A stretch of 64,000 nucleotides of DNA from Gaiellaceae bacterium (GTDB lineage Bacteria; Actinomycetota; Thermoleophilia; Gaiellales; Gaiellaceae): positions 1,462 through 65,461 of the forward strand of contig DASWRL010000047.1 of NCBI GenBank assembly GCA_036403195.1, written 5' to 3'. This document shows positions 1 to 64,000 of the stretch, one piece after another. The notes under the pieces are model-generated. The model had not been told where the DNA came from and did not search any database. It was given only the letters and a program-made list of their open reading frames with translations. Within the stretch, counting starts at the first letter, position 1, and the number at the start of each line of letters is the position of its first letter. The translations under genes were made by a program, and so were the position numbers.

Positions 1-9
1 AGAACCTTC

Positions 10-138
10 CTATCGACCCCGTCCTCGTGTGACGTAGCGGCCCTCCTCGTCGTAGACGCAGACCGCCATCCGGGCCGACTCGATCGCCTCCACCAGCAGC
101 GTGTCGTTGATGACTCCGTGAACATCAAACTTCTTCAT
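10..138 (-). pseudogene. 42-aa ORF resembling the start of a PAS-type sensor domain. Probably a truncated gene remnant.
   Basis: Not in the ORF track (<60 aa). My translation is MKKFDVHGVINDTLLVEAIESARMAVCVYDEEGRYVTRGRGR, ending at TAG (10-12). The LLxxAIESxxxAVxVxDxxGRYV pattern is PAS-like. GC is locally lower than the surroundings. Confidence 0.2.
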
Positions 139-297
139 CTTCTACATCTTGTTCTGGGCCAGACGGCTGGCGCAAGCGCCTAGGATTCCGACGCCGACCA
201 TCGAGCGCCGGGACGGTCTCGACGCAGACGGCGGCTTATTCCGTCCTGTCTCAGATGTTCGAGACCTCCAGGGCGCGAGAGGTGACTGCATCTGAGC

Positions 298-2763
298 TCA
301 CTCGGCCACGCCGACTGTGGCGATCGGCCGAGAGCGCAGCGCCCGCCGTGTGGGGAGCGCGATCGCGAGCAGCGACAGGACTGCGGAACCGCCGAGGATC
401 GCGGCCAGCGGCCGCGCACGGACATATGGGGTGTAGCCGCCGGTGAGGGCGTGGCTCAGCGGCAGCAGTGCGGTCGCGCTGATCGCCAGTCCGATCACGA
501 CGCCGATGGTCACGATCAGGACAGCTTCCCACCGTGCCATCGACCTGACCTGGCCGCGCGTCGCGCCGGTCAGTCGCAGGAGCGCCAGCTCCCGCCCGCG
601 GCGCAGGCCGATCATCGCCAGCGTGTTGACGACGGAGATCGACGTGAACGCGAAGATGATCGTGACGAAGAGCGGCGTGAGCCAGTGGTTTGTCGCGCGG
701 TCGGCATCGTCGGCGGTCGTGAGCGTTGCTGCCCGGTCGGTGACCCGTAGCCCCGGGTAGCGCCTGGCGAGCCTTCGCAGGCGTGGTGCGACGAGCGCCC
801 GGTGGGCTGTGCGGACGAGGACCACCTGCGCGAGCGGGTTCCCGAGGTGGCCGGCTGCGAGCTCGGGTGCGAGCAGCGCGTCGCCGAAGCCGAGGCCGCG
901 GGTGTAGATCGCTACGACTCGCGCGTGTGTCCGCGTCGCGTCGCCGAGCATCAGCGACACCCGGTCTCCCAGGTGCGCATGCGCACCGTCGGCACGTGTG
1001 CGACTGAGCGCGATCGCCGCGCCGTGCAGACGAGCGAGCGAGCCTGCCACGACTCCCACGTCGAGGCCGCCGCCTGCCCCGCCGTCGAGGACCTGCGCGG
1101 AGGTGACGTCGTCGGAGACTCCGATCCCGCCGGGGCCGAGCTCTGTCGGTGTGAGCGCGACCGCCGAAGCCACCCCGCGCGTTGCGCGCACGTCCTTGAG
1201 CGCGGCAGGCGGCAGTCCGACGCCGCCCGTGGAGACGGCGAGGTCCTCGGCGAGGCCGGCCGTCCGCTCGGCCTTGACAGCGTGGTCGGTGGTCGTGCTG
1301 CTGAAGAGCAACGTGCAGCTGAGGGCGACCGAGAGCACGAGCGGCGTGGTCGCCGACGAGAACCGCCGGGTCGCCGCACGGAGGTTCGCGGAGGCGAGGA
1401 AGCCACCGACGGGGGCGATCCGGGAGAGTGGCGGCGCGAGGACGAAGGCGGCGAGAAGCGCGACGAGCGGTCCGAGGAAACCCACGGCGGCGACGAGGAA
1501 GAGCGCTGTCATCTCCGAGGTGGCGGCTGCCGTCTGCGGGCTGTGCGTGAGGTTCGCGACCGAGAACAGCGGCACCGCCGCCGCGATCGAGATACCGCCT
1601 CCGATCAACCTCCCCAGCCCGATCGCTCGTGGCTCGACCGCTGCCTCGGCGAGTGCGCTCGTCGGCGCCACCCGCGATACGCGGCGGCCGGCGGCGTATA
1701 CGGCGAACAGCGCGACGAGGACGCCACCGCCGACTGCCGCGACTGCCGGCAGCGTCGCGGAGCCGACCGTGAAGCTCGGCGGTGCGATCGAGTGCCGCAC
1801 GAACCCCCGCGCGAGCGCCCGTCCGAGGGCCGCGCCGGGGACGACTCCGGACGCCGACGCGAGCAGCGAGACGATGGCCGCCTCCCACGCGATCATGCGG
1901 CGCACCTGGCCGGGTGTCGCGGCGACCGCACGCAGGAGCGCGATCTCCTGCTCACGTTGCTGAACGACCAGGGCCATCGTTCCGGCGACGACGAAGATCG
2001 CGATGAACATTCCGAGTCCGCCGAACGACGCGGCAACGGCGATCAACTGCGTCCGGTCCGACTGGACGGCGACTGACTCGGCCTTGCTCCGCGCAGCGCC
2101 CGTGAGCACAACGGCGCCGCCGGCCGCCGCCCGGAGGCGCTCCGGGTCGAAGCCGGGTGCGGCGAGGACGCCGATCGCGTCGACGCGGCCGGGATGGCCG
2201 GCGAGCCGCACGAGTTCGGAGTCGGTGAGGAACACCACCGGCAGCCCGGGTGCCGCGCGGGGGGCGCGCGCCACGCCGACGACGGTCGCGGTTCTGCCTC
2301 CGTCGGCCGCCGTCAGGCGCAGGTCCGTGCCGAGTGGAAGAGGCTGCGTGACGACCAGCTCGTTCGGCGCCGCGGGCGGGCGACCTGCGACGAGCCGGTA
2401 CGGCGCGAGCCGTGCGCTGCTCCAGCTGTGCGCCTGGACGTCGTGTGCGCCGAGACGAGCGACGACCGACGAATCGGCTATCGCCGCGCGTACGCCAGCT
2501 ACGCGAGCGAGCCGTTCGACGAGTGCGTCGCGGACGCGGACGGGCTCGTCCAGGATCACGTCGCGATCGGGGCCGACGTCTTGGTGGCCGGCGACGATGG
2601 CTGCGGCCGCCGCGTATCGCGTGACCGGGGGATGGCTTCGGAGCGCGGACTGGAGCAGCATGCCGCCCGCTGTGACGAGGACGGCCGATCCCGCGAGGGC
2701 GAGGAACGCGCCGAGGAACGTGCCGAGGCGCTTGCGCGCGGTGAGGATGGCCAGACGCAGCAC
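298..2763 (-). CDS. ABC transporter permease, FtsX/MacB-like, with two FtsX-type membrane modules
   Basis: 821-aa ORF. The N-terminus MLRLAILTARKRLGTFLGAFLALAGSAVLV is typical of FtsX-family permeases. Hydrophobic 4-TM blocks recur in the middle and at the C-terminus. GTG start lies 5 nt after the stop of the upstream ATPase gene. Confidence 0.9.
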   Translation of the reverse strand: MLRLAILTARKRLGTFLGAFLALAGSAVLVTAGGMLLQSALRSHPPVTRYAAAAAIVAGHQDVGPDRDVILDEPVRVRDALVERLARVAGVRAAIADSSVVARLGAHDVQAHSWSSARLAPYRLVAGRPPAAPNELVVTQPLPLGTDLRLTAADGGRTATVVGVARAPRAAPGLPVVFLTDSELVRLAGHPGRVDAIGVLAAPGFDPERLRAAAGGAVVLTGAARSKAESVAVQSDRTQLIAVAASFGGLGMFIAIFVVAGTMALVVQQREQEIALLRAVAATPGQVRRMIAWEAAIVSLLASASGVVPGAALGRALARGFVRHSIAPPSFTVGSATLPAVAAVGGGVLVALFAVYAAGRRVSRVAPTSALAEAAVEPRAIGLGRLIGGGISIAAAVPLFSVANLTHSPQTAAATSEMTALFLVAAVGFLGPLVALLAAFVLAPPLSRIAPVGGFLASANLRAATRRFSSATTPLVLSVALSCTLLFSSTTTDHAVKAERTAGLAEDLAVSTGGVGLPPAALKDVRATRGVASAVALTPTELGPGGIGVSDDVTSAQVLDGGAGGGLDVGVVAGSLARLHGAAIALSRTRADGAHAHLGDRVSLMLGDATRTHARVVAIYTRGLGFGDALLAPELAAGHLGNPLAQVVLVRTAHRALVAPRLRRLARRYPGLRVTDRAATLTTADDADRATNHWLTPLFVTIIFAFTSISVVNTLAMIGLRRGRELALLRLTGATRGQVRSMARWEAVLIVTIGVVIGLAISATALLPLSHALTGGYTPYVRARPLAAILGGSAVLSLLAIALPTRRALRSRPIATVGVAE

Positions 2764-2768
2764 GTTCG

Positions 2769-3539
2769 TCAGTCCCCGAGGTGGGCGAGGCGCTCTGCGA
2801 CCCCGTCTGCGTCGGGATGGTCGATGGAACCCGCGATGCGCCCGTCGGCGAGCAGCAGCGCCTGATCGGCGTAGGTCGCCGCCGCCGGATCGTGCGTGAC
2901 CATCACGACGGTCTGGCCTTCGTCGGCGAGCTCGCGCAGGAGCGCGAGGACCGACCGTCCGTTCTTGGTGTCGAGGGCGCCGGTCGGTTCGTCCGCGAAC
3001 AGCACCTCGGGTCGTGTGATCAGCGCACGCGCGATCGCGACCCGCTGCTGCTGTCCGCCCGAGAGCTGCGACGGATAGTGACGCAACCGATCGCCGAGGC
3101 CGACGCGCGCGGCGACCGAGCGCACGTCCGCGCGCCGAGGGCGCCGCCGGTCGAGGCGCAGCGGGAGCCCGATGTTCTGGGCAACGGTCAGCGACGGCAT
3201 CAGGTTGAACGCCTGGAAGACGAAGCCGACACGCTGCCGGCGCAGGATCGTGAGACGGCGCTCGCTGAGCTTCCCGAGCTCGAGATCACCGAGTGCCACT
3301 GAACCGGACGTGGGCCGGTCGAGACCGGCTGCCACGTGCAGGAAGGTGCTCTTGCCCGACCCCGACGGGCCCATGACGGCTGTGAAGGAGCCGCGCGCGA
3401 GCGACGCCGAAACGGCGTCGAGCGCGACGACGGCGCCGTCGCCGCGACCGTGCACCTTCCGGACGTCGCGCAAGGCGACGGCGGCGGCGGTCGTCGTCGA
3501 GCGGGTCGTGGATCGTGGTGTGGCGAACAGGCGGGGCAT
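2769..3539 (-). CDS. ABC transporter ATP-binding protein (MacB/LolD-like)
   Basis: Walker [11 protein letters not shown]-loop, signature [15 protein letters not shown] and Walker [15 protein letters not shown] at 3539-3537 is preceded by GAGGAG. The track ORF to 4472 is an N-terminal over-extension. Confidence 0.93.
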
Positions 3540-3558
3540 GGGACTCCTCTGATTGCGG

Positions 3559-3801
3559 CTAGGGGATCTGGACGTCGGTGACGCGCGAGATGGTCGTTCT
3601 GGCGGCGACGTAGGCGGGTAGCAGAGCGAGAGCGTCCGTTTCGCTCGCGGCTTCGACGGTCCACCAGATCGCGTGGCCGCCCGAGCGGCACGAGGCGAGC
3701 GTCGGCTGGTGGCGGAGAGGGCTGTCGTGGCCTCTGAACGACGCGAACACGACGGAGCACTCGTGCGACTCGTGGCGGTGCTGAAGGAGGAACCGGAACA
3801 T
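3559..3801 (-). CDS. Small His/Cys-containing hypothetical protein (80 aa), first gene of the ABC exporter operon
   Basis: ORF MFRFLLQHRHESHECSVVFASFRGHDSPLRH...WWTVEAASETDALALLPAYVAARTTISRVTDVQIP. GC3 is high. It ends 19 nt upstream of the ATPase start. Confidence 0.5.
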   Translation of the reverse strand: MFRFLLQHRHESHECSVVFASFRGHDSPLRHQPTLASCRSGGHAIWWTVEAASETDALALLPAYVAARTTISRVTDVQIP

Positions 3802-3911
3802 GACGTGAGCCTGGCGCTGCGCCGCGCGGCCGACATCGGGGTACCACCCTGAACCCGCACCCTGATTTCTCGATCCGAAAGTCGTCGTCTATTCTCGGAG
3901 CGAGGAGGCAG

Positions 3912-6824
3912 ATGCGCGGGGTGAGTGACCGGCTCGTCGGGCGTGGCGAGGAGACGAGCGTTCTCGATCACGTGCTCGAGCTGATCGACGGCGGCGAAGC
4001 GGCGGCGCTCGAGGTCGCGGGCGAAGCAGGGATCGGAAAGAGCCGGCTCCTCGTCGAGCTCGCCGCACGCGCCGATGCGCGTAACCTCCTCGTGCTCTCC
4101 GGGTCGAGCTCGGAGTTCGAGCGCGACCTGCCGTTCTCGGTCTTCCTCGACGCCCTCGACGACTACCTCCGCGGCCTGGAGCCCGGTCTGCTCGACGCGC
4201 TCGACGCGGACGTACGGGCAGAGCTGGCCCTCGTCTTCCCGTCGGTGCCCGCTCCCGCAGGGGCAACCGACGCCGATCAGCGGCACGAGCGCCACCGCAG
4301 CCATCGAGCCGTGCGGATCCTGCTCGAGGAGCTCTCGCGGCGGATGCCGCTCGTGCTGATCCTCGACGACCTTCATTGGGCGGACGCGGCATCCCTCGAG
4401 CTCGTCGCTGCCTTGTTGCGACGCCCGCCGTCGGCGGCAGTCCTGACGGCGTTCGCGCTGCGGCCGCGTCAAGCGCCGGAGCGCCTCTCAGCGGCGCTCG
4501 AGCGCGCGGCCCGCGATGGCGTGTTGACGCGCGTCACGTTGAATGGCTTGACACTTGGGGAGGCTCGCGAGCTCCTCGCCGACATTCCGGAGCCCAGCGC
4601 GGCCGAGCTCTACCGGCAGACGGGCGGCAATCCCTTTTACCTCGAGCAGTTGGCGCGGCACCGCGGCGGTGGCGACACGGAAGCGGCTGCCGGGCTGACG
4701 TCGGAGGGAGTACCGCCGGCGGTCGCGGCCTCGCTCGCGGAGGAACTGGCGCTCCTTTCTCCCGCTGCCCGACGCGTGCTCGAGGGAGCGGCGGTCGCCG
4801 GCGACCCGTTCGAGCCGGAGCTCGCTGCGACGGCCGCCGCAGTGTCGGAGGACGCCGCGATGGACGGGATCGACGAGCTTCTCCGCCTCGACCTCGTGCG
4901 GACGACGTCGCTTCCCCGCCGGTTCCGCTTCCGCCACCCGCTCGTACGCAACGCGCTCTACGAGACGACCGCGGCGGGCTGGCGGCTCGGAGCCCACGAG
5001 CGCTGTGCGGCCGCGCTCGCTGAGCGCGAGGCGCCGGCGGCCACTCGCGCGCACCACGTGGAGCGGTCTGCCCGTGAAGGCGACTCGGAGGCAGTTCGCC
5101 TGCTGGAGCAGGCCGGCCATGAGTCGCTCCAGCTGGCGCCCGGGAGCGCGGCGCACTGGTTCCAGGCGGCGATCCGTGTCCTGCCCCACAGCGCGCCCGC
5201 AACGGAGCGGATCGAGCTCCTACGAGCACGTTCCAGGGCCTTGACCGCCGCCGGACGCTTCGCCGAGAGTCACGGCTCGCTGCTCGAGGCGCTCACGCTC
5301 GCTCCAGCGGGATGCGACGAGCTTTTCGCGAGCCTTACCCGCTCCTGTGCGACCGTGGAGACGCTACTCGGTCGACCGCAACAGGCTGCCGAGCGGCTCC
5401 GAAACGCACTGTCACGGCTGCAGGCGGAGCCTTCGCGCGATCGGATCGCGCTCACGCTCGAGCTGGCGGTGAACGACCTCTACCGCTCGCGCTTCGCGTC
5501 GATGCACGAGTCAGCACGCTCTGCCGTCGCGGACGCGCGGGCACTCGGCGACGCACCGTTCATCGCCGCGGCACTCGCGGTCGCGAGCTTCGCCGAGTCG
5601 CTGATGGGAGACGCGGACACGGCCGAGGCGAGCCGATCCGAAGCGGCATCGCTCGTCGACTCGATACCGGACGACGATCTCGCGCGGTACGTCGAGAGCG
5701 CTGCGTGGCTCGGCGGCGTGGAGCTGTACCTCGACCGGTATGCCGAAGCCGACGGTCACGCGGCGCGCGCGCTGGCGGTCGCCCGGGCAAGGGGGCAGAG
5801 CGAGCTCTTCCTCGTGCTCGTCCAGATCCTCGGGGGCGTCTGGCGCCAGCGCGGGAAGCTCAGCCAGGCCGCCGAGCTCCTCGACGGCGGGATCGAGGCG
5901 GCACGGCTCCTCGACAACACACACGCGCTCGTGTGGAACCTCTCCGGCCGCTCGAGCGTCGCGCTCCCGTTGGGCGACGTCTCGCTCGCGCTCGCGACGG
6001 CGGAGGAAGCCGTGCAGCTCAGCCGAGGCGGCGAGGCGACCTTCCACGCAGCCGAAGCGGCAGCCGTGCTTGCCGCCGCGTCCCTCGAGGCCGGAGAGGC
6101 GGAACGGGCGGTCGATCTGCTCCTCCGCCACGCAGGCGGCGAAGGGTTGGAGCTGATCGCAGGCAGCCCCCGCGCCGGGTACCTCGAGCTCCTGACGCGC
6201 TGCCGGCTCACACTCGATCGCCTCGACGACGCCGCACGCTCATCCGAGCACGCCGAGGCGTGGGCGGCGTCCGTGCAGCTTCCGATGGCAGCGGCGTGGG
6301 CGGCGCGGGCGGTCGCCGCCGTCAGCCTCCACCGCGGCGACGCCGGTCGCGCGGCGGAGCAGGCGCTTGCCTCCGCGGCCGCAGCGGACGCCGTCGGCGC
6401 CCCCGTCGAAGCGGCCGTCTCGAGAGTCATCGCCGGTCGAGCGCTCGCCTTGTCGGGCGACCGGGACGTTGCGATCGCCGAGCTCCAAAAGGCGGCGGCC
6501 GGCCTGGAGGCGCACGGCTGCAGCCGGTACCTCGGCGAAGCCGAGCGAGAGCTCGGGCGCCTGGGCCACCGTGTGCACCGCCGCAGCGCCGCCGGGAAGG
6601 CGGACGGGACGCGGCTCGAGTCGCTGACGGGCCGCGAGCTCGAGATCGCCCGTCTCGTCGTCGACCGGATGACCAACACGCAGATCGCGGCGGAGCTGTT
6701 CCTGAGCCAGAAGACGGTCGAGACCCACCTGCGAAACATCTTCCGCAAGGTTGGAGTGCAGTCACGCGTCGAGCTTGCGCGCACGGTCGAGCTCGCGGCC
6801 GGGGCGCGGCCGGCGACCCCGTAG
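3912..6824 (+). CDS. Large ATP-binding LuxR-family regulator (LAL type: AAA/NTPase, TPR-like region, C-terminal LuxR HTH)
   Basis: N-terminal P-loop GEAGIGKSRLL with DDLHWAD. The C-terminus LTGRELEIARLVVDRMTNTQIAAELFLSQKTVETHLRNIFRKVGV is a GerE/LuxR HTH. GAGGAGG RBS lies before the ATG. Confidence 0.9.
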   Translation: MRGVSDRLVGRGEETSVLDHVLELIDGGEAAALEVAGEAGIGKSRLLVELAARADARNLLVLSGSSSEFERDLPFSVFLDALDDYLRGLEPGLLDALDADVRAELALVFPSVPAPAGATDADQRHERHRSHRAVRILLEELSRRMPLVLILDDLHWADAASLELVAALLRRPPSAAVLTAFALRPRQAPERLSAALERAARDGVLTRVTLNGLTLGEARELLADIPEPSAAELYRQTGGNPFYLEQLARHRGGGDTEAAAGLTSEGVPPAVAASLAEELALLSPAARRVLEGAAVAGDPFEPELAATAAAVSEDAAMDGIDELLRLDLVRTTSLPRRFRFRHPLVRNALYETTAAGWRLGAHERCAAALAEREAPAATRAHHVERSAREGDSEAVRLLEQAGHESLQLAPGSAAHWFQAAIRVLPHSAPATERIELLRARSRALTAAGRFAESHGSLLEALTLAPAGCDELFASLTRSCATVETLLGRPQQAAERLRNALSRLQAEPSRDRIALTLELAVNDLYRSRFASMHESARSAVADARALGDAPFIAAALAVASFAESLMGDADTAEASRSEAASLVDSIPDDDLARYVESAAWLGGVELYLDRYAEADGHAARALAVARARGQSELFLVLVQILGGVWRQRGKLSQAAELLDGGIEAARLLDNTHALVWNLSGRSSVALPLGDVSLALATAEEAVQLSRGGEATFHAAEAAAVLAAASLEAGEAERAVDLLLRHAGGEGLELIAGSPRAGYLELLTRCRLTLDRLDDAARSSEHAEAWAASVQLPMAAAWAARAVAAVSLHRGDAGRAAEQALASAAAADAVGAPVEAAVSRVIAGRALALSGDRDVAIAELQKAAAGLEAHGCSRYLGEAERELGRLGHRVHRRSAAGKADGTRLESLTGRELEIARLVVDRMTNTQIAAELFLSQKTVETHLRNIFRKVGVQSRVELARTVELAAGARPATP

Positions 6825-6925
6825 TTCGAATCAGGGTACGAGCTCAGGGTGGTGCCCCGATGTCGGCGGAGGCGCGCGAGCGCACGCTCGTTCGACCTTG
6901 CCTACACCTCGAAAGGAGCACCGCT

Positions 6926-9163
6926 GTGTCACCCGTCAGCCTCAGCACCAATCTCGCGGCTCGCATCGGCCGTTGGAGCGCTTCGCACTGGAAGAGCGCC
7001 ACCTTCGGGTGGCTCGCGTTCGTCGCCCTCTCGTTCGCGGTCGGGAACCTGATCGGGACGAAGACGATCGACCCGAATGCTTCCGGGTCGGGAGAGTCGG
7101 GACACGTCATGAAGGTGCTGGCGAAGGAGTTCAAGCAGCCGGCACACGAGAACGTGCTCGTGCGGAGCACACATGGCACAACCAGTGACCCGACCTTCGG
7201 CCGCGCGGTCGCCGCAGTCGTGGCCACGCTCCAGAAGCAGGCCGCGGTCCGCGATGTTCAGTCGCCGTTCGCCGCGGGCAATGCCGGCCAGATCTCGAAG
7301 GACGGCCGTGCGGCGCTCGTGCAGTTCAAGCTGCGAGGCACGGAGCTCGCCCAGTCCGACAAGGATGTCGTGCCGGTCGAGGCGGCGATCACCAAGCTGC
7401 AGCAGTCGTATCCCTCCCTCTCGATCGGCGAGTTCGGCGACGCCAGCGTCGACGAGCAACTCAACAAGCAGGTCACGAAGGACTTCAGCAAGGCCGGCAC
7501 GTTCTCGTTGCCGGTGACGCTGCTCGTCCTCATCGTGGCGTTCGGCGCCCTCATCGCCGCCGGATTGCCGTTGCTGCTCGGCCTGACCGCCGTCGGGGCG
7601 ACGATCGGCCTCGTCGCGCTTCCGAGTCACCTGATCCCGATGGACCAGAACGTGAGCGTGGTCGTGATGCTGATCGGGCTCGCCGTCGGCGTCGACTACT
7701 CGATGTTCTACTTGAAGCGCGAACGCGAGGAGCGACGTGCAGGCCTCGGAGACCGAGCGGCGCTCGAGGCCGCCGCAGCGACCTCGGGTCGTGCGGTCCT
7801 GATCTCCGGCCTGACCGTGATGGTCGCGATGGCGGGCCTGCTCCTGACGGGCGATCCCACCTTCAAGAGCTTCGGCATGGCGACGATCATCGTCGTCGGC
7901 GTCGCCGTGCTCGGGTCGCTGACAGTGTTGCCGGCGCTCCTGTCGAAGCTCGGCGACAGGGTCGACAAACCGCGGATCCCGCTCCTCTCACGGCTCGGCC
8001 GCCCTCGCCAGGGCGGAAGCCGCTTCTGGAACACCGTGCTCGACCGCGTGCTTCGCCACCCCGTGGTCGCGACGGTCGGCGCCGGTGGGGCGCTGATCGC
8101 ACTCGCAGTCCCGGCGCTGCACATGCACACGGTCACGCCCGGGCCCGAGACGTTCCCGAAGTCGATCCCGGTGATGAAGGTGTATGACGAGATGCAGAAG
8201 TCGTTCCCCGGCGGAAGCATTCCCGCCGTCGTGATGATCAAGACCGGCGACGCCTCGGCCGTCCGAGTGCGGAGGGCGATCGCAAACCTGCGCAGGCAGG
8301 CCGTCGCCACGGGCGAGTTCAACAACCCGACGTCGGTGTCGATCAACGGCAGCGGCACCGTGGCCGCCGTCTCACTGCCGATCGCCGGCAGCGGAACGGA
8401 CACCGCCTCCAACCACGCGCTCGAGACCCTGCGTGAAACCGTCATCCCGAACACCGTCGGGAGGATCCCGAGCGCCGATATCGGCGTCGCGGGAACGACG
8501 GCGAGCTCGTACGACTTCAACGTGCAGATGAAGCACGCCGCACCGTTCGTGCTCGCGTTCGTCCTGGCGCTCGCGTTCGTGCTGCTCCTCATGACGTTCA
8601 GGTCAGTCGTGATCGCGGCCAAGGCGGTCGTGCTCAACCTCCTGTCCGTTGCCGCGGCCTACGGCGTGCTGGTCCTCGTCTTCCAGCACGGCATCGGGAA
8701 GGGCCTGCTCGGATTCGACGACGCCGGCGGCGGCGTGGTCGCATTCCTGCCGATCTTCCTCTTCGTGATCCTGTTCGGGCTCTCGATGGACTACCACGTC
8801 TTCATCCTCAGCCGGATCCGCGAGGCCCACGACCGCGGGATGTCGACGAACGACGCGATCGCCTTCGGCATCAAGTCGACCGCATCCGTGGTCACGAGCG
8901 CGGCGCTCGTGATGGTCGGCGTCTTCTCGATCTTCGGGACGCTGTCGTTCCTGTTCCTGAAGGAGTTCGGCGTCGGGCTCGCCGCCGCCGTGCTGATCGA
9001 CGCCACACTCGTCCGGGCAGTCCTACTGCCCGCGGCGATGAAGCTGCTCGGCGACGCGAACTGGTACATGCCACGGTCGCTCGAATGGCTCCCGCGGCTC
9101 GGTTCCGAGACCTCGGGAACGACCGCTCCGACGGCCGAGCCGTCCTACGAGGCAGCCGCCTGA
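6926..9163 (+). CDS. MMPL/RND-superfamily membrane transporter
   Basis: Two 6-TM blocks separated by soluble loops, with motifs VGVDYSMFYL and GLSMDYHVFILSRIREA. GTG at 6926 follows AAGGAG. The track ORF from 5312 is a read-through of the upstream gene region. Confidence 0.88.
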   Translation: MSPVSLSTNLAARIGRWSASHWKSATFGWLAFVALSFAVGNLIGTKTIDPNASGSGESGHVMKVLAKEFKQPAHENVLVRSTHGTTSDPTFGRAVAAVVATLQKQAAVRDVQSPFAAGNAGQISKDGRAALVQFKLRGTELAQSDKDVVPVEAAITKLQQSYPSLSIGEFGDASVDEQLNKQVTKDFSKAGTFSLPVTLLVLIVAFGALIAAGLPLLLGLTAVGATIGLVALPSHLIPMDQNVSVVVMLIGLAVGVDYSMFYLKREREERRAGLGDRAALEAAAATSGRAVLISGLTVMVAMAGLLLTGDPTFKSFGMATIIVVGVAVLGSLTVLPALLSKLGDRVDKPRIPLLSRLGRPRQGGSRFWNTVLDRVLRHPVVATVGAGGALIALAVPALHMHTVTPGPETFPKSIPVMKVYDEMQKSFPGGSIPAVVMIKTGDASAVRVRRAIANLRRQAVATGEFNNPTSVSINGSGTVAAVSLPIAGSGTDTASNHALETLRETVIPNTVGRIPSADIGVAGTTASSYDFNVQMKHAAPFVLAFVLALAFVLLLMTFRSVVIAAKAVVLNLLSVAAAYGVLVLVFQHGIGKGLLGFDDAGGGVVAFLPIFLFVILFGLSMDYHVFILSRIREAHDRGMSTNDAIAFGIKSTASVVTSAALVMVGVFSIFGTLSFLFLKEFGVGLAAAVLIDATLVRAVLLPAAMKLLGDANWYMPRSLEWLPRLGSETSGTTAPTAEPSYEAAA

Positions 9164-9903
9164 TGACGCAGCAGGTCGCCCTCTTCCGCAACCTGCGGGA
9201 GAGGGCGACCGGTGCGGACTCCACCATGACGAGCAACCACACCCACACCGGACGGCGCAGGGCCCAATTCGCGGGCGCCTGCGGGCTCCTCGCCTTCATC
9301 ACCTTCAACCTCGGCTGGATCGCCGCCGACACAAGCCAGCCGCGGACGTTCAGCCCCATGCACGACGACATCTCCGATCTCGGCGCGTTGACCGCGAAGA
9401 GCCCCTGGCTCTACAACCAGCTCGGCGCGAACCTCTCCGGCCTGCTCCTGGTCGTGCTCGGGATCGGCATCTGGCGAGCGCTGCCACACCGGCACCGCGG
9501 CGTCCTCGGTCTCCTCGCGGCAGCTGCCGTCGTGACAGGCGGTGTAGGGACGTTCCTCGACGGCCTCTTCCGACTCGACTGCCGAGGAATCGACAACGCC
9601 TGCAGCAACGACTCATGGCACTCCCACGCCCACAAGATCGAGTCCGGCGTCACCGTCGGCGCCATCTTCGTCTCGCTGGTGATCCTCCCGCTCGTGCTCC
9701 GCCGCCTCGGCGGGACACGGTGGCGGCCGATGGCAGCCGCACTCCCCGCCGTGCTGGCGGCGAACGTCGTCTTCTCCGTCCTCGGCGACGGAGCAGCCAC
9801 CCGAGCCGGCACCGTCGTCGTCTTCGCCTCGCTCGCGTACGCCGGTCTCGAACTGACCGCTTTCAGTCGCGGACGCATCGGACCACCGGGGACGTCGCCT
9901 TGA
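9163..9903 (+). CDS. DUF998-like integral membrane protein
   Basis: Multi-TM protein with ISDLGALTAKSPWLYNQLGANLSGLLLVVLGIG. ATG overlaps the MMPL stop (TGATG). An alternative start is at 9226. Confidence 0.6.
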   Translation: MTQQVALFRNLRERATGADSTMTSNHTHTGRRRAQFAGACGLLAFITFNLGWIAADTSQPRTFSPMHDDISDLGALTAKSPWLYNQLGANLSGLLLVVLGIGIWRALPHRHRGVLGLLAAAAVVTGGVGTFLDGLFRLDCRGIDNACSNDSWHSHAHKIESGVTVGAIFVSLVILPLVLRRLGGTRWRPMAAALPAVLAANVVFSVLGDGAATRAGTVVVFASLAYAGLELTAFSRGRIGPPGTSP

Positions 9904-10107
9904 CCTTTGGCCACGTCACCAGGTCGGCCACTGAACGGGCAGCGGATGACTGCGCGTGGTCGGGCTTACACCCTGGACCTCGCCGCGCCGCCCGTTTAGA
10001 GTCCGCTCTGCATCCAGAGCAGCGTCAGCTGCACCAACCGGCCTCGTCGCACGGTGGTGATCACGATGCGGCCCCTCGCGGGCAACGGCGAACGAAGGAG
10101 GAACCAG

Positions 10108-10890
10108 ATGATCGACTGGACGCAGTTCGATGCGACGCTCGCGGCAGCGTTCTGTGAGCGCCGGGTCAAGGTCGGCGACGGGATCGTGCTCACCGGGGCT
10201 GAGCGGCGACCGCTGCTCGGGCACGAGCTCCTCGGCGCAAGCTCCGACACCCCGGAGGAGCGAGAGGAGATCGCTACCTACGAGTGGTGGCCGGCGAGCA
10301 TCCTCGAGCTGCTCGAGCAGCGCTACCGGCCCGAGCAGTGGTTCGGCTTCTATTGGGACTCGATCGGCCCCATGTCCTGGTCGTCGAGCTTGTGGCTGCT
10401 CCACCGCGACGGCGGCAGCAGCATCGTCGCGCTGCTGCACGAGGAGCAGCCGTTCTACTTGCTCGGGCTCGTCGACCCCGACGACGACCCGCTGCTCCTC
10501 TCGCCGCTGTTCAGCGAGATCGTGAAGGAGAACGGGCGCGGCTTCGGCGTCGACCTGTTCGGCAGCCTGCCGATCGAGACGACCAACTGGCGCCCCGACC
10601 TCGTCCCCCAGGCCGTCGTCAAGCAGAGCTACTGGGACTGGATGGAATGGGCTGAGGAGGTCGAAGGGTCGGCGTGGGTCAACCTCGAGGAGACGCTCGC
10701 GATCTACGAGCTCGAGCCGAACCCGATGAAGCGCGCCTTCGCCGCCTTCACCGGCCTCCCCGACCTGAACAGCGAGCCGGCAATCCAGACGTGGCTTGGC
10801 GACCGCGATGCCGAGAGCGCCGGCTTCCCCGACCACAGCAAACAGTCGATCCTCGACTGGTACTTCCAGCGCCGCTACACGACGGAGTAA
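10108..10890 (+). CDS. Hypothetical acidic Trp-rich protein (260 aa)
   Basis: ATG is preceded by AAGGAGG. Reading-frame bias is consistent. The stop is TAA, unusual here. I recognised no family. Confidence 0.6.
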   Translation: MIDWTQFDATLAAAFCERRVKVGDGIVLTGAERRPLLGHELLGASSDTPEEREEIATYEWWPASILELLEQRYRPEQWFGFYWDSIGPMSWSSSLWLLHRDGGSSIVALLHEEQPFYLLGLVDPDDDPLLLSPLFSEIVKENGRGFGVDLFGSLPIETTNWRPDLVPQAVVKQSYWDWMEWAEEVEGSAWVNLEETLAIYELEPNPMKRAFAAFTGLPDLNSEPAIQTWLGDRDAESAGFPDHSKQSILDWYFQRRYTTE

Positions 10891-10993
10891 ACGGCACCAC
10901 CCGTGTACGACGGGATGGTCAACCCCGACTTAGCGTGCGCCGCGACCCGCCGATCCACGGGGCCCCGGCCACGTCGCGTCGCGGGTCTGCGGC

Positions 10994-13900
10994 TCAGGGG
11001 CCGCGGGCAAGGGCCGGATCGGTGTCGATGACGCGATCGGCGCGCAGCCCGCCGGTTGGCACATGTGGGAGGAATGGAGCTCGTCTGGCGACACGGAACA
11101 CGGTGAAGATCGCATGTGTCGGGTCGCCGTTCGCGTCGAACGAGACGCCGCCGACGGGGGATCCGGCTAGGCGCCCGTGCGTGAGTTGGGCGACGATGTC
11201 CGAGCGGCTGCCGTCGGAGGATGCGATCGATCGGATCAGCGCTTCCGCCGCCGCCGCCGCCGTCGGCACGAACGTCGAGACGTCGGCGAGTGGCCGGTTC
11301 GGGAAGAGCCGTCCGACGAACGTGCGCCCGACGGTGGGTAGAAGCGGCGCTGCTGCTCCCGCGATCGTGATGTACATGCCGATCGCGGCTGCGGGAGCAC
11401 CGGGGCCGCCCATGTCACAGCTGCACGTGAAGTTGTCCGAGGCGAGAAACGGAACGGAGGGGCCGAGCACCTTCCGCAAGCCGACGAGCAATCCGCCGCC
11501 GTTCGTGCAAATGCAACCGGTGATCACGACCGCGTCGGCCCGCGCGCGCCGGATGCGCGTGGCGAGCCCACGGTACGGCCCGCTCTGCCCCCACTGCCCG
11601 ACGCCGCTGACTCCAACGCCGAGCGCGTGCGCGGCGTTGACGACAAACGTAGACATGGCAGCGCTCGTCGCATCTCCGTCACCGAGGACGAAGATGCGCC
11701 GCCGCCGGAGTTCCCGCGCGAGCTCGGCCAGAGCGGCCCCCTGCCCGTCGTCGGGAGACGAGACTCGGACGTAATTACGAACGCCCGTGGGGTAGTACCG
11801 CTCCGGCTCGTCCGCGGCCGTCTGCGGTCCTTGGTGCGTCAACCCCACATACGTGTTCGACGGGCTGACAACAGCTACGGGTCCGGTCGGCGCGGTGTCG
11901 AGGATCGGCAGCTCGATGCCGGTGCACATCGACTGGTGCGCACCGATCACCCCGACGACGCTCGGGTTTTCTGCGTATGCCCGAGCGTTCGCAGCGCAGA
12001 GAGGCGGATCGGGGCTGGCGCCGGGCGCGGAGTCAGTGCATGCCTCGTAGCCGATCCGGTAAGGCCCGGCGCGAAACCCATGCTCCGACACCACGAGTCG
12101 GATCGCCGCGACCATGTCGGCGACGTCGGGGTTCGCTTTCCCCCCATTGTCGAACTTCGGCAGGTCGGACACGATCACCATGTCCGGCGACCCGCCGCCA
12201 GCTTCCATCGGCCCACACCCGGCCTGCCGGAGAGGTCTCGCCGGCGCCGACGGGGGAGTGCTCTCGACCGCCGCCCCGCCCCCGACGGATACCCAGACCC
12301 GCGAGGCGGAAGCGGCGATGCCCGTCACGACGCGCCCGACCGGGATCGTGGCTACGACGCGGTTCGATGAAGGATCGATGTGCGAGACAGAACCATCCCC
12401 GGCGTTCAACGTCCACACACCGCCGGCGCCGAAGGTGATCCCCGTGGGGCGGGGCCCGACCGGGATCGTCGCCGAAACCGCCTGGGTGCGAGGATCGATC
12501 CTCGTCACGCGGTCGTCGAGCGCATCGGCGACCCAGACGCTCCCGCCGCCGTAGGCGACGGCCGCCGGGGCGGCGGCGCGGCGGCCGTCGACCGCAGCGA
12601 CCCGGATCACCGCCACGACACGACCGGCCTCCGGGTCGAAGCGAAGCACGCTGTCGTCGACGCCACTCGCGATCCAAATCGAGCCACCGCCCGCGGCGAT
12701 GCCGTCGATCGAGTGCCCACGAGGCAACTCGAAGACCCGAACACCGCGGCGCGTAACCGAGACCAAACGGCCGTGGACGGTGTTCGTCCACGGAACGCCG
12801 CGGGTGTCGAGCGAGACGGCATCCGGCGTCGACGGCGCGAAGAGGTCGGAGACGTCACCGGTGCGAACAGCAACCTCCTTTACGCCGAAGCGAGTGCCGA
12901 CTCGAGTAAGCCGTCCCGCGCCCGCGCCAAACGGCTCGGTGACCCAGACCCCCGTCGGTCCAGCGGCGAGCTCCGTCGGAGTCGATCGGAGCCGCACCGT
13001 GCGAAGAACCCGGAGCGAGTGCGGATCGACCGCCACGAGCTGGTCGCGCCCCGCGTTTGCCACCCAGACCACGTCGTCCGCCGCCGCGACGGCGGTGGCG
13101 CTGGACCCGAGCCCGACGCGGCCGACGAGGCGATCTCGAGCAGGATCGATCACGCCGAGAGAGTTGGGGGCTATCGACGTCAGGGTCGCGGCTGAGCCGC
13201 CGCGCATCGCGATCACGACCGCCCCTGCCACGGCGCCCGCCACGACGAGCGCCGCTCCACCCAGCACGAGCGCCGCCCCGCGGCGGCGGCGTGTGAGCTC
13301 GTGCAAGCGATGACCGCCACCGAGCGCCTGGTCGTGATTCAGGATCCGCCGTTCGAGCTCCTGCAGCTCAGCGCTCGGCTGCAAGGCCAGCTCCTCGTCC
13401 AATGTGCGGCGGGCCTCTCGGTAGACGTCGAGCGCCTCGGCCTGACGCCCCGACCGGTAGAGACCGAGCATAAGTTGCTGGCGGGGACGCTCCCAGAGCG
13501 GCTGAGCCTCGACGAGCCGTCGTGTCGCCGCGACCGCCTCGTCCTCACGGCCGAGCGCGAGCAGCGCATCGACGCGATCGGCAGAGACCGCCGCGCGGAG
13601 CTCGTCGAGCCGGCGGATCTCCGGCTGGGCGAACGCCTCGTAGCGCACGTCTGCGAGGGCCTCGCCGCGCCAGAGGGCGATGGCTTCGGCGAACGTACGC
13701 TCTGCAGCGCGAGCGTCGCCGCGTTCGAGGAGCTCACTGCCTCGCCTCGCGAGACGCTCGAAGCGAACGACGTCGAGATCGTCCCCGTCGATGCGGAGGA
13801 GATAGCCGCGACCGACAGTCTCGATGTGATCTGCACCAAGCGACCTACGGAGGCGAGAGATGTAGACCTGAACCGTCTTCGTTGCGTTCTCGGGCGGTGC

Positions 13901-14056
13901 GTCCCCCCAGATCCCCTCGACGATCTGGTCGGGCGAGACGGGCTCGTTCGCCCGCAGCGCAAGCAGGATGAGCAGCGCGCTCTCCCGACCGCGCCCGACC
14001 TCCAGGGACCGACCAGAGTCGACCACCTCGAGCGGCCCGAGCAGCCGGAGCTCCAC
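10994..14056 (-). CDS. Membrane-spanning SARP/AfsR-type (OmpR wHTH + BTAD) regulator fused to a beta-propeller region and a type-1 periplasmic binding (LivK-like) domain
   Basis: The N-terminus MELRLLGPLEV...TVQVYISRLRRSLG plus BTAD (WRGEALADV...QLMLGLYRSGRQAEALDVY). A single TM follows (GAALVLGGAALVVAGAVAGAVVIAM). Then come repeated xVWVxxxxDxxVxxIDP propeller-like units and a C-terminal PBP1-like domain. Confidence 0.85.
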   Translation of the reverse strand: MELRLLGPLEVVDSGRSLEVGRGRESALLILLALRANEPVSPDQIVEGIWGDAPPENATKTVQVYISRLRRSLGADHIETVGRGYLLRIDGDDLDVVRFERLARRGSELLERGDARAAERTFAEAIALWRGEALADVRYEAFAQPEIRRLDELRAAVSADRVDALLALGREDEAVAATRRLVEAQPLWERPRQQLMLGLYRSGRQAEALDVYREARRTLDEELALQPSAELQELERRILNHDQALGGGHRLHELTRRRRGAALVLGGAALVVAGAVAGAVVIAMRGGSAATLTSIAPNSLGVIDPARDRLVGRVGLGSSATAVAAADDVVWVANAGRDQLVAVDPHSLRVLRTVRLRSTPTELAAGPTGVWVTEPFGAGAGRLTRVGTRFGVKEVAVRTGDVSDLFAPSTPDAVSLDTRGVPWTNTVHGRLVSVTRRGVRVFELPRGHSIDGIAAGGGSIWIASGVDDSVLRFDPEAGRVVAVIRVAAVDGRRAAAPAAVAYGGGSVWVADALDDRVTRIDPRTQAVSATIPVGPRPTGITFGAGGVWTLNAGDGSVSHIDPSSNRVVATIPVGRVVTGIAASASRVWVSVGGGAAVESTPPSAPARPLRQAGCGPMEAGGGSPDMVIVSDLPKFDNGGKANPDVADMVAAIRLVVSEHGFRAGPYRIGYEACTDSAPGASPDPPLCAANARAYAENPSVVGVIGAHQSMCTGIELPILDTAPTGPVAVVSPSNTYVGLTHQGPQTAADEPERYYPTGVRNYVRVSSPDDGQGAALAELARELRRRRIFVLGDGDATSAAMSTFVVNAAHALGVGVSGVGQWGQSGPYRGLATRIRRARADAVVITGCICTNGGGLLVGLRKVLGPSVPFLASDNFTCSCDMGGPGAPAAAIGMYITIAGAAAPLLPTVGRTFVGRLFPNRPLADVSTFVPTAAAAAEALIRSIASSDGSRSDIVAQLTHGRLAGSPVGGVSFDANGDPTHAIFTVFRVARRAPFLPHVPTGGLRADRVIDTDPALARGP

Positions 14057-14200
14057 GCGCCGACGCTACCGCGGTCCGAACCGTGCAGCAAGCGCCCCTG
14101 ATACCGGGCTGAAACCAAGTGCAGCCAAACCGAAGGCGGGACTCCTCACCCTTCTCGCAAGCCGCCGATCCCGCGGCGAACAATCCGAAGGAGGGAGACC

Positions 14201-14659
14201 ATGAACAGTCGGAAAAACGCAGTAGCCCTCGCCACCACGGCGGCACTTCTGACAGCGGCGACGCCGGCCTTCGCGGGCGGGGAGCCGAAGAACGAGTGGC
14301 CCTTCACACGGCCCGTCATCACACGCACGCCAACAGATGCGGGCATCAACACGAGCAAGGCAGACATTGCACCGCGCGGGGAAGCAAAGAACGAGTGGCC
14401 GTTCACCCGTCGGGTGACGACCCGGGAGGCCGCTACGGCCCCGCGCGGCGCTGCTGGTCAGACGGCGCCGCGCGGCGAGGCGAAGAACGAACCGCCCTTC
14501 ACGGTGCCCGTCGTCACCGTCGTCTCCTCCGGAGGCAGCAGCTTCGACTGGATCGACGCGGCGATCGGCGCCGCGGTGGGCATAGGGCTCGCCGTCAGCG
14601 CCACCGGCGGTCTGGTGTTGCTGCGCACCCAGCACAAGAACGTGGCGACGACCAGCTGA
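14201..14659 (+). CDS. Small secreted, C-terminally anchored repeat protein (152 aa)
   Basis: GGAGGGAG RBS and signal peptide ...AATPAFAGG. Three copies of GE(P/A)KNE(W/P)PFT, APRG repeats, and a C-terminal TM (AAIGAAVGIGLAVSATGGLVLL) with a short basic tail. Confidence 0.7.
   Translation: MNSRKNAVALATTAALLTAATPAFAGGEPKNEWPFTRPVITRTPTDAGINTSKADIAPRGEAKNEWPFTRRVTTREAATAPRGAAGQTAPRGEAKNEPPFTVPVVTVVSSGGSSFDWIDAAIGAAVGIGLAVSATGGLVLLRTQHKNVATTS
14283..14503 (+). repeat. Intragenic triple repeat encoding the GExKNExPFT motif
   Basis: The gagccgaagaacgagtggcccttcac motif recurs at about 14283, 14381 and 14474. Confidence 0.7.
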
Positions 14660-14670
14660 GCCACGAGGGC

Positions 14671-14704
14671 CGTGGAGGCCGCGTCTGGGGGCGCGGCCTC
14701 CACG
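14671..14704 (+). terminator. Hairpin (13-bp perfect stem, 8-nt loop) downstream of the repeat-protein gene
   Basis: cgtggaggccgcg / tctggggg / cgcggcctccacg. No clear U-tract. Confidence 0.5.
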
Positions 14705-15030
14705 CGCATGAGTCGAGGCGGGACATGACGCCCGAGGAGCGCGCCTCCCTATGGGAGGAGCTCGTCAATGTCGAGGTCGACGGCCTCACCGCAGCCTGAC
14801 AGGCGTGTGGCACGGGGGCGCGAGCCCTGTGTCCATCCGCCGGGCACGTCGCCCCCCAACGCTGACGGCTTGACGATCCGTGCACCGCGGGTCCTCACGT
14901 GCGGGCAACGTCGCCGAGGTGAGGCTAGACGCCGGCGAGCGCCGCGAGATCGGCCACCGGTATCGAGTGCCCACGACGTCGTCCTCTAGCGGCGTATGCC
15001 GCCACCCCACGGTGGCGGACATGGAACCGT

Positions 15031-16020
15031 CTATGCGTGGACGGATTCCCAGTCGGCTTGGTGCGCCTCGATGTTCTTGCTCGAGAGAAAGTGACGGTCG
15101 GAGCCGTCCGGGTTCATGGTGGCGAGGCCGGTTCTGGGAACACCGTTGAGGACGCGGTTGTCGAGGAAGAGGATCCTCGTCCCGTCGGGCGACCAAGCAG
15201 GATCGGCCGATCCGGCCTCTCCGGCCGGGTTCCGCGTGAGGTTCACCGCGGATCCACCAGTCGCATCGACGGCGTAGATGTCTCCATACGCGCTTGGGCT
15301 CGGGTAGCCGTCAAAGACGATCCGCTTTCCGTCCGGCGACCAATCCGAGTCATCTGCATGGAAGGAGAAGGGCGTCAACCGATGGAGATGGCTGCCGTCA
15401 GCATGCATCGTGAAGAGAGCCGCCGGCCCAAATTCGGCAGTGCCGCGCTCCCGAATGAAGACGACCTGCGTTCCGTCCGGCGAGAAGCGAGGCTTGTAGT
15501 CGCTCATCGGGGGCCGAGGATGGGTGAGCGTTCTCAGCCCTCGACCGTTCGGGCGGATGACATAGATCGCACTGAACCCCTTCGGGTTCCCGCGGTCGGC
15601 GTCGAAGGCGATGAGGGATCCCTTCGGTGACCAGGCAGCGTCACCGCTTATGCCCTTCGAGTCGGTCAGCTTCTTCACACCGGTTCCGTTCGTCTTCATG
15701 ACGAAGACGTCGTTGACCTGATGGGAGTCACTGGGCGTGGGGTCGGTCCGGTTGCTGTCAAATGCGAACTGCTTGCCGCTCGGTGCCCACACTGCCCACC
15801 CGCTGTCGTAGCGACCGCGGCTGAGCTTCTTCGCGCTCGAAAGGTCCCCGTTCGCGACCCAGATCTGCCAATGGCCCTGGCTGTCCTTGACCGCGTATGC
15901 AATCCGGCCGTTCAGGCCGGGGGAGGTCGCACCCGAGAGCGCGGGCAGAAGCAAGGCCACGAGAGCGACGGCGACCCTGGCTGTCAGGCGACGCGTGCTC
16001 AGGCGACGCGTGCTCAACAT
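15031..16020 (-). CDS. Secreted TolB-like PD40 beta-propeller protein
   Basis: Signal peptide MLSTRRLSTRRLTARVAVALVALLLPALSG. Repeated WSPDG/FSPDG/WSPKG PD40 motifs. ATG at 16020 overlaps the upstream gene's stop by 7 nt. The track ORF to 16521 is over-extended. Confidence 0.85.
   Translation of the reverse strand: MLSTRRLSTRRLTARVAVALVALLLPALSGATSPGLNGRIAYAVKDSQGHWQIWVANGDLSSAKKLSRGRYDSGWAVWAPSGKQFAFDSNRTDPTPSDSHQVNDVFVMKTNGTGVKKLTDSKGISGDAAWSPKGSLIAFDADRGNPKGFSAIYVIRPNGRGLRTLTHPRPPMSDYKPRFSPDGTQVVFIRERGTAEFGPAALFTMHADGSHLHRLTPFSFHADDSDWSPDGKRIVFDGYPSPSAYGDIYAVDATGGSAVNLTRNPAGEAGSADPAWSPDGTRILFLDNRVLNGVPRTGLATMNPDGSDRHFLSSKNIEAHQADWESVHA
15984..16013. repeat. Perfect 15-nt tandem duplication (tcaggcgacgcgtgc x2) in the signal-peptide n-region
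   Basis: Direct inspection. It encodes STRRL-STRRL. Confidence 0.9.
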
Positions 16021-17117
16021 GCTTGGCAGGAAGTTGGGGAAGGCACGGGCTTCGCAACCGGACCGGCGGGATACCAGGCCGGACGTCCGATCGAGCCGAC
16101 GTCGTCGCGTATGGGGACGTGATGCCGGTCCCGGCCGTTGCCAGCGACCACGTAGAGACCACTGCCTGCGACCGTCACCGCAATCTCGCGTCCGTCTGGG
16201 GACCAGACGGGCGTTCCCGCAGGCCCGATCCCGCGCAGGGGCGTCACGTCCTGACCGGTCGGGGTGACGAGGCGGACGCCGTCTCTCGCCTCGTAGGCGA
16301 TCTTGCTCCCGTCGGGCGACCAGTCCGGTACGGAGCCGTGGGTGACCACGCGCCGAAGGCCTGAGCCGTCCAGACGGACGATGTAGATGCCGCCGTCCGA
16401 GGCTGCAAAGACGATTCGCGTCCCGTCGGGTGACCAGCTTGGCGCTGCCGCACGCAAGTTGCCTGTGGGAAGTCGTCGCCGCTGAGATCCGTCCGGCGCG
16501 GCCAGCCAGACCCACGACCACCCCCCGAACGCCGTGCAGTCGAATGCAAGCACCTTGCTATCCGGGGACCACGCGACGGCAGCCGGGTCTAGGCAACGGG
16601 GGCGCGCGTGAGCGGCGTCGTATTCCGCAACCACGCGGACGTCACGGTTTGTCTGCAGGTCGAGCACGTGCAAGCCGAGGTAGGGGTCCGTCCGCGCGCC
16701 GTTGAACGCGTCGACCGTGAAGGCCACGTGCCGCCCGTCGGGAGCCCAATCCATCCCTTCGGGTTCGCCACAGCCCGTGGTGGACGGACAGCGCCAGAGC
16801 ACGACGCTGCGCCCGTTCGGCATGACCTGAATGATCTGCACGGGCCAGCGGAGGTTGTGTCCCCCGACTGCAACGGTGAGCGCGCCCGGACGAGGTCGGT
16901 GTTGGAGTATGAGATACGTGGCCGCTGCGACCGCGACGAGGACCACGAACAACGCTCCAGCGAGCAACACCAACTTCCTCGCAGGACGAGCACGCCGCCG
17001 CCGCCGCGGCGGGTCGATACGCCGAAGGACGTCATCCCAATCACCGGCGGCCTCCTCCGGCGGGACCAGCCGATCCAGTTCCACGACGAGATCGGGCAAC
17101 AGGTCGAACGTGCTCAT
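16014..17117 (-). CDS. Putative anti-sigma factor: cytoplasmic N-terminus, single TM, extracytoplasmic PD40/TolB-like propeller
   Basis: Its start overlaps the ECF sigma stop (ATGA). TM is LVLLAGALFVVLVAVAAATYLIL. WSPDG/WAPDG repeats follow. Confidence 0.75.
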   Translation of the reverse strand: MSTFDLLPDLVVELDRLVPPEEAAGDWDDVLRRIDPPRRRRRARPARKLVLLAGALFVVLVAVAAATYLILQHRPRPGALTVAVGGHNLRWPVQIIQVMPNGRSVVLWRCPSTTGCGEPEGMDWAPDGRHVAFTVDAFNGARTDPYLGLHVLDLQTNRDVRVVAEYDAAHARPRCLDPAAVAWSPDSKVLAFDCTAFGGWSWVWLAAPDGSQRRRLPTGNLRAAAPSWSPDGTRIVFAASDGGIYIVRLDGSGLRRVVTHGSVPDWSPDGSKIAYEARDGVRLVTPTGQDVTPLRGIGPAGTPVWSPDGREIAVTVAGSGLYVVAGNGRDRHHVPIRDDVGSIGRPAWYPAGPVAKPVPSPTSCQAC

Positions 17118-17584
17118 CCCGAAACCTCCGTCAGCGATGAGCGGAGCGATGCGTGCGCCGCGTGCAACGTCGCCGACACCGTCCCTACCCTGATGTCCAG
17201 CGCCTCTGCGATCTCGCGGTAGTCGAGATCGGCGAAATAGCGCAGGAACACGACCAGCCGCTGGCGCTCCGGCAGCTCAGCCACGCGCGTCAGCAGCTCC
17301 GAACCCTCTCCAGGCGATTTCTCGACCAATCCGCGCAACTCGAACGAGCGCCGACGCGACCGCGCCTTACGCGCCCTGTTGATGACACAACGCCACACCC
17401 AAGCGCCAAGAGGACCACGCCCAGACCACTGCTCCGCACTCCTGAGCGCGTCCGCGAACCCGTCCTGCACCGCATCGTGCGCCGACTCGCGATCACCCGT
17501 GATCGCCAGCGACACACGGAGGAACCCTGAATACCCGGTGCGATACACGGCCTCGATCTCGCGCCACTGGTCCGGCTTTGACAT
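17114..17584 (-). CDS. ECF-family RNA polymerase sigma factor
   Basis: Region 2 (AHDAVQDGFADAL...WVWRCVINRARK) and region 4 (LPERQRLVVFLRYFADLDYREIAEALDIRVGTVSATLHAA). Confidence 0.9.
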   Translation of the reverse strand: MSKPDQWREIEAVYRTGYSGFLRVSLAITGDRESAHDAVQDGFADALRSAEQWSGRGPLGAWVWRCVINRARKARSRRRSFELRGLVEKSPGEGSELLTRVAELPERQRLVVFLRYFADLDYREIAEALDIRVGTVSATLHAAHASLRSSLTEVSG

Positions 17585-17967
17585 CTCAACCGAGATGATC
17601 TCGCGACGACACCGATTTGTTTACTCGCCCACCGTTGATTTCGACGCCAAGGCCGCGCTCGCAGGCACGGCCCGGCCACCTCACTTTGACCCGTCGAGGG
17701 CGGGCACCGAACCGGCATTCGCGTTCCGCCGGCGTCACCTCCGACCCTGGACCAGCAACTCCTCCGCCCACGTGGCCAGCCTTGATCATCCGGTCATCGC
17801 GCTTCTGCCCACTCCCAAGGCCACCGCTCGGCACGGGCGCCCGGGGCACCCCCGCGACGTCATCGTCCGCCGGTTGGATGCGGGCGCCGATCAGACGCAC
17901 GCGCGACATTCGCCGCCCTCCTCGACCTCGTCGCGCAAAACGCCCCTGACGCCATCCCCGAACTGAC

Positions 17968-18255
17968 AACGCGCTCGCAGGCATCGCGCTCCCAGCCGAG
18001 CCTGTCGAGATTTACCGCGCCGCTCGTCTGCGCGGCGCCGTCGACAACCTTCGCAGCACAAACAACGTGACCGACTTCCCCGCGACCACCAGCCTCGAGC
18101 AAGACTTCGAACAGCGCCTGATCGAAGTCCTACCTGAAGACGGCGCATGGGCACGCGAACAAGCAGCAGGCGCGACCCTCACTGTCGAGGCAACCATTGA
18201 GCTCGCCCACTCCCTCGCAGCAACGTCATCAGAGACGACCACAACCCCCGTGTGA
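17968..18255 (+). pseudogene. Remnant of the C-terminal tail of a TPR-type (LuxR/SARP-associated) regulator
   Basis: Open frame with no plausible full-length start: ...AARLRGAVDNLRSTNNVTDFPATTSLEQDFEQRLIEVLPEDGAWAREQAAGATLTVEATIELAHSLA. It resembles the usual ARLLGAAxALRExxG...LGExAFxxAWxxGxxLxxEEAxxLA tail. It sits in an approximately 800-bp gene-poor stretch. Confidence 0.35.
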
Positions 18256-18400
18256 ATCAGCCGCGCAGCACGCAGGGGCGAACAACCTTCAGGCGCAGCC
18301 GAGGGCGGAACTCGAACCGCCATGAGCGGGCGCTCTTCTCGATCCGCGGCCCGCTCTCTCGTGCGAGGACGCTCGCCCACCCCAAGCGTATGCTGCGCCG

Positions 18401-19183
18401 CTACATCCCGGCCATGCCGCCGCTCGGAACCACGAAGCCGGGCAGGGAGTCGGGTACGGCGAGAACGCCGACAGCGAGCGCGACTAGGAGCAGGGTTGTC
18501 GAGTAGACCGCGATGCGCCGCCACGGCAGCACCTTTTCGATCGTGATCAGCGCGGCGACAACGGCCATCCAGAGGATGCTCATCACGCCGAGCGCGAACA
18601 ATCCAGCCATCAGTGCCCAACAGCAGCCGACACACCAGACGGCATGCCTCGCCCCCATCGAAAGGGCCCCGCGGACGCCGCTCCGCCACGCCCCCATCAG
18701 GAACCCGAACGGGCTCCGGCATTTGCCGAGGCAAACGTCCTTCAACGGCGTCAGCTCATAGACGGCTGCGAACGCGAGGACACAGCCGGCGAGCCACCGG
18801 CCACCGGCGTGCCAAGCGAACTGAGGCCCAAGAGCATGCCGGCCGAGTGCGAAGACCGCGTAGGCGCAGACGCCGGCTGCACCCCAGACGACGAGATAGC
18901 CGCTGGTGAACGCGAGCGGGCGCGCTAGTCCACGCTGCCCCGCCATCCGGCCGTAAAGGGCGACGGTCGGTGAGACCGCCGGGAGCATCATCGCGGCCAT
19001 CATCACGATCCACACGCCGATGAACCAGCTGAGCGCACCAAGGGCGGTGCCAGGGCTGGCCCTCATCTCGCCCATAGAGCGGATCGTCGACCACCACGCG
19101 AGAGCGGCCAGGGCGAAGAGGAACGCGACCAGCCCGAGCCGCGCACGCGTCGCAGCAACAACATCCGCGCTGGCCGCGGTCAC
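18401..19183 (-). CDS. DUF2182-family predicted metal-binding integral membrane protein
   Basis: Motifs MMAAMMLPA, YELTPLKDVCLGKCRSPF and VWCVGCCWALM. Its start overlaps the DUF1326 gene's stop by 4 nt. Confidence 0.8.
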   Translation of the reverse strand: MTAASADVVAATRARLGLVAFLFALAALAWWSTIRSMGEMRASPGTALGALSWFIGVWIVMMAAMMLPAVSPTVALYGRMAGQRGLARPLAFTSGYLVVWGAAGVCAYAVFALGRHALGPQFAWHAGGRWLAGCVLAFAAVYELTPLKDVCLGKCRSPFGFLMGAWRSGVRGALSMGARHAVWCVGCCWALMAGLFALGVMSILWMAVVAALITIEKVLPWRRIAVYSTTLLLVALAVGVLAVPDSLPGFVVPSGGMAGM

Positions 19184-19782
19184 GCCGCCCAGACGAACTC
19201 AGAGCGCGAGAAGCCCGCCTTTCCTTCGTAGCTGATTCCGAACGCGTCGATCCGTGACCGCGTGGCGTGCGCGACCGTGAGGTCGGGGCCTGCCGGATGA
19301 AAGATCCCGACGAGCTTCGCCGGCTGCCCGGACTCGACGCCAAAGGGCACCAAGTCCTCGATCTCGAAGTCGACCGCGTCGCCGATCCGAACCGAGTGCG
19401 TGAGCCCGTCCTCCCGTACCTCGATCGGCGCCCGCTCGACACCGAGGTTCTCCCCGACAAGCGGCCCCAGCGCTTCCATCGGCCCTCCGAGCGCGCCGGA
19501 GAACACACCGCCCAGCTTCTCTGCCTGCTCGTCCGAGGCCGCCGAGTCAATGAAGACGCCGATGCGCCAGTTCCCATCGGTCATCACCTTCGGCGTATCG
19601 GCGACCGCGGCGACGGTAAGTCCGCCCACAGCGACGCCGTCGACCTCTCCGTCCTTCACATTGAAGACGAGCACGACGCGGCAGTAGTCGTTCGTCGCGC
19701 CGAACGACAAGGACGCTGTACACGGACACACAACGTCACACGAACAAGTCTCGAAATACGACCCGCTGATCCTCCACGCCAT
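19180..19782 (-). CDS. DUF1326-family protein
   Basis: The N-terminus MAWRISGSYFETCSCDVVCPCTAS is the characteristic Cys-rich DUF1326 start. Confidence 0.8.
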   Translation of the reverse strand: MAWRISGSYFETCSCDVVCPCTASLSFGATNDYCRVVLVFNVKDGEVDGVAVGGLTVAAVADTPKVMTDGNWRIGVFIDSAASDEQAEKLGGVFSGALGGPMEALGPLVGENLGVERAPIEVREDGLTHSVRIGDAVDFEIEDLVPFGVESGQPAKLVGIFHPAGPDLTVAHATRSRIDAFGISYEGKAGFSRSEFVWAA

Positions 19783-20285
19783 GTCGCCCTCCCTTGCGCC
19801 CCTGAGTTCCGGCGATTCTCCCGCCCAACAGCGGACGAGTCAACACGATGCAACAGCGGTGTTGTCACCCGTGCGCTCGCGCGGCAGCTTGGGGGCGTTC
19901 CGCCGTTCAGGCGCCACCTCGCTCGCCGAACCCGAGTCGTAAGTAGAACCCGGTGGCATTCGGGTTCGCGATCACGTCAAGGCGCGCCGCGCCGGCCGCG
20001 GCGCGCGCTCCGCAGCACCCTCGACGAGGAGGCGACGAACTCCGTGGCGCACGACATCCGGCTCGACGAAGATATCCGCGAGCTCGCAGCGACCTCCGTC
20101 GAGGCGGCACCGCCGAGAAGCCGAGCCGCCGCCCGTCCTGCCGACGGCGACCGCGATGCGGCCCTCCGCGAGCGCTCGTCTGGTTGGCCGTCTCGGATCA
20201 GCGCGACGAGGGCACGCAATCCGCCTCACGTCCTTCGACGTACCGTTCGCATCGGGGGCAACTGCGGTCGGGACGGAGGTACGGG

Positions 20286-21443
20286 ATGGGAGGCAAGGGG
20301 AGACGGAGGGTCGCGGTGACCGTGGCGGTGGCGGCGACGCTCGCCGTGACGGGGTTGGCGGCCGCCGCGGGAAGCTGGCAGGTGGTGCCGGTGACGGCCG
20401 CCGCCGGATCGACGGCATCGGGACTGTCCTTCGACGGGACGGCGGACGGCTGGCTCGTCGGGTCGATTCCGCAGCAGCCGGGGTATTCGAACCTCGGCAA
20501 GGCGCCGTTGACGGAACGCTGGAACGGCAGCACCTGGAGCGCTGTTACGGCGCCCGACACGAAGTTCTACGACGACACGCTGAACGCGGTGGCGGCACTG
20601 TCGCCGACGAACGCTTGGGCGGTCGGGCAGCACAAGCGCACGGGCTTCAAGAGCCCGGTGACGCCGTTTGTCCTCCATTGGAACGGCAGCTCGTGGTCGG
20701 AGGTCGCGACGCCGACGCTCGCGTTCACCCGGGCGAGCCTCTCAGCGATCGCGGCCGTGTCGGCGTCCGACATCTGGGCAGTCGGCACGACGTTCACGGG
20801 CGGCCCGCTGATCGAGCACTGGAACGGCGCCGCGTGGTCGGTCATGAACGGGCCGACGGTGACAGGCGGATCCCTCACCGGCGTTTCCGCCACGGGACCG
20901 AACGACGTGTGGGCCGTCGGGTCGGTCTCGGCGAGGACGCTCGTCGAGCATTGGAACGGCACGGCCTGGGCCGTCGTCGCGAGCCCGAACGCACCGGCGC
21001 AGGCACCGGGAGTCGCCGCGAGCGACCTGCTCACGAGCGTCACCGCGGTCGCACCGAACGACGCCTGGGCCGTCGGCTACACGATCGACGTCCAGTCGGG
21101 CAGCTTGCTGCCGCTGAAGACGCTCACCGAGCACTGGAACGGCAGCGCGTGGAGCATCGTCGCCAGCCCGAGCACGAAGGGCCACAACGTCCTCATGGGC
21201 GTCCGGGCGCTAGGCAGTGGCGACGTCTGGGCCGTCGGAAGCGGTTGGACGGACCAGGCGACCGGCGTGCCTGTCGAGACGCCGGAGCTCCTCCACTGGA
21301 ACGGCGCATCCTGGACCGCTGTCGCACCACCGGCGAATGTCGGCGCGAGCGACAACTTCCTCTCCGCCGTGACCTCCGTCGGCACGACCGTCTGGGCGGC
21401 CGGGACGGGATCGAACGCACCGCTCCTCCTGCGCGGCCCCTGA
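20286..21443 (+). CDS. Secreted six-repeat (HWNGxxW) beta-propeller-like protein
   Basis: GGAGG RBS and a signal/TM segment (VAVTVAVAATLAVTGLAAAAG). Six units contain (E/L)(R/H)WNG(S/T/A)xW(S/A/T) plus xDxWAVG. The track ORF from 19953 is over-extended. Confidence 0.75.
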   Translation: MGGKGRRRVAVTVAVAATLAVTGLAAAAGSWQVVPVTAAAGSTASGLSFDGTADGWLVGSIPQQPGYSNLGKAPLTERWNGSTWSAVTAPDTKFYDDTLNAVAALSPTNAWAVGQHKRTGFKSPVTPFVLHWNGSSWSEVATPTLAFTRASLSAIAAVSASDIWAVGTTFTGGPLIEHWNGAAWSVMNGPTVTGGSLTGVSATGPNDVWAVGSVSARTLVEHWNGTAWAVVASPNAPAQAPGVAASDLLTSVTAVAPNDAWAVGYTIDVQSGSLLPLKTLTEHWNGSAWSIVASPSTKGHNVLMGVRALGSGDVWAVGSGWTDQATGVPVETPELLHWNGASWTAVAPPANVGASDNFLSAVTSVGTTVWAAGTGSNAPLLLRGP

Positions 21444-21448
21444 CCCAC

Positions 21449-21478
21449 GCGGGCGGCCCGCCTGCGCGGGCCGCCCGC
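21449..21478. terminator. Perfect 13-bp stem, 4-nt loop hairpin between convergent genes
   Basis: gcgggcggcccgc ctgc gcgggccgcccgc, followed by tcttcctc. Confidence 0.55.
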
Positions 21479-21567
21479 TCTTCCTCAGCGGCTGCGGAGT
21501 GAGAGCGCGCGCCCGGAGTTGAAGGTCAGGCCGGGCGCCGACGGAAAGCCGGGCGCCCCGCGTCGGA

Positions 21568-22233
21568 TCACTCCGCGCCGGGCGTGACGAGGCCGCTCTC
21601 GTAGGCGAGGACGACGGCCTGGACGCGGTCGCGCAGGCCCAGCTTCCCGAGGATGCGGGTGACGTGCGTCTTGACCGTCGCCTCGCTGACGACGAGGGTC
21701 GCTGCGATCTCGCCGTTCGAGAGTCCGCGTGCGACGAGCCGCAACACCTCGAGCTCCCGCGCGGTGACGTCCTCGAGCGCCGGCGGTCCCTGGAGCCGCC
21801 CGGGGCGGGCTGCGAACTCGGCCACGAGGCGCTTCGTGATCGACGGCGCGATGAGCGCGTCGCCGGAAGCGACGACCCGGACCGCGTCGGCGAGATCGGT
21901 CGCCTTCACGTCCTTGAGCAAGAACCCGCCGGCACCTGCGCGGAGCGCGTCGTAGACGTGCTCGTCGAGGTCGAACGTCGTCAGGACGAGCACGTGCGGC
22001 CCACCCTCCGGCGCGGCGTCCGCGCGGATGCGCCGCGTCGCCGAGATACCGTCCAGGACGGGCATGCGGACGTCCATCAGGACCACGTCGGGCCGCAGCC
22101 GACGGCTGAGCTCGATCGCCTGCTCGCCGTTCTCGGCCTCCGCGACGACCTCGAGGTCGGGCTCGGCGTCGAGGACGACACGGAAGCCGACGCGCACGAG
22201 CTCCTGGTCGTCGGCGATCAGGAGCCTGATCAC
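21568..22233 (-). CDS. NarL/LuxR-family response regulator
   Basis: Receiver [16 protein letters not shown]...[11 protein letters not shown]-terminal [39 protein letters not shown]. Confidence 0.93.
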
Positions 22234-23444
22234 GGGACGTCCCCGATCGGGAGACGTGCTTGCAGGCGCCAGCCCCCCTCCGGCCGCGGGCTGCTCTCGA
22301 GCTCACCGCCGTAGAGCGTGACGCGCTCGCGCAGCCCGACCAGGCCCTGGCCGCTGCCGGCGCCGTTGCCGCTCGCGCCCCCACCGTCGTCGTCGACCTC
22401 GACCGAGAGGTGCGTCCGCTCGTAGACGATCCGGACGTGGGCGCGATCGGCGCCGGAGTGCTTGAGCGCGTTCGTGAGCCCCTCCTGCACGAGCCGGTAG
22501 GCGGCGAGGTCGAGCCCCGCCGAGAGTGGGACGGGCTCTCCGGCGACCACGACCTCGACGGGAAGGCCCGCGTCGCTGACCTGTGCCGCGAGCAGGTCGA
22601 GCTGCGCCAACCCCGGCTGCGGCTCCAGCGTTGCGCCGTCGGTCTCGCGGAGCATCCCGAGGAGCCGCCGCATCTCCTGCATCGCGGTGCGCGCCGTGGT
22701 CTCGATCGCCTCGAGGCTCTCCCGTGTGCGCTCCTCATCCTTCCCGACGAGTCGCTGGCCGGCCTGCGCCTGGACGACGACCACGCTCACGGCGTGGGCG
22801 ATGACGTCGTGCAGCTCGCGCGCGATCCGCGCCCGCTCCGCGGCGACCGCCTCGCGCGCTCGCTGCTCGCGATCCGCGACGAGCCGCGACGTCTCGTCCT
22901 CGAGCGCGACGATCCGTCCCTGCCGACCCCTAACCGCAGCGCCGAACAGCCACGAGACCCCGACCAGCCCCGCCGGGAAGACGACGTCGCCGATCCCGCG
23001 CACGTGCGCGTCGCGGAGCTCGTGCACCGCCCCGACGGCAAGACCGGCCACCAGCACCACGACGCGGCGGTCGGTGTTCGCGGTCGCTGAGTAGACCGCG
23101 ACGATCCATACGACGAAGCTGCTCGCCGCCTCGGCGCCGCCGAACGCAACCGAGGCGCACGCCATCGTTCCGAGAACGAGCGCGAAGGCAAGGAGCGGCC
23201 GCCGGCGCCGGAGGACGAGCGGGAGCGTGAGGAGCGGCACGACCACGAGCGCGTTCGCGATCCGCGGCCCGGGATACACCGGATCGCCCTGATAGGTCGC
23301 GCCGCCCCACAGCTCGGCCTCGCCGAGCGCGAGCACGGCGAGCGCGAGCGCTACGTCGGCGGAGGTGGACCGGAGCAGTCGCCGCACGGTGAGGAGTGCG
23401 TTGCTCATCGCCGTGAACCTAACCCGGAGCCCGGGCCGGCGCAT
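22230..23444 (-). CDS. Sensor histidine kinase (HisKA_3/DesK-NarX type)
   Basis: N-terminal TM segments. H-box [18 protein letters not shown]. HATPase motifs LTNALKHSG and [11 protein letters not shown]. It overlaps the RR start by 4 nt. An alternative start is at 23408. Confidence 0.88.
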
Positions 23445-23576
23445 CCGACCGAGGTCTGATTCGGCGGCCGCGAAAGATCAACCTCGGGATTTAGGCGAGA
23501 TCACCGGCCGCGCCGACGACGCCGGGACGAGGAGCACCTACCGTCGACAGCGTCACCGAACGAACCGGAGGATCTC

Positions 23577-24122
23577 ATGGACACACGCTTCGAACTTCGC
23601 CGTTTCGCCCCGCTCCTCGCGGCAACCGGCGGCCTCGCCTACGCCGCCGTCGGAGCCCTCCTCGCACGCTCGCCGCAGCCGGAGCATCACTGGCACACCG
23701 CCGCGTACGCGGTCGAAGCGCTCTTCGCGATGGCGCTCGCGCTCACGATCCCGCTCGTGCCGTTCCTGCGGGTCGGCCGCTCCCTGGTCGAGCGGCTGGC
23801 GGTCCGCGCCTCGCAGGCCGGCTTCACCGCGATGCTCGTCAGCGCGCTCGCGAGCATTGCCGTCGGAGGCGACACGCTCGGCCCCGCGTTCTTCCTGGGC
23901 GTGCTCGGCGCACTTGCCGGCCTGCTCGCGCTTGCGATCCAGGCACTCCGGGCCCGCCGTCAGCACTGGTGGGCCTCGCCGGTCGCCTTCGCCGGCGTCG
24001 TGCTCGGCATCGCCCTCGGCGACCACGGCGGGACGCTCCTGCTCGGCCTCGCGTGGATCGCCGTCTCGATCGCCCTGCAGCAGCACCCGATCAGCCGCCG
24101 CGTCGCAACCGCGAGCGCCTGA
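23577..24122 (+). CDS. Hypothetical integral membrane protein (181 aa)
   Basis: GGAGG RBS. About 5-6 hydrophobic helices. No family recognised. Confidence 0.6.
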   Translation: MDTRFELRRFAPLLAATGGLAYAAVGALLARSPQPEHHWHTAAYAVEALFAMALALTIPLVPFLRVGRSLVERLAVRASQAGFTAMLVSALASIAVGGDTLGPAFFLGVLGALAGLLALAIQALRARRQHWWASPVAFAGVVLGIALGDHGGTLLLGLAWIAVSIALQQHPISRRVATASA

Positions 24123-25078
24123 GGCAACCGAACCTCTCCGGACGCACGACCGCCGCTCGCTCGGCGGCCGTGCGTCCCGTCGAGCGACCGGCCGGCCAGG
24201 CGGTCGACCATCGCGGCGGCGGCCGCGAGGCCCGCGGCGATCCGGTCGTGGCCCGGCTGCCCCAGCACGACGCCCGTGATCGTCGTCCGTTTGCCGTCGA
24301 CCCGGCGAATTGCCCGGAAGGCGAAGCAACCGCCGGCCGCGTCGTCCGAGCCGGTCTTCACCCCGACGAACCCGTCGTGGCCGAGCAACGTGTCGGTGTT
24401 GTCGACGGGGCCGACGACCGGCAACGTCACGCGCGGCGTGGCGACGATGCTCGCGAACACCGGCAGCTCCATCGCCCGCTCGACGATGCGAACCTGGTCC
24501 GCCGCAGTCGAAACGGTTGCGTCGTCGAAGCCGCTCGGGTCGGTGTACCGGGTACGCGTCATGCCGAGCGCCCGTGCCGTCGCGTTCATCCTCCCGACGA
24601 ACCGGCGAACCGAGCCCGCATCCCACCGCGCCAGCACCGCGGCGACGTTGTTCGCCGACGGGAGCAGCAGCGCCTGCAGCGCCTGGAGCTCGGTCAGCTC
24701 CTCTCCCGCGGCGACGGGGACGACCGATTCCTCCTGCCCGCGCCGACGCTCGGTGTCGGCGACGTCGGCGTCCGTGAGCATGACCGTGGGGCCGCTCTCC
24801 CCGGCGCGCAGCGGGTGGTCGCGGAGCACGAGGTAGGCCGTCATCACCTTCGCCACGCTGGCGATCGGAGCCGCGTGCTGGCTCGGGCCGGTGTGGATCT
24901 GCGACTCCCCGCCTACGAGGTACGCCGCCTGACCATGTGCCGGCCACACACCGCTCGGGACGGGCGCGCCACCTACCCGAAGCTGCGCCGTGGGCGGAGC
25001 GGCGGCCGTCGACGGGAACAGGTGCCCGGCGGATGCACAGGCCGCCCCGATCACGACCGCGAGACCGGCGACACGCAT
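23960..25078 (-). CDS. Serine-type D-Ala-D-Ala carboxypeptidase (peptidase S11/PBP5-like)
   Basis: Motifs SxxK (ASVAKVMT), SxN (PSANN) and KTG (GVKTGS). Signal-like MRVAGLAVVIGAACASAG. Upstream in-frame ATGs lie at 25156, 25144 and 25129. The 3' end runs 163 nt antisense into the neighbouring gene. Confidence 0.85.
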   Translation of the reverse strand: MRVAGLAVVIGAACASAGHLFPSTAAAPPTAQLRVGGAPVPSGVWPAHGQAAYLVGGESQIHTGPSQHAAPIASVAKVMTAYLVLRDHPLRAGESGPTVMLTDADVADTERRRGQEESVVPVAAGEELTELQALQALLLPSANNVAAVLARWDAGSVRRFVGRMNATARALGMTRTRYTDPSGFDDATVSTAADQVRIVERAMELPVFASIVATPRVTLPVVGPVDNTDTLLGHDGFVGVKTGSDDAAGGCFAFRAIRRVDGKRTTITGVVLGQPGHDRIAAGLAAAAAMVDRLAGRSLDGTHGRRASGGRASGEVRLPQALAVATRRLIGCCCRAIETAIHARPSRSVPPWSPRAMPSTTPAKATGEAHQC

Positions 25079-25120
25079 CCTGCGAATGCGGATCCGACGG
25101 GCCGTCGCTCGTGCTTCGCG

Positions 25121-25150
25121 GTGCGGCATCCGACGGTGCGGCATCCGACG
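25121..25150. repeat. Perfect 15-nt tandem duplication (gtgcggcatccgacg x2)
   Basis: Direct inspection. A third ATCCGACG copy lies at 25092-25099. The repeat is in the carboxypeptidase 5' region, within the divergent intergenic region next to the OmpR-type RR gene. Confidence 0.9.
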
Positions 25151-25229
25151 ATTCAAGGGGCCGCGGCGTTGCCGACGCGTATCCGGTTTTCGATATGCCG
25201 GCGATACGCCGCGGATCTAGCATCCGGGC

Positions 25230-25904
25230 GTGCGGGTCTTGATCGTCGAGGACGAGCCCTACATGGCAGAAGCGATCCGCGACGGCCTGCGGCTCGAAGC
25301 GATCGCGGCCGACATCGCGGGAGACGGAGACAGCGCCCTGGAGCTGCTCCGCGTCAACGCCTACGACATCGCCGTCCTCGACCGCGACATCCCGGGGCCG
25401 TCCGGCGACGAGATCGCCCAAGGGATCGTCGCCTCCGGCAGCGGGATGCCGATCCTCATGCTGACCGCCGCCGACCGTCTCGACGACAAGGCAACGGGAT
25501 TCGAGCTCGGCGCCGACGACTACCTGACGAAGCCCTTCGAGCTCCGAGAGCTCGTCCTTCGTCTGAGAGCGCTCGACCGCAGGCGCGCCCACAACCGGCC
25601 GCCCGTTCGAGAGGTCGCAGGCGTGCGGCTCGATCCGTTCCGCCGCGAGGTGCACCGCGACGGCCGCTACGTCGCGCTCACCAGGAAGCAGTTCGCGGTC
25701 CTCGAGGTCCTCGTCGCCGCGGACGGCGGCGTCGTCAGCGCCGAAGCGCTGCTGGCGCAGGCGTGGGACGAGAATGCGGATCCGTTCACCAACGCCGTAC
25801 GCATCACGGTCTCGGGGCTCCGGAAGCGGCTCGGCGAGCCGTGGGTCATCGCGACCGTGCCCGGCGTCGGCTACCGGATCGACGCGGGAGAAGTCCATGG
25901 ATAG
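25230..25904 (+). CDS. OmpR/PhoB-family response regulator
   Basis: MRVLIVEDEPYMAEAIRDGL...DIAVLDRDIPGPSGDEI and LTAADRLDDKATGFELGADDYLTKPF, with a winged-helix C-terminus. GTG start. Confidence 0.93.
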   Translation: MRVLIVEDEPYMAEAIRDGLRLEAIAADIAGDGDSALELLRVNAYDIAVLDRDIPGPSGDEIAQGIVASGSGMPILMLTAADRLDDKATGFELGADDYLTKPFELRELVLRLRALDRRRAHNRPPVREVAGVRLDPFRREVHRDGRYVALTRKQFAVLEVLVAADGGVVSAEALLAQAWDENADPFTNAVRITVSGLRKRLGEPWVIATVPGVGYRIDAGEVHG

Positions 25905-27003
25905 GGCGCCCGGTCTCAGCGTGCGCCTCAAGCTCACCGTCAGCTACGCGGGTTTCGTGATGCTCGCCGGCGCCGTGCTGCTCGCCGCCGGGTACTTCTC
26001 GCTCTCCCGCGGCGTCCATCCCGGCGTCGTCTTCATGGTGCGCAGCCACGCCGACCTCCTCCGCGATTTCGCTCCGATCGCGGCGATCGTGATGACGTTC
26101 CTGCTGGTGTTCGGCCTCGTGGGCGGCTGGTTCCTCGCAGGGCGGATGCTCGCGCCGCTGACCCGCATCACCGATGCGACACGGACCGCCGCGACCGGCT
26201 CGCTGTCGCACCGGATCGATTTGGAGGGCCGCCGGGACGAGTTCCGCGATCTCGCCGACAGCTTCGACGCGATGCTCGAGCGGCTCGAAGCGCACGTCGC
26301 CGAGCAGCAGCGATTCGCGGCGAATGCGTCCCACGAGCTGCGCACGCCGCTCGCGATCACGCAGACACTGCTCGACGTCGCTCGCCACGATCCCGGCGGC
26401 GGGACCCGCGAGCTCGTCGATCGCCTCCACGCCGTCAACAGTCGCGCCATCGACCTCACCGAGGCGCTCCTCCTCCTCAGCCGGGCGGACCAGCGGTCGT
26501 TCGGCCATGAGCACATCGACCTCTCACTCGTGGCGGAACAAGCCACCGAAACGCTCCTCCCCCTCGCCGAGAAGCGGGGCGTCACCGTCGACACATCGGG
26601 CGACGCGGCATACACGACAGGCTCGAACGCGCTCCTGCTCCAGCTCACCTCGAACCTCGTGCACAACGCGATCGTCCACAACCTGTCCCAGGGCGGCACC
26701 GTCCGCGTGTCGACCGCCGTCCGATCGAACCGCGCGGTACTGACGGTCGAGAACACGGGCGAGGCGATCGCCGCGGACGTCGTCGCGACGCTGCCCGAGC
26801 CGTTTCAGCGCGGCACGGAGCGCGTCCGCACCGACCACGCGGGCGTCGGGCTCGGGCTGGCGATCGTCCAGCGGATCGCCGAAGCGCACGACGGCATGCT
26901 CACCCTCGCGCCGCGACGTGAAGGAGGGCTCCTGGCGACGGTCGACCTACCGATCGCCGGCATCGCCACCCGTTCCCTTGTGACGGCGCGCGGCGCCTCG
27001 TGA
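25897..27003 (+). CDS. Sensor histidine kinase (2 TM, HAMP, HisKA, HATPase_c)
   Basis: H-box FAANASHELRTPLA. N-box LVHNAIVHN. G-boxes follow. ATG overlaps the RR stop by 8 nt. Confidence 0.9.
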   Translation: MDRAPGLSVRLKLTVSYAGFVMLAGAVLLAAGYFSLSRGVHPGVVFMVRSHADLLRDFAPIAAIVMTFLLVFGLVGGWFLAGRMLAPLTRITDATRTAATGSLSHRIDLEGRRDEFRDLADSFDAMLERLEAHVAEQQRFAANASHELRTPLAITQTLLDVARHDPGGGTRELVDRLHAVNSRAIDLTEALLLLSRADQRSFGHEHIDLSLVAEQATETLLPLAEKRGVTVDTSGDAAYTTGSNALLLQLTSNLVHNAIVHNLSQGGTVRVSTAVRSNRAVLTVENTGEAIAADVVATLPEPFQRGTERVRTDHAGVGLGLAIVQRIAEAHDGMLTLAPRREGGLLATVDLPIAGIATRSLVTARGAS

Positions 27004-27058
27004 GCACGAAGCAGATCGCACCGTCTCCGCTCAACCTTCCTGCCCCGATGCCGATGGG

Positions 27059-27265
27059 ATGCGCGTGCCGACGCTTTGCCTCGAGTATCCGAACGGCCGC
27101 GTCCACCGCTTGGCGGTGACGGAGAAGATGCGAGCCGGGCAGGAGTTCGACCTCTACGGCCGGCGCTGGAAGGTGGTCGGCTCCGACCCGAGAGCCGTCC
27201 GGACCCGCGCCCGCCGCGGCGCGACCGCCCCGGAGCCCGATCTGATCTGCCGCCAGACCGCCTGA
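27059..27265 (+). CDS. Small hypothetical protein (68 aa)
   Basis: GC3-rich frame MRVPTLCLEYPNGRVHRLAVTEKMRAGQEFDLYGRRWKVVG... The RBS is weak. Confidence 0.4.
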   Translation: MRVPTLCLEYPNGRVHRLAVTEKMRAGQEFDLYGRRWKVVGSDPRAVRTRARRGATAPEPDLICRQTA

Positions 27266-27266
27266 T

Positions 27267-28022
27267 CTAGGCGGCGCGGCGCTCCGTCCACCAGCGGCCG
27301 GCGAGCAGGAAGGCAGCCGCCCAGGCGACGAAGACGGCCGCGGCCGTTCCCGTGCTCATCGCGATCCTCGTCCCCGCGTCGGAGGATTCCGGCAGGAGCG
27401 AGACGGCTGCTGCGACGTAGCTGCCCTTGCGGATTCCTCCGAGGCTCCCGATGTTCTGCAGGAGCGGGGCGACGATCGCGACCCAGGCGATCAGGACGCC
27501 GACGACGACGCGCGAGCTCGCGAAGGCCGCGATGCCGATCGCGACGGCGATGTTGACGACGGTGACCGAGAAGAGGTAGCCGGCGTAGTGCGCGATCGTG
27601 CCGGCCGAGGGCGTGGCCGTGCCACCGGCGAAGAGGAACGAGCAGAGGACGGCGAGCCCGAAGCTGGCGACCAGCATCGGCAGGAAGACGACGACGGCGC
27701 CGGGGAAGCGGATGTTGAAGAGCGTCCTTCGCGGGCGCCCGGTGACGACGAGGTCGCGGAAGACGCCGGCCGCGACGTCCTGTGTCCCGGCGGCGGCGCC
27801 GAGGAGGATCGAGGCGACCGTGCCGAGCCCGCCGATCACGAACACCAGGTGGTCGAGGTTCGTCGCGCCGCCGGCCGGCGGGTGCTTGCTGCCGTTGACC
27901 GCATGCAGGACGACCAGGATCGTCTCGGTGACGACGACGGCGCCGAGGGTCAGCAGTGCGGACCAGATCATCGTGCCGCGGCGCCGGACGAGCTTCAGCA
28001 CCTCGGCGTTCAGGAGCCTCAT
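27267..28022 (-). CDS. ABC-2-type exporter permease
   Basis: MRLLNAEVLKLVRRRGTMIWSALL... with 6 TM. ATG overlaps the ATPase stop (TGATG). The track ORF to 28349 is over-extended. Confidence 0.8.
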   Translation of the reverse strand: MRLLNAEVLKLVRRRGTMIWSALLTLGAVVVTETILVVLHAVNGSKHPPAGGATNLDHLVFVIGGLGTVASILLGAAAGTQDVAAGVFRDLVVTGRPRRTLFNIRFPGAVVVFLPMLVASFGLAVLCSFLFAGGTATPSAGTIAHYAGYLFSVTVVNIAVAIGIAAFASSRVVVGVLIAWVAIVAPLLQNIGSLGGIRKGSYVAAAVSLLPESSDAGTRIAMSTGTAAAVFVAWAAAFLLAGRWWTERRAA

Positions 28023-28942
28023 CAGTCGTTCCCTTCGAGACGCGAGGTGACGGCGAGGAACTTCTCCTCCAGGGTCGCGCGGGCGGGCTCGAGCCGGGAC
28101 ACGCGGACGCCGCCCGCGACGAGCAGCTGGTTGACGTCGGCCGACGTCAGGTCGCCGGCGAGCGTCAGCCGCAGCTCGGACCCCTCGAGCTCGACGTGGG
28201 TGACACGCGGCTCGGCTGCGAGGAGCGTGCGGGTCGCGGCGGGATCGTCGACCCCGAGCAGCACCGTCGGCTGTCCCGTCGCCGCCACCTCGTCCACCGC
28301 TCCCTGGAGGATCACCCGCCCCTGGTCGACGATCGCCACGTGATCGCACACCTTCTCGACCTCGTCGAGCAGGTGCGAGGACAGAAAGACCGTTCGCCCT
28401 TCGTCGCAGAACGCGCGGATCAACCGCCTCATCTCGAGGATGCCCGCCGGGTCGAGACCGTTCAACGGCTCGTCGAGGATCAGGAGCGCCGGGTCCGCGA
28501 GCAGGCAGCGCGCGATTCCGAGCCGCTGCCGCATTCCCAGCGAGTACGTCTTCACCCGGTCGTCGGCGCGCGCCGTGAGGCCCACTCGCGCCAGCGCGTC
28601 CGGGATCCGCGCATCGGCCGCGCGCTCACGCGCAGCGGCGATGATCTTGAGGTTCTCGCGGCCGGTGAGATGCGGATGGAACCGCGGCTCCTCGACGATC
28701 GCCCCGACGCGGGCGAGCGCCTCGCGACGTTTCTGCGGCTGCGGCAGGCCGAGCAGCACCACCTCGCCGGAGCTCGGCGCGGTCAGCCCGAGGAGCGTCC
28801 GGATCAGCGTCGTCTTCCCGGCACCGTTCGGCCCGAGGAACCCGAAGGCGACGCCCTGAGGCACGACGAGGTCGACTCCGTCGACGGCCGCTCGATCGCC
28901 GAATCGTTTGACGAGCGCCCGCGTCTCGATCGCGACTTCCAC
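28022..28942 (-). CDS. ABC transporter ATP-binding protein (DrrA/ABC-2 type)
   Basis: Walker A GPNGAGKTT, signature YSLGMRQRLGIARCL and Walker B LILDEPLNGLD. Confidence 0.93.
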   Translation of the reverse strand: MEVAIETRALVKRFGDRAAVDGVDLVVPQGVAFGFLGPNGAGKTTLIRTLLGLTAPSSGEVVLLGLPQPQKRREALARVGAIVEEPRFHPHLTGRENLKIIAAARERAADARIPDALARVGLTARADDRVKTYSLGMRQRLGIARCLLADPALLILDEPLNGLDPAGILEMRRLIRAFCDEGRTVFLSSHLLDEVEKVCDHVAIVDQGRVILQGAVDEVAATGQPTVLLGVDDPAATRTLLAAEPRVTHVELEGSELRLTLAGDLTSADVNQLLVAGGVRVSRLEPARATLEEKFLAVTSRLEGND

Positions 28943-29084
28943 CGCTACACGCTATGCATGGACCCACCCGTTCGCAACGACGCCGCCCGGCAGAAGGCCA
29001 GAGCGTCGCGCGCGGGTTGCTTCGGCCGGCCGGGCGCTCTAGCATCGCCTCGACCCGGGGTCGCGGCCATAACGAGGAGGTCCC

Positions 29085-29447
29085 ATGGCAGGCGTGGAGG
29101 TAGGAGACTTCGGCTCCCCCGACGAGACGAGAGCGCCGGACAAGACCACGATCGAGATCGTGCGCATCGGTGGTGCGACTGCGTCGCGGATGCGACTGGA
29201 CGTCGGCTGGAGATGGTCGGACTGCGTGAAACCGGTCGTCGGCGGCGAGCGCTGCCAGGCTCACCACGTGGGTCTTCTCCAGTCCGGGACGATGCACGTC
29301 CTGCACGACGACGGCACCGAGCAGGAGATCCACGCGGGACAGGCGTACGTGATCGAGCCCGGGCACGACGCCTGGGTCGTGGGCGACGAGCCGGTCGTCG
29401 GGTTCGAGTTCGATTCACGGACCGCCGAGGAGTACGCGAAAGCGTGA
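29085..29447 (+). CDS. Cupin-domain protein
   Basis: AGGAGG RBS. Beta-rich 120 aa with CQAHHVGLLQSGTMHVLHDDG...YVIEPGHDAWVVG. Confidence 0.7.
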   Translation: MAGVEVGDFGSPDETRAPDKTTIEIVRIGGATASRMRLDVGWRWSDCVKPVVGGERCQAHHVGLLQSGTMHVLHDDGTEQEIHAGQAYVIEPGHDAWVVGDEPVVGFEFDSRTAEEYAKA

Positions 29448-29466
29448 ACGCAGGTCCGCGACCGAC

Positions 29467-30039
29467 CTACTCGACGCTTCCCGGCAGCGTCGGGTGGTCG
29501 GTCGGATACACGCCGACGGCGAATCCGTAGACGGTCTCGCCTGCCCGTGGAAGGCGGTCGAACTCCGCGACCAGCGACACCATCCGCTCCCAGAACTCCG
29601 ACGCCTGCGCCTCCGTTATGCGCGCGTGGCGGATGAATCCCCACAGCTTCCCGTCGCGGTAGGCGGCGCCCGACTCCTGAGCGGCGACCTCGAAGTCGTT
29701 GAAGTCCCGGGGCAGCTCGTCGCCGACCGCACCGCGCTCCACCCCGACGTAGAACAGCCGGGCGGTGCGGCCGTAGAAGCGCTCCTCGATCGCCCGCACG
29801 CGCCGCGTCCGCACCACCCGCAGCAGTCCCGCCTCCGTGAGGACCTTCACGTGGTGGGCGGTCGTGCTCCTCGGGCGGCCGACCGCGGTCGCGAGCTCGC
29901 TCACCGTCGCCGCCCGCTCGTGGAGGAGGTGGAGGATCGCCGTGCGCACGGGGTGGCCGATCGCCTTCACCTGGGACGGCTCCGTGAGCGCGAGCCGGTC
30001 GGCGAGCTCGTAGTCGGGCGGAGAGGCGTTGCCGGCCAT
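29467..30039 (-). CDS. ArsR-family (wHTH) transcriptional regulator
   Basis: VKAIGHPVRTAILHLLHERAATVSELATAVGRPRSTTAHHVKVLTEAGLL. An alternative start is at 30072. Confidence 0.8.
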   Translation of the reverse strand: MAGNASPPDYELADRLALTEPSQVKAIGHPVRTAILHLLHERAATVSELATAVGRPRSTTAHHVKVLTEAGLLRVVRTRRVRAIEERFYGRTARLFYVGVERGAVGDELPRDFNDFEVAAQESGAAYRDGKLWGFIRHARITEAQASEFWERMVSLVAEFDRLPRAGETVYGFAVGVYPTDHPTLPGSVE

Positions 30040-30061
30040 GCACGAACAGGCTATCTTTCCC

Positions 30062-30069
30062 GAACGTTC
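30062..30069. promoter_or_regulatory. 8-bp palindrome GAACGTTC in the divergent ArsR/hydrolase intergenic region. Candidate operator.
   Basis: Seen directly in a locally AT-richer context. Confidence 0.2.
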
Positions 30070-30104
30070 CATTATGTTGGATCATTCGCCAGGGGGTCTC
30101 TCAG

Positions 30105-30677
30105 ATGACCGAGATCGTGCTGTACCACCACGTCCAGGGCCTGACCGACGGCGTGCGGTCGTTCGCCGACGACCTGCGGCGGGCCGGGCACACCGTCCAC
30201 ACGCCCGACCTCTTCGACGGGCGCACCTTCGACACGATCGACGCCGGTATGGCGTACGCGCGCGACGCGGGGTTCGAGACGCTCGCCGAGCGGGGCGTCG
30301 CCGCCGCCGAGCCGCTCGGCCCGGCGGTCGTCTATGCCGGCTTCTCGATGGGCGTGATCATCGCGCAGAGGCTCGCGCAGACGCGGCCCGGCGCGCGCGG
30401 CGCACTGCTCATGTACTCGTGCCTCCCGGTGTCGGAGTTCGGGCAGACGTGGCCGGAGGGCGTGCCCGTGCAGATCCACGGCAAGGCCGACGACGAGTTC
30501 TTCCTCGAGGACGTCGACGCCGCACGTGCGCTCGTCGACTCGACCGACCGGGCGGAGCTCTACCTCTACCCCGGCTCGGAGCACCTCTTCGCGGACTCCT
30601 CACTGCCGGCGTACGACGCGGCGGCCGCCGCATTGCTCACCGAGCGCGTGCTGGCGTTCCTCGACTCGCCGCAATGA
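30105..30677 (+). CDS. Dienelactone hydrolase-family alpha/beta hydrolase
   Basis: VLYHHVQGLTDGVRSFADDLRRAGHTVHTPDLFDG and GFSMGV nucleophile-elbow-like motif. Confidence 0.8.
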   Translation: MTEIVLYHHVQGLTDGVRSFADDLRRAGHTVHTPDLFDGRTFDTIDAGMAYARDAGFETLAERGVAAAEPLGPAVVYAGFSMGVIIAQRLAQTRPGARGALLMYSCLPVSEFGQTWPEGVPVQIHGKADDEFFLEDVDAARALVDSTDRAELYLYPGSEHLFADSSLPAYDAAAAALLTERVLAFLDSPQ

Positions 30678-31237
30678 CGGGCTCCACCGTCAAGGCCCTC
30701 GACGAGACGACGTGGGACGCGTTCGCCGCGCTCGTCGAGAAGAACAACGGCGTCTTCGGTGGCTGCTGGTGCATCGGCTTCCACCCGGAGGGAGGCGGCA
30801 AGGACGCGACGCCGGCGCTGAACCGCCGGCGCAAGCTCGAACGGGTCCGCGCCGGCACGGCGCACGCGGCGCTCGTCTTCGACGGAGACGATTGCGTCGG
30901 CTGGTGCCAGTTCGGCGCTCCCGACGAGGTGCCGCGGATCAAGAGCCGCGCCGCCTACGAGAAGGGGCAGTCGATCCGACCCGACTGGCGGATCGCGTGC
31001 AACTTCGTCGGCAAGGGGCACCGGCGGCGGGGCGTCGCGACGGCGGCGCTCGCCGGCGCGCTCGACCTGATCGCGTCCCTCGGCGGCGGGATCGTCGAGG
31101 GGTACCCGGAGGCCGCGGGATCGGTGCCCGCCGGGTTCCTCTTCAACGGCGCGCTGTCGACGTACGAGCGGCTCGGCTTTGTGCGGGACCGCCGGATCGG
31201 CAAGCACCGCTGGGTCGTGACCAAGGTGATCGGCTGA
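30674..31237 (+). CDS. GNAT-family N-acetyltransferase
   Basis: ATGA overlap with the hydrolase stop. Motifs CWCIGFH, GKGHRRRGVATAAL and YERLGF. Confidence 0.8.
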   Translation: MTGSTVKALDETTWDAFAALVEKNNGVFGGCWCIGFHPEGGGKDATPALNRRRKLERVRAGTAHAALVFDGDDCVGWCQFGAPDEVPRIKSRAAYEKGQSIRPDWRIACNFVGKGHRRRGVATAALAGALDLIASLGGGIVEGYPEAAGSVPAGFLFNGALSTYERLGFVRDRRIGKHRWVVTKVIG

Positions 31238-31240
31238 GGC

Positions 31241-32851
31241 TCACTGCACGACGGTGTGCTGCATCGCCCACAGCGCGGCGGCGGCTCGCGTCGAGACCCC
31301 GATCTTGCCGTAGATGTGCTGGATGTGGTGGTCGGCGGTCTTGGGAGAGATCGTGAGGCGCTCGGCGATGTCGCGGGTCGTGAGGCCTCTCGCCGCGAGG
31401 CGCAGCACCTCGACCTCGCGCCGGGTCAGCCCGCCCGGGTTGTGCTGCCGCTTGCCCGCGTTCGTCCGCGGCTCGCCGTGGCCCGCCGCGACGAGCACCG
31501 CGCGCGTGGCACGCGACTCGAGCGCACCGGTCGAGTCGAGCCGGCGCAACTCGGCCGCCGCGTCGTCGGGCGCGAAGGCGGCGCGGTCGGCGCGGTCGGC
31601 GGTGAGCCCCACGTAGACCTCCGTCGCGGCGAGGACGCACGCCGCGAGGTCGTCGACGTCGCTGCGCACGCGCTTGTGGTAGCCGGAGCCGTCGCACCTC
31701 TCGTGGTGCGAGCTAGCGACGCCGTTCATCGCGCCGAGCGACGGCGAGCGACGGAGCATCTGCTCGGTCAGCATCGGATGTAGCTCGACGCGGTCGAACT
31801 CCGTCCGCGTGAGCGGCCCCGCCTTGTCCCAGATCGAGTTCGGGACGGCGGTCGTGCCGAGATCGTGCACGAGCGCCGCCCGTCGAGTGGCCTCGACGGC
31901 GTCCTCGGGAAGACCGAGGATGCGGCCCGCGTCGGCGGCCAGCTCCGCGCAGCGGCGGCTGTGCCCGTTCATGTACGGCGACTTCAGGTCGACGAAATCC
32001 GCTACGGCGGTGAGGGCGTCGTCGAGGTCCTCGCCGCTCAGCAGCCGGTGCGGCTGCGGCTCGAGCGCGAGCACCGCGTCCCACGGGTCGGTGCCCTGCA
32101 GCCGCTCGAACCAGCCGCCGCCGTGCGCGACGAAGAGGTCCGCGAGCGCGGGGTCGTAGGTGCGGTCGCGCCGGTCGCGCGCGGCCTCGAGAGCCTGCTC
32201 GGGGGAGAAGAGGCGGCCGATCGCCTCCATGTCGTGGCTGACGTGCACGATCCGCATCGCGAGCGGGATCGCCTCCCCCTGCGCGTGGTTCGGGAAGCCC
32301 TTCCCGTTCCAGCGCTCGAAGGTGAACGCGAGCGCCTCGCGCACGCGCGGGTCGAAGTCGAGCCGCTGCACGAACATGTCCGCGACCTCGCAGCCGGAGG
32401 AGAAGTTGTGCACGGCCCACTCGTGCGCCTTCTCCTGCAGCATCGCCACGATCTCGCCCTGCTCCGACTCCGAATGCCCGGCAGTCGCGAACGCGACGAC
32501 GTCGCGCATCACCTCCGCCGGGTTCGCGGCGTCGTGGACGAGCGTCTGCGCGCGGATCGCTATCTCGTCGCCGAACACCGTCGCGACCTCGTGTGCGTGC
32601 CCGGTGCAGCCGAGGTACCGGAGCAGCGCGACCCAGTACACCGTCTCGCGCACCTCGTCGTCGAGCCCCGCCGCCTCGCACATCCAGGTGGCGAGGAGGC
32701 ACGAGCGCAGCTGCGACTCGAGCGGCTGGCCGAACGCGTTGTCCTGAGCGAGCGCGAGCGTGGCGACGAGCTCACCGAGGCGAAGCGATGTGCCTAAGAT
32801 GGGGTGTCCTCCCGATGTATCGCTCACGACCATCGGGGACGATGCTCTCAC
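31241..32851 (-). CDS. HD/HD-GYP-like domain protein fused to a C-terminal LuxR-type HTH
   Basis: HDLGTTAVP...HHERCDGSGYHKRV (HD-GYP-like, with GYH in place of GYP). C-terminus LTRREVEVLRLAARGLTTRDIAERLTISPKTADHHIQHIYGKIGV. An alternative start is at 32833. Confidence 0.8.
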   Translation of the reverse strand: MRASSPMVVSDTSGGHPILGTSLRLGELVATLALAQDNAFGQPLESQLRSCLLATWMCEAAGLDDEVRETVYWVALLRYLGCTGHAHEVATVFGDEIAIRAQTLVHDAANPAEVMRDVVAFATAGHSESEQGEIVAMLQEKAHEWAVHNFSSGCEVADMFVQRLDFDPRVREALAFTFERWNGKGFPNHAQGEAIPLAMRIVHVSHDMEAIGRLFSPEQALEAARDRRDRTYDPALADLFVAHGGGWFERLQGTDPWDAVLALEPQPHRLLSGEDLDDALTAVADFVDLKSPYMNGHSRRCAELAADAGRILGLPEDAVEATRRAALVHDLGTTAVPNSIWDKAGPLTRTEFDRVELHPMLTEQMLRRSPSLGAMNGVASSHHERCDGSGYHKRVRSDVDDLAACVLAATEVYVGLTADRADRAAFAPDDAAAELRRLDSTGALESRATRAVLVAAGHGEPRTNAGKRQHNPGGLTRREVEVLRLAARGLTTRDIAERLTISPKTADHHIQHIYGKIGVSTRAAAALWAMQHTVVQ

Positions 32852-32906
32852 GTTCCATCGTGTTGTCGCTCCAGGCGACAGGACGACCTCCGGGGAAGGG
32901 AGAGAG

Positions 32907-34046
32907 ATGACGACACATGCTCGCAGCGAAGATCTCGTGAAGGTCGGCGTGATCGCCGATCAAACGGGGCCGCTCTCGATCATGGGCCTTGCGAACGCGA
33001 ACGTCGCCAGAATGGTCGTCGGCGACCTGAACGCCAAGGGCGGCCTGCTCGGCCGCCACGTGGAGCTCTGCCTCGAGGACGGCGCGACCGACGACGGTGT
33101 CGCCGCCGCGGCAGCGCGGAAGCTCGTGGAAGAGGATCAGGTCGACGTCGTCTTCGGCGGCATCTACAGCTCGACGCGCCAGGCGATCAAGGGCCCGGTC
33201 GTGACGGAGGCCAGGACGCTCTACATCTACCCCGAGCAGTACGAGGGGCAGGAGTCCGACCCGCTCATCTTCTGCACGGGGCCGGTACCGGCGCAGCAGG
33301 TCGACCCGTTCATCCCGTGGCTGATGCGCGAGACCGGCGCGAAGCGCTTCTACCTGCCGTCCGCCGACTACATCTGGCCGCACGTCCTGAATGCGCGCGT
33401 GCGCGAAGCCGTCACCGCGAACGGCGGCACGATCGTCGGCGAGGAGTACTTCCCGCTCGACCACACGGACTACGCGGCGACCGTCGAGCGGATCGCGTCG
33501 AGCGGCGCGGACGCCGTCTTCAACACGATCGTCCCGCCGGGGCTCATGCCCTTCTTCGAGCAACTCCACGACTCGGGGTTCACGAGCCGCGGCGGGCAGC
33601 TGATCTGCACCTACTTCGACGAGAACCTCCTGGGCGCGCTGCCCCCCGCCCAGGTCGACGGCCTCTACGGCTGCCTCGACTACTACCAGACGGTCGCCGA
33701 CCCGTTCAGCCGGAAGCTGCTCGCGCAGTACGACGCGCTGTACCCGGGCGGCGCTCAGTTCACGGGCGGCAGCGCCTGCTCCGGCCTCTACCGCGGGCTG
33801 CGGCTCTGGGCCGCCGCGGTCGGCGAGGCGGAGTCGCTCGTCCAGGAGGACGTGATCGCGGCGCTCGACCACGCCCGCATCGACGAGGGCCCGGGCGGGC
33901 CCGCGGCGATGGTTCCCGGGCAGCACCACCTGCGGATGAACATGTACATCGCGCAGGCCCGCGGCGGACGCTTCGAGATCGTCGAGAGCCTCGGCGCGAT
34001 CGATCCGCACGAGCGCACCGTCGGCACCCCCGCCCTCACCGCCTGA
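32907..34046 (+). CDS. AmiC-like (type-1 PBP fold) amide/urea-binding sensor protein without a signal peptide
   Basis: VKVGVIADQTGPL..., YPEQYEGQE, SADYIWP, EEYFPL and VFNTIVPPG parallel P. aeruginosa AmiC motifs. GGGAGAGAG lies before the ATG. No N-terminal hydrophobic leader. Confidence 0.85.
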   Translation: MTTHARSEDLVKVGVIADQTGPLSIMGLANANVARMVVGDLNAKGGLLGRHVELCLEDGATDDGVAAAAARKLVEEDQVDVVFGGIYSSTRQAIKGPVVTEARTLYIYPEQYEGQESDPLIFCTGPVPAQQVDPFIPWLMRETGAKRFYLPSADYIWPHVLNARVREAVTANGGTIVGEEYFPLDHTDYAATVERIASSGADAVFNTIVPPGLMPFFEQLHDSGFTSRGGQLICTYFDENLLGALPPAQVDGLYGCLDYYQTVADPFSRKLLAQYDALYPGGAQFTGGSACSGLYRGLRLWAAAVGEAESLVQEDVIAALDHARIDEGPGGPAAMVPGQHHLRMNMYIAQARGGRFEIVESLGAIDPHERTVGTPALTA

Positions 34047-34072
34047 CCCACACACGACGAGAGGAGAGCACG

Positions 34073-34345
34073 ATGCTACTCGCGACAACGCAGGTCGAGG
34101 ACGTCGACCGCTTCATGGACGTCTTCACGACGACGGGCGCCGAGAAGCGCAAGGAGCACGGATCGAAGGGCGCGGTCGTCTTCCACGACCCGTCCGAGTC
34201 GGATCGGGTCTGGGTCGTGTTCGACTGGGACGAGGCGGGCTGGAAGAGCTTCGTCTCCGACCCCGACGTCCCGGCGATCCTCGCGAGCGCCGGCCACAAG
34301 GGGAAGCCGCAGGCCGCACTGCTCGCCGGCCGCTGCGACGGCTGA
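34073..34345 (+). CDS. Small (90 aa) alpha+beta-barrel-like protein (ABM-like), hypothetical
   Basis: GAGGAGAG RBS. MLLATTQVEDVDRFMDVFTTTGAEKRKEHGSKGAVVFHDP... Confidence 0.55.
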   Translation: MLLATTQVEDVDRFMDVFTTTGAEKRKEHGSKGAVVFHDPSESDRVWVVFDWDEAGWKSFVSDPDVPAILASAGHKGKPQAALLAGRCDG

Positions 34346-34347
34346 GT

Positions 34348-34362
34348 CCCGCGCCGCGCGGG
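34348..34362. terminator. Short GC hairpin (cccgcg ccg cgcggg) between convergent genes
   Basis: Seen directly. 6-bp stem only. Confidence 0.3.
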
Positions 34363-34366
34363 CGGG

Positions 34367-36229
<1,863 letters not shown>

Positions 36230-36285
36230 GCGCGGAGGGTAGTCGGCCGAGGCCGGGGGCCGCGCCCCGGCCTCGGCCCTGTCGG

Positions 36286-37797
36286 TCAGGCCGCAGCTTC
36301 CTCCGGCACGGGGACGCGCCTGCCGAGCGACAGCGGCTCGGCCTGCGCAGCGCTCTCGTCGGCGGCCGGCTCGAGCGCGACCGCGGCGATGACCGCTGTC
36401 GCGGCTGTGACCGCGGCGAGGACGTAGAACGCGATCTGGAAGCCGTGCGTGAGCGCGGCTCCGCCGAGCGGCGACGAGCCGGGGTGGCTCGAGACCCAGT
36501 GGCGGGTGAACGTCGTCGCCACCGTCGTCACCGCTGCGACGCCGATCGCACCGCCGACCTGCTGGCCGGTGTTCAGCAGGCCCGAGGCGACACCGGCGTC
36601 GGCCGGGTGGACGCCTGCGAGCGCGCCGATCGACATCGGCACGAAGATCAGCGCCAGGCCGATCCCGCCGAGGACGAATGCGGGGAAGATGTCCCAGAAG
36701 TAGTGCCCGTGCACCGGCAGGCGGGCCTGCAGGAGCAGGCCGGCGGTCGCGAGCACGAGGCCCGCCGGCAGGACGAGCCGGATCCCGACTCTGGTGACGA
36801 GCGCCTGCGCGAGCCCCGAGAAGACGATGACGGCGAGCGTGAACGTGAGGTACGCGACGCCGGTCTTCAGCGCCGAGTAGTGCAGGACCTGCTGCATGTA
36901 GAGCGTCAGCAGGAAGAACTGGGCGAAGACGGCCCCGCCGCTGAGCAGCGACACGAAGTTCGACGTCGAGAGCGTCCTCAGCCGGAAGATCTGGAGCGGG
37001 AGCAGGGGCGCCTTCGAGCGGCTCTCGACGACGACGAACGCGACGACGAGCGCCGCCGACGCGGCGAGAAGGGCGATCGTCTCGCCCGTCAGCCAGCCGT
37101 GCTGGCTCGCGTGGGTCAGCGCGTAGACGAGCACCATCAGCCCGCCGGTCACCGTCGCGGCCCCGGCGGTGTCGAAGTGGCGGTGGTTCAGCTGCGCGCG
37201 GCTCTCCTGCAGCAGGCGCGGCGTGACGGCGAGGACGAGCACGCCGACCGGCACGTTGATGAAGAAGATCCACGACCAGCTGAGCGCGCTCACGAGCACG
37301 CCGCCGAGGAGGACACCGGCCGCCGCTCCGCTGCCGGAGACGGCGCCCCAGATCCCGAGCGCGAGGTTCCGCTCGCGCCCCTCGCGGAAGGTCGTCGTCA
37401 GGATCGAGAGGGCGGCGGGGGCGACGAGCGCCGCGCCGAGGCCCTGCAGCGCCCGGAACGCGATCAGCGACGTCTCCGACCACGCGAGCCCGTCGAGGAG
37501 CGAGCTGACGGTGAAAAGGGCGAGGCCGGCGGCGAACATGCGCCTGCGGCCGAGGAGGTCGGCCATGCGACCGCCCAGGAGCAGGACGCCCCCGAAGAGG
37601 ATGGCGTACGCCGTGATCACCCATTGCAGGCCGGACTCGCTGAAGTGCAGGTGCGTCTTGATCGTGGGCAGCGCGACGTTCACGATCGCCACGTCGAGCA
37701 CGACCATGAACTGCGCCGCCACGAGCACGGCGAGCGCGAGCCACTGCCGGCTCGAGATCGGCTTCGGTTGCGGGACGGATGCGGTGGTTGCGGCCAT
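36286..37797 (-). CDS. MFS transporter, DHA2 (EmrB/QacA, 14-TM) family
   Basis: [27 protein letters not shown] and [25 protein letters not shown] lies before the ATG at 37797. Confidence 0.92.
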
Positions 37798-37810
37798 TCG
37801 TTTGCTCCTC

Positions 37811-37851
37811 TGATCGTTCCTTGTACTGACGATATTCGGGATCAACGATCA
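37811..37851. promoter_or_regulatory. Inverted repeat TGATCGTT-N25-AACGATCA in the MFS/MarR divergent intergenic region. Candidate MarR operator.
   Basis: Seen directly in the most AT-rich stretch of this intergenic region. Confidence 0.3.
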
Positions 37852-37872
37852 GGCGCGCTACAGTTATTCCCG

Positions 37873-38424
37873 ATGACCGAGGCGCGGGCGATCCGGGCGA
37901 TCCAGACGGCGGGCATGCCGAACTGCGTCCCGGAGGAGCTCCTCTCGAGCCCGGCGTTCCTGCTCGCCCGCCTCGGCATGTCGGTCAAGGCGGAGGTGAT
38001 CGACGAGTTCGAAAAGGCCGGCCTGAGCCCGTACCACTACAGCGTGCTCGCGCTGCTCGACGAGGGCGAGCGCGAGACGCAGGCGACGATCGGGGACGTT
38101 CTCGGCTTCGACCGCACGACGCTCGTCGGCCTGCTGGACGCGCTCGAGCGCGACGGGCTGATCCACCGGCGGCGCGACGCCGACGACCGGCGCCGGCACG
38201 TGGTCGGGCTGACGCCGGCGGGGCGGCGGAAGCTCCGCAGCTACCGGACGCTCGCGGCGCGGATCGAGGACGAGATCTTTTCGCCGCTCAGCGCGGCCGA
38301 CCGCGCGGAGCTCCACCGCATCCTCCTCGGGCTCGCCGCCCACCGGGACGAACGGTTCGTGCGGCCGCCGGCGTTTGGCGATACTCCCGACCATGGGAGC
38401 GATCGACCCCCAGGGAACCCGTAA
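37873..38424 (+). CDS. MarR-family transcriptional regulator
   Basis: [68 protein letters not shown]. Confidence 0.88.
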
Positions 38425-38626
38425 GGACGGCCTCGATGCGTTCCTCGAGCAGAAGGTGAAGGAGGGGTACACCGTCGAGACCCGCACCGACACGCACGCG
38501 ATCGTCGCGCGCCGCCCGAGAGGGCTCAAGCGCTTCATGAGCGGAGCCGACCCCGGTCGCTTCGTGGTCGAGGTCGACGAAGATGGCATTGCCAAGATGC
38601 GGCCGGCCGAGCCGCGCCGTACGTGA
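38393..38626 (+). CDS. Small hypothetical protein (77 aa)
   Basis: [41 protein letters not shown]... It overlaps the MarR 3' end. The start is uncertain (38375 or 38393). Confidence 0.45.
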   Translation: MGAIDPQGTRKDGLDAFLEQKVKEGYTVETRTDTHAIVARRPRGLKRFMSGADPGRFVVEVDEDGIAKMRPAEPRRT

Positions 38627-38668
38627 CGCGGTCGCCGGCCGCGAGCGCACCGACAAGGGAGGCAGGGG

Positions 38669-38767
38669 ATGGCGTCCAAGGACAAGAACGCGAAGAAGAG
38701 CATGGAGAAGAAGCCGGCCCAGAAGACGCTGAAGGAGAAGCGGCTGGCGAAGAAGGCGAAGAGCTAG
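38669..38767 (+). CDS. 32-aa lysine-rich small ORF (MASKDKNAKKSMEKKPAQKTLKEKRLAKKAKS)
   Basis: Not in the ORF track. GGGAGG lies 7 nt before the ATG. All 13 Lys codons are AAG. TAG stop at 38765-38767. Confidence 0.45.
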   Translation: MASKDKNAKKSMEKKPAQKTLKEKRLAKKAKS

Positions 38768-38857
38768 CGCTCGGCGGAGACAGGGGTCGCGGGTGGGGCG
38801 GTGGCGCGCCTTGCCCGCGCTCGCCGCCGGCGCGGGACGTTCGCATACAGTGGGTGC

Positions 38858-39163
38858 GTGGCGGTCACGCTGAAGATCGGCGGCGTCCTGCAGGAGCTGC
38901 CGGACGCCGACGCCGCGTCGCTCGCCGAGGAGCTCCGTGCGATCGGCGACGGCTATCGCGGCGACTACGCGTCGTCCGAGGTTGCGTACGCCGTCGCCGA
39001 CGCGATCGAGGATCGCCTCGACGTCGGCGACGACGAGGCGATCAGCGTCAACGACCCGGAGGCGCTCGAGGCGCTCCAGCGCGCGTTGAACTCGGTCGTC
39101 CACGAGGTCGGGCCGGCGATGCAGCTCCACAACATCGCCGACATGGCACGCCGCAGCGGCTGA
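38858..39163 (+). CDS. Small acidic hypothetical protein (about 101 aa)
   Basis: GTG start inferred (VAVTLKIGGVLQELPDADAASLAEELRAIG...). GC3 is high. Confidence 0.45.
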   Translation: MAVTLKIGGVLQELPDADAASLAEELRAIGDGYRGDYASSEVAYAVADAIEDRLDVGDDEAISVNDPEALEALQRALNSVVHEVGPAMQLHNIADMARRSG

Positions 39164-39179
39164 CGGCGCAGCACCCGGC

Positions 39180-40619
39180 TCACACGCGCCGGCGCCAGCG
39201 CGTGAAGACGTCGTCGATCTCCGCGCCCTTGCCCTCGGGGGCCAGCACGAACAGCACGTCGCCGGGCCGGATCGTCGTGCTGCCCCGCGGCGGGATGGCC
39301 TCCCCGTCGCGGACGACGACGGCGACGAGCGCGTCGCGCGGCAGCCCGAGCTCGCGCACGGCGGCGCCGGCGATCGCGTGGTCGTCGGCGACGGCGAACT
39401 CGACGAGGTTCAGCGAGCCCCATCCGTGGCCGACGTGGAGCGGTGGGCGCGGCACCGGCGCTGCAACGACGAGGCCGAGCCGCCGCGCGCTCCATTCCAG
39501 CGTCGTGCCCTGCAGCACCGCGGACACGAGCACGACGAAGAACACCGCGTTGAAGATCGTGTCGGCGCTCGCGAGGTGCGACGAGAGAACGAACGTCGCG
39601 AGCACGATCGGCACCGCCCCACGCAGCCCCGCCCAGCCGAGGAGCACGCGCTCGCGACGCGAGAACATCCGCAGCGGCGCGGTCGAGATCCAGACGGCGA
39701 CGGGCCGTGCGACGACGACCAGGGTCGCCGTCAGGCCGATCGCCGCGAGCGCGACGTGCGGCAGCCTCGAGGGGAACACGAGCAGCCCGAGCACGATGAA
39801 CAGGCCGACCTGTGCGACGTACGCGAGGCCCTCGTGGAACGTCACGAGCTGCGCCCGGTACGGCGACGCCGTCGAGCCGACGGCGAGGCCGACGAGGTAG
39901 ACCGCGAGGAAGCCGCTCCCGTGGACGGCGTCCGCCGCCCCGAAGCCGATCGCGGCGGCCGCGACGGAGGCGACGGGGGCGAACGCCCCGATCGACGGCG
40001 GAATCCGAGCGAAGGCCCAGGCCGCGGCGGCCCCGACGAGGACGCCGATGACGAGACCGAGGCCGAGCTGCCGCACGAACAGGAGCGCGAGATCGCCGAA
40101 GCCGTAGTGCGGACGCTCGATCCACGCGATCAGGCCGAGGGTGAGCGCGATCGCGACTGGATCGTTCGCGCCCGACTCCGCCTCGAGCGTCCGCGCGAGC
40201 CCCCGGCGCAGCCGTGTGTGGCGCAGCGTCGCGAACACCGCCGCTGCGTCGGTCGAGGCGACGACCGAGCCGAGCAGCAGCGCCTCCGCCCAGGACAGGT
40301 CGAAAAGCGCGTGCGCGGCCGCTCCCGTGATGCCCGCGGTCACGACCACTCCCACCGTCGACAGCAGCACCGCCGGCACGGCCACCCCGCGCAGGCGCCG
40401 CCACGAGGTCGAGAGACCGCCGTCGTACAGGATGGCGGCGAGCGACACGATCCCGACCTCACGGGCGAGGCGCGCGTCGTCGAAGGCGATCCCGCCGGGG
40501 CCGTCCGACCCGAGCACCATCCCGATGCCGAGGAACGCCACGAGCGCCGGAAAGCGTGTCTTCGCCGCACCGAGTGCCGCTGCGACGCTCGCCGCGAGCA
40601 CCGCGCCGACGCCGAGCAT
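39180..40619 (-). CDS. K+/H+ (cation:proton) antiporter, CPA1/NhaP2-like, with a C-terminal TrkA-C domain
   Basis: Multi-TM exchanger core with FLGIGMVLGSDG... and ESGANDPVAIALT. The C-terminal RCK_C-like region reads VRELGLPRDALVAVVVRDGEAIPPRGSTTIRPGDVLFVLA. Confidence 0.9.
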   Translation of the reverse strand: MLGVGAVLAASVAAALGAAKTRFPALVAFLGIGMVLGSDGPGGIAFDDARLAREVGIVSLAAILYDGGLSTSWRRLRGVAVPAVLLSTVGVVVTAGITGAAAHALFDLSWAEALLLGSVVASTDAAAVFATLRHTRLRRGLARTLEAESGANDPVAIALTLGLIAWIERPHYGFGDLALLFVRQLGLGLVIGVLVGAAAAWAFARIPPSIGAFAPVASVAAAAIGFGAADAVHGSGFLAVYLVGLAVGSTASPYRAQLVTFHEGLAYVAQVGLFIVLGLLVFPSRLPHVALAAIGLTATLVVVARPVAVWISTAPLRMFSRRERVLLGWAGLRGAVPIVLATFVLSSHLASADTIFNAVFFVVLVSAVLQGTTLEWSARRLGLVVAAPVPRPPLHVGHGWGSLNLVEFAVADDHAIAGAAVRELGLPRDALVAVVVRDGEAIPPRGSTTIRPGDVLFVLAPEGKGAEIDDVFTRWRRRV

Positions 40620-40682
40620 CGCGAGGCCGACGTTCAGCCGTGACTCCTTCGCACGCCCGGACCGTACTGGCCCGGGATCGGC

Positions 40683-42110
40683 TCAGCGCACGACGGCGAG
40701 CTCGAGGCCCAGCAGGTCCGCGACCTTGCGGAGCCGCGACAGGTGATGCCCCACCCCGAGCGCCACGTGATGCGTCGGGCCCTCTGCGCACCACGCGTCG
40801 AAGAACTCCGTCGGCCCCGACGCGAACCGGACGCGCGAGTTGGTGTTGCCGATCCGGAAGGTCGGGCCGGCGATCGACTCGCCCTCGGCGGCGACGAGCT
40901 TCAGGTCGCCGTCGGCCGTCTGCGTCACGCCGAGGATCGTGACCGGCCCGAGGCGCACCTTCATCTCGATCGAGAGCCCTGCTCCCGACTTCCCGTGGTA
41001 CAGCCTGAGCGCGCGCGCGACCGGGCGCCCGTCGGCGATCGCGAGGTGCCCCGGGCCGTCGTGCCCCATCAGCACGAAGCCCTCGTCGAAGTCGAGGCCG
41101 TAGAACTCGGTGTACGAGCCTCCCGCGCCCAGCCGGTCGAGCAGGAGCATCGCGATGTTCGTCTTCAGGTCTCCTTCGCCGGCGGCCGGGACGCCGCGCG
41201 CCGTGAGGAGCGAGTTGCCGACGATCAGGCCCGCCGTCACCCGCTCGGCGGCGTTGCCGTCGACGCCGCGGTAGTAGTAGGTGAGGCCGTCGAGGTCGAA
41301 GTCCGCGACGAGGCGGTCGAGCCCGGCCGCGACGCGCGCCGACCACTCGAACACCTCGGGAGTGATCTCCGCGGCGATCGGGTCCGCGGCGGGGGCGGCG
41401 AGGTCGAACACGCTGCGGATCTCCTCCCCTTTCCGCTCGACGTCGGCGGCGTCCGCCGCCTCCACGCGCGCGACCAGGTCGTCTATCTCGAGCACCTCGA
41501 CGTGCGCACCCGTCTGCGCCTGCACCTGGGTGAAGTCGGAGTACATGTCGAGCATCCCGGGGTAGGTGTGACCGAGGAACCCGAGGCGCGACGAGCGGAG
41601 AGAGCGTACGGCGCTCGCGGCGTCGAGCCACTCGCCGAGCGCCTGCCACGCGGGGTCGCCGTCGAGCAGCGTCCCCGTGACCGTCCGGTACGGGATGCGC
41701 GCGCGCGTGAACGCGCCGGCGATCTCGGGCACGCAGCACGCGGAGCAGTTCGCGAGCCACTCGGCCGTCGTCATGCCGTCGTAGTCGAGCGTCCGCGTCG
41801 GCTGCAGGTTCAGGATCACGGCAGGCGCGCCCACCGCCTGCACGACCGGCAGCACCTGCGACGAGGTCGCGTACGTCGCGGTGTAGACGAGCACGAGGTC
41901 GACCTGCGCCGCGGCGAGCTCCGCTCCCGCGGCCCGCGCTCGCTGCGCGGTGTCGACGAGGCCTGCCGACACGACGGCGGCACCCTGCTCGGCGAGTCGC
42001 GACTCGATCCCGCGCTGGTAGCCCTCGAGGCGCTCCTTCAGCCCCTCGAACTGCGGCCAGTAGGCGGCCAGGCCGATCCCGAAGACGCCGACACGCGCGC
42101 GCGCTCTCAT
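40683..42110 (-). CDS. L-arabinose/L-fucose isomerase-family protein (475 aa), last gene of the rhamnose transporter operon
   Basis: MRARARVGVFGIGLAAYWPQFEGLKERL..., GHTYPGMLDMYSD, GEGDLKTNIAM and GHDGPGHL resemble the AraA/FucI superfamily. ATGA overlap with the upstream permease stop. Confidence 0.8.
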   Translation of the reverse strand: MRARARVGVFGIGLAAYWPQFEGLKERLEGYQRGIESRLAEQGAAVVSAGLVDTAQRARAAGAELAAAQVDLVLVYTATYATSSQVLPVVQAVGAPAVILNLQPTRTLDYDGMTTAEWLANCSACCVPEIAGAFTRARIPYRTVTGTLLDGDPAWQALGEWLDAASAVRSLRSSRLGFLGHTYPGMLDMYSDFTQVQAQTGAHVEVLEIDDLVARVEAADAADVERKGEEIRSVFDLAAPAADPIAAEITPEVFEWSARVAAGLDRLVADFDLDGLTYYYRGVDGNAAERVTAGLIVGNSLLTARGVPAAGEGDLKTNIAMLLLDRLGAGGSYTEFYGLDFDEGFVLMGHDGPGHLAIADGRPVARALRLYHGKSGAGLSIEMKVRLGPVTILGVTQTADGDLKLVAAEGESIAGPTFRIGNTNSRVRFASGPTEFFDAWCAEGPTHHVALGVGHHLSRLRKVADLLGLELAVVR

Positions 42111-43174
42111 CGGCCCTCCGCGTGTGCGGCCGCGACGTTCCTCCTTGCGGCCGCGCTCCTCAGCCGCACGCGCGCGCGGCGGTAGAGGTCGGCGCCGTTC
42201 GGGACGATCACGCTCAGCACGAGCAGCACGCCGACGACGATGTTCTGGTCCTGCGCCGGGACCTGGTCGGCAGTGAGCGCGGTCTGCAGGCACCCGAGGA
42301 CCGCAGCGGCGATGACGACGCCGACGATCGTCCCGCGTCCGCCGAAGATCGAGATGCCGCCGAGCAGCACGACCGTGACGACGAAGAGCTCGAGCCCGGT
42401 GCCGGCGTCGTAGCGCGCCGACGCGAAGCGGAGCGTCCACAGCACGCCCGCGAGACCGCTGATCGCGCCCGAGAAGACGAAGAGCCAGAACTTGATCCGC
42501 TTCACGCGGATCCCCGCGAAGAACGCAGCCTCGTGACCGGCGCCGATCGCGAAGATCGAGCGTCCGAGTGGAGTCGCGTGCAGCACGACGCCGACGAGGA
42601 GGGCGAGCACGGCGAAGAACGCGAACGAGTACGGCACGTGCGTGTGCGGGATCGGCGTCACGCCGATGCTCGAGAGGCCGGCCGGGAAGCCGCCGATCGT
42701 GTCGGTCGGCAGGATCCCCTGGGCGATTCCCCGGTAGAGCGTGAGCGTCCCGATCGTGACGGCGAGCGACGGCAGCCCGACGCGCGTGACGAGGAAGCCG
42801 TTGACCGCGCCGAGGGCGGCTCCGAGAAGCACTGCCGCGATCATCGCCACCCAGATCGACCAGCCGTGCTTGAACAGCTCGGCCATCAGCACGCCCGTGA
42901 GCCCGAGCGTCGAGGCGACCGACAGGTCGATCTCGCCGGTCACGACGAGCAGCGTCAGGGGCAGCGCCATGATCGCGACCTCGCCGACGTTCAGGCAGAT
43001 GTAGAAGAGGTTCGACGACTGGAGGAAGTACGGCGACACCTGCGCGCCGTACGCGATCGTGCAGCCGAGGGCGGCGAGCAGCAGAACCTCCCACCGCACG
43101 ACCGCCGCGACCTGCAGCCGCCGTGGTGCCGCCGCTGGTACCTCGTCGGCGGGCCGGTGCACCGGCTCAGCCAC
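42107..43174 (-). CDS. Sugar (rhamnose-type) ABC transporter permease
   Basis: Ribose/rhamnose-type BPD permease with EIDLSVASTLGL motif. 8-nt overlap with the upstream permease gene. Confidence 0.9.
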   Translation of the reverse strand: MAEPVHRPADEVPAAAPRRLQVAAVVRWEVLLLAALGCTIAYGAQVSPYFLQSSNLFYICLNVGEVAIMALPLTLLVVTGEIDLSVASTLGLTGVLMAELFKHGWSIWVAMIAAVLLGAALGAVNGFLVTRVGLPSLAVTIGTLTLYRGIAQGILPTDTIGGFPAGLSSIGVTPIPHTHVPYSFAFFAVLALLVGVVLHATPLGRSIFAIGAGHEAAFFAGIRVKRIKFWLFVFSGAISGLAGVLWTLRFASARYDAGTGLELFVVTVVLLGGISIFGGRGTIVGVVIAAAVLGCLQTALTADQVPAQDQNIVVGVLLVLSVIVPNGADLYRRARVRLRSAAARRNVAAAHAEGR

Positions 43175-44207
43175 GCGACCTCCTTCGGGTGCGCAACGCC
43201 GGAGCGACGCGGATCGCGACGAGCCGGTCGAGCGCGATCGCGGCGAGAAGCAGCCCGCCCGCGATCGCCTGGCTCCAGAACGACGAGACGTTGACGACGA
43301 CGAGCGCGCTGTTGATCGTGTTCAGGAGCAGTGCACCCAGTGCGGCGCCGAGGACCGTCCCGCTGCCGCCGAAGATCGCGACGCCGCCCACGACGACGGC
43401 GGCGATCACCTGGAACTCGTAGCCGACGCCCGCGATCGCGTCGACCGACCCGTAGTACGAGAGCCACAAGGCGCCGGCGATCCCGGCGATCCCGCCGCTG
43501 AGCGCGAACGCGAGGAAGACCCGAAGGTCGACGGGAATGCCCGCGAGGCGCGCTGCCGCGGGGTCCGACCCGATCGCGTAGAAGTCGCGCGCCGTCCGGA
43601 AGCTGCGCATCGCGTACGCGGCGACCGCGACGGCGACGATCGCGATGATCCCGAGGTAGGGGATCCCGGCGATCGTGCCGTAGCCGATCTTGTTGAAGCC
43701 GTTCGGGAGCATCGACGCGTTGACCTGGTTGCCGCCTGCCCAGGCGCCGACGACCCCGCGGATGACGTAGAGCGTCCCGAGCGTCACCACCAGGCTCGGC
43801 ACGCGCGCCACGGTCACGACGAGGCCGTTGACGACGCCGCACGCGACTCCGATGCCGAGGGCGACGAGGAACACGACGACCAGCGAGGTGTGCGGATGGC
43901 TCCTGTACACGACTCCCACCGCGTACGCGGCGATCCCGAGCACGGAGCCGATCGAGAGGTCGACGTTGCGCGTGATGATCACGATCGTCTCGCCGATCGC
44001 GAGCAGCGCGATGATCGCAGCGCTCGACAGCAGGTTCTGGATGCTCGTCGTGCTGAGGAACCTGTGGTTGTCGATCGTCGTCGCGCCGACCACGAGCACG
44101 AGCGCGAGGACGATCCCGAGCTCGCGAAAGCGGTAGAGCGCCTCGACGAGGAATTGCGCCCCGCCGCGCGCACCGACCGGGCGCCGCTCGTGCGCGACGG
44201 CCGTCAC
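43167..44207 (-). CDS. Sugar (rhamnose-type) ABC transporter permease
   Basis: [15 protein letters not shown] motif and about 10 TM. GTG start overlaps the ATPase stop (GTGA). Confidence 0.9.
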
Positions 44208-45721
44208 GCCGCGACCTCCACGACGCCGGTGGCGGCCTCCATGATCGCGTCCTCCGTCGCCTCGGCACGCGCGAATTCGCGCGTCACCCGTCCCTCGAAG
44301 AGCACGATGATCCGGTCCGCCATCCCGAGCACCTCGGGCAGCTCCGACGAGATCATCAGCACCGCGACGCCCTGCGCGGCGAGCTCGGACAGCAGGCGGT
44401 GCACCTCGGCCTTCGTGCCGACGTCGATCCCGCGCGTGGGCTCGTCGACGATCAGGAGCCGCGGCTTCCGCGCGAGCCACTTCGCGAGCACGACCTTCTG
44501 CTGGTTGCCGCCGGAGAGGGTCCACACGGGGTTGCTGAGCCGGGAGTACTTGAGCTGCAGGCGCACCGCCCAGTCCTCCGCGAAGCTCCGCTCGGCTCCG
44601 TGGGCGATCAGCCCGCCGCGCTGGATGCGGCCGAGCGAGGCCAGCGCGACGTTGCGCTCGATCGAGAAGTCCATCACGAGGCCCTGCTGCCGCCGGTCCT
44701 CCGGGACGAGGCCGACGCCCGCCGCCATCGCCGCGGTCGGCGATCCCGGAGGCAGGTCGCGGCCGGCGACGCGCACCGAGCCGGCGTCCCAGCGGTCGAT
44801 GCCGAAGATCGCGCGTGCGACCTCGGTGCGGCCGGCGCCGACGAGGCCCGCGAGCGCGACGATCTCGCCGCTGCGGACGTCGAGCGACACGTCGGTGAAG
44901 ACGCCTTCGCGGGTGAGGCGCTCGACCTCGAGGACGACCTCGCCCGCCGTGGCCGGCACTTTCGGAAAGAGCGCGTCCATGTCGCGTCCGACCATCGCGC
45001 GGATGATCGACTGCGTCGACAACTCCTCGACGGGCCGCGTCAGGACGTGGCGGCCGTCGCGCATCACCGTCACGCGCCGGCAGATGGCGAAGATCTCGTC
45101 GAGCCGGTGCGAGATGAAGAGCACGGCGTTGCCGCGGTCGCGGAGCGTCTCGACGATGCCGAACAGGCGATCCACCTCGCTCGAGGTGAGGGCCGCCGTC
45201 GGCTCGTCCATCACGATCACCCGCGCGTCCGCCGTGAGCGCCTTCGCGATCTCGACGAGCTGCTGGTCGGCAATCGAGAGGCCGCGGGCCGGGCGGTCCG
45301 GGTCGAGCCGCACCCCGAGCTGGTCGAAGACGGCCGCGGCATCCCTGCGCATGCGCCGGGAGTCGATTCGCCGGAACCGCTTCAGCGGCTGGGCGCCGAC
45401 GAAGATGTTCTCGGCGACGCTCAGGTCGGGGAAGAGCGTCGGCTCCTGGAAGATGATGGCGATGCCTGCGGCCTGCGACTGCTTCGCCGTGTCGAAGACG
45501 GCCTCCTCGCCGTCGACGACGAGCCTCCCGGCATCGGGGCGGTGAACGCCGGCGAGGATCTTCACGAGCGTCGACTTCCCGGCGCCGTTCTCGCCGACGA
45601 GGCCGTGCACCTCGCCCGGATACAGCTCGATGTCGCCGTCCTCGAGTGCGCGAACGGCACCGAAGCTCTTCTCGGCGTGCTCGAGCGTGAGGATTGGCTG
45701 GTCGGTCGGCGGCGTCGTCAC
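44204..45721 (-). CDS. Sugar ABC transporter ATP-binding protein (duplicated ABC domains)
   Basis: [10 protein letters not shown], a [15 protein letters not shown]-type signature, DEPTAAL, and a second half with [15 protein letters not shown] / [12 protein letters not shown]. Confidence 0.93.
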
Positions 45722-45767
45722 GTGATGAGCGGGAGGGGGCGCCGAGGCGCCCCCTCGCCGGTCAGGT

Positions 45768-46784
45768 CTAGAACTTGAACTTGTCGACGTTCTTGATGGT
45801 GAACGTGTACGGAGGCCCGAGGATCACCTGCGGGCGCTTGTCCGGCCCGTTGATGATCTTGTACTTCCCGAGCTTGCCCGCGGTGAACGTCTCGCCCACC
45901 TTGCCGGTGATCTTGCCCTCCGCGAGCGCGGACACCGCGTACCCGGCGAGATAGCCGAGGTCCTCCGGGTTCCAGAGCGCGAATGCCGTCACCGTCTTGT
46001 TGTGGACGTACTTCTTCATCTGGCTCGGGAGCCCGAGGCCCGTCAGCGCGATCTTGCCCTTGTACTTCGACGTGGAGAGGTACTGCGCGGCCGACGAGAT
46101 ACCGACGGTCGTCGGCGACTCGATCCCCTTCAGGTTCGGGTATGCCTGCAGCATGCTCACGGTCGCCTGGCGCGACTGCGCCGGGTTGTCGTTCCCGTAG
46201 TAGATCTTGACGAGCTTCATGTTCTTGTAGACGGGCTTCTTCAGCTCGAGCTTCATGTACTTGATCCAGGCGTTCTGGTTCGTCGCCGTCGACGCGGCGG
46301 AGAGGATCGCGAATTGGCCCTTGAAGTGCATGAGCTTCGCGAGCAGCTGGACCTGGCTCCGGCCGATCGTCTCGGTGTCGGCCTGGTTGATGAACAGCTG
46401 GCGGCAGTTCACGTCCGAGTCGAACGCGACCACCTTCGTCCCCTGCGCCTGTGCCTGCTTCAGCGCCGGGCACACCGCCTCGGGGTCGTTTCCGGCGATG
46501 ACGATGCCGGCTGCGTGCGCCTGGATCGCCGCCTGGATGGCCGGCTGCTGCGCCGCCGCCGTGTCCTCCGTGCCCGACGAGACGACCTGCGTGTCGCCGA
46601 GCGCCGCGGTCGCGAGCTTCCCGCCGCGGTCGGCGATCACCTCGTACGGGTTCAGCGTGTCCTTCGGAATGAAGTAGTACGTCTTGCCTGTGGTCGTGTG
46701 GCTCGAAGCCGCCAACGCGGCAGTCACGGCGACGCCTGCCGCGATCACCGCGGCGAGGACGACCGTCCATCTGCGCCCATGCAT
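45768..46784 (-). CDS. Rhamnose-type ABC transporter substrate-binding protein
   Basis: Signal peptide [26 protein letters not shown] and a PBP1 sugar-binding fold ([13 protein letters not shown]...). AAGGAG RBS. The track ORF to 48911 is over-extended. Confidence 0.9.
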
Positions 46785-46849
46785 GCGGGAGCGCTCCTTT
46801 CGGATGAGAGGGATACGACGAGACCGGTGCACCGTGCGCCTCCTTCGCA

Positions 46850-48961
46850 CTACCGGGGATAGGCGGCGGTCACGCCGCCGTCGACGTTGACGACATTGCC
46901 GGTGGACTTTGCGGAGCGGGGACCGGCGAAGAACGCGATGGCCTCGGCGACGTCCTCGGGGAGGACGGCGACACCGAGCTTGGTGCGCCCCTTGTAGAAG
47001 CTCTGCAGCTCCTCGGTGCTGACGCCGTAGGTGCTCGCACGCTCCGCCTTCCAGTCGGACGACCAGATGCTCGAGCCCTGGATCACGGCGTCGGGGTTGA
47101 CCGTGTTGACGCGGACACCGTGCGGGCCGCCCTCCTCGGCGAGGCACCGGGCGAGGTGGAGCGATGCTGCCTTCGCCGACGAGTAGGCGGCGGCGTTGGC
47201 GCCGGCGACGAGCGCGTTCTTCGAGGCGACGAAGACGACGGAGCCGCCGCGCCCCTGCTCGAACAGGACGCGGAACGTCTCGCGAGCGGCGAGGAAGTAC
47301 CCGCGCGCGAGCACCGCGTAGTTCTGCTCCCACTCCTCGAGCGTCGTCTCCGTGACCGGCGCGCTCGTGGCCAGGCCGGCCGAGGCGACGAGGATGTCGA
47401 GGCCGCCGTACTCGAGGACCGCCCGGCGCGTCATCGCGATCACCGCGTCCTCGCTCGTCACGTCGACCTGCACCGAGATGCTGCGGCGCACGCCGTGCGC
47501 CGCGACGAGCTCGTCGGCGACCTCGGCGGCCCCGCTCTCGTTCAGGTCTGCGACGACGACGTGCGCGCCCCTGGCGGCGAGGGCGCGCGCCGCGGCGCGG
47601 CCGATGCCGCTCGCACCGCCCGTCACGATCGCGACCCGCCCCGCGAGCTCGCCGCGCGGCGGCGCCTGCGCGAGCTTGTAGCGCTCGAGCGGCCAGTACT
47701 CGATCGCGAACGCCTCGGCCTCGCTGAGCGAGCGGAACCCGCCGAGCGCGTCGGCGGCGTCCTCGACCGCGATCGCGCGGTGGTAGAGGTCGCGCGCGAA
47801 CCGCGCCCGCCCGGCATCCGCGCCGGAGGTGACGATGCCGAAACCCGGGACGAGCACGACGCGCGGTCCGACCGGGTCGATGGGGAACCGGCGCGTCTCG
47901 TCGTCGACGTTCCGCTCGTAGTAGCCGCGATACCAGTCGGCGTACGCCGCGACCCCGCGGCGGAACGCGTCGCCGAGGTCGGCGCCTCCGGCGTCCGGCG
48001 CCCAGTCGACGACGAGCGGCTTGTGCTTCGTGTTGATCAGGTGGTCGGGGCAGGGCGCGCCGACCTGGCTCACCTCCGGCGTCCGCGCTGCGGAGGCGAA
48101 CGCCACCGCCTCCGGCGACCGGTCGACCTCGAGCACGACGCCGTCGGCGTCCTCGAGCAGCGCGCCCCGCAGCGCGGGGAGCGCGCGCGCGAGCACGCGC
48201 GTCGCGTCGTCCTCCCCGGCTGCTGCGGTGCCCGGCCCCCCCAGCCCGAACCGGCCTCCGGCCGCGCCGTCGATCGCACGCGCTGCGCGGCCGACGAACT
48301 CGATCGTCGACTCGTAGCTCTCCTCCCCGGTCTCGCCCCACGTGACGAGCCCGTGCTTCTCGAGCAGCACCGCCCGTGCGGCGGGATTCTCCTCGAGCAA
48401 GAGGGCGATGCGCCTCGACATGTCGAAGCCCGGGCGCTGGTAGTCGAGCCACACGATTTCGTCGCCGAACGCCGTCGCCGCGAGATCGCGGCCCCGGGGG
48501 TTCGACGTCAGCGCGATCACCGCGTCCGGGTGCGTGTGGTCGACGTGCGTCGCCGGGACGAACGCGTGCAGGAGGGTCTCGATCGACGGGCGCGGCTGGT
48601 CCGGGCGGACCGCGGCGCGCAGCAGGTAGTCGACCATCTCGGCGTCCGTCATCGCGTCCCGCTCGCGAAGCGGCAGCAGGTCGTCGAGGCGGATGCCCGG
48701 GAACCCGCTCGGGCCGATCGTCGCGAGATCCGTCCCCGACCCCTTCACCCACAGCACCCGGATCGCGCGGCCGGTGTGGTCGACCGCGGTCTCCTTCGAA
48801 GAGGTGTTGCCGCCGCCCTGGTTCGCGAGCGCGCGATCCGACCCGAGCAGGTTCGAGCGGTACACGAGCGCGTCCACCACGGAGAGGCCCGCGGCGGCGC
48901 CGTCGTCCCACCGGCTCTCCGGGGCCGGAATGCCGCGCAGCACGCCGACCGTCTCCGTCAC
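46850..48961 (-). CDS. rhaEW: Bifunctional rhamnulose-1-phosphate aldolase / short-chain (lactaldehyde) dehydrogenase
   Basis: N-terminal class II aldolase-like region (RWDD...LVYRSNLLGSDRALANQGGGNTSSK) plus a C-terminal SDR (VTGGASGIGRAAA...YSSAKAA). GTG start overlaps the rhaB stop. Confidence 0.92.
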   Translation of the reverse strand: MTETVGVLRGIPAPESRWDDGAAAGLSVVDALVYRSNLLGSDRALANQGGGNTSSKETAVDHTGRAIRVLWVKGSGTDLATIGPSGFPGIRLDDLLPLRERDAMTDAEMVDYLLRAAVRPDQPRPSIETLLHAFVPATHVDHTHPDAVIALTSNPRGRDLAATAFGDEIVWLDYQRPGFDMSRRIALLLEENPAARAVLLEKHGLVTWGETGEESYESTIEFVGRAARAIDGAAGGRFGLGGPGTAAAGEDDATRVLARALPALRGALLEDADGVVLEVDRSPEAVAFASAARTPEVSQVGAPCPDHLINTKHKPLVVDWAPDAGGADLGDAFRRGVAAYADWYRGYYERNVDDETRRFPIDPVGPRVVLVPGFGIVTSGADAGRARFARDLYHRAIAVEDAADALGGFRSLSEAEAFAIEYWPLERYKLAQAPPRGELAGRVAIVTGGASGIGRAAARALAARGAHVVVADLNESGAAEVADELVAAHGVRRSISVQVDVTSEDAVIAMTRRAVLEYGGLDILVASAGLATSAPVTETTLEEWEQNYAVLARGYFLAARETFRVLFEQGRGGSVVFVASKNALVAGANAAAYSSAKAASLHLARCLAEEGGPHGVRVNTVNPDAVIQGSSIWSSDWKAERASTYGVSTEELQSFYKGRTKLGVAVLPEDVAEAIAFFAGPRSAKSTGNVVNVDGGVTAAYPR

Positions 48962-50442
48962 GCGCCGATCTCCAGGCCGGCGAGGGGCGAGGAGACGCGC
49001 GCGAACCGCTCGCGCGCCTCGTCCCACGCCGCGCTCGGCTCGGGCTCGAACGTCCGCGGCGCGAACGACCGGCGCACGAGCTCGCGTCCCTCGGCGAGCG
49101 TCGCGAGCTCGCCGAGCGCGATCGCCTGCACGAGCAGGTTCCCGACGACCGTCGCCTCGGCGGGCCCGGCGAGCACCGGCCGCTCCGCGGCGCTCGCGGT
49201 CCAGCCGCAGAGGAGCGGGTTGTTCGCGCCGCCGCCGACCACGTGCAGCTCGCGAAGCTCGCGTCCCGTCACCCGTGCGAGCACGTCCACGGTCTCGGCG
49301 TGCTTGAGGGCGAGGCTCTCGAGGATGCAGCGCACGGTCGCGGCGTCGCTCTCCGGCGCGTCCTGCCCCGTCTCGTCGCAGTACGCGGAGATCCGACCGG
49401 GCATGCCGCCCGGCTCGGAGAACACAGCCGCGTTCGGATCGATCAGCGCGCCCCCGGGCGGCGCCGTGCGGGCGAGCTCGACGAGCTCCTCGAACCCGTA
49501 GCTGCGGCCGGCGTCCGCCCACGCGCGGCGGCACTCGTGCACGAGCCAGAGCCCGGTCACGTTGCGCAGGACGCGGAACGTCCCGTCGACGCCCGCCTCG
49601 TTCGTCAGGTTCGCCGCGAACGCCTGCTCCGTGACGACCGGCTCGTCGGCCTCGACGCCGACGAGCGACCAGGTGCCGACGCTCAGGTAGGCGCACCCGT
49701 CGTCGCGTAGCGGGACGCCCGCGACCGCGGCCGCGGTGTCGTGCGTCGCCGTCGCGACCACGGCGGCGCCTCCTATGCCGGCGTCGTCGGTGGACACCTC
49801 ACCGAGCAACGTCCCGGGCGCGACGATCTCGGGAAGGATCTCGACGGGGATCCGGAGCCGCTCGAGCAGGTCGCGCGCCCACGCGCCGGTCCGCCGGTCG
49901 TAGCACTGGGTCGTGCTCGCGTTCGTGCGCTCGCTCGACTCGCTGCCGCACAGCCAGTTGTGGAAGAGGTCGGGGATCATCAGAAGCCTGCGGGCGCGCG
50001 CGAGCTCCGGGCGCTCGCCGTCCGCGAGCGACGCGAGCTCGTAGAGCGTGTTGATCGGAAGGAGCTGGATCGCCGTCCTGTCGTACAGCTCGCGCGGCGG
50101 CACCACCTCGAGCACCCGGGCGAACGCGGCCGCGCGCCGCGCGTCCCGATAGTGCACCGGGTTCGCCACGAGCCGGCCCGACGCGTCGAGGAGCCCGAAG
50201 TCGACGGCCCACGAGTCGACGGCGACGGCGTCGACGGCCGACGTTGCGGCGGCCTTCCGCAGGCCCGTCCACGCCTCGACGCGAAGCCGCTCGACGTCCC
50301 ATTCGAGGGTGCCCTCCCGCTCGATCGGCACGTTCGGGAAGCGGTGCACCTCCTCGACCGTGAGCCGCTCGCCGTCGAACCGCCCGACGGCGACGCGGCC
50401 GCTCTGTGCGCCGAGATCGACGGCGGCCAGGGTCCGCGTCAA
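48958..50442 (-). CDS. rhaB: Rhamnulokinase (FGGY family)
   Basis: AAVDLGAQSGRVAVGRF..., VDSWAVDFGLLD and HVVGGGANNPLLC. The inferred TTG start overlaps the DeoR stop (TTGA). The track ORF to 50682 is over-extended. Confidence 0.88.
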   Translation of the reverse strand: MTRTLAAVDLGAQSGRVAVGRFDGERLTVEEVHRFPNVPIEREGTLEWDVERLRVEAWTGLRKAAATSAVDAVAVDSWAVDFGLLDASGRLVANPVHYRDARRAAAFARVLEVVPPRELYDRTAIQLLPINTLYELASLADGERPELARARRLLMIPDLFHNWLCGSESSERTNASTTQCYDRRTGAWARDLLERLRIPVEILPEIVAPGTLLGEVSTDDAGIGGAAVVATATHDTAAAVAGVPLRDDGCAYLSVGTWSLVGVEADEPVVTEQAFAANLTNEAGVDGTFRVLRNVTGLWLVHECRRAWADAGRSYGFEELVELARTAPPGGALIDPNAAVFSEPGGMPGRISAYCDETGQDAPESDAATVRCILESLALKHAETVDVLARVTGRELRELHVVGGGANNPLLCGWTASAAERPVLAGPAEATVVGNLLVQAIALGELATLAEGRELVRRSFAPRTFEPEPSAAWDEARERFARVSSPLAGLEIGA

Positions 50443-51296
50443 CTGAGCCCGTCCAGGTTGCGGACCGCGCGCCGGAGGTCGCGGGGCCGGAGCGGCGGCG
50501 GCTCGACCGGCACGGGTCCGGCCGTCACGACCTCGACCCCCGCCTCGAGCCACGCGCCCACCTCGTCCGCGGGTGCGCTCGAGTCGGTGACGATGCCGTG
50601 GAGGTCGTCGGTCGAGACGAACGACAGGAGCGCGCTCCGGTGCCACTTCGTGCCGTCGAGGATCCCGAAGACGCGCTCGCACGCATCGGCCATCTCCTGC
50701 TTGATGCGCACCTCGTCGGGGTTCAGGTCCATGAGGCCTCGCTCGAGGCTGAGGCCGCGGGCGCCGAGGAAGCCCTTGTTGATCCGCGTCGTGCGCAGCA
50801 CGTCCGTGCCGAAGTCGCCGACGAGCGACATCGCCGAGAGGCGAAGGACGCCGCCCGTGACGACCACGGTGATGCCGGGGGCATCGGCGAGCGCCGTCGC
50901 GACGAGGAGCCCGTTCGTGACGACCACGAGCTCGCGCTTCGTGCGGAGCTCGAGCGCGAGGTAGTACGCGGTGGTGCTTGCGTCGAGCGCCACCGCCTCC
51001 CCCTCGCCGACGAGCGCCGCGGCGGCGCGGGCGATCGCGCGCTTCCGCTCGACCTCGAGCCGGAGGCGAAGGTCGAATCCCACTTCCGACTGCCCCTGCT
51101 GCAGCGCGCGCACGCCGCCGCGCACGCGGGCGACGAGACCCTGCTGCGCGAGCGAGGTGAGGTCGCTCCGGACCGTGACCTCGGAAACCGCAAATGATTC
51201 CGCAAGCTCCGAAACCTGAACGGAGTCGCGCGTCTCCAGGAGCCGGAGCACGTGCTGCATCCGCTCCTGCTGCGAAAGCCCACGCATATCAGCCAC
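50439..51296 (-). CDS. DeoR-family transcriptional regulator (likely rhamnose regulon repressor)
   Basis: N-terminal HTH ERMQHVLRLLETRDSVQVSELAESFAVSEVTVRSDL and a C-terminal DeoR sugar-phosphate sensor domain. Confidence 0.92.
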   Translation of the reverse strand: MADMRGLSQQERMQHVLRLLETRDSVQVSELAESFAVSEVTVRSDLTSLAQQGLVARVRGGVRALQQGQSEVGFDLRLRLEVERKRAIARAAAALVGEGEAVALDASTTAYYLALELRTKRELVVVTNGLLVATALADAPGITVVVTGGVLRLSAMSLVGDFGTDVLRTTRINKGFLGARGLSLERGLMDLNPDEVRIKQEMADACERVFGILDGTKWHRSALLSFVSTDDLHGIVTDSSAPADEVGAWLEAGVEVVTAGPVPVEPPPLRPRDLRRAVRNLDGLS

Positions 51297-51330
51297 GTCG
51301 CCGATAGCGGGCGACCCTATGACGGGGCCG

Positions 51331-51381
51331 AACGAAAGTCAATAGCCTACTTTCGCTTTCGATCGGAGTGAAAACGAAAGC
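51331..51381. promoter_or_regulatory. Cluster of four CGAAAG/CTTTCG half-sites (two imperfect palindromes) in the deoR / rhaI divergent intergenic region. Candidate operator.
   Basis: AACGAAAGT-N9-ACTTTCGCT, then CTTTCG-N13-CGAAAG. This is the only AT-richer stretch of the 126-bp intergenic region. Confidence 0.5.
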
Positions 51382-51422
51382 AGGTTCGCAATCGCCGCCG
51401 CGATGTGCGAGGCTCGCAGCGC

Positions 51423-52583
51423 ATGGACGAGCCGGGTGTCTTCGACCGCCTCCGCCGGCTCGAGATCGAGACGCCGTCGTGGGGCTACGGGAACTCGGGC
51501 ACCCGCTTCCACGTCTACCCCTGGCCCGGTGCCGCGAGGACGGTCCACGAGCGGCTCGACGACGCCGCCCTCGTCCACCGCCTCACGGGTGCCTGCCCGA
51601 GCGTCGCGCTGCACATCCCGTGGGACGCCGTCGACGACTACGGCGCACTTCGCCGGTACGCGGAGGATCAGGGCCTTCGCATCGGCGCCGTCAACCCGAA
51701 CCTCTTCGGCGACGACGCGTACGCGCTCGGGAGCCTCTGTCACCCCGACGCGGGGGTGAGAGCGCGTGCGCTCGAACACTGCCGCGAGTGCATCGGGATC
51801 GCAGAGGAGGTCGGCTCGTCGATCGTCAGCCTGTGGCTCGCGGACGGGACGAACTACCCGGGCCAGGACGACCTGCGCGAGCGGCACGCGCGCCTGGTGG
51901 CGACGCTGGACGAGCTCTACGCGGCGCTCCCCGACGGAATGCGCCTCCTCGTCGAGTACAAGTTCTTCGAGCCGGCGTTCTACAGCACCGACCTCCCCGA
52001 CTGGGGGACCGCCGCCCTCCTCTGCCGTCGCCTCGGCCCGCAGGCGCAGGTGCTCGTCGACACGGGTCACCATCCCCAGGGAACGAACGTCGAGCAGATC
52101 GTCGCGCTGCTCCTCGCCGAGGGGCTGCTCGGAGGCTTCCACTTCAACAACCGCAAGTACGCGGACGACGACCTGATCGTGGGCTCGATCGACCCGTTCG
52201 AGCTGTTCCGGATCATGCGCGAGATCGCGCGGACGGAGTCGCCCGAGCGCATCGCGTTCATGATCGACCAGTCGCACAACGTGGAGGGGAAGATCGACGC
52301 GATGATCCAGTCGGTCTCGAACATCCAGACGGCGTATGCGAAAGCACTGCTCGTCGACGACGAGCGCCTCGATGCGGCCCAGCGTGCGGGCGACGTGCTC
52401 GGCGCGCACCGCGTGCTGATGGACGCGTACGAGACGGACGTGCGTCCGCTGCTCGCCCGCCTGCGTGAGGACCTCGGCGTGGAGGCCGACCCGGTCGAGG
52501 CGTTCCGGCGCGGCGGTCATGCCGCACGCCTTGCACGGGAGCGCGGGACGACGTCGGTGGCGAGCGCCTACGAGAGCGATTGA
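51423..52583 (+). CDS. rhaI: L-rhamnose isomerase (xylose-isomerase-like TIM barrel, actinobacterial/P. stutzeri type)
   Basis: ETPSWGYGNSGTRFHVY, LVEYKFFEPAFYSTD and VDTGHH. An alternative GTG start is at 51405. Confidence 0.92.
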   Translation: MDEPGVFDRLRRLEIETPSWGYGNSGTRFHVYPWPGAARTVHERLDDAALVHRLTGACPSVALHIPWDAVDDYGALRRYAEDQGLRIGAVNPNLFGDDAYALGSLCHPDAGVRARALEHCRECIGIAEEVGSSIVSLWLADGTNYPGQDDLRERHARLVATLDELYAALPDGMRLLVEYKFFEPAFYSTDLPDWGTAALLCRRLGPQAQVLVDTGHHPQGTNVEQIVALLLAEGLLGGFHFNNRKYADDDLIVGSIDPFELFRIMREIARTESPERIAFMIDQSHNVEGKIDAMIQSVSNIQTAYAKALLVDDERLDAAQRAGDVLGAHRVLMDAYETDVRPLLARLREDLGVEADPVEAFRRGGHAARLARERGTTSVASAYESD

Positions 52584-52594
52584 GAGGAGGCCCG

Positions 52595-52906
52595 GTGACC
52601 GAACGGAGCGCGTTCGTGCTGCGCGTGAGGCCCGAGATGGTCGACGAGTACGTCGAGGCGCATCGAAACGTCTGGCCCGAGATGCTCGACGCGCTGCGGA
52701 ACGCAGGCATCCGCAACTACTCGATCTTCCGGCACGGCAACGAGGTGTTCGGCTACTTCGAGTCGGACGACGCCGAGGCCGCCGCGAGGTACATGGAGGC
52801 GCAGGAGGTGAATGCCCGCTGGCAGGACACGATGGCGGGGCTGCTGGAGGAACGCGTTCCGGACGCGGGGCCGGCCGCGCTGGAGGAGATCTTCAGGCTC
52901 GAATAA
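52595..52906 (+). CDS. rhaM: L-rhamnose mutarotase
   Basis: SAFVLRVRPEMVDEYVEAHRNVWPEMLDALRNAGIRNYSIFRHGNEVFGYFE. GTG follows GAGAGGAGG. Confidence 0.88.
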   Translation: MTERSAFVLRVRPEMVDEYVEAHRNVWPEMLDALRNAGIRNYSIFRHGNEVFGYFESDDAEAAARYMEAQEVNARWQDTMAGLLEERVPDAGPAALEEIFRLE

Positions 52907-52965
52907 CGGCGCGGCGAAAAGGCGGCAGCGGAGGAGGGCCTCGCGCCGTCGAGAACAGGCTCTTC

Positions 52966-53499
52966 GTGGGATCGATCGACTCCGGCGCCGTCCCACCGCA
53001 CGGCCTGGAGCAGCGCAGGCACGAGTTGCACGGCGCGTTCGGCAGTGACGCGTTCGGGCGCCTGGCAGAGAAGGCCGCGCGGTTCTTCGGCACGCCGCAG
53101 TACATCGTCGGCCAGACGGTCGCGGTCATCACCTGGGTCGTCGTGAACTCGACGCAACTCCACTTCGGCTTCGCGTGGGACGTCTATCCGTTCATCGCAT
53201 TGAATCTGCTCTTCTCGCTCCAGGCCGCGTACGCGGCGCCGCTGATCCTGCTCGCGCAAACCCGGCAGGCAGACCGCGACAAGCTCCACACCGACCGGAT
53301 CGACGAGGGACACACCCGGCTCGCAGAAGCCGCGAAGGCCGAGACGGACAAGCTCCTCGAGCTGCTGCAGACGAACACGGAGCTCACGCGGCAGGACAAG
53401 GAGCTGACGGAGTCGGTGGCCGACCTGACGAGGCAGATCCACGCGCTCCTCGCCGGACGCCAAAACCCGGCGAGCGACACTCCGACTGAACTCGAGTAA
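52966..53499 (+). CDS. DUF1003-family membrane protein
   Basis: FGRLAEKAARFFGTPQYIVGQTVAVITWVVVN...YPFIALNLLFSLQAAYAAPLILLAQTRQADRD plus a coiled-coil tail. The start is uncertain (GTG at 52966; no in-frame ATG). Confidence 0.75.
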   Translation: MGSIDSGAVPPHGLEQRRHELHGAFGSDAFGRLAEKAARFFGTPQYIVGQTVAVITWVVVNSTQLHFGFAWDVYPFIALNLLFSLQAAYAAPLILLAQTRQADRDKLHTDRIDEGHTRLAEAAKAETDKLLELLQTNTELTRQDKELTESVADLTRQIHALLAGRQNPASDTPTELE

Positions 53500-53577
53500 T
53501 CGGGGCGGGCAACGCGCAATTGCGCGCATTCAGCTACGTTCCTCACACCGACAACATCGCAACGAGGTGATCCCGAC

Positions 53578-54000
53578 GTGCCAAGACCCCGCTCGAAGAC
53601 CGCGACTCGCAAGTCCTCGACACGCAAGACCGCGACACGCAAGACCGCGACACGCAAGAGCTCCGCGAAGAGATCGACGACGTCGACGCGGCGTCCTGCA
53701 GCAGCAAGCTCGAGTGCCGGCGCGACATTCGCCTGCCCCGAGTGCGGCAAGACATTCGCTCGCCCCGCAGCGCTCGGCGCGCATCGCAGTCGCGCTCATG
53801 GCGTCGCCGGTGCGTCGTCGCGGAGATCGACGACTGCAGCACGCGCGACCCGCGCAACGCGCGCACCGCGTGACGGCTCCGTCGACCGCGACGCCCTCCT
53901 CGCCGCACTGTTCCCGAACGGGATCCCGGCGCGCGAGCGCGTCATCCGTGACGTGAACGCCTGGCTGGACCAGGCCGAACGGCTCGCGCGGCAGGGCTGA
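53578..54000 (+). CDS. Basic protein with K-[TS]-[AS]-T-R pentapeptide repeats and a single classical C2H2 zinc finger
   Basis: GTG start after GAGGTGA. PRPRSKTATRKSSTRKTATRKTATRKSSAKR... then FACPECGKTFARPAALGAHRSRAH (F-x-C-x2-C-x3-F-x5-L-x2-H-x4-H). Confidence 0.65.
   Translation: MPRPRSKTATRKSSTRKTATRKTATRKSSAKRSTTSTRRPAAASSSAGATFACPECGKTFARPAALGAHRSRAHGVAGASSRRSTTAARATRATRAPRDGSVDRDALLAALFPNGIPARERVIRDVNAWLDQAERLARQG
53596..53655 (+). repeat. 15-nt-period tandem repeat (aagaccgcgacacgc and variants, 4 units) encoding KTATR/KSSTR
   Basis: Direct inspection. Two units are identical and the flanking units are degenerate. Confidence 0.85.
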
Positions 54001-54041
54001 CCCGCTCCTCGCTCCGCCGCTCCGGCGCGACGCGCGTCGCC

Positions 54042-54611
54042 GTGCTCGCGGCGGCGTGCGCGTTCGCCGTCGTGCTCTGGGGCGGCTACGGCCGGGGCTG
54101 GCACTGGACGGGATTCGAGCCCGACGCCAAGCTCTGGGACTGGCTCCACGTCTTCGTGCTGCCGCTCGCGTTCGTCGCAGGCCCGCTCTGGCTTCGGCAT
54201 CGCGCCCGGCTCGGCCGCAGGCATCGACTCGCCGCGGCCGCGCTCGTCGCGTGCTTCGGCGTGCTCGTCGCGGCGGGGTACGCGTTCGACCTTCGCTGGA
54301 CGGGTTTTCCGGGCAACGAGCTCTGGGACTGGCTCGAGCTCCTCCTCCTGCCGCTCGCGATCGCACTCATCCCCGTGTGGACCGACCTCACGGGCGGAGT
54401 GCGCCGCAGGCACGTCGCCGCCGCCGCGTTCGCGACGATGTTCCTCGCCGTCGCGATCGCCGGCGGCTACGGCTACCACTGGCATTGGACCGGCTTCCGC
54501 GGGAACACGCTCTTCGACTGGATCCAGCTCGTCATCGCACCGCTGCTGGTCCCATTCGTCCTCGTCCCGCTCACGGAACGGGCGATGACGCCGGACGAGG
54601 GAAAGAGATGA
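54042..54611 (+). CDS. Integral membrane protein built from three internal repeats (GYxxxWxWTGFxxNxLWDWLxLxxLPL)
   Basis: GTG start. Repeats at GGYGRGWHWTGFEPDAKLWDWLHVFVLPLA, AGYAFDLRWTGFPGNELWDWLELLLLPLA and GGYGYHWHWTGFRGNTLFDWIQLVIAPLL. Confidence 0.65.
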   Translation: MLAAACAFAVVLWGGYGRGWHWTGFEPDAKLWDWLHVFVLPLAFVAGPLWLRHRARLGRRHRLAAAALVACFGVLVAAGYAFDLRWTGFPGNELWDWLELLLLPLAIALIPVWTDLTGGVRRRHVAAAAFATMFLAVAIAGGYGYHWHWTGFRGNTLFDWIQLVIAPLLVPFVLVPLTERAMTPDEGKR

Positions 54612-54665
54612 GGGGCCGCGGTACTCCCGACGGCTGCGGCTTCCGCGGCTTCCGCGCGGCCCCTC
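54610..54665. terminator. 11-bp perfect inverted repeat (gaggggccgcg ... cgcggcccctc) spanning the stop codon, with a 34-nt loop
   Basis: Seen directly. The long loop makes terminator function uncertain. Confidence 0.3.
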
Positions 54666-54717
54666 GCACACACCCTACCCAGAGCAGAGGGTTGCGCCAT
54701 CCCCGGTACGAGGGAAA

Positions 54718-54761
54718 ACAGGACGAGCGAGGCTGCCGCATGAGCCTCGCTGCCGTCCTGT
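54718..54761. terminator. Strong hairpin (8 bp + 2-nt bulge + 9 bp, 8-nt loop) flanked by AAAA / TGTT. Bidirectional-terminator-like.
   Basis: acaggacgagcgaggct gccgcatg agcctcgctgccgtcctgt. On the minus strand it is followed by TTTTCCCT. Confidence 0.5.
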
Positions 54762-54876
54762 GTTCTACCCCCCAAATGTCCTTCGCGCCCCGCCGCATCG
54801 GGCGCGAGGGAACACGCCAATGATCCGTCCGGGCCACCGCTTCACACAATCACTCACGCGGGGTTGACTGCAGTAC

Positions 54877-55992
54877 TTGACTAGAGCCCTCTGCCTCGTC
54901 GCGCTGTCCGTCCTCGCCGCAGGCTGCGGCTCGGCGGCGCCGCACCGGCTTCGGGTCGGCGCGGTCGAAGACGTGGCGAAGGCGGGCGACGCGAAGGCTG
55001 CGATGCAGCTCGCGGCCCGGTCCGGCTTCGACGTCGTCGTGCTCAGCTCGACCTGGACGCGCGGCCTCGACGCCCCGGCCGCCGGCGAGCTCGAGTCGCT
55101 GCGGCGCGCCGCCGCCGCGGCGGTCGACGCCGGCGTCGCGCCGGTCGTCGCGATCTACTCGTTCAGCTCGAGCACGCCACTCGACGAGAGCGGCCGTGAG
55201 GAATTCGCGGCCTACGCGGCCGCGATCGTGCACGCGCTGCCGCAGCTGCACGCAGTGATCGTCGGCAACGAGCCGAACCTGAACCTCTTCTGGCTCCCGC
55301 AGTTCACCCCCGACGGCCAGGATGCAGCGGCGCGGGCGTTCGAGGCGCTGCTCGCGCAGACGTACGACGCGGTGAAGAAGGCGCGCTCGGACGTCGAGGT
55401 GATCGGCGCCGGCCTCGCCGCGCGCGGCTCCGACGATCCGCAGGCCGCACGGCAGACGCATTCGCCGACGCGCTTCCTCCTCGATCTCGGCGCGGCGTAC
55501 CGCGCATCGGGCCGGCGGCGGCCGATCATGGACGCGCTCTCCCTCCATCCGTACGGCGAGACGCCGCGCGTGCCGCCGACGCTGAGGCACCCGCACTCGA
55601 CGTCGCTCGGGATCGCCGACTACGAGAAGGTGCGCGAGCTGCTCGGCCGGGCGTTCGGCGGCACCGCGCAGGACGGCCGCGACCTGCCGATCGTCTACGG
55701 CGAGTACGGCGTCGAGACGCGGATCCCGCCCGCCAAGGCGGCCCTCTACAGCGGCAGCGAGGTCGTCGAGGCCGTGCCGGAGCAGACGCAGGCGCGGTAC
55801 TACCGCTCCGCCCTCGAGCTCGCCGCCTGCCAGCCGACGGTCGAGCTTCTCCTGTTCTTCCACGTCCAGGACGAGCCGCGCCTCGAGGGGCTGCAGAGCG
55901 GGACGCGCTACGCGGACGGCTCGCCGAAGACGAGCATGGCGCCGGTTCGTGCCGCGATCCGCGCCTGCGCCCACTCGTGCTGCGGCGGGTGA
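54877..55992 (+). CDS. Lipoprotein, glycoside-hydrolase-like (clan GH-A TIM-barrel-like)
   Basis: TTG start. Lipobox LSVLAAGCGS. IVGNEPN motif and YGEYG later in the sequence. Confidence 0.65.
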   Translation: MTRALCLVALSVLAAGCGSAAPHRLRVGAVEDVAKAGDAKAAMQLAARSGFDVVVLSSTWTRGLDAPAAGELESLRRAAAAAVDAGVAPVVAIYSFSSSTPLDESGREEFAAYAAAIVHALPQLHAVIVGNEPNLNLFWLPQFTPDGQDAAARAFEALLAQTYDAVKKARSDVEVIGAGLAARGSDDPQAARQTHSPTRFLLDLGAAYRASGRRRPIMDALSLHPYGETPRVPPTLRHPHSTSLGIADYEKVRELLGRAFGGTAQDGRDLPIVYGEYGVETRIPPAKAALYSGSEVVEAVPEQTQARYYRSALELAACQPTVELLLFFHVQDEPRLEGLQSGTRYADGSPKTSMAPVRAAIRACAHSCCGG

Positions 55993-56069
55993 CCACGGTT
56001 TGCGTTCGGGCGCCGCACGGGAAGGAACTGACCGCCGCTCGACCCGACCCCCGTCCGCGAGCTCGACGA

Positions 56070-57557
56070 ATGGCGACACACCGAGCCTCACCCGACCCCT
56101 CGACCGTCGATACGCGCCTCTCGACCGGCGTCGCCGGGCTCGACACGATCCTCTGCGGCGGGTTCCTTCCCGGCCGCACCTACATGGTGCGGGGCGAGCC
56201 TGGGGTCGGGAAGACCGCGCTCGGGCTCCACTTCCTGGCCGACGGCGCGGCGCGCGACGAGCGGGTCCTCTTCCTGACACAGGGCGCAACGCAGGAGGCC
56301 GTCCGCCAGGACGCCGCGTCGATCGGCGTGCCGATGGACGGCGTCGACTTCCTCGACTTCACGCCCGACCCGAACGAGTTCGAGGTCGCCGACACCTACG
56401 ACGTCTTCGAGCCAGGCGACGCCGAACGGACGCGGTACGTGTCGACCGTCGTGGCCGCGGTGCGCGAGACCCGCCCGACGCGGGTGTTCCTCGACGCGCT
56501 GACGCAGGGGCGGCACCTCGCCGAGGACGTGGTCGAGTTCCGGCGGCAAGCGCACGCGCTGTTGCGGTTCTTCGTCGGCGAAGGCGCGACCGTCGTGTTC
56601 GCGTCGGGGAGCTCCGACCGCCGGGCCGACGAGGACCTGCAGTTCATGAGCGACGGCGTCCTCCACCTCGAGTACTCGCCCCAAGGCGGCAGGATCGTCT
56701 CCGTCACGAAGCTGCGCGGGTCCCCCTTCCGCCTCGGACGCCACTCGCTGCGCATCACCGACCACGGCCTCGAGGTGTACCCGCGACTCGTTCCCGAGGC
56801 GCACGCGCGGCCGTACCGCGACGAGCAGATCGGAACCGGGATCGAGCGCCTCGACGTGCTGCTCGGCGGCGGCATCGAGCGCGGGTCGATCAGCCTCGTG
56901 ACCGGCCCGAGCGGCGTCGGGAAGACGACGCTTGCGACGCAGTTCGCGAAGGAGGCCGCGCTGCGCGGCGAGCGATCGGTGATCTACACCTTCGAGGAGG
57001 CGACGGCGACGTTCGTGCATCGGTCGGAGGCGATCGGCATGCCGATCTCGAAGATGGTCGCGGCGGGGTCGCTCTCGATCGTCGAGGCGGAGCCGCTGGA
57101 GTACACCGCGGACCAGTTCGCGATCGCGGTCCGCGAGGAGGTGGAGCAGCGGGAGGCGAAGCTGGTCGTCCTCGACAGCCTGTCGGGGTACCGGCTGGCG
57201 ATCCGCGGCGAGAACCTCGTCGAGCACGTCCACGCGCTGTGCCGCTACCTGCGGAACATGGGCGCGACCGTGATCGTGCTCTACGAGGTCACGTCGGTCA
57301 CCGGCGACTTCCGCGCGACCGAGGTCGGGCTCTCCTACCTCGCCGACAACATCGTGTTCCTCCGCTACGTGGAGATCGACAGCGAGCTTCGCCGGGTCAT
57401 CGGAGTCCTCAAGAAGCGGTCGACGGATTTCGAGAAGAAGCTGCGGGAGCTGACGATCACGGCGCACGGCATCGAGGTGGGCGAGCCGCTCACCGGGCTG
57501 CGCGGGATCCTGCGCGGCGTGGCGGACCGGGTCGACGGCTCGTCCCGCGGCGACTGA
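56070..57557 (+). CDS. KaiC-family double RecA-like ATPase
   Basis: Two KaiC-type domains: STGVAGLDTILCGGFLPGRTYMVRGEPGVGKTALG and GTGIERLDVLLGGGIERGSISLVTGPSGVGKTTLA. The C-terminus reads IGVLKKRSTDFEKKLRELTI. Confidence 0.9.
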   Translation: MATHRASPDPSTVDTRLSTGVAGLDTILCGGFLPGRTYMVRGEPGVGKTALGLHFLADGAARDERVLFLTQGATQEAVRQDAASIGVPMDGVDFLDFTPDPNEFEVADTYDVFEPGDAERTRYVSTVVAAVRETRPTRVFLDALTQGRHLAEDVVEFRRQAHALLRFFVGEGATVVFASGSSDRRADEDLQFMSDGVLHLEYSPQGGRIVSVTKLRGSPFRLGRHSLRITDHGLEVYPRLVPEAHARPYRDEQIGTGIERLDVLLGGGIERGSISLVTGPSGVGKTTLATQFAKEAALRGERSVIYTFEEATATFVHRSEAIGMPISKMVAAGSLSIVEAEPLEYTADQFAIAVREEVEQREAKLVVLDSLSGYRLAIRGENLVEHVHALCRYLRNMGATVIVLYEVTSVTGDFRATEVGLSYLADNIVFLRYVEIDSELRRVIGVLKKRSTDFEKKLRELTITAHGIEVGEPLTGLRGILRGVADRVDGSSRGD

Positions 57558-57565
57558 GGGGGCCG

Positions 57566-58621
57566 ATGCCGCGCGTCCTCCTCCTCGTCCACCACCGGGG
57601 CAACCGGCGACTGCTCCAGACGTGGGTCGAGCAGTCGCTGCGCGCGGACGCGATCTCCGCGCCGGAGACACCCGACGACGACGTCGACCTCGTCGTCGCA
57701 GACGCTGCGGCGTTCGCGCGCGACCGTGACCGGATCGAGCGGCTGCGCAGCCGCTCGCGACCCGCGTTCCTCCCGTGCCTCCTGGTCGCGACGCCCCGCG
57801 AGGCCGAGCGGCTCACGCTCGAGAGCTGGCGTCAGGCGGACGACGTCGTCGTCACGCCGATCCGGCCGGAGGAGCTGCGGATCCGGCTCGAGCGGCTGAT
57901 GTCGCAGCGCGCCGACAGCCTCGCGACCGAGGCCGAGCGCACCGAGCTGCGGCGCTCGAACGTCGACCTCGAGCGGTTCGCGTTCGTCGCCGCGCACGAG
58001 CTCGTCGCGCCGCTCACCGTCGTCCGCGGCGCCGTGCAGACGGTCGGCGCACGCTTCACGGGCGGCGACGAGCCGGCGAAGGCCGTCCTCGAGACCGCCG
58101 TCGAGGGCTGCGAGCGGATGCAGGTCCTGATCGAGAACATCCTCGATCTCTCCCGCGCCGGTCGCGGCGGCTCGCGGCAGGAGGTCGCGACGACGGCGCT
58201 CGTCGACGACGTGTGCGCGGAGCTCCGCGACCGCGCCGCCGCGAGCGGCACCGTCGTCACCTACGCCGACCTTCCGGTGGTGACGGCCGACCCGGCGCAG
58301 CTCCGGCTCGTCTTCCGGAACCTCATCGCGAACGCCGTCAAGTTCGCACGGCCCGGCGTGCCCGCCCGGGTCGAGATCACCGCCGCGCGCAGCGGCGCGC
58401 ACTGGCAGTTCTGCGTGGCCGACAACGGGATCGGGATCGAGGACGACGACCGCCAGAAGGTCTTCGACCTCTTCAACCGCGCGGGCCGGTCGAACCACGT
58501 CCCGGGCACGGGGATCGGCCTCGCGATCTGCCAGCGCATCGTGGAGCGCGCCGGCGGCCGGATCTGGATCGAGCCCGGTGACGAGCAGGGAACGGTCTTC
58601 TGCTTCACGGTCCCCGCGTAG
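57566..58621 (+). CDS. Histidine kinase with an N-terminal pseudo-receiver domain
   Basis: ATG lies 8 nt after the KaiC stop. The receiver-like fold lacks the DD pocket (LLLVHHRGN) and the conserved Lys (VVTPIRP). H-box FAFVAAHELVAPL. N/G boxes NLIANAVKF, DNGIGI and GTGIGLAICQ. Confidence 0.88.
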   Translation: MPRVLLLVHHRGNRRLLQTWVEQSLRADAISAPETPDDDVDLVVADAAAFARDRDRIERLRSRSRPAFLPCLLVATPREAERLTLESWRQADDVVVTPIRPEELRIRLERLMSQRADSLATEAERTELRRSNVDLERFAFVAAHELVAPLTVVRGAVQTVGARFTGGDEPAKAVLETAVEGCERMQVLIENILDLSRAGRGGSRQEVATTALVDDVCAELRDRAAASGTVVTYADLPVVTADPAQLRLVFRNLIANAVKFARPGVPARVEITAARSGAHWQFCVADNGIGIEDDDRQKVFDLFNRAGRSNHVPGTGIGLAICQRIVERAGGRIWIEPGDEQGTVFCFTVPA

Positions 58622-58708
58622 CGCGCTCCGGCCGCACTCGTGTTTTTCGCGGCCATGCCGATTAGAAGTAGTACGTCGCCGCCTTGAAGCTCATACGGAG
58701 GCCCTGCC

Positions 58709-58909
58709 ATGGCTCAACCCGACCCGCGTCACCCGAACGATCCCGAGGAAGTCGCCCGCACGCACGCCCGTGAGGTCGCCTCCCTGTCGGCCGCCGAGCA
58801 GCAGAGCCTCCGACGGCTGCTCGACGACGCGCTCGCACGTATCGGGCCGGGCCCGGACGACGGCGCCGGCGCAGCGCGTCGCGACGGCCGGGGGAGGCCG
58901 CGGGACTGA
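58709..58909 (+). CDS. Small hypothetical protein (66 aa)
   Basis: GGAGG RBS before the ATG. GC3 is moderately high. No family recognised. Confidence 0.35.
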   Translation: MAQPDPRHPNDPEEVARTHAREVASLSAAEQQSLRRLLDDALARIGPGPDDGAGAARRDGRGRPRD

Positions 58910-58930
58910 GCGTGAGCGGCCTCCCCCGGC
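58887..58930. terminator. Perfect 15-bp stem hairpin (gccgggggaggccgc / gcggcctcccccggc, 14-nt loop) between convergent genes
   Basis: Seen directly. It overlaps the 3' end of the 66-aa ORF. Confidence 0.5.
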
Positions 58931-58943
58931 GGACGGGCGCGCC

Positions 58944-59384
58944 TCAGGCGTTGCAACCGTCGGGCTCGCCCGCGGCGACGTTCGCCTGCGACGGCTTGCC
59001 GATCCCGAGGTAGAGCGCGTAGAGCGTCACCCGCTTCGTGCCGTCGTTGCGGGCGAGGTGGACGTGGTTCGCCGGCTCGACGAACGACTGCCCCTTCCCC
59101 ACCTTGAACGGCTTGCAGCCCCCGACGGACGGGTCGAACACGGTGAGCGTCCCGCCCGTCACGACGACGGCGACCGGTGCGCCGTGTGTGTGCCAGCCGA
59201 AGTTGCCGCCCGGCTGGATCGTGATCGAGTCGAGCACCATCGACCCCGTCTGCGCGCGGATGGTCGTCGCCTGCATCGCGCCCACGGCCATCGCCTTCGC
59301 CATGATCGGCGGCTCCGACGCCGACGACGCCGTCGCGCCGGCCAGCGCACAGACGAAGAGCACTCCGAGCACCTTGAGCTTCAT
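58944..59384 (-). CDS. Secreted cupin-domain protein
   Basis: Signal peptide MKLKVLGVLFVCALAGATASSA. Cupin motif GWHTHGAPVAVVVTGG...VEPANHVHLARNDG. Confidence 0.7.
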   Translation of the reverse strand: MKLKVLGVLFVCALAGATASSASEPPIMAKAMAVGAMQATTIRAQTGSMVLDSITIQPGGNFGWHTHGAPVAVVVTGGTLTVFDPSVGGCKPFKVGKGQSFVEPANHVHLARNDGTKRVTLYALYLGIGKPSQANVAAGEPDGCNA

Positions 59385-59467
59385 GTCGTCCTCCTGTCGT
59401 TGATGACGCAGGGGACGCTAGGGGGCGCCTCTTTGCGCGCTGTTTGCGCGCGCTTTGCGGGCGCGGC

Positions 59468-60133
59468 TCAGTCGACGCCGACGATGAACACCGCGACGGC
59501 GACGTACTGGCACACGAGCGCGACGATCGTCAGAGCGTGGAAGAGCTCGTGGTAGCCGAAGACGCGCGGCAGCGGGTCCGGGCGGCGGCGCGCGTAGACG
59601 ACGGCGCCCGCCGTGTAGGCGAGCCCTCCCGCCCCGAGCAGCACGAGGGGGGCGATCCCCTCGTTGTGGGCGAGCTGCGGCATCGCGACGACGCCGGCCC
59701 AGCCGAGGGCGACGCCGACCACCGCCGACAGCCACTTCGGCGCCGCGACCCAGCACATCTTCGCGAGCGTCGCGACGATCGCCCCGCTCCAGACGACGGC
59801 GAGCACCGTCGAGCGCCAGGCGCCGTGGAGGCTGATCAGCGCGACCGGCGTGTACGTCCCGGCGATCAGGAGGAAAACGCCGGCGTGGTCGGCGCGGCGC
59901 ATCCAGAGCCGGCCGCGCGGCCCCCACGTGACGCGGTGGTAGAGCGTGCTCGTCCCGAGCATGAGGCTCGCCGTGACCGCGAACGTCGCAGCGGCGAACG
60001 CGTGGGCGGCGGGGGCAGACGCGACGAAGAGGATGCCGACGACGCACGACACGCCGAATGCGACGGCGTGCAGAACCCCGCGAAGCTTCGGGCGCTCGCT
60101 GACATCCCCGCCGATATCGGCCGTGTCGATCAT
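59468..60133 (-). CDS. Hemolysin-III/PAQR-family 7-TM channel protein
   Basis: KLRGVLHAVAF..., STLYHRV, DHAGVFLLIAGTYTP and GYHELFHALTI. ATG overlaps the upstream stop (4 nt). The track ORF to 60412 is over-extended. Confidence 0.88.
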   Translation of the reverse strand: MIDTADIGGDVSERPKLRGVLHAVAFGVSCVVGILFVASAPAAHAFAAATFAVTASLMLGTSTLYHRVTWGPRGRLWMRRADHAGVFLLIAGTYTPVALISLHGAWRSTVLAVVWSGAIVATLAKMCWVAAPKWLSAVVGVALGWAGVVAMPQLAHNEGIAPLVLLGAGGLAYTAGAVVYARRRPDPLPRVFGYHELFHALTIVALVCQYVAVAVFIVGVD

Positions 60134-60387
60134 TCGACGCCTGCGCCACCGGCTGCGAGCATCCGCGTGAACGTCAGCTGCGCGTACGGGAACCAGCGGA
60201 CGGGGTCCGTCGACGGCTCCGACACGACCTCGGTCCCGCCGGCGAGCATGCGCGCGGCCGCCGACGTCGTGCCGTGGTCGCCGGCCAGCAGCTCGTCCTG
60301 CTCGACGTCGCCCGCGGTGATCGTGCCGCCCCGCACAGCGGCGAGACGCGCGAGACGGACGACCGACGCCTCGAAGCTGAGCGTCAC
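60130..60387 (-). CDS. Hypothetical 85-aa protein (operon member)
   Basis: GTG start overlaps the upstream stop by 4 nt. GC3 is very high. MTLSFEASVVRLARLAAVRGGTITAGDVEQDELL... Confidence 0.55.
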   Translation of the reverse strand: MTLSFEASVVRLARLAAVRGGTITAGDVEQDELLAGDHGTTSAAARMLAGGTEVVSEPSTDPVRWFPYAQLTFTRMLAAGGAGVE

Positions 60388-60773
60388 CGCTCGAGCACCC
60401 TCCCCAGCTCACCGCCGACGAGGACGGTGATCGCGCACCGGCCCACGTGCACGACGAGCTGGCCGTCGCCGCGCCAGAACGCGCGCTCGAACTCGTCGGG
60501 GCGGACGACGAACCCGTTCTGCCGCGACCCGACGTGGAAGAACAGCGTCTCGACGGCGGCGTCGTCGGCGCGGAGGAGCACCTCCTGCAACCGGTCGTCG
60601 ATCTCCCCGCGCTCGAGGCGGCCGGAGAGGATCCCGAAGATGAACGGCGCGCCGCCCGCGCCGGAGAACAGGACCAGCACCGGGCGCCCGATCAGGCTCA
60701 GCAGCGCCTCGAGCGTCTGCTCGTACCCGAGCTGCGACGCCCCCTCGAGCCCGGAGCCCTCGAACCGGGTCAC
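60384..60773 (-). CDS. Hypothetical 129-aa protein (operon member)
   Basis: GTG start overlaps the upstream stop by 4 nt. Nearly every codon ends in G/C. No family recognised. Confidence 0.6.
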   Translation of the reverse strand: MTRFEGSGLEGASQLGYEQTLEALLSLIGRPVLVLFSGAGGAPFIFGILSGRLERGEIDDRLQEVLLRADDAAVETLFFHVGSRQNGFVVRPDEFERAFWRGDGQLVVHVGRCAITVLVGGELGRVLER

Positions 60774-60982
60774 CCCGCGTCTGCGCTCGCGCCTGCGTCC
60801 GTGTCCGCGGCCTCGTCGACCTCGACTTCGCCGTCGATGTCGACGTCACCGTCCGTCGGCTCGTCGCCGCGCCGGCGCGCCTCGGCGCGCGCATCCTTCT
60901 TCGCCTGCTTCATCTCCCGCTTCTCGCGCAGCGCCTGCTCGCGCGCGCGCTTGAGCACGGACTGTGGGCTTCTCCTGCCCAT
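60770..60982 (-). CDS. Hypothetical 70-aa protein with a basic N-terminal half and an acidic C-terminal half (operon member)
   Basis: MGRRSPQSVLKRAREQALREKREMKQAKKDARAEARRRGDEPTDGDVDIDGEVEVDEAADTD... The start overlaps the upstream stop by 1 nt. Confidence 0.5.
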   Translation of the reverse strand: MGRRSPQSVLKRAREQALREKREMKQAKKDARAEARRRGDEPTDGDVDIDGEVEVDEAADTDAGASADAG

Positions 60983-61215
60983 CAGCGCCGCCCCCGAGAG
61001 CGTGCGCGGCGCGCGGCGAAGAGCGGCACGACCGTGACGTTCACGGCCCGCGCCTCCTCGACCGCGTCGGGAGCGATTTCGAACTCGACTCGCATCCCGC
61101 GGCAGCGCTCCCCGAACTCCTCGCGCGCGGCGAGGCCTTCCTCGTCGACCCGCAGACGCTCCCCCTCGTCACTCCGGAGAAAGCCGTGCCGCTTGGCCGG
61201 ATTGAACCACAGCAT
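60982..61215 (-). CDS. Degenerate cold-shock-domain-like protein (77 aa) with an Arg-rich tail
   Basis: MLWFNPAKRHGFLRSDEGERLRVDEEG... parallels the CspA WFNxxKGYGFIxxxxGxDVFVH, but the RNP1/RNP2 aromatics are replaced. The track ORF to 61461 is over-extended. Confidence 0.55.
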   Translation of the reverse strand: MLWFNPAKRHGFLRSDEGERLRVDEEGLAAREEFGERCRGMRVEFEIAPDAVEEARAVNVTVVPLFAARRARSRGRR

Positions 61216-61288
61216 TGTTCCCTGCAAGGCCGCTCCTTTCAGGCGGCGCGGCCGCGCGCGAACCCTCGCGCGCGGCCGACGCGCACGG

Positions 61289-61492
61289 CTAGACGGCGAC
61301 GACGCTCTTCGCCTCGGGGCCTTTCGCTCCCTCGACCGCTTCGAACTGCACCTGGGCGCCCTCTGCGAGCGACTTGTAGCCCTCGGCGACGATCGACGAG
61401 TGGTGGACGAATACGTCCTTGCCACCCTCGGAAGGGGTGATGAACCCATACCCCTTCGCATCGTTGAACCATTTTACGGTTCCGGTTGCCAT
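61289..61492 (-). CDS. cspA: Cold-shock protein CspA family
   Basis: [72 protein letters not shown]. Confidence 0.95.
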
Positions 61493-61593
61493 ACAAACAC
61501 CTCCTCCACCACGAAAGAACGGGCAGGGGAAGCGCAACACCGCGCAACCAGTACTCGCTCGATTATCGGGGCGAACCGTAGCAGGTCGTGTGC

Positions 61594-62166
61594 TCAGCGG
61601 CGGCGCGCCGGGCCCGGCGGCGCCGCTGTGACCTGCTCGAGGATCCACGCCTCCGCGGCCGCCGGCTGGATGCCGCGGCACAGGGCGATCTCGGCAGTCA
61701 GGAGGGCGCGAGCACGGAGGTAGAGGTCGCGGTCGCTGGGCGCGGTCGTCCCGCCGCTCGCCGCCCGGCGCTGCTCGCGCCGGACGCCGTCGCGCACGAC
61801 CTCGGCGAGGTCCGCCGCCCGGCCCGACGTCAGCTTCTCTCGCGTCCGCCGGTGCTGGCGCGCCCACGGCTCGGCGGGCGCATCCTCGTCGGCGCGGAGC
61901 GCCCGCTCGACGTCGGCGAGCTCGGCGTCGTCGGCGGGGTGCCGGAGCGCCTCGACGGCGCGGGCCATCGGCAGGCGGACCGTCATCCCGCTCTCGAAGC
62001 TGAGCGTGATCGTCGGTCCGTCCGGGCCGTCGGGCCCGGCCGACGTGACCTGCCCGATCCCGTGGGACGCGTACACGACGACGTCGCCGACGGCGAAGTC
62101 GGGCTGTGCTCCGTCCGCTGCGGGCGCAGGCGTGTTCACGATCGTCCGGGGATTCCGCGCAGCCAC
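61594..62166 (-). CDS. carD: CarD/CdnL-family RNA polymerase-binding transcription regulator
   Basis: [17 protein letters not shown] (Tudor-like N-domain) and [22 protein letters not shown]...[18 protein letters not shown]. Confidence 0.85.
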
Positions 62167-62248
62167 TGGGTGCTCCTCGCGTCGCGTGCTCGTGCTGCCG
62201 GCGGCACGGCCAGCCTAGCAGCCGACACGGCGCGAGCCTTACCCTGCG

Positions 62249-62773
62249 TCAGCGTGCGTCGACTGCGCCGGCGCGACGCGGCAGGACCCAGCCCGGCCGC
62301 GGGAAGTGGCACGTGTAGCCGTTCGGGTATCGCTCGAGGTAGTCCTGGTGCTCCGGCTCGGCCTCCCAGAACGGGCCCGCCGGGGCGACCTCGGTCACGA
62401 CGCGCCCGGGCCAAAGGCCGGAGGCTTCGACGTCGGCGATCGTGTCCTCGGCGACGCGGCGCTGCTCGTCGTCGACGTAGAAGATCGCCGAGCGGTAGCT
62501 CGTCCCGACGTCGTTCCCCTGGCGGTTCGTCGTCGTCGGGTCGTGGATCTGGAAGAAGAACTCGAGCAGCTCGCGATACGACGTCAGGTCCGGATCGAAG
62601 ACGATCTCGATCGCCTCCGCATGCGTGCCGTGGTTGCGGTAGGTCGCGTTCGCGACGTCGCCGCCGCTGTAGCCGACGCGCGTCGAGACGACGCCGGGAC
62701 GCTTGCGGATCAGGTCCTGCATCCCCCAGAAGCACCCGCCGGCGAGGATCGCCTTCTCGAGACCGTCGTCCAT
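62249..62773 (-). CDS. msrA: Peptide-methionine (S)-S-oxide reductase
   Basis: [14 protein letters not shown]..., [16 protein letters not shown] and [18 protein letters not shown]. Confidence 0.95.
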
Positions 62774-62813
62774 GCGAGAAGTGTACGGAACGCGCCCGGC
62801 GCGGCGTCGCGCG

Positions 62814-62939
62814 CTACGCGTCCTCTCCCCGTTCCTCGCACTCGAGGCAGACCCAGTCGCCGTCGGCGTCGAACGCGCTGAGCACGGCGGGCACCATCGT
62901 CACGCCGCAGGTCGCGCAGATCGGCGGCTCGTCCTCCAC
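62814..62939 (-). CDS. 41-aa CxxC...CxxC zinc-ribbon small ORF
   Basis: Not in the track. GTG start: (M)[43 protein letters not shown] stop. GC3 is high. The RBS is weak. Confidence 0.35.
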
Positions 62940-62960
62940 CGGTGCAATCTACGCGCTCCC

Positions 62961-64000
62961 TCACAGCCCGAGCCGCGCCCCCGCCCACAGCAGCGCCGTC
63001 GCGACGACGAGCGCGGGCGGCACGGTCAGCGCGCCGAGCCGGACGAACTCGCCGAGCTCGACGTCGGCGTGCTCGGCGCGGAGGCGCCGCCGCCAGAGGA
63101 GCGTCGCGAGCGAGCCGGTGTAGGTGAGGTTCGGCCCCACGTTCACCCCGATCAGCGCGGCCAGCACCGACACGTGGCCGGCGGCCGCGGCGGCGGGAGC
63201 GAGGATCAGGATCGCGGGCAGGTTGTTGACGAGGTTCGCGAGCAACGCGCCGACCGCCGCGACGAGCAGGAGGTCGGCGAGGGACGTCCCGCCTGGGATG
63301 ACCGCGCGCACCGCGGGGCCGAGGCCCGTGGCCCCCGCCGCGGCGACGACGACCCCGAGGCCGACGACGAAGAGCAGGAACGACGGCTCGATCGCGCGGA
63401 TCGCGCCCCGCGCCGGCGCCCGCCGGCGAACGATCGCCGGGGCGAGGATCGCTGCGGCGCCCGCCGCGGCGACCCACAGCGGCGCGATGCCGGCCGGCTC
63501 GGCGAGGAGGAACGCGAGGAGCGTCGCGGCCACGACCCCGAGTGCGAACCTCGGCGTCCGCAGGACAGCGGCCTCGGCCTCGCCCTCGGCCGGCACGTGG
63601 AGCTCGCGGCGGAAGAAGCCGCGCAACACGATCCACTCGACCCCGATCACGCCGAGCGTCGGCAGCGCCATCAGTGCGCCGAACCGCAGGAACGAGACGC
63701 GGCTCTCGTGGAATGCGAGCAGGTTCGTCAGGTTCGAGATCGGGAGCAGGAGCGACGCCGAGTTCGCGAGGTGCGAGCACGCGTAGACGTGCGGCCTGGG
63801 GCTCATCCGCAGGCGCGCCGCCGTCGCCATCACCACCGGCGTCAGCAGGACTACGGTCGGGTCGAGCCCGAGCGAGATCGTCACGGCGCTCGCCGCCACG
63901 AACACGAGCGCGAGCAGCCGCTGCGGGCTCGCGGCCGCTCCGCTCGCCATCGCCGCGCCGACCCAGGCGAACAGGCCCTCGCGGCGGCAGCCGTCGGCGA
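62961..64000 (-). CDS. ArsB/NhaD-superfamily permease (arsenite or anion transporter-like), 5' end outside the window
   Basis: Multi-TM with LLLPISNLTNLL and NNLPAILIL motifs. The frame stays open past M63950 to the window edge (...EGLFAWVGAAM...). Confidence 0.85.
   Translation of the reverse strand, partial: ADGCRREGLFAWVGAAMASGAAASPQRLLALVFVAASAVTISLGLDPTVVLLTPVVMATAARLRMSPRPHVYACSHLANSASLLLPISNLTNLLAFHESRVSFLRFGALMALPTLGVIGVEWIVLRGFFRRELHVPAEGEAEAAVLRTPRFALGVVAATLLAFLLAEPAGIAPLWVAAAGAAAILAPAIVRRRAPARGAIRAIEPSFLLFVVGLGVVVAAAGATGLGPAVRAVIPGGTSLADLLLVAAVGALLANLVNNLPAILILAPAAAAAGHVSVLAALIGVNVGPNLTYTGSLATLLWRRRLRAEHADVELGEFVRLGALTVPPALVVATALLWAGARLGL

Follow-up and report, generated by a model that had tools for sequence, protein, structure and literature searches.

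A Gaiellales protein family with a predicted classical C2H2 zinc finger, basic flanks and a conserved C-terminal module

Animals have no DNA-binding domain more abundant than the classical C2H2 zinc finger. By the usual account it is practically lacking in bacteria (PMC3541406), and the debate on its prokaryotic origins is centred on the structurally different Ros/MucR domain, which is defined by C-x2-C-x9-H-x3-4-H, i.e. by a spacer of nine residues between Cys and His (PMC9779718). MucR combines a zinc finger with an oligomerization domain and acts like H-NS (PMC9779718). The archaeal-virus protein AFV1p06 was shown experimentally to have the eukaryotic finger fold; it binds double-stranded DNA weakly, in the micromolar range and with a preference for GC, and its authors found no bacterial homologues (PMC3541406). 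The same article states that proteins with few fingers contact DNA through extensions, and it cites GAGA factor (PMC3541406). The helix motif QALGGH was reported to be plant-specific (PMC6164605). Our literature search found no paper that joins C2H2 fingers with Gaiellales, and for classical C2H2 fingers of bacteria and phages it returned only work on Ros/MucR, on archaeal viruses and on unrelated subjects. Here, we describe, at the level of sequence, a protein family represented by one gene in the window, by which we mean the whole 64-kb stretch of DNA that was analysed, from a soil actinobacterium (Gaiellaceae).

Relation of the finger to described zinc fingers

The finger FACPECGKTFARPAALGAHRSRAH fits F-x-C-x2-C-x3-F-x5-L-x2-H-x4-H at every position. 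Its spacing is C-x2-C-x12-H-x4-H, with C53, C56, H69 and H74 as predicted zinc ligands, and it is the sole C2H2 pattern in the six frames of the window; the strict pattern occurred by chance in 0.5% of 200 shuffled windows. Pfam zf-C2H2 (PF00096) was matched over profile positions 1-23 of 23 with E = 2.5e-5; the score of 24.9 bits falls 0.3 bit short of the curated gathering cut-off of 25.2. Most homologues have a precomputed PF00096 match, and relatives with two and five fingers pass the threshold clearly (42.6 and 77.1 bits). In the AF2 model the finger is built from strands 51-52 and 59-60 and helix 63-73, all predicted with a pLDDT > 90; the hairpin carries the Cys ligands and the helix those of His, and the predicted fold superimposes on fingers of CTCF and Tramtrack with an rmsd of 0.6-0.8 Å at 42-45% identity (Foldseek). 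A search of PDB sequences with the family profile retrieved the consensus fingers 2i13 (Aart) and 1mey. Pattern and modelled fold bear out the original prediction of a classical C2H2 finger that matches the consensus at each position.

The quartet C-x2-C-x12-H-x4-H, whose conservation had been proposed as a check, is kept in 120 of 121 members, the exception being a Cys to Trp exchange in P0118; the strict pattern (F/Y)-x-C-x2-4-C-x3-F-x5-L-x2-H-x3-5-H fits 118 of the 121, and the ligands, like the hydrophobic core residues F60 and L66, are kept by several hundred relatives.

The family shares with classical TFIIIA/Kruppel-type fingers (PF00096; CTCF, Tramtrack, 1MEY, Aart) the C-x2-C-x12-H-x3-5-H spacing and the F/L core, and its profile aligns to the consensus CPECGKSFSR..L..H. 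In contrast to them, it has one finger instead of a tandem array, no TGEKP linker, a bacterial host (Gaiellales) and a fusion of the finger to a C-terminal module not known from elsewhere. H-x4-H is used by 83 of 88 family representatives, whereas eukaryote-type multi-finger matches have mainly H-x3-H (867 vs 130). The base-reading positions +2, +3 and +6 of the helix, which has the family consensus (A/P)A(S/A)LGAH, are occupied by Ala, Ser or Ala, and Ala, again unlike classical fingers; in the window protein, positions -1, +2, +3 and +6 are R62, A64, A65 and A68.

These differences bear on the idea that a eukaryotic zinc-finger gene fragment was recently acquired by horizontal transfer. The closeness of the finger to the animal consensus (CPECGK-F-R---L--H) and the fact that designed consensus fingers are the best PDB sequence matches would be in line with it. 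However, the prevalence of H-x4-H, the lack of a TGEKP linker and of tandem fingers, the deep divergence of the family within one bacterial order (dS > 1), the existence of phage relatives and a GC content of ~70%, typical of the host, make such an origin very improbable. CPxCG is, moreover, described as a generic prokaryotic zinc-knuckle motif (PMC11241148), which counts against a eukaryotic origin as well.

A second comparison is with the Ros/MucR family, which would be suggested by a C2H2 finger next to basic stretches in a bacterium. As in Ros/MucR, a finger that would bind DNA is flanked by basic residues and accompanied by a separate helical module, and the protein may be a functional analogue with a finger and a putative oligomerization module; by way of MucR, an H-NS-like function is possible by analogy. 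Membership itself is refuted, and we give it practically no weight. There is no ROS_MUCR match in Pfam (E ≤ 1) or NCBIfam, the Cys-His spacer has 12 and not 9 residues, and the model predicts only beta-beta-alpha with a disordered linker instead of the globular domain of 58 amino acids, arranged as beta-beta-beta-alpha-alpha, with its 15-residue hydrophobic core. No Ros structure was found among the top 50 Foldseek or the top 60 HMMER PDB matches. The domain order is reversed, the N terminus of the family being a disordered basic tract and no oligomerization domain, and Ros/MucR proteins are alpha-proteobacterial, whereas the family is found in Gaiellales/Thermoleophilia. The Ros/MucR profile search that had been suggested agrees with the earlier view that the finger is unlike Ros/MucR, and the predicted fold is that of a classical C2H2 finger.

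Single classical fingers embedded in basic regions, as in the family, are found in Drosophila GAGA factor, Arabidopsis SUPERMAN and plant Q-type proteins. Single-finger C2H2 proteins of this kind reportedly need such basic flanks (Dathan et al. 2002). The helix motif of the family, A-[AS]-L-G-A-H, and QALGGH are alike in the core L-G-x-H; Pfam zf-C2H2_6 gave E = 6e-5 and 23.3 bits, under the threshold of 25 bits. Membership in the plant Q-type group was rejected: only L-G-x-H is in common, the Gln of the invariant QALGGH is replaced by Ala or Pro-Ala, and an EAR motif is missing. For Q-type or GAGA-like proteins, the analysis showed no specific homology other than through the generic C2H2 profile, and the basic flanks of the family are long, of low complexity and variable, unlike those of GAGA/SUPERMAN-type proteins. 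A single finger with basic flanks of the GAGA/SUPERMAN type would, by analogy, be the most likely model for DNA binding by the family. AFV1p06 resembles the family in being small, in having one finger extended at both termini and in its prokaryotic or viral setting, but it lacks the fourth His ligand, its extensions are unrelated, and it comes from an archaeal virus, whereas the family is cellular and bacterial with relatives in tailed phages.

The gene, its surroundings and its relatives

The features assigned to the locus are collected in Table 1.

Table 1 Features of the zinc-finger locus (positions in the window)
Feature	Position	Strand	Basis or remark
Perfect 14-bp palindrome CGCGCAATTGCGCG	53513..53526	.	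between DUF1003 stop codon and zinc-finger gene
TACGTT, candidate -10-like element, TAnnnT type	53535..53540	+	~40 nt before start codon; placed by eye
Shine-Dalgarno-like GAGGTG	53564..53569	+	8 nt before GTG start; same spacing in homologous loci
Coding sequence of single-finger C2H2 protein	53578..54000	+	GTG start, 140 aa; homologues, dN/dS
MPRxR motif, then basic Thr/Ser/Ala/Lys/Arg-rich tract, aa 1-50	53578..53727	+	predicted disordered
15-nt tandem repeat, K-[TS]-[AS]-T-R pentapeptides	53596..53659	+	TRF; lineage-specific
Classical beta-beta-alpha C2H2 finger, aa 51-74	53728..53799	+	Pfam PF00096, AF2, Foldseek, family profile
Conserved GV(A)G cap, then variable Arg/Ala/Ser/Gly/Thr-rich linker, aa 75-101	53800..53880	+	predicted disordered
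C-terminal module VDRDALLxALFPNGIPARExVIRxxNxWLDxAERLA, aa 102-139	53881..53994	+	conservation, AF2

The window protein has 514 homologues at E ≤ 1e-3. In a search of 1.84 billion representatives, clustered at 50% identity, the best 150 matches included no fewer than 94 clusters of the family. Nearly all of the family is found in Gaiellales/Thermoleophilia MAGs, one of which carries two copies; all named members are MAGs, and no cultured host was found. Compared with 12 loci, the conserved blocks gave a dN/dS of 0.06-0.20, whereas the shifted frames gave a pN/pS of 2-3; the gene is under purifying selection. Synonymous sites are saturated within the cellular family (dS > 1), and this diversity speaks for a long residence in the lineage.

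Long antisense ORFs overlap the ORF, and the exact window protein is not among a collection of 15 billion proteins. Together with the GTG start and a GC3 of 0.77, below that of the neighbours, these are features that would fit a spurious, untranslated ORF with a chance pattern in a high-GC genome. Against this stand the hundreds of homologues with zinc ligands kept in 120/121, the frame-specific dN/dS, the conserved start and Shine-Dalgarno sequence and the confidently modelled AF2 domains, which refute a spurious ORF. From this evidence we conclude that the ORF is a genuine, translated Gaiellaceae gene; translation of the GTG frame had been named as a point to be checked.

Homologous loci have GGAGG or GAGGTG at the same distance from the start as in the window gene, and in the closest locus (L001) the start is at the equivalent position, giving a protein that begins with MPRPRSKS. 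By eye, a TAnnnT hexamer is seen 35-50 nt before the start in nearly every homologous locus, and GCTACGTT in the -10-like region is common to L001 and the window gene. A scan for sigma-70 promoters and terminators with E. coli-type consensus gave no match. The palindrome may act as an operator or form an RNA hairpin; it has no equivalent upstream of the 20 other loci examined, and its membership in the feature is uncertain. No conserved operator or target motif was found when the upstream regions of family genes were compared: CGACAA/TTGTCG occurs in 7 of 18 (1.1 expected), at inconsistent positions and without significance after correction for ~2,000 six-mers.

Conserved synteny was seen neither when 22 loci were searched by tblastn with ten neighbours from the window nor in an all-against-all clustering of the locus ORFs. 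Guilt by association is, therefore, of no help; apparently, it is a solitary gene that has promoter-like and Shine-Dalgarno sequences of its own.

Divergent full-length homologues (hhalign probability 98%) are encoded in a conserved replication/early module of phage-like contigs, between an SNF2 helicase and a MerR-like protein, SSB and DNA polymerase A; a two-finger version occupies the same module position in L033. Viral contigs and a jumbo phage encode similar fingers joined to a different tail, and C2H2 fingers are already annotated in tailed phages. The sole match in genomes of cultured phages covered only the finger (Tunturiibacter phage Tunturi_5), and PHROGs contained no significant family. 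The gene could be a phage-derived or mobile regulator, domesticated or still mobile, and the cellular copies would then be leftovers of actinophages or a defence directed at them; they would function in phage early-gene regulation, replication control or exclusion and not in organizing host chromatin. The phage module with its two-finger version, the fingers with the other tail, the wholly unconserved neighbourhoods, a GC3 lower than that of the flanking genes in 21 of 22 loci and the neighbours in one locus (L023: AAA_13 ATPase, NERD and RHS genes) would fit. On the other side, the window gene lies among ordinary metabolism and signalling genes, with no integrase, transposase or phage structural gene nearby, and there was no match in 72,556 plasmids. 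Identity to the phage branch is only 26-28%, and this branch has no basic N-terminal tract and comprised one cluster even in an extension search; the long residence of the diverse cellular family also speaks against mobility. We regard a phage-derived or mobile regulator as rather improbable.

The original prediction of a protein type not seen described holds for the literature, in which we found no paper. It does not hold for the databases: NCBI and JGI label members as 'C2H2-type zinc finger protein' or 'uncharacterized C2H2 Zn-finger protein', and there are the annotated fingers of tailed phages. Many members are mis-called as hypothetical proteins of 33-81 amino acids, and the family is under-counted for this reason. 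It is a new architecture on a known fold that is already annotated generically.

Basic tails and the C-terminal module

The protein is strongly basic, with 31 Lys and Arg versus 8 Asp and Glu. Residues 17-40 of its N-terminal tract were modelled with a pLDDT < 50; across the family this tract has a length of 0-109 amino acids (median 24) and is composed of 19% A, 15% R, 15% T, 14% S and 9% K. Tandem Repeats Finder returned the unit AAGACCGCGACACGC (15 nt, 4.3 copies, 89% matches, score 107). The array encodes KTATR-KSSTR-KTATR-KTATR-KS.. and its last two full units are identical in DNA, so that the pentapeptides first noticed by inspection are indeed there. As a hallmark of the protein type, however, the array fails: four copies are found in the window protein, but 0-1 in 120 homologues, and other members either carry repeats that are unrelated and arose independently (GKATST, SKPSPRTRxA, KKTTS) or have almost no tract. 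What is conserved is the A/R/T/S/K composition and the predicted disorder. The array may be a recent slippage expansion inside the tail, which would add length and positive charge and would not be a separate functional element.

Chlamydia Hc2, mycobacterial HupB/MDP1, Streptomyces HupS and Pseudomonas AlgP have disordered, repeat-prone tails rich in K, R, A, T and S, in which the number of repeats varies between strains. The tract of the family is like these bacterial chromatin-protein tails in composition, without homology; the repeat unit is KTATR instead of PAKKA, KAAK or KPAA, and the tail is joined to a zinc finger instead of an HU or H1-like fold. Membership in the histone H1-like Hc2 family was rejected, since Pfam HC2 (PF07382) gave E = 0.06 and 13.9 bits against a cut-off of 40 bits. 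The proposed likeness to a histone tail is, hence, compositional, in the sense of low-complexity tails of the H1/Hc2 type.

The Arg/Thr/Ala-rich linker after the finger is present as had been described; residues 80-95 have a pLDDT < 50, and its length in the family is 24-117 amino acids with 20% R. The domain architecture is conserved, whereas the length and sequence of the tails change freely.

The most distinctive feature of the family is the C-terminal helix-loop-helix module, which had escaped the original prediction. Its 38 residues are predicted to form a short helix, an FPxGxP loop and an amphipathic helix of 21 residues (pLDDT 80-95 in the full model, 88.8 when modelled alone). Invariant are R104, F112, P113, G115, P117, E120, L130, D131, E134 and L136, and V122, I123, V126, W129, L130, A133, L136 and A137 form an a/d/g hydrophobic stripe. 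No homologues of the module were found in Pfam, PDB sequences or the Foldseek PDB set; the best Foldseek match, the Bcr oligomerization domain, had E = 7.7, which is not evidence. A profile search returned 171 short proteins, including apparent stand-alone matches of 39 amino acids. The two that were inspected both proved to be truncated gene calls, each with a finger upstream in frame, and an independent domain or mini-protein was rejected on this basis; as far as the sequences go, the module never occurs without the finger.

RbpA of actinobacteria has a zinc-containing core, a basic linker and a two-helix sigma-interaction domain, in a similar domain order and at a similar size. With such a layout, the protein could be an adaptor of the transcription machinery, the hairpin docking to RNA polymerase or a sigma factor and finger and linker touching promoter DNA. 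The invariant charged surface residues R104, D105, E120, R124, D131 and E134 suggest a conserved partner and not only a hydrophobic self-interface. However, this is a purely architectural idea and in our view unlikely: there is no co-localization with rpo or sig genes, and homology to RbpA, including its sigma-interaction domain, was not detectable (hhalign probability 0.1, E = 0.5, with an approximate RbpA sequence; no Pfam RbpA match).

Proposed function and significance

A role in binding DNA or RNA, as originally predicted, is the most reasonable reading of the finger and its tails. We put at about even chances that this is a nucleic-acid-binding protein that places finger and basic flanks on DNA with low specificity, uses the C-terminal hairpin for oligomerization or a partner and acts as a nucleoid-associated protein or global regulator. 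That it binds zinc and DNA and oligomerizes is inferred here from sequences and models. The nucleic acid would most likely be double-stranded DNA. The single finger offers one potential base contact, by the invariant Arg at helix position -1, and K58, H69, R70 and R72 may contact phosphates; both disordered basic flanks would add electrostatic affinity, as in GAGA factor and SUPERMAN. With one base contact and electrostatic flanks, low sequence specificity is expected. The amphipathic hairpin, with its hydrophobic stripe and invariant charged residues, would serve self-association or docking to a conserved partner, and the whole would be a multivalent DNA binder, functionally comparable but not homologous to MucR, Lsr2 and HU with basic tails. 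Charge, disorder and the predicted amphipathic helix support a putative assignment to the nucleoid-associated class, which is marked by abundant proteins that bind DNA with low specificity and oligomerize or bridge.

The family probably binds DNA, which is supported by the DNA-related context of the distant phage relatives and by the precedents of AFV1p06 and MucR. This reading is weakened by the small residues at +2, +3 and +6, which would suit the binding of RNA or protein just as well, by the lack of a conserved upstream operator or target motif and by the Pfam score of the window protein, 0.3 bit short of the gathering cut-off; oligomerization is weakened by the lack of a structural analogue of the C-terminal module, and the reading as a whole by the lack of synteny that would point to a pathway. 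The GC3 below that of the neighbours also weakens the assignment to nucleoid proteins. A low relative GC3 is unusual for very highly expressed genes such as those of classical nucleoid proteins in high-GC actinobacteria.

Alternatively, the protein could be a small RNA-binding or ribosome-associated zinc-finger protein whose finger and tails bind rRNA or mRNA, in analogy to the small C2H2 proteins of archaeal ribosomes and the zinc-finger proteins of kinetoplastid RNA editing. A C2H2 'nucleic acid-binding protein' of 47 amino acids in the T. kodakarensis 70S ribosome (6skg_Bo) was matched by structure, with an rmsd of 0.5 Å over 26 residues, and by sequence, with E = 0.006. Further matches were 9qf4_Bk, a ribosome-associated 'C2H2-type domain-containing protein', and KREPA2/MP42, and NCBIfam gave weak matches to 'putative Zn-ribbon RNA-binding protein' (E = 0.003). 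Ribosomal proteins typically have long basic tails, and the small residues of the recognition helix speak against base-specific reading of DNA. But all matches to ribosomal or RNA proteins are weak and cover the finger only, no ribosomal or translation gene cluster surrounds the gene in 22 loci, and two copies are present in one MAG. Furthermore, the family is limited to a single lineage of actinobacteria, unlike ribosome components, which as a rule are widely conserved, and the phage relatives are in a DNA replication module. Binding to RNA as the main function is, thus, a minor possibility.

Coming back to the DNA-binding reading, its boldest form is a chromatin protein or global regulator specific to Gaiellales, built on a true classical finger that was kept in bacteria and exchanged with phages independently of Ros/MucR. 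We put this forward tentatively and consider it doubtful. In any case, a well-populated bacterial family keeps a textbook finger, has phage relatives and adds a conserved C-terminal module. It is a concrete system in which to ask by what means one finger between disordered basic flanks does its work in a bacterium and where the fold arose. If the reading as a chromatin protein or global regulator is true, there would be an old reservoir of the 'eukaryote-specific' finger in bacteria and phages, and the family would be an experimentally tractable, minimal single-finger model joined to a new oligomerization or partner-binding module.

A conserved single-finger gene

Re-reading the DNA gave the same 140-residue translation as the original prediction, and the finger FACPECGKTFARPAALGAHRSRAH is indeed of the classical C2H2 type: it fits the pattern, and Pfam zf-C2H2 (PF00096) aligns with it over all 23 profile positions (E = 2.5e-5; 24.9 bits, 0.3 bit short of the curated cut-off of 25.2 bits). 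The models zf-C2H2_6 and zf-C2H2_4 likewise match. The pattern occurs once in the six frames of the 64 kb, and its strict form was found by chance in 0.5% of shuffled windows (n = 200).

Features of the zinc-finger (ZnF) gene, its surroundings and its protein family
Feature	Position	Strand	Description
DUF1003 membrane protein	52966-53499		adjoins ZnF gene upstream
Perfect 14-bp palindrome CGCGCAATTGCGCG	53513-53526		in the 78-nt gap between DUF1003 stop and ZnF start; just 5' of the -10-like TACGTT
Shine-Dalgarno-like GAGGTG	53564-53569	+	8 nt 5' of ZnF start
ZnF ORF	53578-54000	+	GTG start, 140 aa
Tandem repeat	53596-53659	+	Tandem Repeats Finder: 15-nt unit AAGACCGCGACACGC, 4.3 copies, score 107
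C2H2 finger	53728-53799 (aa 51-74)	+	matches classical C2H2 pattern
Unannotated membrane protein	54042-54611		next after ZnF gene
Family: N-terminal tract			M-[PA]-R-x-R, then basic Ala/Arg/Thr/Ser/Lys-rich; 0-109 residues (median 24); predicted disordered, pLDDT < 50
Family: finger			F-x-CPECG(K/R)xFxR(A/P)A(S/A)LGAHRx(R/Q)AHG(V/I)xG; near-invariant; modelled beta-beta-alpha, pLDDT > 90
Family: linker			between finger and C-terminal module; Arg/Ala/Ser/Gly/Thr-rich; 24-117 residues; disordered
Family: C-terminal module			(V/I)(D/N)RDALLxALFPNGIPARExVIRxxNxWLDxAERLA; 38 residues

A search of 5.8 billion proteins returned 514 relatives at E <= 1e-3 (top identity 64%), and a word-index-free HMMER search with the family profile over 1.84 billion representatives gave 82 matches at E <= 1e-30. 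Among the best 150 HMMER matches, 88 new and 6 already known proteins are full-length single-finger members; the rest are long eukaryote-type multi-finger proteins that align to the finger columns only. The Cys/His quartet, on whose conservation the original prediction hinged, is retained with its spacing C-x2-C-x12-H-x4-H in 120 of 121 homologues examined. In ungapped finger and C-terminal blocks, chosen by protein motif, comparison with 12 homologous loci yields dN/dS of 0.06-0.20 with saturated synonymous sites (dS 0.9-2.1); translated in the other two frames, the blocks show pN/pS of 2-3. The position of the start is likewise kept, the closest locus (L001) opening with MPRPRSKS after GAGGTG. 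Long antisense ORFs over the gene are the usual artefacts of high GC. Judged by its sequence, this is a real gene that is translated, and a spurious ORF is effectively excluded.

In 21 of 22 loci the gene has a lower GC3 than its flanking genes (on average by about 0.10, Wilcoxon p = 1.4e-6; in the window 0.80 for 53728-54000 vs 0.89), a gap that is overstated, the neighbours having been GC3-filtered.

Finger, basic tail and C-terminal module

No Ros/MucR model in Pfam matched the window protein even at E <= 1, in line with the original prediction, and membership in that family is effectively excluded. The modelled finger superposes on CTCF, Tramtrack, ZNF and SALL fingers with 0.6-0.8 A rmsd over 22-26 residues (42-45% identity); for so short a domain the Foldseek E-values do not reach significance. 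Against PDB sequences, the family profile aligned only in its finger columns (18-52), best to the designed consensus fingers Aart (2i13) and 1MEY (CPECGKSFS...L..H). Typical animal fingers differ: they have TGEKP linkers, which the family lacks, and the multi-finger matches mostly have H-x3-H, whereas 83 of 88 family members have H-x4-H. The family is also distinguished by Arg at helix position -1 and Ala, Ala/Ser and Ala at +2, +3 and +6. The helix A-(A/S)-L-G-A-H is similar to QALGGH, described as plant-specific (PMC6164605), but without the Gln; this is resemblance, not membership. Because CPxCG knuckles are widespread zinc motifs in prokaryotes (PMC11241148), similarity to the animal consensus argues only weakly for transfer from a eukaryote to a bacterium. 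Recent eukaryotic transfer is effectively excluded.

The histone-tail-like KTATR repeat of the original prediction is present in the window protein, where the 15-nt repeat encodes KTATR-KSSTR-KTATR-KTATR, but it is no feature of the family: four K[TS][AS][TS]R units occur in the window protein only, one in six homologues and none in 114. On these counts the array is a lineage-specific, strain-level peculiarity. Two adjacent DNA units are identical and therefore point to recent slippage. In the same tract other members carry unrelated repeats, namely GKATST four times (L008:5995-6504), the 10-residue SKPSPRTRxA five times (P0321) and KKTTS three times (P0011). The tract is thus a basic tail that is prone to repeats and constrained in its composition. 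The tandem repeats arose independently and the tract is a slippage hotspot. A KTES-like repeat is seen in the tract of a further locus, L013. The likeness to Chlamydia Hc2 is only compositional (E = 0.06).

The C-terminal module (aa 102-139) is modelled as a short helix (104-111) joined by an FPxGxP loop to a helix of 21 residues (119-139); pLDDT is 80-95 in the whole-protein model and 88.8 for the module by itself. The long helix has a broad hydrophobic stripe, formed by I123, V126, L130, A133 and A137 at positions a/d of the heptad and by V122, W129 and L136 at g; R104, D105, E120, R124, D131 and E134 are fully or almost fully invariant. Neither Pfam nor PDB sequences or structures gave a match to the module (best structural E = 7.7). 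A module-only profile retrieved 171 proteins of 33-81 aa devoid of Pfam domains. In the two such entries examined, on long contigs (L023:3680-4120, L024:3785-4207), the reading frame extends upstream into an entire finger protein; they are gene calls begun at the internal GTG of VDRD, and a stand-alone module was rejected. Judged by these two, the module does not occur without the finger. Similar truncated calls from the VDRD GTG of many members appear in JGI, ENA and NCBI as 33-81-aa 'hypothetical proteins' (P0121-P0240). Longer 'fusions' among the HMMER matches are ORFs called from too far upstream, the true M(A/P)RxR start lying within them, and over-extended N-termini are seen in P0272, P0276, P0294 and P0327. 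Because of such calls the family is under-counted and mis-annotated in protein databases. Real variants are P0025, with two fingers and the module, and P0302, with five similar fingers and a different tail.

Distribution, gene context and phage relatives

When 185,579 species genomes were scanned for the pattern, 22 loci came up. Nearly all carry the labels Gaiellaceae, Gaiellales, Thermoleophilia or unclassified Actinomycetota; one is labelled Solirubrobacterales. Two are in MAGs named 'beta proteobacterium' (L015) and 'Fimbriimonadaceae' (L020), which may be binning errors or genuine transfer outside Actinomycetota. One MAG (MFD04967.bin.2.158) has two copies (L011, L017), near-identical including some 120 nt upstream and lying on separate contigs with different neighbours, either a recent duplication or strain heterogeneity of the bin. 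All named members are MAGs, with no cultured isolate found among them, and 72,556 plasmids gave no match. The window protein at 30105-30674 is identical to NCBI HEY0416274.1 of a 'Gaiellaceae bacterium' MAG.

Upstream in the window lies a rhamnose cluster (FGGY kinase, DeoR, RhaA-like isomerase, RhaM), downstream a KaiC-like ATPase and a histidine kinase; no window neighbour or other gene is common to the 22 loci. At nearly every locus the gene has a TAnnnT hexamer of its own 35-50 nt upstream, together with a Shine-Dalgarno site, which is consistent with independent transcription. The palindrome is not conserved at other loci. CGACAA/TTGTCG occurs upstream in 7 of 18 (1.1 expected), at inconsistent positions and not significantly after multiple-test correction. 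The window leader (53530-53577) and L001:5953-6000 have GCTACGTT, CGACAACATC and GAGGTGA in common, with proteins only 58% identical, pointing to conservation of the leader or promoter within this sub-branch. The longest DUF1003 ORF (52465-53499) overlaps rhaM (52580-52906) in a different frame; the codon-position GC profile indicates a true start near 52966 (GTG). The stretch 55977-58621 encodes a KaiC-like ATPase of double-domain type (526 aa) and, directly after it, a HisKA/HATPase_c histidine kinase, forming a KaiC-kinase signalling pair outside the cyanobacteria.

Four related IMG/VR contigs (L027-L030, 66% GC) encode a 137-142-aa protein with finger, linker and divergent C-terminal module (...MLYPQGVIPTKHVLSLLRWREATERML) and without the basic N-terminal tract; hhalign relates it to the family with 98% probability (E = 3e-13, 100 columns). 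Its gene stands in a conserved string (L027:166-6767; also L028-L030) of SNF2 helicase, three unknowns, phrog_4480, ZnF protein, MerR-like HTH protein, SSB-like protein and family-A DNA polymerase; in the phage-like contig L033 a two-finger version holds the same position. In these five contigs (63-66% GC) the string is a conserved early/replication module, which also includes a 94-aa neighbour with a basic, Lys/Ala/Thr/Pro-rich N-terminal tail of its own (MPTATKKAPTKA...). In BFVD, small tailed-phage 'C2H2-type domain-containing proteins' superpose on the finger. With a single cluster among 5.8 billion proteins, the phage-type branch is small. That the cellular protein is a phage-derived regulator seems improbable. 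A viral contig (L025) and the jumbo Tunturiibacter phage Tunturi_5 have a very similar finger with a tail other than the family's, common to P0302. A second bacterial/viral C2H2 family is seen, with a near-identical finger (CPECGKxF...LGAHRxxxHG) and its own conserved tail (AFGRYTELC...EFDLPPVSFARQLA), single-fingered in L025:4977-5429 and five-fingered in P0302.

Possible function and significance

The protein combines a conserved, selected single classical finger with disordered basic flanks and an amphipathic helical hairpin, encoded by a stand-alone gene. From this we infer, giving it an even chance, a nucleic-acid binder of low specificity with a self-associating or docking hairpin. Finger and flanks would bind most likely dsDNA with low sequence specificity: R62 at helix position -1 could make one base contact, K58, H69, R70 and R72 would contact phosphates, and the tails (31 Lys+Arg vs 8 Asp+Glu in the whole protein) would clamp DNA electrostatically. 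SUPERMAN is reportedly a single-finger precedent (Dathan et al. 2002). Binding by finger plus flanks is also known from few-finger proteins such as GAGA, and AFV1p06 binds dsDNA with micromolar affinity and GC preference (PMC3541406). An RNA- or ribosome-binding protein is an unlikely reading. The hairpin may self-associate or dock to a conserved partner, making the protein multivalent; docking to RNA polymerase or a sigma factor, as an adaptor in the style of RbpA, is similarly unlikely, and homology to RbpA was rejected. In its logic the proposed DNA binder is comparable to MucR, which joins a zinc finger to an oligomerisation domain and behaves like H-NS (PMC9779718).

The claim of a type not described before stands in part: we found no paper on this family or on any Gaiellales C2H2 protein, but members already carry the generic labels 'C2H2-type zinc finger protein' (NCBI) and 'uncharacterized C2H2 Zn-finger protein' (JGI), and the fold is known. 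New are the family-level architecture, the unmatched C-terminal module, the near-restriction to Gaiellales/Thermoleophilia and the phage relatives. Classical C2H2 fingers have been described as practically absent from bacteria (PMC3541406). As far as sequences tell, this is a real, tidy, uncharacterised family that would bear on the origin and the minimal function of C2H2 fingers.

Follow-up and report, generated by a model that had tools for sequence, protein, structure and literature searches.

A KaiC-like ATPase and a pseudo-receiver histidine kinase in a soil actinobacterium probably belong to a KaiB-free signaling module and not to a clock

Introduction

KaiC homologues are far more numerous than true clocks. 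When one of them turns up directly ahead of a histidine kinase gene, as in the locus described here, is the pair a timer, a DNA repair ATPase with a kinase beside it, or a signaling unit of another kind? The locus lies in a 64-kb window (the whole stretch of DNA analyzed, 64,000 nucleotides) from the genome of a soil actinobacterium of the Gaiellaceae. A sequence-only reading of this window had proposed a KaiC-type ATPase coupled to a pseudo-receiver kinase, and the coordinates and structure that it gave for the two genes agree with ours. We conclude that the KaiC-like protein and the kinase are a real, largely already described signaling module and not a clock, because this pairing is found repeatedly in bacteria and haloarchaea.

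Gene layout and genomic setting

All features lie on the forward strand, and positions are those of the window. The first gene (56070..57557) encodes a double-domain KaiC-like ATPase of 495 amino acids, placed by Pfam, NCBIfam, and a phylogenetic tree in the LbKaiC2-type clade, and the second (57566..58621) encodes a cytoplasmic histidine kinase of 351 amino acids with the order pseudo-receiver - HisKA - HATPase_c, as judged from Pfam, alignment to solved kinases, and an AF2 model. The TGA stop codon of kaiC and the kinase ATG at 57566 are separated by the 8-nt spacer GGGGGCCG (57558..57565), the same distance that had been read from the sequence. A Shine-Dalgarno-like GAGGGGG ahead of the kinase gene overlaps the kaiC stop codon, which implies that the two genes are co-translated. 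A promoter and terminator scan of positions 54600-59600 gave no signal exceeding shuffled expectation, and no cognate response regulator linked to the pair was found in the 64-kb window. Neither the lipoprotein gene upstream nor the 158-aa gene downstream is kept beside KaiC in other loci; we therefore left both out of the system.

A search of 60 related genomes did not find the pair, and in this genome it is an accessory signaling cassette, probably acquired horizontally. When the surroundings of the upstream lipoprotein's orthologue were compared in four genomes of the same genus, the lipoprotein was the sole flanking window gene conserved, and the empty-site test in these four genomes demonstrated neither insertion nor loss of the pair. 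In one of the four, the kinase core also gave a match, to an unrelated kinase.

Family and motifs of the KaiC-like ATPase

Pfam PF06745 (KaiC) matches the protein in two stretches (E 2.5e-71), giving two tandem RecA-like KaiC domains, and the protein aligns over its full length to solved KaiC structures, which account for all of its best solved-structure matches. The NCBIfam KaiC models also match at full length (residues 15-489, E 3e-76), yet under their curated cut-offs, and the protein falls short of the circadian KaiC equivalogs NF006799 (256.9 bits, cut-off 408) and TIGR02655 (170.5 bits, cut-off 546). Weak partial matches to the P-loop regions of RadA, RadB, RecA, and DnaB would fit a DNA repair ATPase of RadA/Sms or RecA type mistaken for KaiC, but we find this hardly credible: the RadA/Sms model TIGR00416 scores only 70.9 bits (cut-off 403; residues 15-95, E 9e-20), its match spans about 80 residues around the P-loop, and only KaiC models match at full length. 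The zinc finger and the Lon-like domain are both missing, and the remaining weak PF06745 matches of this genome are on other contigs. The assignment to the KaiC family rather than to RadA/Sms, as first read from the sequence, thus stands.

Both Walker A motifs named in that reading are intact. In CI, GEPGVGKT (residues 42-49, 56193..56216) has G42, G45, G47, K48, and T49 invariant across the clade, and CI also retains its Walker B Asp and Arg finger. The catalytic position of CI reads TQGAT (56277..56291), and residue-level alignment sets T70-Q71-G72-A73-T74 against the T-F-E-E-T of solved KaiCs, so the catalytic Glu pair (E77/E78 in circadian KaiC) is replaced by G72 and A73. The earlier placement of "TQG" opposite this pair was therefore one residue off, although right in substance. 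Within the clade, T-L-G-E, with one Glu kept, is the most frequent CI motif, and the closest relatives of the window protein have TQGAT or SHGPT. Because the Walker A motif, Walker B Asp, and Arg finger are retained and both catalytic Glu are lost, CI is predicted to bind nucleotide but to be unable to hydrolyze it.

The CII Walker A motif, GPSGVGKT (residues 279-286, 56904..56927), was located from the sequence and the clade alignment. As had been noted, the second domain retains F-E-E (residues 308-310, 56991..56999); E309 and E310 are the counterparts of E318/E319 of circadian KaiC, and across the clade F308 and E310 do not vary, with E309 conserved in at least 90%. The GLSYLADNIVFLRY quoted for the phospho-site region is present in the protein. 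In this region, TEVGLSY (57318..57338) brings T417, S422, and Y423 opposite T426, S431, and T432 of KaiC. The phospho-site thus reads Ser-Tyr: T417 and S422 keep the KaiC residues and Y423 takes the place of T432, and neither S422 nor Y423 varies within the clade.

The kinase begins with a pseudo-receiver

Pfam identifies HisKA (residues 136-200) and HATPase_c in the kinase and no other sensor or transmembrane domain. The HisKA match and alignment to solved kinases place the phospho-accepting His144 in the H-box AAHELVAPL (57989..58015), and the HATPase_c catalytic domain (58289..58615) has the N box RNLIANAVKF, the G1 box DNGIGI, and the G2 box GTGIGLAIC; with these, the protein is a HisKA-class kinase. 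The match of the NCBIfam "histidine kinase" model NF006800 (PRK09303), which we take to be the SasA model, is confined to the kinase core and reaches 121 bits, short of the cut-off of 342. This match led us to consider a SasA-like thioredoxin fold for the N-terminal domain, which the receiver fold described below rules out.

Since the N-terminal domain found no Pfam match even at E<=10, profile and structure methods were used for it. The AF2 model (pLDDT 93.5) has a (beta-alpha)5 topology in receiver order with alpha2 missing, and it predicts a domain at residues 1 to ~100 whose long alpha5 helix continues into the DHp (57566..57970 together). The best 50 listed Foldseek matches to this model are all receiver or receiver-like (CheY-fold) domains, and the profile of its family matches PleD receiver domains (E 3.8e-15). 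In the sequences LLLVHHRGN (residues 5-13) and VVTPIRP (residues 95-101), the DD pair of receivers is replaced by H9-H10 and the Lys (K109) by T97; the equivalent of D57 is kept as D46, and the T/S87 position falls ambiguously on A75/T76. Receivers require the DD pair and the Lys for Mg2+ binding and phosphoryl chemistry. Because both are lost and Pfam finds no match, model and sequence together identify the domain as a pseudo-receiver with a receiver fold, as the sequence-only reading had suggested from the missing DD and Lys.

A residue tally over 47 members of the pseudo-receiver family, window protein included, bears on the alternative that the domain is an atypical but phosphorylatable receiver that gates the kinase as in REC-HisKA hybrids, and not a docking site for KaiC; the phosphoryl group would then come from the kinase itself, another kinase, or the KaiC-like protein. 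The D57-equivalent Asp is kept in 43 of the 47, the first DD position is acidic in 25, and a few members (4/47) have the Lys; moreover, a small neighboring protein of other lineages ("class B") retains D, D, S, and KP. Yet the second acidic residue is found in only 8/47 and the Lys in no more than those 4, Response_reg touches 8/47 weakly and fails on the window domain, and the window protein itself has histidines for DD and a threonine for Lys. We therefore regard a phosphorylatable receiver as unlikely.

Co-conservation with KaiC and variable outputs

In the tree, the KaiC-like protein falls in a 56-row clade (SH-aLRT 98%) that is separate from KaiB-linked KaiCs. Identity is 46-61% within the clade, against 25-31% to the KaiB-adjacent KaiCs of the same genomes. 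The distribution is large but patchy: the 56 loci come from Actinomycetota, Cyanobacteriota, Chloroflexota, Gemmatimonadota, Acidobacteriota, Pseudomonadota, Bacillota, Spirochaetota, and haloarchaea, and the two-domain CirC of Haloferax may belong to the clade as well. A receiver-like gene stands beside KaiC in all 54 clade loci that have downstream sequence (48 of the 56 detected directly with the window N-terminal domain and 6 more with an iterated profile; in the remaining 2 the contig stops ~200 nt past kaiC). The co-conservation of the two genes, on which the pairing proposed earlier depended, is thus strict across phyla and domains, and it persists over very large phylogenetic distances while all other neighbors change.

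The pseudo-receiver starts at residue 1 in proteins of 126 to 1246 amino acids, and the C-terminal parts behind it include HisKA or HisKA_3 kinases, GGDEF, PAS-GAF-HD, PAS-GAF-BAT-HTH_10, SpoIIE, and GerE. Outputs that vary behind a constant pseudo-receiver are the pattern expected with one constant partner, and they point to the domain as a KaiC-coupled input module. The family has no Pfam model; a profile search returned ~280 clusters (50% identity) at E<=1e-30, and a word-based homologue search with the N-terminal domain, too insensitive for this purpose, returned 4 proteins only. In the reverse direction, a double-domain KaiC lies directly upstream in 3 of 5 pseudo-receiver proteins picked irrespective of KaiC, and an adjacent KaiC is missing in the other 2. 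In many relatives, the stand-alone receiver-like class B protein is inserted between KaiC and the pseudo-receiver protein, so contact between the latter two could be indirect there. A search for a class B orthologue in the Gaiellaceae genome, which has roughly 14 receiver-containing proteins, returned only ordinary response-regulator receivers (<=41 bits), from which we conclude that this genome has none.

The tree also gives a proteobacterial sister clade, which includes Pseudomonas species. The hybrid kinase that partners KaiC there likewise starts with a domain of receiver fold without DD (78 of 80 sister-clade loci), and in Pseudomonas putida residues 1-138 of the partner kinase, a segment that the authors name a PAS domain, are enough for KaiC binding (bioRxiv 10.1101/2022.01.26.477890). 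Between the two N-terminal families, hhalign detects weak homology (probability 46%, E 2e-4), and the class A pseudo-receiver HMM has no significant match among the N-terminal domains of the 80 Pseudomonas-type loci; a common origin would thus rest only on the fold and this marginal hhalign score.

These data also bear on whether the pseudo-receiver meets KaiC at all. It might be only an autoinhibitory or dimerization module, as in CikA and ShkA, where the pseudo-receiver inhibits the kinase that carries it (PMC12632262), and the co-expressed KaiC-like ATPase might act elsewhere, for example in the stress response, without touching the kinase. The broad influence of Pseudomonas KaiC-like proteins on stress resistance (bioRxiv 10.1101/2022.01.26.477890) and the two pseudo-receiver proteins with no adjacent KaiC are in keeping with this. 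It is nonetheless improbable in our view, as it leaves aside the linkage kept over such distances amid changing neighbors, the exchange of outputs behind an unchanged pseudo-receiver, and the direct binding of KaiC to its partner kinase in the Pseudomonas experiments.

KaiA, KaiB, and the clock question

Neither KaiB (PF07689) nor KaiA (PF07688) found a match across the 2.88-Mb, 96-contig, 90.4%-complete assembly, whereas both were recovered by the same searches from S. elongatus, which served as a positive control; the absence of kaiA and kaiB first noted for the window therefore extends to the assembled genome. KaiB above the cut-off was likewise absent in 17 of 23 other genomes holding the pair, and all 7 named haloarchaeal genomes searched lacked it. 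The other 6 of the 23 encode KaiB somewhere, and in carriers with KaiB the kaiB gene is on another contig, where its neighbor is a separate KaiC of the KaiB type.

A true KaiBC-type hourglass or circadian timer, with kaiB hidden in the unassembled ~10% of the genome, could appeal to the incompleteness of the assembly and to those six carriers. We consider it very unlikely, since the KaiB of carriers adjoins another KaiC, most carriers have none, and the KaiC-like protein groups apart from the KaiB-linked clades, does not reach the cut-offs of the circadian KaiC equivalogs, and has lost its CI catalytic Glu. The sequence-only reading had described a non-circadian pair in a non-cyanobacterial lineage. 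The KaiC-kinase pair is confirmed and we infer that it is non-circadian, but the restriction to non-cyanobacteria does not hold, as many cyanobacteria carry members of the clade beside canonical kaiABC.

Proposed mechanism and significance

We favor, with some reserve, a reading in which the two genes make up one signaling unit, independent of KaiA and KaiB, whose pseudo-receiver reads the KaiC-like ring on behalf of the kinase. The KaiC-like protein would most likely be a hexameric ATPase with a CI ring that holds nucleotide without hydrolyzing it and a CII ring in which the catalytic Glu-Glu and the Ser counterpart of S431 remain. The N-terminal pseudo-receiver would dock on this ring and pass its nucleotide or phospho-state through the continuous alpha5-DHp helix to the HisKA/HATPase core, where it would shift the kinase between autokinase and phosphatase activity; the target would be a response regulator whose gene lies elsewhere in the genome. 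Signaling would run from ring to kinase, and candidate inputs are energy charge, temperature, and an hourglass-type timer. Such logic would be like that of SasA or CikA, with another adaptor domain and no KaiB. Because autophosphorylation was not detected for LbKaiC2, a read-out of phospho-state may be lacking.

A wider reading, to which we give just short of an even chance, is that LbKaiC2-type KaiCs and the N-terminal pseudo-receiver family form a widespread, horizontally mobile, KaiB-free system, in which the pseudo-receiver is a universal reader of KaiC ring state and drives the output domain fused behind it, be this a histidine kinase, a diguanylate cyclase, an HD phosphodiesterase, a PP2C phosphatase, or an HTH regulator. 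The Pseudomonas-type sister clade would follow the same logic, and docking would be ancestral, predating output through KaiB, SasA, and CikA. The locus is a minimal version of this large clade, with a CI ring predicted to be hydrolysis-dead and a kinase whose only candidate sensor is its pseudo-receiver. The comparative data lead to a concrete and cheap hypothesis, namely that the pseudo-receiver may be a KaiC-binding input module reused before many outputs; if true, it would account jointly for what was seen with LbKaiC2 and with Pseudomonas and define a new domain family for annotation.

Comparison with known systems

The design is already described for LbKaiC2 of Leptolyngbya boryana (PMC11680916) and for Pseudomonas (bioRxiv 10.1101/2022.01.26.477890). 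LbKaiC2 (LBWT_17950) multimerizes and hydrolyzes ATP, is ~26% identical to S. elongatus KaiC, and has one CI Glu, a CII Glu-Glu, and one Ser, with the kinase gene LBWT_17960 lying 3 nt downstream (PMC11680916); the window protein shares 28% identity with cyanobacterial KaiC1s. The clade appears to include LbKaiC2, judging by its published features, residue numbers, and spacing: the offsets between E69, E304-305, and S417 (235 and 348) equal those of cyanobacterial clade members, against 240 and 353 in canonical KaiC. Like the window protein, LbKaiC2 has two domains, a degenerate CI pair, a CII Glu-Glu, a single phospho-site Ser, no KaiA-binding tail, and a kinase gene a few bases downstream. 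It differs in retaining one CI Glu, where the window protein has none, and in its host, a cyanobacterium that has the complete kaiABC clock; the Gaiellaceae genome has neither KaiA nor KaiB. That paper's analysis is concerned with neither the kinase's N-terminal domain nor the distribution of the pair.

The Pseudomonas modules also lack KaiB and hold the KaiC-like gene and the kinase in one operon. Their ~138 N-terminal kinase residues bind KaiC, and by analogy the window pseudo-receiver may do so too. They differ in a KaiC only ~37% identical to the window protein with F-D-E as its CII motif, in a hybrid partner kinase (N-domain - PAS - HisKA - HATPase - REC) with a marginally alignable N-domain, and in linked genes for single-domain response regulators and for CsrA or EPS, which the window locus lacks.

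In Synechococcus elongatus, the activity of the clock-output histidine kinases SasA and CikA is set by KaiC state through a dedicated non-catalytic adaptor domain, and the window kinase may be likened to both. The adaptor of SasA is a KaiB-like thioredoxin fold, unlike the receiver fold found here. That of CikA is a pseudo-receiver, as in the window kinase, and to this extent the likeness to CikA-type kinases drawn earlier is sound. It is a loose one, however: in CikA (GAF - HisKA - HATPase - C-terminal pseudo-receiver) the domain follows at the C terminus after a GAF and binds fold-switched KaiB and not KaiC, whereas here it is N-terminal and fused to the DHp helix, in a kinase with no GAF and a genome with no KaiB. 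The archaeal KaiC-like hubs of Makarova, Galperin, and Koonin (2017), as cited in PMC5847659, resemble the window pair in wiring KaiC-family ATPases to two-component or other signaling domains without KaiB. Such hubs consist for the most part of KaiC-like proteins that are single-domain or inactivated and carry REC fusions; the window protein, by contrast, has two domains and belongs to a clade that archaea have in common with bacteria, the haloarchaeal members of which pair KaiC with PsR-PAS-GAF-BAT-HTH regulators.

A KaiC-like gene and a histidine kinase gene form the conserved unit

Codon-position G+C in this window (~71% G+C) supports two genes on the same strand, a KaiC-like gene (56070-57557, +, 495 aa) and a histidine kinase gene (57566-58621, +, 351 aa), with a spacer of only 8 nt, GGGGGCCG, between them and a Shine-Dalgarno-like GAGGGGG overlapping the stop codon of the first. 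Upstream, ending 78 nt before the KaiC-like gene, is a lipoprotein gene (54877-55992, +) with a glycosidase-like NEPN motif; its product has a signal peptide with an LAAGC end and no matches in a Pfam search, and 39 of the 40 other same-genus genomes searched carry one to six paralogs. Besides the lipoprotein gene, no gene flanking the pair in the window is kept around its best orthologs in four same-genus genomes. Convergent genes follow the kinase gene (58944-59417 and onward, -), the first encoding a secreted 158-aa protein with a signal peptide and, by eye, cupin-like "GWHTH...HLARN" motifs. Neither neighbor was found beside KaiC homologs elsewhere; we therefore took the unit to be the KaiC-like and kinase genes.

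The KaiC-like protein retains the CII glutamates but lacks those of CI

Pfam finds two KaiC domains in the 495-aa protein (E = 2.5e-71), and the top solved-structure matches are all KaiC. NCBIfam circadian KaiC models cover residues 15-489 but score far under their equivalog cutoffs (257 versus 408 and 170 versus 546 bits). RadA/Sms, RadB, RecA, and DnaB were considered as identities and rejected, their models matching P-loop regions only. Residues were assigned by alignment to solved KaiC structures and to the clade described below. The first domain (CI) retains Walker A (GEPGVGKT), the Walker B Asp (D142), and the Lys/Arg finger (K214 and R216), and G72-A73 occupy the positions of KaiC E77-E78. 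Because these glutamates have an established role in CI hydrolysis, CI should, judging from its residues, bind nucleotide without hydrolyzing it. The second domain (CII) retains Walker A, E309-E310, D369, and K449/R450 and looks catalytically competent. KaiC T426, S431, and T432 align with T417, S422, and Y423, and the C terminus is ~20 residues shorter than that of canonical KaiC, in the KaiA-binding region. This is the only two-domain KaiC in the assembly.

In a maximum-likelihood tree, the protein groups with an uncultured Actinomycetes MAG, and both fall in a 56-row clade (98% SH-aLRT) apart from all KaiB-linked KaiCs. The commonest CI motif in this clade is T-L-G-E, with one Glu retained; the second is also gone in the closest relatives of the window protein, and CII F-E-E and the phospho-site S-Y are conserved clade-wide.

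The kinase begins with a pseudo-receiver family absent from Pfam

Pfam places HisKA at kinase residues 136-200 and HATPase_c at residues 242-350, with the N, G1, and G2 boxes preserved along with His144. The protein has neither a transmembrane segment nor a recognized sensor domain, and residues 1-135 had no Pfam matches even at an E value of ≤10. A profile of 47 homologous N-terminal domains, however, matches PleD receiver domains at 3.8e-15, plus many other receivers; an AlphaFold2 model on the same alignment (pLDDT 93.5) has strands and helices in receiver order, without alpha2, and its top Foldseek matches are all receiver domains. In the window domain, H9-H10 stand at the receiver acidic pair and T97 at the Lys; of the 47 family members, 8 retain the second acidic residue and 4 the Lys. 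The phospho-acceptor Asp is retained as D46, which is near-invariant along with N13, D41, P70, D92, and P98. An atypical receiver that can still be phosphorylated is an unlikely alternative, with D46 in its favor and the rarity of the second acidic residue and the Lys against it; we conclude that these domains are a pseudo-receiver family with a signature of its own. In the model, alpha5 is a single long helix (residues 101-133) extending toward the DHp.

The pseudo-receiver is co-conserved with KaiC and fused to diverse outputs

A direct homolog of the N-terminal domain lies within ~2 kb of kaiC in 48 of the 56 clade loci, usually directly downstream; five loci from haloarchaea and one from a cyanobacterium have it upstream in divergent orientation. 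An iterated profile places a receiver-like gene directly downstream in 6 more, and in the last 2 the contigs stop ~200 nt past kaiC. In many lineages, a gene for a stand-alone receiver-like protein of ~113-124 aa separates kaiC from the pseudo-receiver gene (within the relatives' loci, for example, L009:5565-5915, L027:6458-6808, L206:2575-2940, and L209:3134-3508). This gene occupies the position of kaiB in kaiBC operons; its product retains a D57-equivalent Asp and a K-P motif and has no ortholog in the window genome. In Scytonema sp. PMC 1070.18 (L016:4036-6063), a single frame runs from KaiC residues ~1-327 to the pseudo-receiver, from its "FDLCI" strand, and on to the kinase core, an in-frame deletion or fusion uniting the kaiC-like gene with its partner kinase gene. 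The L206 contig holds a second two-domain KaiC-like gene (L206:7388-8932), preceded by two single-domain receiver genes, ~2 kb past the first set of KaiC, pseudo-receiver kinase, and NarL-type regulator.

The fusion partner is HisKA-HATPase in the window and most loci, and PAS-kinase, GGDEF, or PAS-GAF-HD in others. GGDEF (with or without GAF) or PAS-GAF-HD_5 fusions occur in a cyanobacterium (L028:6572-7525), a Bipolaricaulia MAG (L036:5120-5965), a Marinobacter (L065:6126-7274), and an Anaerolinea (L038:4621-6441), tying the KaiC-like protein to c-di-GMP turnover. Some haloarchaea have pseudo-receiver-(PAS-)GAF-BAT-HTH_10 proteins, with PAS in L012:6677-8644 and without it in L015:6603-8216, and there the KaiC-like protein would feed a transcription factor directly; (PAS-)GAF-BAT-HTH_10 is the architecture of bacterio-opsin-activator-type regulators. 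A purely autoinhibitory domain is an unlikely alternative, against which the recurrent pairing with kaiC and the varied outputs speak.

Searched against 1.84 billion cluster representatives, the pseudo-receiver profile yielded 283 protein hits with E ≤ 1e-30, rising to 1,470 with E ≤ 1e-10 (126-1246 aa), the domain almost always spanning residues 1-123; among the best 94, 59 have HATPase_c and others SpoIIE, GGDEF, or GerE. As a reverse check, five pseudo-receiver proteins were picked irrespective of KaiC: just upstream of three lie a two-domain KaiC and the small receiver-like protein (two of these three also with a NarL-type regulator downstream), and KaiC was not found near the remaining two. 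An input module associated for the most part, though not always, with one partner would give this pattern.

The pair is independent of KaiB and patchily distributed

Neither KaiA nor KaiB was found in the assembly (2.88 Mb, 96 contigs, 90.4% complete) by a search that detected both in the Synechococcus elongatus positive control. KaiB above the cutoff is missing from 17 of 23 carrier genomes; in the carriers that have it, it sits elsewhere in the genome, away from the pair. A hidden KaiB timer is therefore very unlikely, although the ~10% of the genome missing from the assembly, and the carriers that do have KaiB, speak for it. Independence from KaiB, like the domain makeup and the gene linkage, is directly observed here.

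At E ≤ 1e-60, the KaiC-like protein has over 2,700 matches in the database, and its named carriers include many filamentous cyanobacteria, many haloarchaea, a few Proteobacteria, and Chloroflexota, Gemmatimonadota, Acidobacteriota, Armatimonadota, Bipolaricaulota, Spirochaetota, and Bacillota. Cyanobacterial clade copies are 46-54% identical to the window protein, and the same genomes also hold a canonical KaiB-adjacent KaiC (28%). At that threshold the protein was not found among the 36 same-genus and 24 same-order genomes sampled; metagenomic relatives reach 81-85% identity. No insertion site was demonstrable, but absence from sampled relatives, unconserved flanking synteny in four same-genus genomes, and the patchy tree together point to an accessory, horizontally moving cassette.

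Proposed mechanism and comparison with known systems

We propose a KaiC-like ring in which CI would be a nucleotide-binding scaffold and CII an active ATPase and possible Ser autokinase. The pseudo-receiver would read the state of the ring, and the continuous alpha5-DHp helix would pass the signal to the kinase core, which would act on a response regulator encoded at an unlinked site. We consider this model reasonably probable as a whole; the contact between KaiC and kinase, the direction of signaling, and the input signal are what we infer.

The nearest outgroup (~37% identity) is an abundant proteobacterial KaiC-like family (Pseudomonas, Xanthomonas, Stenotrophomonas, Sphingomonas, and Rhizobium), whose partner is instead a hybrid kinase (N-domain-PAS-HisKA-HATPase-REC). 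Its N-domain, present in 78 of 80 loci and without Pfam matches, is modeled as a confident receiver fold (pLDDT 88.8; top Foldseek matches all receivers) with "APxGRD" where DD would be; similarity to the window family is marginal (hhalign 46%, E = 2e-4) and collinear across 128 columns. In Pseudomonas, KaiB is reported to be absent from 1,255 genomes, the KaiC-like protein and kinase to be co-conserved, and P. putida KaiC to bind the N-terminal 138 residues of its partner kinase, labeled PAS by the authors (bioRxiv 10.1101/2022.01.26.477890); this segment is probably the pseudo-receiver.

LbKaiC2 of Leptolyngbya boryana multimerizes, has low, temperature-dependent ATPase activity, and shows no autophosphorylation (PMC11680916). 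It shares with the clade ~26% identity to S. elongatus KaiC, the lack of a C-terminal extension, a kinase gene that starts a few bases later, and the motif spacing counted from the CI Glu (offsets of 235 and 348, against 240 and 353 in canonical KaiC); these published features suggest that it is orthologous to the clade proteins. In the literature searched, we found no mention that the pseudo-receiver is the conserved KaiC partner domain, that Pfam does not cover it, or that it is joined to many kinds of output; together these three points make up a possible, more novel reading. KaiB-free KaiC-like/kinase pairs are already described in the Pseudomonas preprint and the LbKaiC2 paper; the window pair adds to these a minimal actinobacterial example in which CI has lost both glutamates.

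What the first reader, a model, noticed from the sequence alone, without database searches (positions are those of the whole stretch)
59468..61215. Five-gene, fully stop/start-overlapping operon: degenerate cold-shock-domain protein, three unknown small proteins and a hemolysin-III channel, directly downstream of cspA
**Gene chain.** On the minus strand, five ORFs are chained by 1-4 nt start/stop overlaps at 60982, 60770-60773, 60384-60387 and 60130-60133. That arrangement implies translational coupling and fixed stoichiometry.

**Members, in order:**
- A CSD-like protein whose RNA-binding aromatics are replaced (KRHGFL in place of KGYGFI, LRV in place of VFVH).
- A 70-aa protein that is basic in its N-terminal half and acidic in its C-terminal half.
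- A 129-aa protein and an 85-aa protein with no family I can recognise.
- A PAQR/hemolysin-III 7-TM protein.

**Why it matters.** All frames show extreme GC3 bias, so they are probably real genes. A canonical cspA sits 73 bp upstream on the same strand. I know of no described system that links a CSD paralog to a Hly-III channel through three small adaptors. It could be a membrane-associated stress or cold-responsive module.
Basis: partly seen in the sequence, partly recalled or inferred. Interest (0 to 1): 0.7.

Follow-up and report, generated by a model that had tools for sequence, protein, structure and literature searches.

The report
Cold-shock-domain paralog operon ending in TrhA
The five overlapping genes are real, but only the first two or three (a diverged cold-shock-domain protein, a small charged partner and a 129-aa protein) recur across soil Gaiellaceae, while the 85-aa protein and the hemolysin-III/TrhA membrane protein are optional add-ons, so this is a lineage-specific cold-shock gene cluster of unknown function and not a fixed five-part membrane machine.

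Summary
**Observation: confirmed.** On the minus strand, five ORFs are chained by TGATG, GTGA, GTGA and ATGA junctions. GC3 is 0.86-0.98 and dN/dS against orthologs is 0.15-0.53. Canonical cspA lies upstream. The contig is a Gaiellaceae MAG.

**What the genes are.**
- Gene 1 is a true but diverged CSD. Its family profile matches local CSPs at hhalign probability 98%. The RNP1 and RNP2 motifs are altered and it has a conserved Arg-rich tail. Its start is probably TTG 61227.
- p70 has a conserved basic N-terminus and a variable acidic tail. It matches no known family.
- p129 and p85 also have no family. AF2 models suggest a PH-like beta-sandwich for p129 (weak) and a winged helix for p85.
- The last gene is a TrhA-type PAQR.

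**Synteny.**
- Of 43 species-level loci that carry p129, p70 is adjacent in 32, CSP in 29, the CSD-like gene in 22, and an unrelated 80-aa gene I call "c4" in 23.
- Hly-III is adjacent in only 4 of the 43, and p85 in 1.
- In 80 metagenome loci anchored on p70, a CSD-family gene precedes p70 in 66 of 75.
- Pseudogene remnants of Hly-III and c4 occur.
- A covarying 9-16 bp GC hairpin follows cspA in 18 of 19 loci.

**Verdict.** This is a Gaiellaceae/Thermoleophilia-restricted CSD-plus-partner operon with facultative 3' genes. The proposed link between the CSD paralog and the Hly-III channel is only weakly supported. Interest is moderate to low.

The parts
61289..61492 (-). Canonical cspA (67 aa), the upstream unit
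   Evidence: Pfam CSD E 1.6e-28. The RNP1 motif KGYGFI and RNP2 motif VFVHH are intact. A CSP sits in this position in 29 of 43 p129 loci.
61249..61278 (-). GC-rich hairpin (13-bp stem, 4-nt loop) 10 nt after the cspA stop; candidate leaky terminator, attenuator or 3' stabiliser with no U-tract
   Evidence: An uninterrupted 9-16 bp stem lies at the same place in 18 of 19 CSP-to-CSD-like intergenic regions, and the stem sequences differ between loci. In the window, 0 of 200 dinucleotide shuffles reach the observed stem length.
60982..61227 (-).
   Evidence: Pfam CSD scores only 20.2 bits against a gathering threshold of 27. The family profile matches local CSPs at hhalign probability 98%, E 3e-13, and matches PDB CSPs at E 2e-8. 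Conserved features are W7, K12, G15, C42 and the RARxR tail. An AGGAG Shine-Dalgarno motif lies 5 nt before the TTG.
60770..60982 (-). p70: small protein with a conserved basic N-terminal ~36 aa and a variable acidic tail; near-obligate downstream partner of CSD-family genes
   Evidence: Charge split. Invariant residues are K11 R12 A13 R14 E15 ... K28 K29. No Pfam or PDB hit. A CSD-family gene precedes it in 66 of 75 metagenome loci. It is adjacent to p129 in 32 of 43 loci.
60384..60773 (-). p129: soluble protein of an unannotated, lineage-restricted family; predicted helix + 7 strands + C-terminal helix
   Evidence: 955 word-indexed homologs, almost all Gaiellaceae or soil. Only 52 representatives among 1.84 billion. 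AF2 gives pLDDT 79.7 and pTM 0.76. The best Foldseek hits are PH-like domains at E 0.015 and TM 0.40-0.48. No Pfam hit.
60130..60387 (-). p85: small acidic protein with a predicted winged-helix fold; facultative member
   Evidence: 47 homologs. AF2 gives pLDDT 81 with topology H-b-H-H-b-b. The top Foldseek hits are winged-helix domains (FOX, MarR, ScpA C-terminal), all weak at E >= 0.095. Present in 1 of 43 species loci. Not homologous to c4.
59468..60133 (-). TrhA-type PAQR / hemolysin-III family membrane protein (221 aa); facultative 3' member
   Evidence: Pfam HlyIII E 2.2e-43. NCBIfam NF011669 TrhA scores 140.9 bits against a cutoff of 80. Motifs S-x-LYH at residue 62, DH at 82 and HELFH at 195 are present, with multiple hydrophobic segments. 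Adjacent to p129 in 4 of 42 informative loci.
61594..62166 (-). CarD-family RNA-polymerase-binding protein, a recurrent neighbour of the cluster
   Evidence: Pfam CarD_C E 1.3e-13 and CarD_TRCF_RID E 1.3e-6. A CarD gene lies within 4 kb in 19 of 43 loci, either upstream of CSP or directly after c4 or p85.

Best explanation
**What it is.** This is a cold-shock-protein gene cluster restricted, as far as these searches show, to Gaiellaceae/Thermoleophilia.

**Layout.**
- cspA is its own highly expressed unit. It ends in a conserved GC hairpin.
- Transcripts that read through the hairpin, or start just after it, carry a translationally coupled chain.
- The conserved head of the chain is a diverged CSD paralog. 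Part of its canonical nucleic-acid-binding aromatic surface has been replaced by charged residues, and it has gained an Arg-rich tail.
- Next comes p70, a basic helix with an acidic disordered tail. p70 is found almost only directly behind CSD-family genes.
- Behind this pair sits a variable set of small soluble proteins: p129, c4 and p85. At the 3' end there is either a CarD paralog, a TrhA-type PAQR, or nothing.
- This genome has the variant p129-p85-TrhA.

**Most likely function (inferred).** The CSD-like protein and p70 act together on RNA or on the transcription machinery, in the manner of a CSP accessory pair. The acidic tail of p70 may contact the basic surface and tail of the CSD paralog. 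p129 and p85 would be optional adaptor or regulatory subunits.

**Role of TrhA.** TrhA is co-transcribed here because it belongs to the same stress (probably low-temperature or membrane-energetics) expression programme. It is not co-transcribed because it forms a complex with the four small proteins.

**Shown versus inferred.** Shown: gene reality, coupling, homology assignments, the hierarchy of conservation and the conserved hairpin. Inferred: physical interaction, RNA-related function, cold responsiveness and what the hairpin does.
For: **Reality and coupling**
- Supported.

**CSD homology with altered RNP motifs**
- Supported.

**Hierarchy of conservation**
- Anchored on p129 in 43 GTDB species loci: p70 in 32, CSP in 29, CSD-like in 22, c4 in 23, CarD in 19, DEAD-box helicase in 13, adjacent Hly-III in 4, p85 in 1.
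- Anchored on p70 in 80 metagenome loci: a CSD-family gene lies immediately upstream in 66 of 75 informative cases. Downstream is p129 in 30 of 64, c4 in 11 of 64, and something else in 22 of 64.
- p70-like genes also follow a second, canonical CSP in L007, L034 and L047.
- The fullest form, CarD-CSP-CSDl-p70-p129-c4-p85-HlyIII, is on contig L054.

**Piecemeal decay**
- Hly-III remnants occur in L017 and L124.
- c4 remnants occur in L051, L055 and L090.
- p129 is missing in L052 and L055.

**Hairpin**
- It covaries and holds a fixed position in 18 of 19 loci.

**Neighbourhood**
- DEAD-box helicase and fatty-acid desaturase are confirmed by Pfam. FabF and desaturase appear in L004, L005 and L055.
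- E. coli trhA belongs to the FabR unsaturated-fatty-acid regulon and affects membrane energetics (PMC9017321).
- From my own knowledge, E. coli CspA-family proteins act as transcription antiterminators at hairpins (Bae et al. 2000, PNAS).
Against: - There are no expression data, so cold induction and read-through are untested.
- All of the conservation lies within one family or order of uncultured Actinomycetota. Part of the synteny may therefore be inherited gene order and not selection for co-expression.
- The hairpin has no U-tract, and its MFE z-score in the window is only -1.74.
- The fold assignments for p129 and p85 rest on weak Foldseek scores.
- Hly-III does recur at the 3' end in several different gene orders: after p129 in L009, L034, L047 and L075; after c4 in L013 and L060; directly after p70 in L108. 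That hints at more than accident.
- No interaction between the CSD-like protein and p70 was computed.
Confidence: 0.55

Rival explanations
1. The five products form one membrane-associated complex of fixed stoichiometry, and the three small proteins tether the degenerate CSD to the TrhA/Hly-III channel.
For: - All four junctions overlap by 1-4 nt.
- Hly-III recurs next to p129, c4 or p70 in at least six different arrangements: L007, L009, L013, L034, L047/48, L054, L060, L075 and L108.
- Distant p129-like domains exist as membrane-anchored ~192-aa proteins.
- The best structural matches for p129 are PH-like domains.
Against: - Hly-III is adjacent in only 4 of 42 informative species loci, and p85 in 1 of 43.
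- The closest relatives of the window's p129 (81-84% identity; L003-L006) lack Hly-III at this position.
- Members decay independently.
- The small proteins have no TM segments or signal peptides in the models.
- 4-nt overlaps are the default junction in high-GC actinobacterial operons and do not by themselves imply a complex (own knowledge).
Confidence: 0.1
2. The arrangement has no functional meaning. The genes are unrelated small genes that sit together because of inherited gene order in a narrow clade. Apart from cspA and trhA, each acts on its own.
For: - All loci come from one family or order.
- Composition varies a great deal, and every member except the CSD-to-p70 pair can be absent.
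- c4 also occurs elsewhere in this genome, next to a MarR-like gene.
Against: - CSD-to-p70 adjacency holds in 66 of 75 loci, including paralogous CSP-to-p70 pairs.
- The -1/-4 overlaps are kept across loci whose p129 is only 65-84% identical, while flanking genes differ widely.
- The hairpin position is conserved while its sequence changes.
Confidence: 0.25
3. An anti-phage defence or toxin-antitoxin-like cassette that uses a CSD effector, as in retron Se72-type or other CSD-containing defence effectors, with Hly-III as a membrane-disrupting effector.
For: There are sub-threshold hits of the CSD-like protein to NCBIfam retron_eff_Se72 (E 0.084) and PADLOC CSD_V (E 0.032). The gene content is small, variable and lineage-specific.
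Against: - Those hits are no better than generic CSD similarity. Canonical cspA scores far higher on the same models.
- No reverse transcriptase, ncRNA, nuclease, integrase or other defence gene lies nearby.
- Base composition is the same as the flanks.
- The neighbours are housekeeping-type: CarD, MsrA, DEAD-box helicase.
- The Hly-III is a good TrhA match.
Confidence: 0.03

Closest known systems
Bacterial cold-shock proteins (CspA/CspB/CspE family, Pfam PF00313), including naturally RNP-degenerate paralogs such as E. coli CspF/CspH
   Same: The CSD-like gene aligns over the whole OB-fold domain with local CSPs (hhalign probability 98%) and with solved CSPs (E 2e-8). It keeps W7, K12, G15 and F16. 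It lies directly behind a canonical cspA.
   Different: - RNP1 is KRHGF(L/I). RNP2 is replaced by charged residues (LRVDE).
- There is a conserved Cys and a conserved Arg-rich tail of about 12 aa.
- The single sequence falls below the Pfam gathering score (20.2 against 27).
- It is always followed by p70.
TrhA (YqfA/YplQ), bacterial PAQR/hemolysin-III homologs
   Same: The last gene passes the NCBIfam TrhA equivalog cutoff (140.9 against 80) and matches Pfam HlyIII. It keeps the His/Asp motifs. E. coli trhA is co-regulated with unsaturated-fatty-acid genes (PMC9017321), and desaturase and FabF genes are recurrent neighbours here.
   Different: No described trhA is translationally coupled to a csp-type operon. 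The function in Actinomycetota is untested.
Eukaryotic Y-box proteins (YB-1): a CSD followed by a tail of alternating basic and acidic clusters (own knowledge; functional analogy only)
   Same: A CSD plus basic and acidic low-complexity segments (the Arg-rich tail of the CSD-like protein; the basic helix and acidic tail of p70) are encoded together.
   Different: Here the parts sit on two polypeptides. p70 shows no sequence similarity to Y-box tails. The analogy is untested.
CspA/CspE-dependent transcription antitermination at hairpins in E. coli cold-shock operons (own knowledge: Bae et al. 2000)
   Same: A conserved strong hairpin lies between a csp gene and downstream co-oriented genes.
   Different: There is no U-tract, and no evidence of termination or antitermination here. 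The hairpin could instead be an mRNA 3'-end stabiliser.

Membership tests
Cold-shock domain (PF00313) | Significant match to the CSD profile over the full ~65-residue OB domain | tested here: met
   The single sequence scores 20.2 bits, below the gathering score of 27. The 18-member family profile aligns with local CSPs at hhalign probability 98%, E 3e-13, over 65 columns, and hits PDB CSPs at E 1.9e-8.
Cold-shock domain (PF00313) | RNP1 motif K-G-[FY]-G-F-I with both aromatic residues | tested here: not met
   The window has K-R-H-G-F-L and the family consensus is K-R-H-G-F-I. The first aromatic is replaced by His.
Cold-shock domain (PF00313) | RNP2 motif V-F-V-H-[FH] | tested here: not met
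   The aligned residues are L-R-V-D-E. The family consensus is ERLRVD.
Cold-shock domain (PF00313) | Binding of single-stranded RNA or DNA | not testable with these tools
   Needs EMSA or ITC with the purified protein.
PAQR / hemolysin-III, TrhA equivalog (PF03006; NF011669) | Profile score above the curated cutoffs | tested here: met
   Pfam HlyIII scores 149 bits against 26.2. NF011669 scores 140.9 bits against 80. TIGR01065 scores 149.9 bits, below its cutoff of 172.2.
PAQR / hemolysin-III, TrhA equivalog (PF03006; NF011669) | Conserved metal-site residues (S..H in TM2, D in TM3, HxxxH in TM7) and seven TM segments | tested here: met
   STLYH is at residue 62, DHAG at 82 and HELFH at 195. 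A crude hydropathy scan finds hydrophobic segments spanning the protein, and their exact number was not resolved.
Winged-helix domain (assignment for p85) | H1-b1-H2-H3-b2-b3 topology with a significant structural match | tested here: inconclusive
   The AF2 model (pLDDT 81) has this topology. The top Foldseek hits are winged-helix domains, but the best E-value is 0.095 and TM is 0.47-0.57. There is no sequence-family hit.
PH-like / bacterial PH domain (assignment for p129) | Seven-stranded beta-sandwich capped by a C-terminal helix, with a significant structural or profile match | tested here: inconclusive
   The AF2 model (pLDDT 79.7) has 7 strands and a C-terminal helix. The best PDB hits are PH-like (CARM1 N-terminal domain E 0.015; ARAP PH), with TM of only 0.32-0.48. 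None of the 43 family members hits the bPH Pfam models.
CSD-containing defence effectors (retron Se72 effector; PADLOC CSD_V) | Score above the family cutoff and a neighbouring RT/ncRNA or defence partner | tested here: not met
   NF038236 scores 12.8 bits against a cutoff of 82. PADLOC CSD_V gives E 0.032. No RT or ncRNA lies in the region.

The most novel reading that the evidence does not exclude
The diverged CSD paralog and p70 would be the two halves of a previously undescribed bacterial "split Y-box-like" RNA or transcription factor. It would recruit interchangeable small adaptors (p129, c4, p85) and CarD. In some Gaiellaceae, including this one, it would be stoichiometrically co-produced with TrhA to couple RNA or transcription remodelling to membrane-energetics homeostasis during cold or other stress. 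Read-through of the conserved post-cspA hairpin, controlled by CspA itself, would gate the module.
Probability: 0.12. Interest if true: 0.6.

Novelty: new variant of a known kind. Interest (0 to 1): 0.35.

Why it matters
**What the finding defines.** It defines four uncharacterised protein families found so far only in Gaiellaceae/Thermoleophilia sequences: a CSD paralog with rewired RNP motifs, p70, p129 and p85. A fifth family, c4, turned up alongside them. All are organised around cspA and CarD in one of the most abundant but least cultured groups of soil Actinomycetota.

**The concrete lead.** The near-obligate pairing of a CSD gene with p70 is a testable lead on how cold-shock-domain proteins are modulated by partner proteins.

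**If the model is right.** If the hairpin and read-through idea holds, this would be a compact example of CSP-controlled operon expression outside Proteobacteria.

**What it does not show.** On present evidence it does not reveal a new membrane machine built around a PAQR.

Tried and rejected
**Family searches that returned nothing**
- Pfam, NCBIfam, PHROGs and PADLOC scans of p70, p129 and p85 found nothing. This includes every member of the p70 and p129 alignments.
- PDB sequence-profile searches for p129 and p70 gave only noise.

**Structure searches**
- Foldseek of p129 against BFVD returned only uncharacterised phage proteins at TM ~0.48. This is not informative.

**Ideas tested and dropped**
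- c4 and p85 as diverged homologs: rejected (hhalign probability 2.9%).
- A bPH_2-type relationship for p129, suggested by the TM-anchored paralogs: no Pfam support.
- A TM helix in p129 at residues 31-51, flagged by a hydropathy scan. I rejected it because AF2 models this stretch as two strands, the segment is Gly-rich, and it is not hydrophobic in distant homologs.
- The defence-system reading: rejected (see the rival explanations).

**RNA and regulatory scans**
- The Rfam cspA thermoregulator hit (41 bits against a gathering score of 78) spans the cspA coding region and is sub-threshold.
- The sigma-70 and terminator consensus scans found nothing useful in this high-GC DNA.
- RNAalifold on a MAFFT alignment of the intergenic regions misaligned the hairpins and recovered only 5 pairs. 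I replaced it with a per-sequence stem analysis with shuffles.

**Technical failures**
- The first locus search, using the distant-homolog alignment, failed for lack of a conserved stretch.
- My first GC3-based gene caller over-extended starts. I replaced it with a log-likelihood start chooser.
Full report
**1. The observation**

The window is high-GC DNA (about 70-75%) from a Gaiellaceae metagenome-assembled genome. NCBI names the identical p129 sequence [quoted passage not shown].

Six co-oriented genes lie on the minus strand:

| Gene | Coordinates |
|---|---|
| cspA | 61289-61492 |
| CSD-like | 60982-61215 (or 61227) |
| p70 | 60770-60982 |
| p129 | 60384-60773 |
| p85 | 60130-60387 |
| Hly-III | 59468-60133 |

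- GC3 is 0.86-0.98 and GC2 is 0.44-0.57 in the proposed frames. A sliding frame plot switches phase at each junction.
- Independent gene callers made the same calls on two public contigs that carry the identical sequence.
- Codon-aligned comparison with orthologs gives dN/dS of 0.15-0.53 for all five genes.
These are real genes, not chance ORFs.
- One correction applies. An AGGAG lies 5 nt before an in-frame TTG at 61227, and the N-terminus MxGTM(L/I)WFN is conserved in orthologs. The CSD-like protein is therefore most likely 81 aa.

**2. What each protein is**

*CSD-like protein*
- Alone, it gives only a sub-threshold Pfam CSD hit (20.2 bits against a gathering score of 27).
- An 18-member family profile aligns over 65 columns with the local canonical CSPs (hhalign probability 98%, E 3e-13). 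It also finds solved CSP structures at E 2e-8.
- The family keeps W7, K12, G15 and F16. It has KRHGF(I/L) in place of KGYGFI and LRVDE in place of VFVHH.
- It also has a nearly invariant Cys42 and a conserved C-terminal ARRARxRGRR tail.

*p70*
- It has a strongly conserved basic N-terminus, MGRRSPQSVLKRAREQALREKRELKQAKKDARAAERR.
- In the window copy, the N-terminal 39 residues carry 15 K+R against 5 D+E. The variable tail of 31 residues carries 0 K+R against 13 D+E.
- It matches no Pfam family or PDB sequence.

*p129*
- It belongs to a narrow family. There are 955 word-indexed homologs, nearly all at least 78% identical among the 120 listed.
- An exhaustive HMMER scan of 1.84 billion cluster representatives found only 52 representatives at E <= 1e-3.
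- Its AF2 model (pLDDT 79.7, pTM 0.76) is a helix, seven strands and a C-terminal helix.
- The best PDB matches are PH-like domains, but they are weak (E 0.015, TM 0.40-0.48).

*p85*
- It has 47 homologs.
- Its AF2 model (pLDDT 81) has the H-b-H-H-b-b winged-helix topology.
- The top Foldseek hits are winged-helix domains, again with weak scores.

*Hly-III*
- It passes the NCBIfam TrhA equivalog cutoff (140.9 against 80) and matches Pfam HlyIII (E 2e-43).
- It retains the SxLYH, DH and HxxxH motifs.

**3. Is the five-gene unit conserved?**

*Survey anchored on p129.* A scan of one genome per GTDB species returned 43 loci. All are Gaiellaceae/Gaiellales/Thermoleophilia MAGs or MAGs labelled only at class or phylum level (Actinomycetes, Actinomycetota). 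I built HMMs for each family and searched six-frame translations of the loci.

| Feature near p129 | Loci (of 43) |
|---|---|
| p70 immediately upstream | 32 |
| Canonical CSP upstream | 29 |
| CSD-like gene | 22 |
| c4 (an 80-aa gene) immediately downstream | 23 |
| CarD within 4 kb | 19 |
| DEAD-box helicase within 4 kb | 13 |
| Hly-III adjacent | 4 (L007, L009, L013, L034) |
| p85 | 1 (a fragment, in L007) |

- c4 is not homologous to p85 (hhalign probability 3%).
- The exact order CSDl-p70-p129-p85-Hly occurs only in contigs that carry the window's own sequence.

*Contexts of other p85 homologs*:
- c4-p85-CarD in L050.
- p129-p85 with nothing else of the cluster in L053.
- CSP-p70-p85 without p129 in L052.
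- The fullest form, CarD-CSP-CSDl-p70-p129-c4-p85-HlyIII, in L054.

*Survey anchored on p70.* This covered 80 soil-metagenome loci.
- A CSD-family gene lies within 200 nt upstream in 66 of 75 informative cases (CSD-like 50, canonical CSP 16).
- Downstream is p129 in 30 of 64, c4 in 11 of 64, and something unrelated in 22 of 64.
- p70-like genes also follow a second canonical CSP in several genomes (L007, L034, L047).

*Gene decay.* Decay is visible in several places:
- Hly-III fragments in L017 and L124.
- Frameshifted c4 pieces in L051, L055 and L090.

*Resulting hierarchy.* The order of conservation is CSD gene, then p70, then p129, then c4, then (p85), then (CarD, TrhA or nothing). Where genes are present, the -1/-4 overlaps are kept.

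**4. The cspA-operon boundary**

- The cspA/CSD-like spacer contains a 13-bp perfect GC stem with a 4-nt loop (61249-61278), 10 nt after the cspA stop.
- In 18 of 19 other loci, an uninterrupted 9-16 bp stem with a 3-5 nt loop sits 5-13 nt after the CSP stop and 21-31 nt before the CSD-like start.
- The stem sequences differ between loci (for example CGAGAGC/GCTCTCG, GCGGGC/GCCCGC, GGAGGCC/GGCCTCC). For most loci, few or no dinucleotide shuffles reach the observed stem length.
- This is a conserved structural element. No U-tract follows it, so it could be a leaky terminator or attenuator, or an mRNA 3'-end stabiliser. That question stays open.
- CspA-family proteins are known antiterminators in E. 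coli (own knowledge). CspA-dependent read-through is therefore an attractive but untested idea.

**5. Interpretation**

- The conserved functional unit is a CSD paralog and its partner p70, usually with p129. It is embedded in a neighbourhood rich in RNA and transcription genes (cspA, CarD, DEAD-box helicase).
- The neighbourhood sometimes includes lipid genes: desaturase and FabF.
- TrhA is a facultative 3' passenger. In E. coli, trhA belongs to the unsaturated-fatty-acid regulon and affects membrane energetics (PMC9017321). Co-expression with a cold or stress cluster is therefore sensible without any physical link.
- It is not strictly excluded, because Hly-III turns up at the 3' end in several different gene orders (L009, L013, L034, L047, L054, L060, L075, L108).
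- I put about 0.55 on the "CSD-partner cluster with facultative TrhA" reading. I put 0.25 on inherited gene order without functional coupling, 0.10 on the five-protein membrane complex, and 0.03 on a defence cassette.

**6. Novelty and score**

- p70, p129, p85 and c4 match nothing in any family library searched. No paper in the searched library links Hly-III to csp operons or discusses such a cluster in Gaiellales.
- This is a new lineage-specific variant of a familiar theme: csp loci with paralogs and small hypothetical genes.
- It gives a concrete lead, the CSD-to-p70 pairing and the covarying hairpin. It does not overturn expectations or open a long-standing question.
- Interest: 0.35.

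Noticed in passing
window 38375-38626 (+): A paralog of the c4 family (83 aa, HMM 64 bits, E 5.8e-19) sits 22 kb from the operon, just after a MarR-like reading frame. In most relatives c4 follows p129, but it is missing from this operon. This genome therefore keeps a c4 copy elsewhere.
   Followed up: partly
L046 5001-5585 and L049 5001-5579: Distant p129-like domains (about 30-35% identity) occur as ~192-aa proteins with an N-terminal hydrophobic extension. They lie in clusters with an AAA_10 (VirB4/TraC-like) ATPase and a ~750-aa protein with no Pfam hit. L046 also has a ParA-like ATPase. This looks like a conjugation or secretion-type context.
   Followed up: partly
L017 4490-4591; L124 1183-1404; L051 3835-4023; L055 3339-3481; L090 3212-3354: There are pseudogene remnants of Hly-III (L017, L124) and frameshifted pieces of c4 (L051, L055, L090) at the 3' end of the cluster. 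They show ongoing piecemeal loss of members.
   Followed up: partly
window 56070-57557 (+) and 57566-58621 (+): A KaiC-like double-domain ATPase (495 aa) is followed 8 nt later by a HisKA/HATPase histidine kinase (351 aa). They converge on the cluster. The same pair is next to the locus in L009 and other relatives.
   Followed up: no
window 58944-59384 (-): A 146-aa cupin with an N-terminal signal-peptide-like segment lies 83 nt downstream of trhA on the same strand. It has its own AGGAGG motif and could belong to the same transcript.
   Followed up: no
window 62814-62939 (-): A 41-aa ORF with two CxxC pairs (zinc-ribbon-like) and GC3 of 0.95 lies between ArsB and MsrA. It has no Pfam hit.
   Followed up: no
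window 61246-61566 (-): There is a sub-threshold Rfam match to the cspA thermoregulator (41 bits against a gathering score of 78). It spans the cspA 5' leader, the coding region and the downstream hairpin, and is probably driven by the coding sequence.
   Followed up: no
L004, L005, L044, L050, L055 (flanks of the cluster): Fatty-acid desaturase genes, in several loci paired with FabF-type ketoacyl synthase genes, lie next to the csp cluster on the opposite strand. DEAD-box helicase genes lie within 4 kb in 13 of 43 loci. Together they give the region a cold-adaptation flavour.
   Followed up: partly
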